From Gonapodya sp. JEL0774 (Eukaryota), in contig JADIIX010000094.1 in NCBI GenBank assembly GCA_027604505.1, positions 62,001 to 88,702 of the forward strand: a stretch of 26,702 nt of DNA. The letters run 5' to 3'. The notes below the pieces were generated by a model, which was not told the origin of the DNA, ran no database searches, and saw nothing but the letters and a program-made list of their open reading frames with translations. A program made the translations under genes and the position numbers. Shown piece after piece: positions 1-26,702 of this stretch (position 1 is its first letter; the number at the start of each line of letters is the position of its first letter).

Positions 1-265
1 TGGGAAGGAGTGATTCATATTCTGAGGACGAAGCGAGCGGAGAGGGCAAGGTAGACGGAGTTGTTTTGGTGACAGGAAAGCAAGAACGAGAGCACGAGAG
101 AGAGTCTTCGGCGCGGACGGAAAGCGGTTGGGGTGGGTTCTGTTGGGTTGGGGGTTCTTGCAATCGGGGGTTTCTACTTGTCCAACCCACCAAGTTGCAC
201 GCACTCGCAATGATACTCACCGCGCTCTCGTCTAATATCCGCATCTACTGACCCAATCTTTGTAG

Positions 266-4034
<3,769 letters not shown>

Positions 4035-4204
4035 ATAAAATTGAATTCACAGTGATAAACCACATTTATGGAGAAAGGACGGGATCTGTCTGAGGTACGA
4101 GCAGGGTCCCAGCCTGAGTGTCCATCACCTGCCTCAACTGTGTGCGGGCTGGGTCTTTCCTTTCCAAAGACACTTGTCAAAAAACTCTGCCCGGAAACCT
4201 AGAA

Positions 4205-6076
4205 ATGGGGAATAAGTCTTCGAAGCGGGGTGGCGGGCTTGACGACTCTTCTTCAGGCCCCACTTCTCCGCATCCATCCACAGAGAACCCCGCTCGGACA
4301 CAATCTCCACAGTCACCTCCTCTTTCCCCTGCGCCTGCCCGACCCATTCAAAATGGTAGTACGCCTGCTGCTGCAGATGGGCTGAATCCCTCCGCGCTTT
4401 CGCAGCCACCGGGCATGGTGGGGGCTGCATCAACCCCGCCAGTGAATGGTGTCGCCACTCACACTCCATCAGAGGTTGCAGCCGTTGCTCCGACCGCGAT
4501 TCCCGAATCTTCCACGCTCACTTCTGCGTCTGGAAGCCAGCCTCCTGCATCACCTACCTCCCCCATGCGAACGTCACCAATCTTAATCTCCGCCCTCACC
4601 AATGCCTCATTACCACTTCCAGTCGCTCAGCAGCTCTCTATCCCCAATTCTACATTTTCTGCTGACACTGCATCTCCACTGAGCTCTTACATCAACCCCA
4701 CCCGCGCTGCCGAAATTTCCATTGACGATATTATCCAACGATTGTTGGGACAACGGAACGGAAAACCAGGAAAAGCTCTCCCTGTTAAGAATCAGGAGAT
4801 CATGTTTGTGTGCCAGAGAGCGCGAGAAGTGTTCTTGGACCAACCTATTTTGCTGGAATTGAATCCGCACCCGTCATTGACAATTTGTGGAGACATCCAT
4901 GGACAATATGAGGATCTGCTCCGCATTTTTGACCTCATGGGATACCCACCGGCTACCAATTACCTTTTTTTGGGCGACTACGTCGACCGAGGGAAACAGA
5001 GCTTGGAGACAATTTTGCTGCTATTCTGCTACAAGGTCAAGGTATGTTCTGACACGGCTTTAGACCCGTTGGATGTCCTTCTGAAGTTTGACTTCCTCCT
5101 ACCGAAGTATCCCGAGAACTTTTTTATCTTACGTGGGAATCACGAGAGTGCTTCTGTCAATCGAGGTTGGTTTCTATTATCTGCATCGGCATTCTGTTAT
5201 CTGCGCATTCAGGCTATTCAAATCTCTTTAGTTTACGGTTTCTATGACGAATGCAAACGGCGGTGCAACGTAAAGGTGTGGAAGGCGTTCACTGACGTAT
5301 TCAACTGCCTGCCTGTAGCTGCAGTGGTTGCCGGAAAAATATTCTGCGTGCACGGTGGTCTGTCTCCGAATTTGAATACGTGAGTTTGTCGCAGCGGCCA
5401 CCGAGTTCACTTGAACCTCGATACAGTTTTCTGCCGGAATGCACATAGAATGGACGACATTCGGAGCCTGGGCCGACCGACGGATGTACCGGACGTGGGA
5501 CTTTTGAATGGTGGGAAGTTATTCTGGGTTAAGAGTATATATAGTCTAATTGTATTTTTGCAGACTTGCTTTGGTCGGACCCGAGTGAGACAGCGGTGGA
5601 ATGGTGAGAGTCGAAAGGGAAGCATATTCCCCCTTCGATTGTTAGCCAACGGTTATTTCTTTCGTTCTGCATTTGCATTAGGGAGGATAGTGAACGTGGA
5701 GTCTCGTATTGTTTTGGGAAGCAGGTCGTCCAGGATTTCTTGCAAAAAAACGACTTCGACCTGGTGTGCCGGGCGCACATGATTGTAGAGGATGGTTATG
5801 AGTTTTTCGGGAACCGGGTGCTCGTAACAGTGTTCAGCGCACCCAATTACTGCGGGGAATTTGACAACAATGGAGCGGTTATGCAAGTGAACGGTGCGCA
5901 TTGTCCGTTTCTTTTCGGTCGTTGTTGGACTGCTTTTCATTGTGTTTCCCGCTCACCTGATTTTCCCGTCAGAGGAGCTGCTGTGTTCCTTTGAGATATT
6001 GACACCGATGACAGTGACTAAGAAACATAACATGCGGAAGAGACGGGTATCGCCCCCTCAGATATTATCTGAATAA
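4205..6076 (+). CDS. PPZ1: PP1-like Ser/Thr protein phosphatase, PPZ type (myristoylation-type N-terminus, S/P-rich linker)
   Basis: ATG at 4205 gives MGNKSSK. PPP motifs present: [57 protein letters not shown]. Introns 5042-5107, 5166-5231, 5380-5448, 5511-5563, 5604-5681, 5894-5972; stop TAA 6074-6076. The PPZ (rather than GLC7) call rests on the MGN..SK extension and RAHM. Confidence 0.88.
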
Positions 6077-6217
6077 TTACTTTGTTGAATATGAATCTCT
6101 TGGCATGAGAGACTGGTGACGTTTTGTGACCAGAAAGCTTTTTGTCGGGGCACGGCAACCCTGGTGGCATGAGCCCCTTCTTCTTCAACCACAAATCACC
6201 GGTAGAACCCGAACATT

Positions 6218-8099
6218 ATGACGCGGCCATCTGTAGCTGAGAAGATTCAGGCCTTGGCGAAGGAAAACGGGGTGCCCTTGGAGTCCCCCACTTTGGCAAC
6301 GATGCTGGACCGCTCTGATCCCATCGCCACTCTTCGAAATGAATTTGAAATCCCTCTCATCAAAGATGTAGCTGATCCACAATCTGAAGGTTCGTCGTGG
6401 CGTGATCGTCATCAGATGTGCACTATTTCTCAAACTCATTAACCACAGATGGTAATAACGAGAGCATCTATTTGTGCGGGAACTCTCTTGGTCTGCTGCC
6501 AAAGGGAACGAAAACTCTTCTGTCGCAGGAGCTTGATGCATGGAGCCGAAAGTAGGCATTCTGTGGACTGTGTTGGGCGCTCGGGTAACACCTTTGAAAC
6601 TACGTTAGAGGTGTCCATGGACACTTTGACCACCCTTACAAACGACCTTGGGTAACTGTCGACGAAGAAGTGGTGGCAAAGAGCTGCCCCATTGTCGGAG
6701 CAGCGACTCTGAGCGAGGTAGCCATAATGGGGACCCTAACCATGAACATTCACCTGATGATGGTACGATTCCAAGCGAAACAACAAATTGTGTCTTGCTC
6801 ATATCGACCGTTATCCACTCCAAGGTGGCGTTTTATAAACCCACGACCACTCGCTTCAAGATTTTGTTGGAAGAGAAAGCCTTCCCCTCCGATCATGTAA
6901 GAGAGAGCAAATGCCTATTGACTCACGCATTTGAGCGAAACCTCTTTGTTGAAACTCTCGTCAGTTCGCCGTGGAGTCTCAGATCAAGTTTCATGGTTTC
7001 AATCCCACCGATGCACTGGTGCTTGTCAAACCACGGCCCGGTGCACACATTATATCTACAGAGGATATCCTTAGCGTCATTGAGGAGCATGGAGAGTCCA
7101 TAGCATTGGTTCTGTGGCCTGGAATTCAATACTATACTGGGCAGCTGTTTGACATGGCAACCATCGCCAAAGCTGCACACGCGAAGGTAATGCAAATTGG
7201 AGTCGGCTTATATAGCGAGTATTAACTTGAATTTGCGTACAGGGTTCCTTTGTTGGATTTGACCTTGCACATGCTGTCGGAAATGTGATTCTGAAGTTGC
7301 ATGAATGGGAAGCTGACTTTGCTTGTTGGGTCAGTGCTCCTGTCATTGAAAGAAGGATTTTGGAAATAACTGATTTACCTTCGTTTCCCTTTGAAAAGTG
7401 CACATACAAGTACCTGAACTCAGGCCCGGGAGGTATCGGTTGGTTCACTTGAGCGACGAATACTCGTCTTATCTGTCAATTGGTGGCCCTTGATTTATTC
7501 TGTAACTTCTCAGGTGGATTGTTCGTGCATGAAAAGTATGCAACCGATACTGAGCGATCACGGTGCGTAGAACGATTCGGGGTTAACGAACAGCATTAAT
7601 CCATGGTGCTTTCCATTTTGGTAGGTTTGCTGGCTGGTGGGGCCATGATAAATCATCTAGATTTGAGATGGACACTAAGTTTCTCCCTCTACCTGGTGCT
7701 GCTGGCTACCAACAGTCCAATCCTAACGTCTTAGCAACAACTGCACTTCTGGGGTCACTGAACGTGTTTGAGAAAACTTCAATGGAGCAACTTCGAGAGA
7801 AGTCGGAACTGCTCACTGGCTATCTGACCACATTATTACTCGATGGTTTGGGAGGCGCAGACTTTGTCATTATTACACCTGAGGATCCAACGCAACGTGG
7901 GTCTCAGCTCTCTCTACTATTTAGGACAAATGTGGGCCCAATTTTTGAGCGATTGTTAAAGAAGGGCGTAGTTTGTGATAAAAGGGAGCCAAATGTGATT
8001 AGGGTTGCGCCAGCGCCTTTGTACAACAACTTCATGGATGTTTGGAGATTTGTCAGTGCTTTGAAAGAAGTTTTGAAGGACCATTACGTGCTCCTCTAA
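6218..8099 (+). CDS. BNA5: Kynureninase (PLP-dependent, de novo NAD synthesis), spliced
   Basis: Spliced motifs [78 protein letters not shown] (PLP lysine), [26 protein letters not shown]; stop at 8099. Confidence 0.96.
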
Positions 8100-8235
8100 T
8101 ACATGTATCTTTTGGACAGCGTATGAAAAATTGTTCATCGGAGGGACGATCAGAGTCGAAACTATTACAATTATGTGGTTATCTCGTTTCGTGCATGGAT
8201 ACTTCCTCATGTGTAGGTATGGCATATTCCATTCA

Positions 8236-10363
8236 TCAGTCACTGAAGGGATCCACACCATGATTCCCCAGTGCAAGTTCCCAAGGCAAGATGTTTGATT
8301 CCGTTGGTGACCCTGATTCTGACGGTGGACGAGATCGAAATGGATCGATCTCAGGTGAACTGCGTGCGAGGAAAGGATCATCCAACGTGCCATCGGAGTG
8401 GAAGGAATGTGCATGGTTAACACCGGGCTTGGGTACATCAAGGGAATCCGCTGCAGTGAACTCTAGATCGCTGCGGTGAAGAGCTCCGGGTGTTTCACTG
8501 GTGGGGCTTTCCAATGCCGTTCTCGGGAGAAAAGGCCTATCCAGATTACGGGTGCATACACCAATGTTCAGGATATCGGTGCATTCCAACGCAATTCTTT
8601 CCGCTACCCTCCTACTCGTTTCGTCAACATCACCTTCCCCTGCCATACGAACAGCCTCAACGAGAATTCGCACTTCCTGAACTTTGTACCCCATCTCTCG
8701 TAAGTCAGTTTGCCCAAATAGAGCCCCTAGAACACGCAAATATGCCGCTCGAAGTGAACCCTGACTCATTTCGAGGTTGGGAGCTTCACGGAGAATAACG
8801 TCAAGGACGACACGAAGATCATTAGGGTAGAGAAAGTGAACGAGAGTAGGATGGGTGAAGAGAACGTAGAAAACTTTGAGAATTTTGAGTTGCAATTGGG
8901 GGTCCTCTGCAATCAGGGTGCTTGAAAGCTCTGGAGTGAATCGTAGCGCTGCTTGGCAGTCGTCCACATACCGCCACGATTGAAGATAAAGACCAGATTC
9001 TCTGAGAGAGTCTTGGATCTTCCTGCTCTTTGCTCCAGTGTGGCGAGCACCAGATTCGTCGTTCGCGCAACCAGAAATTGCTCGTTAAGTGAAACCTGAT
9101 CGGATTCTTCATTAGCACTTGAAACCGCCGATACCGAAGCAAGAATGGCCCACCATCAGTCCCACGATTGCATAACAATCGGATTCATCGTTCCTCTTCT
9201 CTTCCACGAGATCACACAGGTAGTTGAGAAACCCCTCATCAAAAAGAGCTTGGTGGACTCAGTAATCGAACCTAGACCGCGAACATATAGCAGTGAGCCT
9301 GGCTCACTCACTGAGCTCTGCGAGTGAAAGGCGTCCTACAAAGCGGACGCATTCGTACAGTAGGCGAATTGCCGGCGACTGCCCAAGTACCCCTTCGTAC
9401 AGCAGAAGGAGTGGGCAATGTTCACGGCGTCTACTCAATAAAGTTACAACCACGAAACCGTGAAACATACCACTTAGCAGCTTCACATCCTCCCGTAGTT
9501 TCTGGAGTCCGCCATTGTCCCGAAATACCCCGAATACGTTCTTGGGAAACTGAATTGCAGGCTCTTCCCCGCCAATGGGAATCATTGAGGGACTCTCTGT
9601 CCCAGATTTGACTGCCTGAAGGCTTCCCAGTGCTAAAATTAGAGTATAGAGGATGCACATGTGGCTTTCGAACGAGGGTGGAGATTGTTGGGGGGTGATC
9701 TGAGAATCGGAGTCAGAAAGAACGGCATGGAGTTCTGCAGGTCGCTCCGCATTGATTCGTGATACTGAGAGAGCCTTTTGCACGAGCCACGAGGTTAGCA
9801 GGGCCTCCAGTCCCACCGCTGGTTCACATGTTTCCTCCCCAACCCCGACCACAGCATCCCATCTAGCCTCAGAACACTCCAATTGCATCACCAAAAAGCA
9901 TATTCCATCAATTGCGTCTGTTGTTGCGGGATGGACCTGGTGGTCCAATGTCTTTGCAATAGCGTTTACGACCCTGCCCATGGCTAAGTCTATGGATATG
10001 GGGTTGTCAGCCGTCGCGAGGATTTGCATTAGGTCTAATAAGATGTTAAAGTGACAATTTGACGAAGAAATGAGGCTGAAAGGCGCGAAAATCACTGGAC
10101 GCGGCAAGCAACCTTTCCTCAGCATGTTAAATCCATCTGCACCACCATCTCCATCTCCATCTCTACTGTTTGTGTCCCGTTCGTCCCACTTCGTGTAGTA
10201 ATGGAGCTCTCGGTCTCGATCGCACATGAAATTAGCGATTCGTTCAAACATGAGGAATGGGTTCTGCTGTGGTCCAAGCACAAGCAAGACTGCGTGAGTT
10301 AGTCAGCTCCTGTTTCATTTAAAACAAACCTGCGCGTGCCCCGGTTGGTCTCCAGCTTCGCAT
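8236..10363 (-). CDS. LDB17: Ldb17/Dip1/SPIN90 (WISH/DIP) family Arp2/3 activator, DUF2013-type domain
   Basis: Minus-strand spliced peptides AIRLLYECVRFVGRLSLAEL, LFDEGFLNYLCDLVE, VSLNEQFL, KTLSENLVFIFNRG, DPQLQLKILKVFYVLFT, FLYPNDLRVVLDVILRE match the family pattern as I recall it. The start at 10363 assumes exon 10363-10330 and intron 10329-10290 (GTTTGT...GCTGACTAAC...CAG); an alternative ATG lies at 10251. Confidence 0.85.
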
Positions 10364-10445
10364 CCATATCGACGTTGCTCAGTTTTTAGCACAGTTTCGG
10401 GCTGAGACCACGGCTGCAGCCGTTCATGCACTTAGTCAGACAGAG
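10364..10445. promoter_or_regulatory. Putative very compact bidirectional promoter region between LDB17 and CSF1
   Basis: Divergent predicted ATGs at 10363 (-) and 10446 (+). Inferred from the gene models only; no core promoter motif identified. Confidence 0.5.
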
Positions 10446-13400
10446 ATGGCGAGCGAACAGATTCTCAATACTACCGTTGGTGAGCCCCCTTGTTATTCCC
10501 GGTTCTTCCTTGTGCTCTACTGAACACGGCGTGTATCTTGCTGGATCGGCCACGGGCCAACACCCGACCCCAACTTCAATCACCCGATTCGCAGACCCTG
10601 AGGTCGCTCTATGGACCTTCTTCGTGTACTGCCTGGTCGTCGTCTTAGTCGCCGTGTTCATTCTGTTTTACATGAACAGAATCATCGCTCAGGTTGTGTC
10701 CCGAATCATTCGACTTTATACCTGGAAGCGTTACAATGCAATGGTTGAGATTGGTGAGTGATATTTGGTCCATAAGAAACATTAGACTCAGCACTCGGCA
10801 TTCGGGGTGCTGTTTTCAAACCAAAGTGGAATACAGAAACCGTTGATGATAACTTCGAATGAGATCCCACTTGTGGAAGGGTTTGCTGGTTTTGCAGCTG
10901 ATCATGGGAGGTTGTTGTTGTCGTTCGGACATTGACAAACAATCGACTATTCGGATGGGGGGTGTACTCTTGGAGTTGTACGGAATATCGCCTGACGACT
11001 GCTACCTTACACGTACCGAGAGCATGCCCTCAGTCTCATAATGCGTATCCTAGAATCTTTCTCTATTAGCCCCCTCTCCGGAAAATTCTTTTTCCGCAAT
11101 CTGCGCTACCAGTCGCGTAATGAATCTTTCCATGTGTTCAGGGGTTACATCGTTTTTCGACATTGGTTAGGCAAAGTCGCCGCAAATGAGACCGATTTAG
11201 GTATGTAGTTGGTACTTCAAGGGGAATCAAGTTGTGCTGGGATCTAGATCGACAATCGTCACCATCATTCCATCGCCATCCGACTCACTTCAATGACTTA
11301 TCCGTTGCACCCTGGTCGGTCCCCCTCCCATCAGGCCTCCCGTGCCGATTCGGCCTTTACCTCGAAGGTTTTGAATGGTTTATATATAACAGGTCACCTG
11401 CGTACGACTACTTGCAGGAATTTCTAAGGAAGACCGGCGAGACTGCTCAGGGTTTACAGGGAAACAAGTGCGGAGCTGATGAGGCAGTGTCAGGTAAGCG
11501 AAACCAATTTTTTCCCATCTCGGACAGAAACAATGGAATTTTTCAAATTTTGTGACGGGGCGTTATCTCACTCACACCTCTTCCACATTGCCAAAGTTGA
11601 TGACCCTCAAACTACAAGCCTTCTCGACAAATCTTCAAAAGATCGATTCTTTCGCTCGCTTCTACCCCTGGACATTGAAGCATTGACGGGGGCCGTGGTG
11701 CTAGGTAATCCAGATTTGGCAACAATTTTGGTGTTTCAGTTTGAGGAGGCAAAGGGGATGTACAGAGCAATCAGTGTGGGTACTTCATTATGAAAGGAGT
11801 TCTTGTGGATTCATTAATGTGGATTGCTACACTCTATTGTCACATTTATGTCACCAACTGTTCACTCACACAGTCTGTGTCCCAATACGACTACTACAAG
11901 AGTGTGTTGAACTTGACATTCACCAAGCCCAATATGCAATTGCGGGCAAATGTAGACTATAGGGAGCCGTTGCTCACACAAGCAGCAAGATGGAGAATGC
12001 AGGAGTGAGTAGGTGTGAATGACTAAAGAATCAACATGTCTCACTTTATGTATTTCTGTTTAGACGTCATACTCGTGTAATGTCACGTGTCACCTCTTTT
12101 CTTGAAAACATCTCCATTTTTGAAACATCTGGCACAATGGGGGGAGGCCCAAACCCTGCTTCAGTCAGAGGCAAGCACGGGGGCGCAACATGGGCTGGTC
12201 TCTCCCGTTACAAGAAGCTTGAGACAGAAGCAGAGAGACTTAAGAGGTTTCTGGAACAGTATGCCAGAGTATCAACAGTGGTAGAAGCACCACAGTTAAA
12301 GTTGACTTATTATGTTGATATTGCTGGTAAGTCAGGTTATCTGAAGGTTCTTGTTAGAGATAAAAAGGCAAGAAGCAAGTCTTATATTGCTATCCTCCAG
12401 GCCCTGTCCCACCTTGTCCAAACCCAAGTTTGTCACCGGAGAATACACACTTTGGCAATGGTGACCTAAGTCCAGAATGGGGTGTGGAATTGACATTCAA
12501 AGATGTCATTGTTCATTATGGCCCTTGGGCTGACCGACAGCGTATTGCTTTACAAAGGTTCTTCTTTCCTCCATCATTTCGGGACCTTGAATGTACACCC
12601 AATTTGCTGCCAGGGGAGACTCGCATCCACTTGGCATTGAACTGGTTGATTAAGTTTGAGGGAAGCACCACCATGAGAGTGCCAATGCGAGAAGGAAGTA
12701 AGGATTGGAGGTATTACAAGTACCTTTCAGGTTCAGATGTACCTGCTGTATCAGCATCTCGGCCGTATGGTTGGCTTGACTTCAAGTTTAAGAATGACTC
12801 ATTCATTTTGTGGTCAATTCCAATGGCAAATAGTCTGGAAGGCTACGTCAGCAAGATGGAATGTCACTTGTCCAACATGAATATGACAAGTAGCTTGAAT
12901 TATGCCTCACTTGTGTCTGCTAAAACAGTTGAAGTGAGTAGTCTTGTTTTGTGTTGCTTTAAATCATACCAAAGAGTTTCCATAATGCCCCAAGATTCAA
13001 TTAAGTATGCCAGGGCCTTTAAAGTGGAATGGCATGAGGACATGGACTTGCAATATAAGACTTGAAGAACCAGTGCTGTTTCTGCTGAGAGACCACATTA
13101 CTCTGCTTCAAGATCTTATTATTGATTGGAATTCAGATTATTCTGTGGAAGCATCAAACTTCTGCCCCACAGATTACAGAATCAATTTGAACTTACAGGA
13201 CTTTCGCCTTTACTTGTGTGTTAATGATTGCAATGTTATTGATCAACCAAATGATTTGAATGAAAATTGTGAGTGTGTATGAGTAATCTTTCTTCTCTTG
13301 AAGCAAGTAAACCTTGTTACCTGGGTATGGAAAGCTTATGTGGTCCTTGGTGGCCCTGACCTTGAAGCCTCAGTACTGATAGTGTCATCAAAATTTGATC

Positions 13401-16400
13401 CACCTCAAGTCACAATTCCTTTTAAATTGACTGTAAGATTCTTCACACAGTAGTTGTGATCCATGCCTCATGTAGTCTCCATGGTTATCACAGATTGAAA
13501 AGGGATGGGGTCAATTTTTGTTTCCAGGAACAAGCACAATTGGGTCAAACTTTGTTGATCCGATGGACACAAAGGTGATCACAGCTCAAAGAATTGATTT
13601 ATATGGCAGATACAGCTACTGGAATGAGTTTAAAGCTGACCGCACAGATGAGCTAATTATGAATGTTGGGGTGAGTTAGCATGTGAGAGCAGGAGACCTG
13701 CTTTAATATTCCTCACTCATATTTTAGGGTGATGGAATCCACCTAAAGCTATACGGCTTTGTTGTCACATATATTCTCATTCTGAAAGAGAATTATTTGG
13801 GTTCCTCATTGTCTTTTTTGACAGTTGATGAATATAGGAAACGTATGGCAGATCCAGTTCATGCTGAGGAACAAAAGAAATATCAGGGGTTTGCCAAGGG
13901 CAATTCAAATTTTTTTGATGTCCGCATTGATCTTGGTATCCATGATTTCACAGTTCTATTGCCAGAAAACCTTTATTCTTGCTCACAATACTCAACTATC
14001 CACACACAGGAGATCAAGGTAGATTTACGTACAAATGATTCATATATGGGTCAGTTATTTTCTTTACACTCTTTTTTTACACCACTACGCAAATTTAAAT
14101 TTGCTCTCTGTACTCAGATGTCACCACCAATTCTAGCCCTTTATGTTGGACTTACAGCAAAGAGTCTGAGTCTCCAATGACACAGATTGTTGGACAACCA
14201 GGTGGCACTACTATACTTGTGGAGGATTTTTACTTGCATGCACACAGGTTGTTTGGACCTCAACCTGAAAATGCTGTATATGCAGTGGATTATCAAATTT
14301 GCGGGAGCTCCATCCAAGGAGAGATCCAACCTGCTTTTGTGCTTCATATTCTAGCATTTTCAAGGGCCTTTGCTGTTCACCTTGCAGACTTAGAAAACAT
14401 TATAGTGCCTAGACCTACATTGAATGACTTCACCTCTGCCCATATATTTGTGAGCACTGCACATCTCTTGCTGTGGGGTGCAAATAGCTGCACATTACTT
14501 GAGCTGAAGAATGGCTTGGAGCTCCAATACAACAATTTGGTATCTTGTATGCAAACATCAAGGGTAGAACTCCTGGTACCATCAGTTCTTGCCTACCTTC
14601 TTGTGTCAGATTCTGATAAAGGGTTATCAGTGAGTTACTTGTCACCACCCCTGCCAATTGATATGGAGTGCAAAATAACTTATAAAATTTTCCTGAAGGT
14701 CTCAGAGGAACTTTGGAAGGAAGTTGCTTATTGCAAATCTGGCATGGAAATCTCCATGTTTGAGGGAACATCAGATTGGAAATTGAAACAAGAACAGCAA
14801 TGTCACTACTTAGTACAAAATGATAAAATGAGTCAGAGATGCACCTATCTCTATTTGAGGGACTCTTACAACATTGAAGGTATTTACATTTTAATACACT
14901 CACATTATTTGTTCTGATCACTAATAATTGAGTAGTTTTAAAATCAACTTTGAAGCTATATGAGGCAGAAAACACAAATACTCACTTCTTGCCTAAGTTT
15001 TCTGCTCCAGCTGGTCAGTCCTTACCTCTCATTAGCAAAACAAAATATCTGACCAGTTTATGATTAGTCCCCAATCCATTCTTTAAAGGGTCATTTGTGG
15101 AATATGGGAGGAGTATATCTGAACTTAATCTTGGAGGAATAGGATTTCGACAGAAATATACTTCTGAGGACATAGTACAATTGTGAGTGTCAAGCGAGGT
15201 TTGGGAAAGGTAGGATGTCCCACAACAAATGCTCTTTGCAGACCTGATTTGACACAACATGTTCCTGATAGTGAGTCATATCTCATCAATTGAATTGCAT
15301 TTACTAACCAGGGCTGTGGTTTTAGCTTATCAACATGGTATCAAACACCAAGGTGTGAATGATAAACTGCCCTATGAAGCATACCTCCAACAGTTTGTGT
15401 ACCATTCCACTAACAATTTGGACAATAGTCCAATATTTGTTGTCAACAGCTTCCCAGGGTTTCTTCCTGTTAATGTGAGTACACAGATCAAACATCTCAA
15501 ATTAGATTAAATATTTTACATCTGTCCCATTCCCAGCACAGTTTAGTGGACATGCGGAATGAAATTTTCAGTAAAACCAACAATAGCAACAAGCATGACT
15601 GCCATGAACATAAATTGTTTCATATCATTCACTCTGATAGTGGAATATGGTGTCAATCCTCATTTTCTGTCTACCCCACAATCTTGATGCTGACACCAGC
15701 ATGTTTTCAAATACTGGAAGACCTCATCAAAAATTTAGGATCTCAGGTGTGCATCCTTCTGTTTGGAAAGTCTGTCATGTTGCACTGAACAATGTCACTG
15801 TCACCTGAAAAGCATCCACAGAACTTTGAGACTGAAATTGATAAAATCCACTTTGAAACTCTCCAGTTGCAAGAATCTGTTAGAGCAAAGGTGCAACAAT
15901 CAATAAACACATCAGGCATCTGCATTGACCTCAGTGCTGCAAATGTTATAGTTCTTCAGGACGTGACATTCCCTGAGGACCACACTCTGGTAGATGATCC
16001 AATTAATCAGATTCACAAAGCTACAAATTATTCAAGTGCAAGGTTATCATTACTGGATGTGTCAATCAAATCCATGACTGCGACTTTGGCAGTCACAGTT
16101 GAAGACAATCCCCTGACCTTAACCAAGAAGATTGTTAGTAGCACTGCTGATGGTGCTGTGAATTCCATCAAAGCCAGTGTTCGCTACTTTAATGAGGCTG
16201 AGGAAGCAAATATTTCAGGGCTACCAGAAGATTCAAATAATAACATGTTGGGACTTATGGGGTTTGGACGTTTAGACAGTGTTCCTGTTGTTCTGGATCT
16301 CCTCTCTATTCCTTTGCAGTGGGTATTGCAATTTCAGGATTCAAGCAACACAAAACCTGCATTGCAATCTATGTTTTATGTTGGAAATATAAGATTGGCT

Positions 16401-19400
16401 TTGATAAATCAGACAATGGAGATTCTGTTTGGATCTGCTCAAAGCTGGAAAACATTTTTGGAGCGCTTAGAGCTCATAATGACTAGGTTTCATGCTCAGA
16501 AAGCTTTATGGGTTCAAAGTGTTCTGACTGCCATTGCTGAAAACTCCACCACAACAGGTGACCCAGCATTCTTGACTCAGCCCTCTGCGCTGTGGAGACT
16601 TGGGGACAGAACATTCCAAAGAGATATCAACTGGAAGCTTTTACATCACATTCGATTTTGCTATGGGGCCATTCCTGCCAATTTGAGAAGCAGTATTATA
16701 GAGAAGCCAGATATAGTAGTGTCCTCTGAATTGGGATCCAGTCAGCTACTAGCAAGACTTGCAACAAGCTGGGCTGCGTGGAGAAATTGGGAGATTACTA
16801 CACTTCCTGATGTTCCACTCTTACAGAAAGTTTATGGCAGGACTGAACTTAGGGATGATATAAGCTTATTTGGGAAACTTATTGATGAGACAGCTATAAA
16901 CTCAGTTGCCAGATTTAGTATTCAAGAGTTTAACTTCTCAATTGTGGACTTACACAGTGAAGAGCAGTCCAATAATGTGGTAATTGGACCTATGACCTTT
17001 GAGGCAAGAGCTGTACGGCGTGACACCATCCTTCCAGAGGGGCTAAAACAGGATTTTCAGTCAGATAACTTGTCACTAACTTCAGAGGTCCCACAGTTTG
17101 GGACAAAGGCAAGGGAAAGCTTAGATTTAACAACCCTGGATGGCATGCAGTCATCATTCCTTGGGCCTGAATGCTACAACCTTCTCTGCAATGCCAAAGT
17201 GATGTCAATAGTAATGAGTTTGAACCCTAATGTGCTGGCCTTTGGGAAGCATGTCCTGAGAGTCTATAGATGGTTCAATTTGCGCACAACTCAGCAGAAA
17301 AAGAGGTCAACCAGTAGTTCCACAGCACCTGCAAGGCAGAGGGTAAAAAGTGCCCTTGCCTCCTTACTGCATGGAAATTGTCAGATTATTCTTGAAGGAG
17401 CTGGAATTGTGGATTCTTTGGTTTTATATGCTTCATCCCAGTCATTACATGCCAAAATTGCATTTGAAGACATTACAACAACTACACTTCACTTTCACTT
17501 CACAGGAGAAAAACCTCCTTTTTTGGGGAAAGGGACACAAAGAAGAGATGACAAATCAACCAATATGGAGAGACTTTTTCACAACACTTTTGGTCACTTT
17601 GCAATGCTACAAATTGCTGTTCTGGAAAAATCATATCGCACAACAGACTCAGATGAGCTTGTGGCAGCAGAGCTTACAGGTGGATCACTGGTTGCTACCA
17701 TAAGCCAGATTCTACCCCCACCAGGAAGACAGTCACAGTCTGTTGAGGGCATTCCAATTGAGCGTGTCAGTATCCTGAATGTTGTGGATACCTTAATGCT
17801 TCGTATGCCGAAAAGTGTCCTGAATTTATATTCTTTTTTGGAGCGATGGAGAGATGAAAACATTCCTAAATATGATTTTCTATTTCAAGAAATGATCCGT
17901 GAACTGGATGGAGGACCAATAGAGCCTTCTTCAGGACCATCAAATACTCTGTCCAAAATCAATGTAACTTCATGGGACACAAGAGACTACAGTGTACAGG
18001 GTCGATTGACAAATTTATTACTTGAATCTGATCTACTGCAAACACTGGAATGTACATACTCCTTGATGGACCTTGTCCTTTTTGTTGATACAATAAGGGA
18101 TCGTAACACCAAGAAAGGTGTTAAGTCAAAGAATGCTTCTGTATGGTCTGAACTAGATTTTTCTGTGTGTGTTTCCAAGCAAGAAGTCATACTCGTTACT
18201 CATCCAAAGGATTCATCAGAGCTCAGTGGAAACTATCTTGAAGCAGTAGGGGTGCATTCCTCTAATTTTCAGATTCCTGCCATTGTAGCGTTCTGTTTTA
18301 TTAAGTTCCCAGCTTTGGTGCTTGATAATAATAATGGGCAAAAGCAAGGTCTTCAGAGCACTAGGGTGGATGCCTATATTCTTCTTGACCCTATCAAAAC
18401 CATCTTGAATGTCAGGATGATTGATCAACTCCTGATGGCTCAGTCTATTATTGGTTCAGAAGTTAATGATCTATTGGATACTTTTGTATTCTCTTCTCAG
18501 AGGAAGATTGCCAGGCTTTCAGAGCAGCCAACTAAGAAAACAGAGAAAGACCCTGGAATGGCCTTTGCAGTCAAAATCATTCTAAATGGTGTTTCTGTTG
18601 GTGCAACAAGCCCCTCCAACACATTGCTTTTTGACTCTAATGTGCTAGAGGCATTTGCAACAAACCGTACAGACTCATGGTATGGAAAATCTCAAAGCGC
18701 AATTTTATGGCGAATAGCTGCTAGTGGGACATCTCTGAATTTCACCCAAAAATTTCGGATAAAAGGAGAGATCCCTTTGCCAAGCAGTGACTCTGAATCT
18801 TACTTGATTGCAAGTGTTGCCCTGGACTTTGTTTCTCAAAACTTTTCAAGGCCTGGAACAGCTGCCATCAAGCTTCAAGAGTGGAGCAGGGAAGAATTTT
18901 TATTTGCATTTGAAAAGCTGTTCAGTGTTATGCATCCCATAGCATTGGGAAAGCTTGTTGACTTTTGGGTTTTCTACTCTAATGAACTGAATAGGCGAAA
19001 GGAGCTCAGGAATGTACACATTCGCAAGCTGCAAGAAAACACCCAGCAACTATTAAAATCAATAAATGTTGATCTTCCCAAGTATCAAAACATAAAAACA
19101 ACTTCCTTATTTGCACAGAAGCGAATTGTGGTTGATATTGGACGAATTGGGGTAGCTATACCCCTGGATATTATTGATGAGGGTCACACTGGGGCACTAC
19201 CTGTTTCACACATTGAGAGAGATAAAAACCGTGCTTTTCTTCTTTCCATGAAGAGTGTGAGACTTGAAACAGACAGCTTAAATAGTAGTCAAGCAACAGT
19301 GAAAGACTTGTGTTTCCAGTTCGTTTTGAGGTTTGACCAGACAAATGAGAAACACTTCCAGCCAGGATCTCATCCAGCAATTAATCGAATGGTCCTTCCA

Positions 19401-22304
19401 GATATTGGAGGAGAAGTGAAATTGATTAAAGAGCAAGGGAAGAAGACTTTAATTTGGGCAGATGCCTCTGTTGCTGGGTTTGAGCTTGATATGGATTCTT
19501 CATTGGGAGCTTCTGTGCACACTTTGACTGAACTGTACAGGCAAGGCAGGGATAAAGTACTTGGGTTCCTTCCAACTCATGGGATAAGCTCAGAAGTTAG
19601 TCAAAAAGATGTTGGGTCTACAGTAGTAAAGGATCTGCTTGAGGATTCTCAGAGTATGTCTGACATACTATTACTGGAAACAGAGGCACGATTTGAGTTT
19701 AAAACTGGAAGTAAAGTCAGAATTCATATGAGGCGACCTTCACAGGGAAAGTTTGATTCAGGTCTCAGAACTCGAAATCTTGGAACTCAGCAGCTTGACA
19801 GCAAAACTGCCTCAGAAACAAGGCGCGGTGTTGATCTTGGAATCCACCAGCTAATAGTACCTGGTGTGAAGCTGCGACTAAGTTCCTCCACTCCATTTGG
19901 TCAAACCATGTCAACTGAGCCAACTATGGAATCCAGACGAATGCATGCAGAAATTTCTGTTGAGAAAAGTGAGAATGTGGTACACTCAGCACTTGTTGGG
20001 TTTGTGAAGGAGATATCAGCCAGTATGCAACCTACTCTCAGTGTGCTGTCCAGGCAAGGCTCCACATCAGAAGGGGGAGCTGCACATTCTTTCAGCAGAT
20101 CTCACGCAATTGCTTCCACTTCAACTCAGCAAATGGCAACACTAGAAAGATTGAATTCTTTCAGAAGGTTACATTCAGTAATTACAGTGATGTTCCAGCT
20201 TGAAGAAACAAAATTAGATTTGAGTTGCCAACCTCTTTCCAAAACAATTGGAAGCCTTATGGTCAACACTTCCAGTGTTCTTGTTTCTCTCACAAGAGAT
20301 GATGATAATAAAATCTCAGTGTCCTCTATTGGACGTGTTGGCAGTGTTTTTGTGAGATTGAGACATGCATACTCACCTGAGGACTGTTTCAGGGGTCAAA
20401 TTGCACCAATATCAGTCAATTCTGTGACTTTAAATAAGCCTTCTGTACCAGGTGGTAATACTTTGGTTCAGTTCTTCATACCAAACATCACTGGAGATTT
20501 CAACATCCGCCACCTTCATGACTTTTATGTGTTTCAGCTCACCTGGCTGGCAGGTCTTGACACATTAAGTGTGACGCCACCCTCTGCATCCACAGGTAAT
20601 CTTCCAAGGGCAGATTCGAATCATCCTATTACAAGTGTGAATCTGAGGAAAGTCATCCCAGCAACACATCAGCCACAATCATATCACCTTGTTGGGAGTC
20701 TTGGAAGTGCAACCATCACTGCTGATTTAGGGCAGGCAGTTGGGAAGACTGAGTTCCTTTGGAAACGTACCCTGTTTCAAATATCACAAATTGCTAGATT
20801 GGGTAGATGCGAGGGGAGGGAGCTATTTGTCACTATTGAATCCTTGAGTCTTGATTCCAATGGTCGTTTAAGTGGTGCTTCAATCATAAAAGATATCACT
20901 TTGCATGTGGGCACTGTTGAAGTTCTTAAGGATGATCCATCATTCCAACCAGAACCAGAAGCCCTGAGGTTAGATTTAGACATCACCTCATTGTCATCAA
21001 ACCTTGAATACCAGTATGAAAGGATCCTACTGGCTGAGTTTGGGCCATTATCACTTCACTTATCAGATAGGAACTTGGTTCCGACAGACGCACAAACATT
21101 ATCGGCATCAATCACAGTGTCACTTAAAAATGCACAGGGAGTTATGTCCAGGCGCTCCATGCCAGCATTACTAAATGTTCAAAAACGACTTCAACTCCTT
21201 GCAGAAGAGAAGGAGGCGTATGCTAAATCTCTCCTTGCTGATTCACATACAACATCTGGTTTAGCTGAATCTTATGGCTTTCAAACAACAGACCATGGTT
21301 TTTTGTCAGGCTCAGAGAACACACCTGTGTCATTTATGAAGAAAATATTCTCAAATGGAACACCATTTCATACATTGGGTGGCAAGGTTGATTTACACGT
21401 TATGAATGTGAGCTTTACCTTTTTTAAGCACACATTCCGGGATGGAGATGGAGTACAGCTTGGAATGAAAAATGTACAAATTGTTGTGGACTTAAAAATA
21501 CCAGTACTCATTTCTGGAAAATTTGACCAATCCACACACTTGGCAGTGGGAGTATTGTGTTTGCAACGCTCCTTTGGAAAAGCAATCAGTCCAACAGAAG
21601 AACGTGACTGGGTTCCACAGCAATGGTTTGAACATATTGATGGCTTCAGCAGAAAAAATGTGATAATGGTACCAAGCTCAACTGTGGACTTCAAAGGAGC
21701 AGTGCAAAGGGCAGATAAAAGCCGTGTGGAATATTCTCTCAAGGCTAATTTCTCTGCCCCTATTGATGTTGCCTTAAACTTTTCACTATATCGGTATCTA
21801 ATTACCTTGTGGCAAGTTTATATGAAGGCTTTGGAATCAAATGATGATGGAGGTCAAGATGGAACTGCAGATTTGAGAAATATGGACAATAAAGCCGAAG
21901 GTCAAAAAAAGGTTGTAAGGAGTGGGTCACCATCACAGGTTGTGATACCAAAGCTGTCAGATCAAGTTTTCAAATTTAAAGATGATTCCTCACCCTCAAA
22001 TGAGAGCAGTGGAATTGTGGATTCTGATGATTATCATGGTGTGCAAACTGATGTGCCACATTCAGATTCTTTGGAAATAGAATTTGTGGCAACTGGCCCT
22101 GTGGAGTTCTATCCTCACTTGCAGGTTACTGGTGAAGCAACTCCCAAAGAGTGGCTTGACTGGTTGAAGGGGACAAAGGAGGCAATTCCAAAGGTCATTT
22201 TCCATGGGGTTACAGAACACGCTGAAGCTTCCATCAAGTTTGCAGTGTGGGTCTGGAAGCAGCTGACTGTCTCATCAACTAACTCAAAAAACAGAATCAA
22301 GTAG
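10446..22304 (+). CDS. CSF1: Csf1/BLTP1 (KIAA1109/tweek-like) bridge-like lipid transfer protein, estimated over 3000 aa
   Basis: Exon 1 10446-10479 (MASEQILNTTV), intron 10480-10594, then an N-terminal TM helix (LWTFFVYCLVVVLVAVFILFYMNR). Family motifs LEGFEWFIYNRSPAYD, GAVVLGN, LTYYVDIAG, SPEWG, HYGPWADRQR..LQRFFFP, KENYLG. Many short introns, then a terminal exon of about 6.5 kb (15813-22304) ending in PHLQVTGEATP. Confidence 0.93.
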
Positions 22305-22744
22305 TGAGATCCAATGAAACTTAGCACTTGTGAATTGTAAGTGTGCTTAAGCATCCCCAGTCCTAAAATACAACTGTCTAGTCTTCACAACCTCTTCCTA
22401 TTTCACATCTCAGATGCATCCTATTAATTTGACTCCTGGACTCAAATAGATACATTGTACAACCAGATTTGTTTCACGTTTTTGATGATTAGAAAATGTT
22501 TTGTGGTTCACATGTCATCCATGTACCCTGTGGGAGTGAGAGGGGCACAGGCCCTGGCCCTTGACCTAAGCTCACTAAACATGGAGGTTACAAGTTACAA
22601 ATACTCCAGTAAGCATAATGTACCATAACCTCACACGGAGTTTAGTACACTTGCAAAATCTCTCCACACACTCCCATTAGATTTCCAACCTGCTGGGCCA
22701 AAAACCTGGACCAACCCCAGCCTATTCCCCAGGTCCAGCTAGGT

Positions 22745-22873
22745 ACACTGCTTTTTGTGACTTAGATCCCAGTCATGTCCGAGTCACAGAAATTGTTGTT
22801 ACTGGCAGGTCGGGTTCTTCATACTCATGACCCACTCTGACCCAGCTGACCCAAGTATGAAAATGAGCAGTGT
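22745..22873. repeat. Short imperfect inverted-repeat element (possible decayed MITE)
   Basis: ACACTGCT (22745-22752) and AGCAGTGT (22866-22873) are perfect reverse complements. There is an inner TTCATACT/AGTATGAA inverted pair and three TGACCCA direct repeats. No clear target-site duplication. Confidence 0.3.
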
Positions 22874-23445
22874 TTCCAAATGCATAGGCATGAGTACTTA
22901 GTATTGTGTTCAGTTTTTTCTTGTGTAATACAAAGAAGAGGTTCTTTTTGTGTTTCATCATGTGGTGTCCACATGCTAATCTTTAATTCACCCACAAATC
23001 CATCAAAAGCATCAAAAGCTCTTGGAAAAAACGGGACAAGACTTTGGAATGCAAAGATTGGTGATTCACAGACCCAAAACAGATGTGACAGACATGTTTG
23101 ACACTTTTTCTAGCTTGAAACAGGTCATGCAGCTATGATGCCCTGCTCATGGAGTCTAGAGAGCAACAAGTGAATAAAATTGTGGTGCTGATAGCCTGAG
23201 GACACTGGACAGCATTCTTTAGAATTAGGTGAGTGAAACAGTGTGGCAACACTGTTGGGGCACTTTTGTGAGCAACTATGCTTGCGTGATGAGGGTTGCT
23301 GCCTCCAAAACAACTACCAACTATCCAAAATTTGGGGGGTTGGTTGTTCCACAGATCTGTTAAGGAGTAGTCTCAGTGGACTGTTTGGAGCAGCAGACAC
23401 CTTTAAACAGATCAAACGCCCTCAGTGTCTGCAGATTTACCCCAC

Positions 23446-25739
23446 ATGGATCTTAACCCCAAAGATGTGAGTGACCTGTTGCTGTCAATTTGATTATGGC
23501 TTACATTCATTAGCCAAACTGGTAGTTGGATCTTACTGTTGAACTCGAGGAAGACAACAACCCTAAAGGGGCTTCAAAACCCTCAAAGGAAGAGACTGAA
23601 GCTACCCCGAAACAGAAGGTAGGTGAAGGGTATTAATTCCTTGGTACGTTTGCTAACATGTGTTATTTAGAAACAGCGTGAGAGTCGCAAGCTCATAAAT
23701 CCTATCACCCTCCCCACCACCCATCTTGTGGAACCCGATCAACTTGAGGCAGCGCTTACAGCATTTGCGACTGAACAAGGTGCGAATCATTCGGTTTTCA
23801 TAATCGATTTCCCTAACCCGGAAGATGCAGACAAATCGAGACCGGTGAGTGTTGCATGTAATTTCGCTTCGATATATTATTGACGCACTAATGTTCCTGA
23901 AGTCTTTGGCCCCGAGATTACAAGCGAAACTGCGTGGACTCCGACTCATTGCGCTTAACAAGGTTCTGAAGCAAGGTGGGGTACTCATTGAGGTAAGTGG
24001 TCTGTTCTTTTGTACTATCACACATTACTGATACATGTTCATCAGCGAATTGACATGTCCGAGTTTGCCGCTATGAAGTCTGACTATCTGACTGCTGGTG
24101 CGCCCACCTCTGCCACTGTGCACTTCGCTTTCCAGTCTGCCCCTGCCTCGAAAGGCAACCTTCCTGATGACAGCACCCTGTTCGACGCCACCAATGATGT
24201 TACCCACTACGCTGTCACATCTACATCACCAGCATCGCTCAACTGGTCACAGGGATTGTCTTGGCATCGATCATGGGCGAACTCGAATCTGTGTGGCCCA
24301 TGCACAGTTCCTGATCTCAATGTTGTGGTGAGTTATCTATCGTTGATTAGCCACCGATATCCTATTCTCACTTACTATCAATTATTTTTTGACAGAAATA
24401 CGTGATACTGTCCCAGTCCAAGAAGAGCGAGAAGAAACTCCCGTATTTCACACGGCAAACTCCAAGCGCACTTTGGATGGAGCTTATCACCCTAGTAAGT
24501 AATCCGGGTGATGGAGTTGTATTGCCTAGTGTCGGGACAGGAAGCGCTGCTACAGCGTGTGCCATTCTGGGGCGCACGTGCAACGCTTGGGTTTTCGACA
24601 TCGAATTTCGCGGGAACCTCGAGAAACATTTTCTTGCAATTGATAGTCTGTTACGGGAGGACGCGGGGAAGACATTGGAAAGGTGAGTGACAGTATTTGC
24701 ATTACATTTCTGGTGTTTGATTTCTCTAACCCCCAACTAGATTGATCCAAGACAAGGATTTTCTACGGTACACCTTGTCCACTAGGTGCACCCCGATTGC
24801 CTCGCCGCCGGTCAAGAGCAGTAACCTCTCGGCCAAGAAAATCGCAAATGTCCCCTCCTCGCCCACGGCTCCGAGTACACTTATTGATGTCCCGCCAGCT
24901 CGTAAGTAATGGTTTGATCATCATGTTTTGCACTTTAATGCTAACAAGCTACCTAATACTCTTTCTACAGAGCAATCCCAGCCTGGTTCTGGTCATGGAC
25001 GCCGTGTGCAACGTTAGTACCAAATTGCATGTTGGCTGCTGCAACTTTGTGCTCATACCTGGGTTTTGCTTCACAGAACGTAATCCCTACATTGATAATG
25101 AGGCAGAGGTTGAAGGAGGTGAAGATGGATCCGAAGGTATGCATCCAAACTCTTGTTACTTCTACTGTTTGGTCTGCTCAACTGCTGTGTTTTGCAGGTA
25201 GTCACACCGATGAAGAGACCCCATCCTACAAGGATATGATCAATGATGGGGATGAAGGTGAAGGTGAAGATGACCAGGGCGAGCCTGCAGATGTGGATGA
25301 AGGGGACAGTGAGGAGGAGAGCAAATACGATGGTAAGTTCGCATTTTACTTGAACCTGGCTGTTGTCGTTTAACATTGTCTATGTGGATGAAAATGCTCC
25401 AAAGCCTACCCAACCTCCTGTCCAACCACCCGCACCTGCAGCCAGGGGAGCTCACCGTGAACGTGCTCAGGAGTCAGACTCTGGTGAGTACACATTCTTG
25501 CCCTGTTGGTCGCTGCATGGTCGCTTCTTACTGTCTCTATTTGACTAGAACCTAAACCAAAGCGTCAACGCCTCGTACAAACACGGGGGGCAGACTGGGG
25601 TGGTTGCGGGATGAGGAGAGGTAGTGCAAGTGGGAACACGCGAGGTAGTCCTGGGGGAAAGGGGTTGGAGCGCCGGGTCTGTATAGACTTCAGACTTATA
25701 TCATGGCATAGTTCCTCACTGAAATTAATATACTTTTGA
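23446..25739 (+). CDS. Intron-containing divergent beta-class N4-C/N6-A DNA methyltransferase-like protein with acidic and RG-rich C-terminal tails (possibly inactive or decaying)
   Basis: Exons 23446-23466, 23526-23618, 23671-23844, 23903-23992, 24046-24327, 24396-24682, 24741-24901, 24971-25012, 25077-25136, 25198-25332, 25388-25483, 25549-25739 join in frame. Motif order is SVFIIDFPN (IV-like), KVLKQGGVLI (VI-like), then RQTPSALWMELITLVSNPGDGVVLPSVGTGSAATACAILGR..VFDIE (X/I/II-like). The start, the last exon and one acceptor (25387) are uncertain. Confidence 0.65.
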
Positions 25740-26402
25740 TACAAATATTTGTCTTCCATATTATTGATCTAGGGGTGGGGGGTGCAAAAAACGTGACACA
25801 AGGACCTTGGTTCTGCTGGGTTTCACGCTCATTTGCTCCTCCATGTCACACGCCAACAGCATTCTACCAAATCGACCAAGAACCTCAGGGAAGATTCTTT
25901 GCTCTACAGCGCCACCTGCTTGTTTCCTCAAAATCTCCCTTGTCTCTCAACTGGTCCACAGGTTCCAAGTGGCGCTGTTCATGGGCATCGACCAATGTCT
26001 TGGGTCCACATGTTGTGCCTGAATCAGACATATTAGAGAGGTTGCGCAGAATTTAGTTATCACGACTTTGGTGCACACAAGGTATGTGGCACGAGGGAAA
26101 ATATTGGGAGCCCGAATTGGGAGCACAAAACTCTGCTTGTTTGACTCGTAAAATCGACTGCGATTGGACTGATTTTTTCACACTACTGTAATACAATAAT
26201 GCTGAATATATTTCAAGAGTCAATTTGTGACAAATACAATTGAGTCACTCGCAACGCAACCCTGGTTTTTCGCCCAGCAGCGATTCTGATGACCCGGATT
26301 TGCACGGTGAGAGTGCATTTGTAAAAGATTTCTCGGTTGCAGTCACAAATTAATACCATAAATGTGGTGTTTCTTCATGTTGTTGGTCTCTGTGTGTTCC
26401 AG

Positions 26403-26659
26403 GTGCTGTCCCCGCGCCTGACAAGAAGACAACTGAGTCATTACCAACCCACAAGCCAGGAACTGCCCGAAAGAGGCCCGGACGTCCCCGCCAACCTGCA
26501 TCGTCTCAGAAAAAGGTGAAGCCGCCGCTGTCGGGCTTTGCTTTGTTCCGGAAGTCAAAGGAGAAGGAGGTCAGGCACAATCATCCGGAGTATGGATTCG
26601 GGATGGTTGGAGCTACAATCGGAGATATGTGGACTAAGATGACAGAAGAGGAGAAGGAG
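26403..26659 (+). CDS. Exon encoding an AT-hook followed by an HMG box (Nhp6/HMGB-like); the gene continues beyond the window
   Basis: CAG acceptor at 26402 and GTAAGT donor at 26660. Translation: ...TARKRPGRPRQPASSQKKVKPPLSGFALFRKSKEKEVRHNHPEYGFGMVGATIGDMWTKMTEEEKE. A phase-compatible upstream mini-exon ends at 26306 (GTGAGA donor). No ATG located. Confidence 0.85.
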
Positions 26660-26702
26660 GTAAGTTTTTTTTATGCAACTTGGGGTTCATATAGTTATAT
26701 TT

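What the first reader, a model, noticed from the sequence alone, without database searches (positions are those of the whole stretch)
23446..24740. Spliced, bacterial-type beta-class amino-DNA methyltransferase gene in a fungal genome
Seen in sequence: five consecutive GT-AG introns stitch a reading frame that the ORF track fragments. It contains DQLEAALTAF..SVFIIDFPN, then IALNKVLKQGGVLIE, then RQTPSALWMELITLVSNPGDGVVLPSVGTGSAATACAILGRTCNAWVFDIE. Established: beta-class N6_N4_Mtase enzymes read GDCLE..SVDLI.TDPPY / RVLKPGG / HPTQKP.L..LI...SNPGD.VLDPF.GSGTT..A...LGR..G.E in exactly this order (IV to VIII, TRD, X, I, II). Eukaryotic members are rare and horizontally acquired, e.g. bdelloid rotifer N4CMT and the Marchantia 4mC enzyme. 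It does not resemble the MT-A70 family that writes 6mA in early-diverging fungi. Inference: a horizontally acquired (bacterial, phage or giant-virus) MTase that gained introns and may form an undescribed fungal DNA-modification system.
Basis: partly seen in the sequence, partly recalled or inferred. Interest (0 to 1): 0.88.

Follow-up and report, generated by a model that had tools for sequence, protein, structure and literature searches.

The report
Fungal multi-copy ParB pseudo-methyltransferase gene
This intron-rich gene is a front-truncated copy of a multi-copy family of the aquatic fungus Gonapodya that joins a phage-like ParB domain to a bacterial-type DNA methyltransferase domain whose standard active-site residues are replaced, so it is likely a non-catalytic DNA-binding protein carried by a mobile element rather than a new host methylation system.

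Summary
The spliced gene is real. Nine GT-AG introns give a 448-residue frame identical to an annotated Gonapodya hypothetical protein. Its second half is beta-class amino-methyltransferase (PF01555 E=5.7e-5; hhalign E=1e-7); the first half matches only marginally (E=0.052). (1) The copy is truncated: full-length relatives carry about 340 more N-terminal residues with a ParB domain. (2) The family is multi-copy and decaying: 19 named members in two Gonapodya genomes, several subfamilies, CpG-type mutations; a second paralog fragment lies just downstream. (3) Residues invariant in bacterial enzymes (motif IV aromatic, motif X His, motif I Asp, probably motif II Glu) are replaced, yet the replacements (DFP, PSVGTG, WVFD) are conserved between subfamilies only 42-45% identical. 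Best reading: a phage-type ParB-methyltransferase fusion that gained introns and became a probably non-catalytic cargo protein of a mobile element; no transposase was seen. I found no description in ten literature searches. A working host 4mC/6mA system is unlikely.

The parts
23411..23466 (+). First surviving exon (linker region). Acceptor CAG at 23408-23410; the ATG at 23446 is internal. No homology to the family's ParB and helical domains upstream.
   Evidence: P0005 aligns from 23422
23526..23618 (+). Exon: charged linker
23671..23844 (+). Exon: motif III-like Asp and deviant motif IV (DFPN)
23903..23992 (+). Exon: helix and motif V-VI region (NKVLKQGG)
24046..24327 (+). Exon: motif VII-VIII region and the presumed target-recognition segment with conserved NWS..W.R.W
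24396..24682 (+). Exon: motifs X, I, II (cofactor-binding half; PSVGTG, WVFD)
   Evidence: PF01555 E=5.7e-5, phrog_3008 E=2.7e-5, hhalign
24741..25332 (+). Four exons (24741-24901, 24971-25012, 25077-25136, 25198-25332): Ser/Pro-rich then acidic tail
25333..25387 (+). Intron 10 with donor and branch-like site but ending TGG; if retained the frame stops 13 codons in, as in record P0028
   Evidence: homologue P0009 runs on at this junction
25388..25739 (+). Probable last two exons (25388-25483, 25549-25739): Pro-rich, then basic NLS-like and Arg/Gly-rich tail
   Evidence: sequence directly; inference, weak homologue support
25800..26035 (+). Frameshifted fragment of a second, distant subfamily of the same gene family (one exon only)
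   Evidence: tblastn with P0017: 77% over 39 aa and 93% over 41 aa, in two frames
26403..26659 (+). Exon of an HMG-box gene with an AT-hook-like motif; has a 76% identical paralogue (P0010); possibly part of the same element
   Evidence: PF00505 E=7.1e-8

Best explanation
The stretch is a 5'-truncated, spliced copy of a Gonapodya multi-copy gene whose full form joins a ParB domain, a helical domain, a beta-class methyltransferase-derived domain and an acidic tail, and whose product is likely a non-catalytic DNA-binding protein carried by a mobile element. Shown: splicing pattern, domain order, copy number, truncation, replaced motifs, conservation of the replacements, CpG-type decay of copies. 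Inferred steps: (1) a phage-type ParB-methyltransferase fusion entered the Gonapodya lineage and gained introns; (2) it was spread by a transposon or endogenous virus, whose copies the host silences with CpG methylation; (3) the methyltransferase domain lost methyl transfer but kept its fold, glycine loop and DNA-facing segment, and would bind the element's DNA or a flipped base, while the ParB domain (DGxHR motif intact in full-length copies) would act as a nucleotide-gated DNA clamp and the acidic tail would contact histones; the likely job is to mark or shield the element's own DNA. (4) The copy in this window is probably a dead remnant.
For: Full-length architecture in P0003, P0006-P0009, P0013; ParB hit phrog_1033 E=1.6e-6; nearest Atlas clusters for the N-terminal 300 residues are phage proteins, scores 0.92-0.94, some with ParB_N (a lead only). 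21 hits at E<=0.001 among 1.84 billion representatives; 13 of the 14 whose source I have are Gonapodya, 1 is an unnamed ParB-only match, 7 were not looked up. 13 G. prolifera members lie on 12 contigs; two subfamilies share one 38.5-kb contig, as two share this window. Six G. prolifera copies are 82-95% identical; Arg changes in 15 of 109 cells against 90 of 2306 for other residues (Fisher p=4.6e-5), 14 of 15 to Gln/Trp/Cys/His. In 25 bacterial beta-class rows motif IV Tyr, motif X His and motif I Asp are 25 of 25 and motif II Glu 24 of 25; the family has Asn/Ser/Thr, Phe, Leu/Ile/Val and Val there. In rotifer N4CMT the equivalent Tyr, His and acidic residue contact base and cofactor (PMC10406627 passages). 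DFP, WME, PSVGTG, WVFD are invariant across three subfamilies 42-45% identical.
Against: No transposase, integrase, capsid gene, terminal repeat or target-site duplication was identified in the window, and no genome was available to define an element. The invariant glycine loop and the Asp of WVFD could still bind SAM: HMMER puts that Asp in the motif II column with a two-residue insertion, whereas MAFFT puts Val there. Methyltransferase clades with odd motif IV (SLPD, DLPY) exist (PMC4738411 supplement). The CpG test is on predicted proteins, and cells from related copies are not independent. The roles given to ParB and the tail rest on family knowledge only.
Confidence: 0.55

Rival explanations
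1. The family is an active amino-methyltransferase with a rebuilt active site (DFP[NST], PSVGTG, WVFD), carried by a mobile element to mark its own DNA with 6mA or 4mC and so escape or alter host silencing.
For: Motif IV Asp and third Pro, both motif I glycines, motif III Asp and an Asp near motif II are kept; these are the longest invariant runs across subfamilies; fungal transposons carry DNA-modifying enzymes such as TET/JBP (PMC12730594 passages).
Against: Four positions that are invariant or nearly so in 25 bacterial rows are changed at once, among them the base-stacking aromatic; copies show CpG-type decay.
Confidence: 0.2
2. A host gene family, not mobile cargo: a pseudo-methyltransferase expanded by ordinary duplication with birth and death of copies, serving as a chromatin or defence protein.
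For: Many introns, several old subfamilies in both species, no transposase nearby in this window; G. prolifera is prone to intron-rich xenologs (PMC11291939 passages).
Against: Recent bursts of 82-95% identical, dispersed, mostly broken or truncated copies in each species, some on contigs of 1-10 kb; the same paper says acquired genes were rarely duplicated in G. prolifera.
Confidence: 0.15
3. One reading: an intact, domesticated host 4mC/6mA writer like rotifer N4CMT, with this locus as the functional gene.
For: Open 448-codon frame with the whole methyltransferase-like domain; CpG o/e 0.70 in the gene against 0.12 just upstream.
Against: Front third of the family protein missing, internal ATG, non-AG acceptor at intron 10, no [DNSH]PP[YFW], no chromatin-reader domain found, multi-copy decay.
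Confidence: 0.08

Closest known systems
Prokaryotic and phage beta-class amino-MTases (PF01555; M.MboIIA, CcrM, M1.HpyAVI, M.RsrI)
   Same: Motif order IV to VIII, then X, I, II; sequence hit on the cofactor half; an alignment-assisted model matches only these at Z>=8 (circular).
   Different: Catalytic and cofactor residues replaced; about 30-35% identity at best over the cofactor half; introns; long acidic tail; multi-copy in a eukaryote.
Phage ParB-methylase fusions and ParB-terminase loci (PMC4738411 passages and supplement)
   Same: ParB/Srx domain N-terminal to an amino-MTase domain.
   Different: No phage relative was detected by tblastn of P0007 or in viral contigs; no terminase; the link rests on architecture, PHROG and Atlas hits.
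Bdelloid N4CMT (PMC8885841, PMC10406627, passages)
   Same: Horizontally acquired, intron-bearing, permuted PF01555 domain in a eukaryote.
   Different: N4CMT is an allelic pair with intact SPPY, shown activity and a chromodomain; this family is multi-copy, ParB-fused and lacks the motif.
Described early-diverging fungal N6-MTases: Iyer group I clade 4, chlorophyte/chytrid ParB-HTH Dam (BATDEDRAFT_85509), MetB (PF02384), MT-A70 Mta1
   Same: Prokaryote-derived adenine-methylase domains in basal fungi; one has a ParB-type HTH.
   Different: By the papers' descriptions these are unpermuted or other families with other fusions; Gonapodya does not occur in the Iyer supplement. I did not align their sequences.
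Inactive MTase domain of DIRS1 retrotransposons; TET/JBP cargo of fungal DNA transposons
   Same: Works-like analogy: a dead or DNA-modifying domain carried by a mobile element.
   Different: Different MTase group (PCIF1-derived) or different enzyme; no ParB.

Membership tests
Beta-class amino-DNA methyltransferase (PF01555) | Cofactor half (motifs X, I, II) homologous and C-terminal | tested here: met
   PF01555 positions 152-205, E=5.7e-5; hhalign 94%, E=1e-7
Beta-class amino-DNA methyltransferase (PF01555) | Catalytic half (motifs IV-VIII) homologous and N-terminal | tested here: inconclusive
   No Pfam hit; shallow profile 9 of 100 shuffles as good; deeper profile aligns 128 columns in register, E=0.052, 2 of 100 shuffles as good; MAFFT registers motifs IV and VI when given the domain alone but not with whole proteins
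Beta-class amino-DNA methyltransferase (PF01555) | Score above Pfam's cut-off | tested here: not met
   23.6 bits (exon), 21.2 (P0028), 15.6 (P0013), no hit (P0017) against 26.7
Beta-class amino-DNA methyltransferase (PF01555) | Catalytic motif [DNSH]PP[YFW] | tested here: not met
   DFPN, DFPS, DFPT in three subfamilies; one near-identical broken copy reads DFPY; Tyr in 25 of 25 bacterial rows
Beta-class amino-DNA methyltransferase (PF01555) | Motif X His and motif I Asp-x-[FCV]-x-Gly-x-Gly | tested here: not met
   His replaced by Phe, Asp by Leu/Ile/Val, third position by Ser; both glycines kept
Beta-class amino-DNA methyltransferase (PF01555) | Motif II acidic residue binding the SAM ribose | tested here: inconclusive
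   Val in the ungapped register, Asp with a two-residue insertion
Beta-class amino-DNA methyltransferase (PF01555) | Permuted Rossmann fold | tested here: inconclusive
   Family-only model failed (pLDDT 33.6); model built with 25 bacterial rows (pLDDT 58.5) matches beta-class enzymes, Z 8.5-10.1, rmsd 3.8-5.5, 150-185 residues, but that test is circular
Beta-class amino-DNA methyltransferase (PF01555) | Methyl transfer to adenine N6 or cytosine N4 | not testable with these tools
   needs an assay
ParB/sulfiredoxin superfamily | DGxHR motif domain in the full-length family | tested here: met
   phrog_1033 E=1.6e-6; motif read in P0003, P0006-P0009, P0022, P0025, P0026
ParB/sulfiredoxin superfamily | Domain present in the window's copy | tested here: not met
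   tblastn and profile search find nothing upstream of 23410
Transposon or endogenous-virus cargo | Dispersed, similar, decaying copies | tested here: met
Transposon or endogenous-virus cargo | Linked transposase/integrase, terminal repeats, target-site duplication | tested here: inconclusive
   None identified; one 20-nt inverted pair (22690-22709 / 26261-26280, blastn E=0.34); the window ends 1 kb downstream and no genome was held
Iyer group I clade 4 fungal N6-MTase; chytrid ParB-HTH Dam; MetB; MT-A70 | Unpermuted order or own Pfam family and fusions | tested here: not met
   Cofactor half is C-terminal; no PF02384, PF05063, chromo, PHD or ZZ hit; direct sequence comparison not done

The most novel reading that the evidence does not exclude
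Gonapodya harbours an undescribed mobile element whose ParB-fused, phage-derived methyltransferase is still active through a rebuilt active site and writes 4mC or 6mA on its own copies: a third kind of borrowed bacterial DNA mark in eukaryotes, this time in the service of a selfish element.
Probability: 0.2. Interest if true: 0.85.

Novelty: new variant of a known kind. Interest (0 to 1): 0.5.

Why it matters
Permuted beta-class DNA methyltransferases are rare in eukaryotes, and the studied cases are single host genes with intact active sites. This family adds an independent acquisition that kept a phage-type ParB fusion, gained about ten introns, split into subfamilies and swapped its catalytic residues for a new conserved set. 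If it is mobile cargo it points to an unrecognised element in Monoblepharidomycetes; whether dead or active, it is a directly testable case of how borrowed DNA-modification enzymes are turned into readers or counter-silencing factors.

Tried and rejected
No whole genome was held. No sequencing run was listed, so splicing and expression were not tested with reads; this is no evidence either way. AlphaFold with family rows only failed. No close locus in viral, metagenome or prokaryotic contigs, phages with P0007 or plasmids with P0006; these searches need near-exact words or clear similarity. The profile A4 found weak matches (best E=3.5e-5 per genome) in 6 of 301 and 3 of 301 sampled bacterial genomes, 7 of the 10 on the cofactor half and none on ParB, too weak for a donor tree; no tree with prokaryotic sequences was built. 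Profiles A4 and A8 found nothing significant in the PDB. Profile A3 dropped motif I and was not used. Alignment A5 misaligned the N-half and was dropped. One search compared two alignments that share family rows and is discarded as circular. The ParB-motif pattern returned nothing because of a pattern error; motifs were read by eye. Rejected: Trm11-like or other RNA/protein methyltransferase (no such hit); bacterial contamination (spliceosomal introns, same contig as CSF1, kynureninase, a Ser/Thr phosphatase). Earlier findings of this scan: nothing relevant. Supplements other than that of PMC4738411 were not read; xenolog lists in the supplement of PMC11291939 could bear on novelty.

Full report
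Observation. The window is fungal DNA with ordinary host genes (a Ras/Roc GTPase, a Ser/Thr phosphatase, kynureninase, SPIN90/Ldb17, CSF1/BLTP1). Donor sites are far above chance (9 against a shuffle mean of 1.1, maximum 6 in 1000), the first six junctions are colinear with 4 to 6 of 9 homologues, and record P0028, a hypothetical protein of Gonapodya sp. JEL0774, is identical to all 448 residues. No sequencing run was listed, so the junctions have no read support here.

What the domain is. The exon 24396-24682 hits PF01555 (E=5.7e-5, below the curated cut-off), phage DNA methyltransferases and CcrM (E=0.0029). Profile comparison with bacterial beta-class enzymes gives 94%, E=1e-7 for this half. 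The first half is weaker: no Pfam hit, 9 of 100 shuffles as good with a shallow profile, then 128 columns in the expected register with E=0.052 and 2 of 100 shuffles as good once distant paralogues were added. The Atlas gave unnamed clusters first (0.90-0.92) and PF01555 clusters at 0.87-0.88, a lead only. AlphaFold failed on family rows alone; with 25 bacterial rows it gave a middling model (pLDDT 58.5) whose 11 matches at Z>=8 are all amino-methyltransferases, which shows compatibility but is circular. Beta-class ancestry is therefore well supported for the cofactor half and probable for the whole domain.

The copy is not the whole gene. Homologues begin about 340 residues earlier with a ParB/sulfiredoxin domain (DGxHR motif; phrog_1033 E=1.6e-6) and a helical region. 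In the window homology begins at about 23411-23422 and nothing upstream matches; the ATG at 23446 lies inside a linker exon that has its own acceptor. Intron 10 ends in TGG where homologue P0009 places the junction, and read-through stops after 13 codons. A frameshifted piece of a second subfamily (77% and 93% identical to P0017) lies at 25800-26035, followed by an HMG-box gene that has its own 76% paralogue. CpG density changes at about 23500-23740, from o/e 0.12 in the gap to 0.70 in the gene, which fits DNA that arrived at this place later than its upstream flank (inference).

The family. An exhaustive profile search of 1.84 billion representatives gave 21 hits; 13 of the 14 with a known source are Gonapodya, one is an unnamed weak ParB-only match, and 7 were not looked up. 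With the earlier searches there are 19 named members: 13 in G. prolifera on 12 contigs and 6 in G. sp. JEL0774. They form several subfamilies 39-50% identical, with recent bursts of 82-95% identical copies. Most gene models are partial or skip segments. Among six G. prolifera copies Arg is the most changed common residue (15 of 109 cells against 90 of 2306; p=4.6e-5) and 14 of 15 changes go to Gln, Trp, Cys or His, the pattern expected from decay of methylated CpG (established knowledge; cells are not independent). This is how silenced mobile DNA looks, but no transposase, viral gene or convincing terminal repeat was found in the window.

Active site. In 25 bacterial rows the motif IV Tyr, motif X His and motif I Asp are invariant and the motif II Glu is in 24; the family has Asn/Ser/Thr, Phe, Leu/Ile/Val and (in the ungapped register) Val. 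In the rotifer enzyme the equivalent residues stack the base and hold the cofactor (PMC10406627, passages), and replacing SPPY by APPA abolishes activity (PMC8885841, passages). Yet the changes are not random decay: DFP, NWS, WME, PSVGTG, ACA, LGR and WVFD are the invariant runs among three subfamilies in which 79 of 265 columns are invariant. The pocket has been kept in an altered form. The alternative register puts the Asp of WVFD in motif II, so SAM binding is not excluded.

Mechanism. I favour (0.55) a phage-type ParB-methylase fusion that entered the lineage, gained introns and travels with a mobile element as a non-catalytic DNA-binding protein: ParB as a nucleotide-gated clamp, the methyltransferase fold as a sequence or flipped-base reader, the acidic tail as a chromatin contact. 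These roles are inferred from family knowledge. The phage link rests on architecture (PMC4738411), PHROG and Atlas hits, not on a tree; no phage or prokaryotic relative of the whole protein was found.

Literature. Ten full-text searches returned no description of this family. Seen: PMC4738411 abstract, passages, section 5 part 1 of 2 and three supplement searches (Gonapodya 0 occurrences); passages only of PMC8885841, PMC11258239, PMC12730594, PMC12695648, PMC11291939, PMC13297926, PMC12344493, PMC10406627, PMC10538959; listing and start of abstract only for the Marchantia preprint, whose enzyme class I did not check. The library lacks most subscription papers and Repbase, so absence from print is not proven. 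The known fungal enzymes (clade 4, ParB-HTH Dam, MetB, Mta1) differ in motif order or family by their descriptions.

Verdict. Real feature, right ancestry, but a truncated member of a multi-copy ParB-fused family with a non-standard active site. New variant of a known kind; interest 0.5, rising to about 0.85 if a member proves active.

Noticed in passing
window 11700-23500: CpG observed/expected falls from 0.85 in the host genes of 1-11000 to 0.1-0.3 along most of the conserved CSF1/BLTP1 gene, with TpG and CpA excess and a sharp left edge at about 11695. This looks like long-standing CpG methylation of a host gene body, which reviews call largely lost in fungi (PMC13297926 passages), or spreading from the neighbouring repeats.
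   Followed up: partly
window 26403-26659: HMG-box exon with AT-hook-like motif; its paralogue P0010 continues into a region that by recall resembles Myb/SANT proteins of PIF/Harbinger transposons (no Pfam hit for that part).
   Followed up: partly
window 22690-22709 and 26261-26280: 20-nt inverted pair (18 of 20) bracketing the gene and the paralogue fragment; does not extend; blastn E=0.34.
   Followed up: partly
window 22305-23410: 1.1-kb CpG-poor gap without Pfam hits in the three frames tested; holds a 20-nt palindrome at 23237-23256 and a lone splice donor at 23229; possibly an older repeat remnant.
   Followed up: partly
window 25077-25136: The acidic tail starts with a short aromatic-Ile-Asp-x-Glu-Ala motif kept in distant subfamilies; by recall such motifs occur in chromatin and replication proteins.
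   Followed up: no
P0004 and P0020: Members of two subfamilies have accession numbers three apart on one 38.5-kb G. prolifera contig, echoing the paired subfamilies in this window.
   Followed up: no
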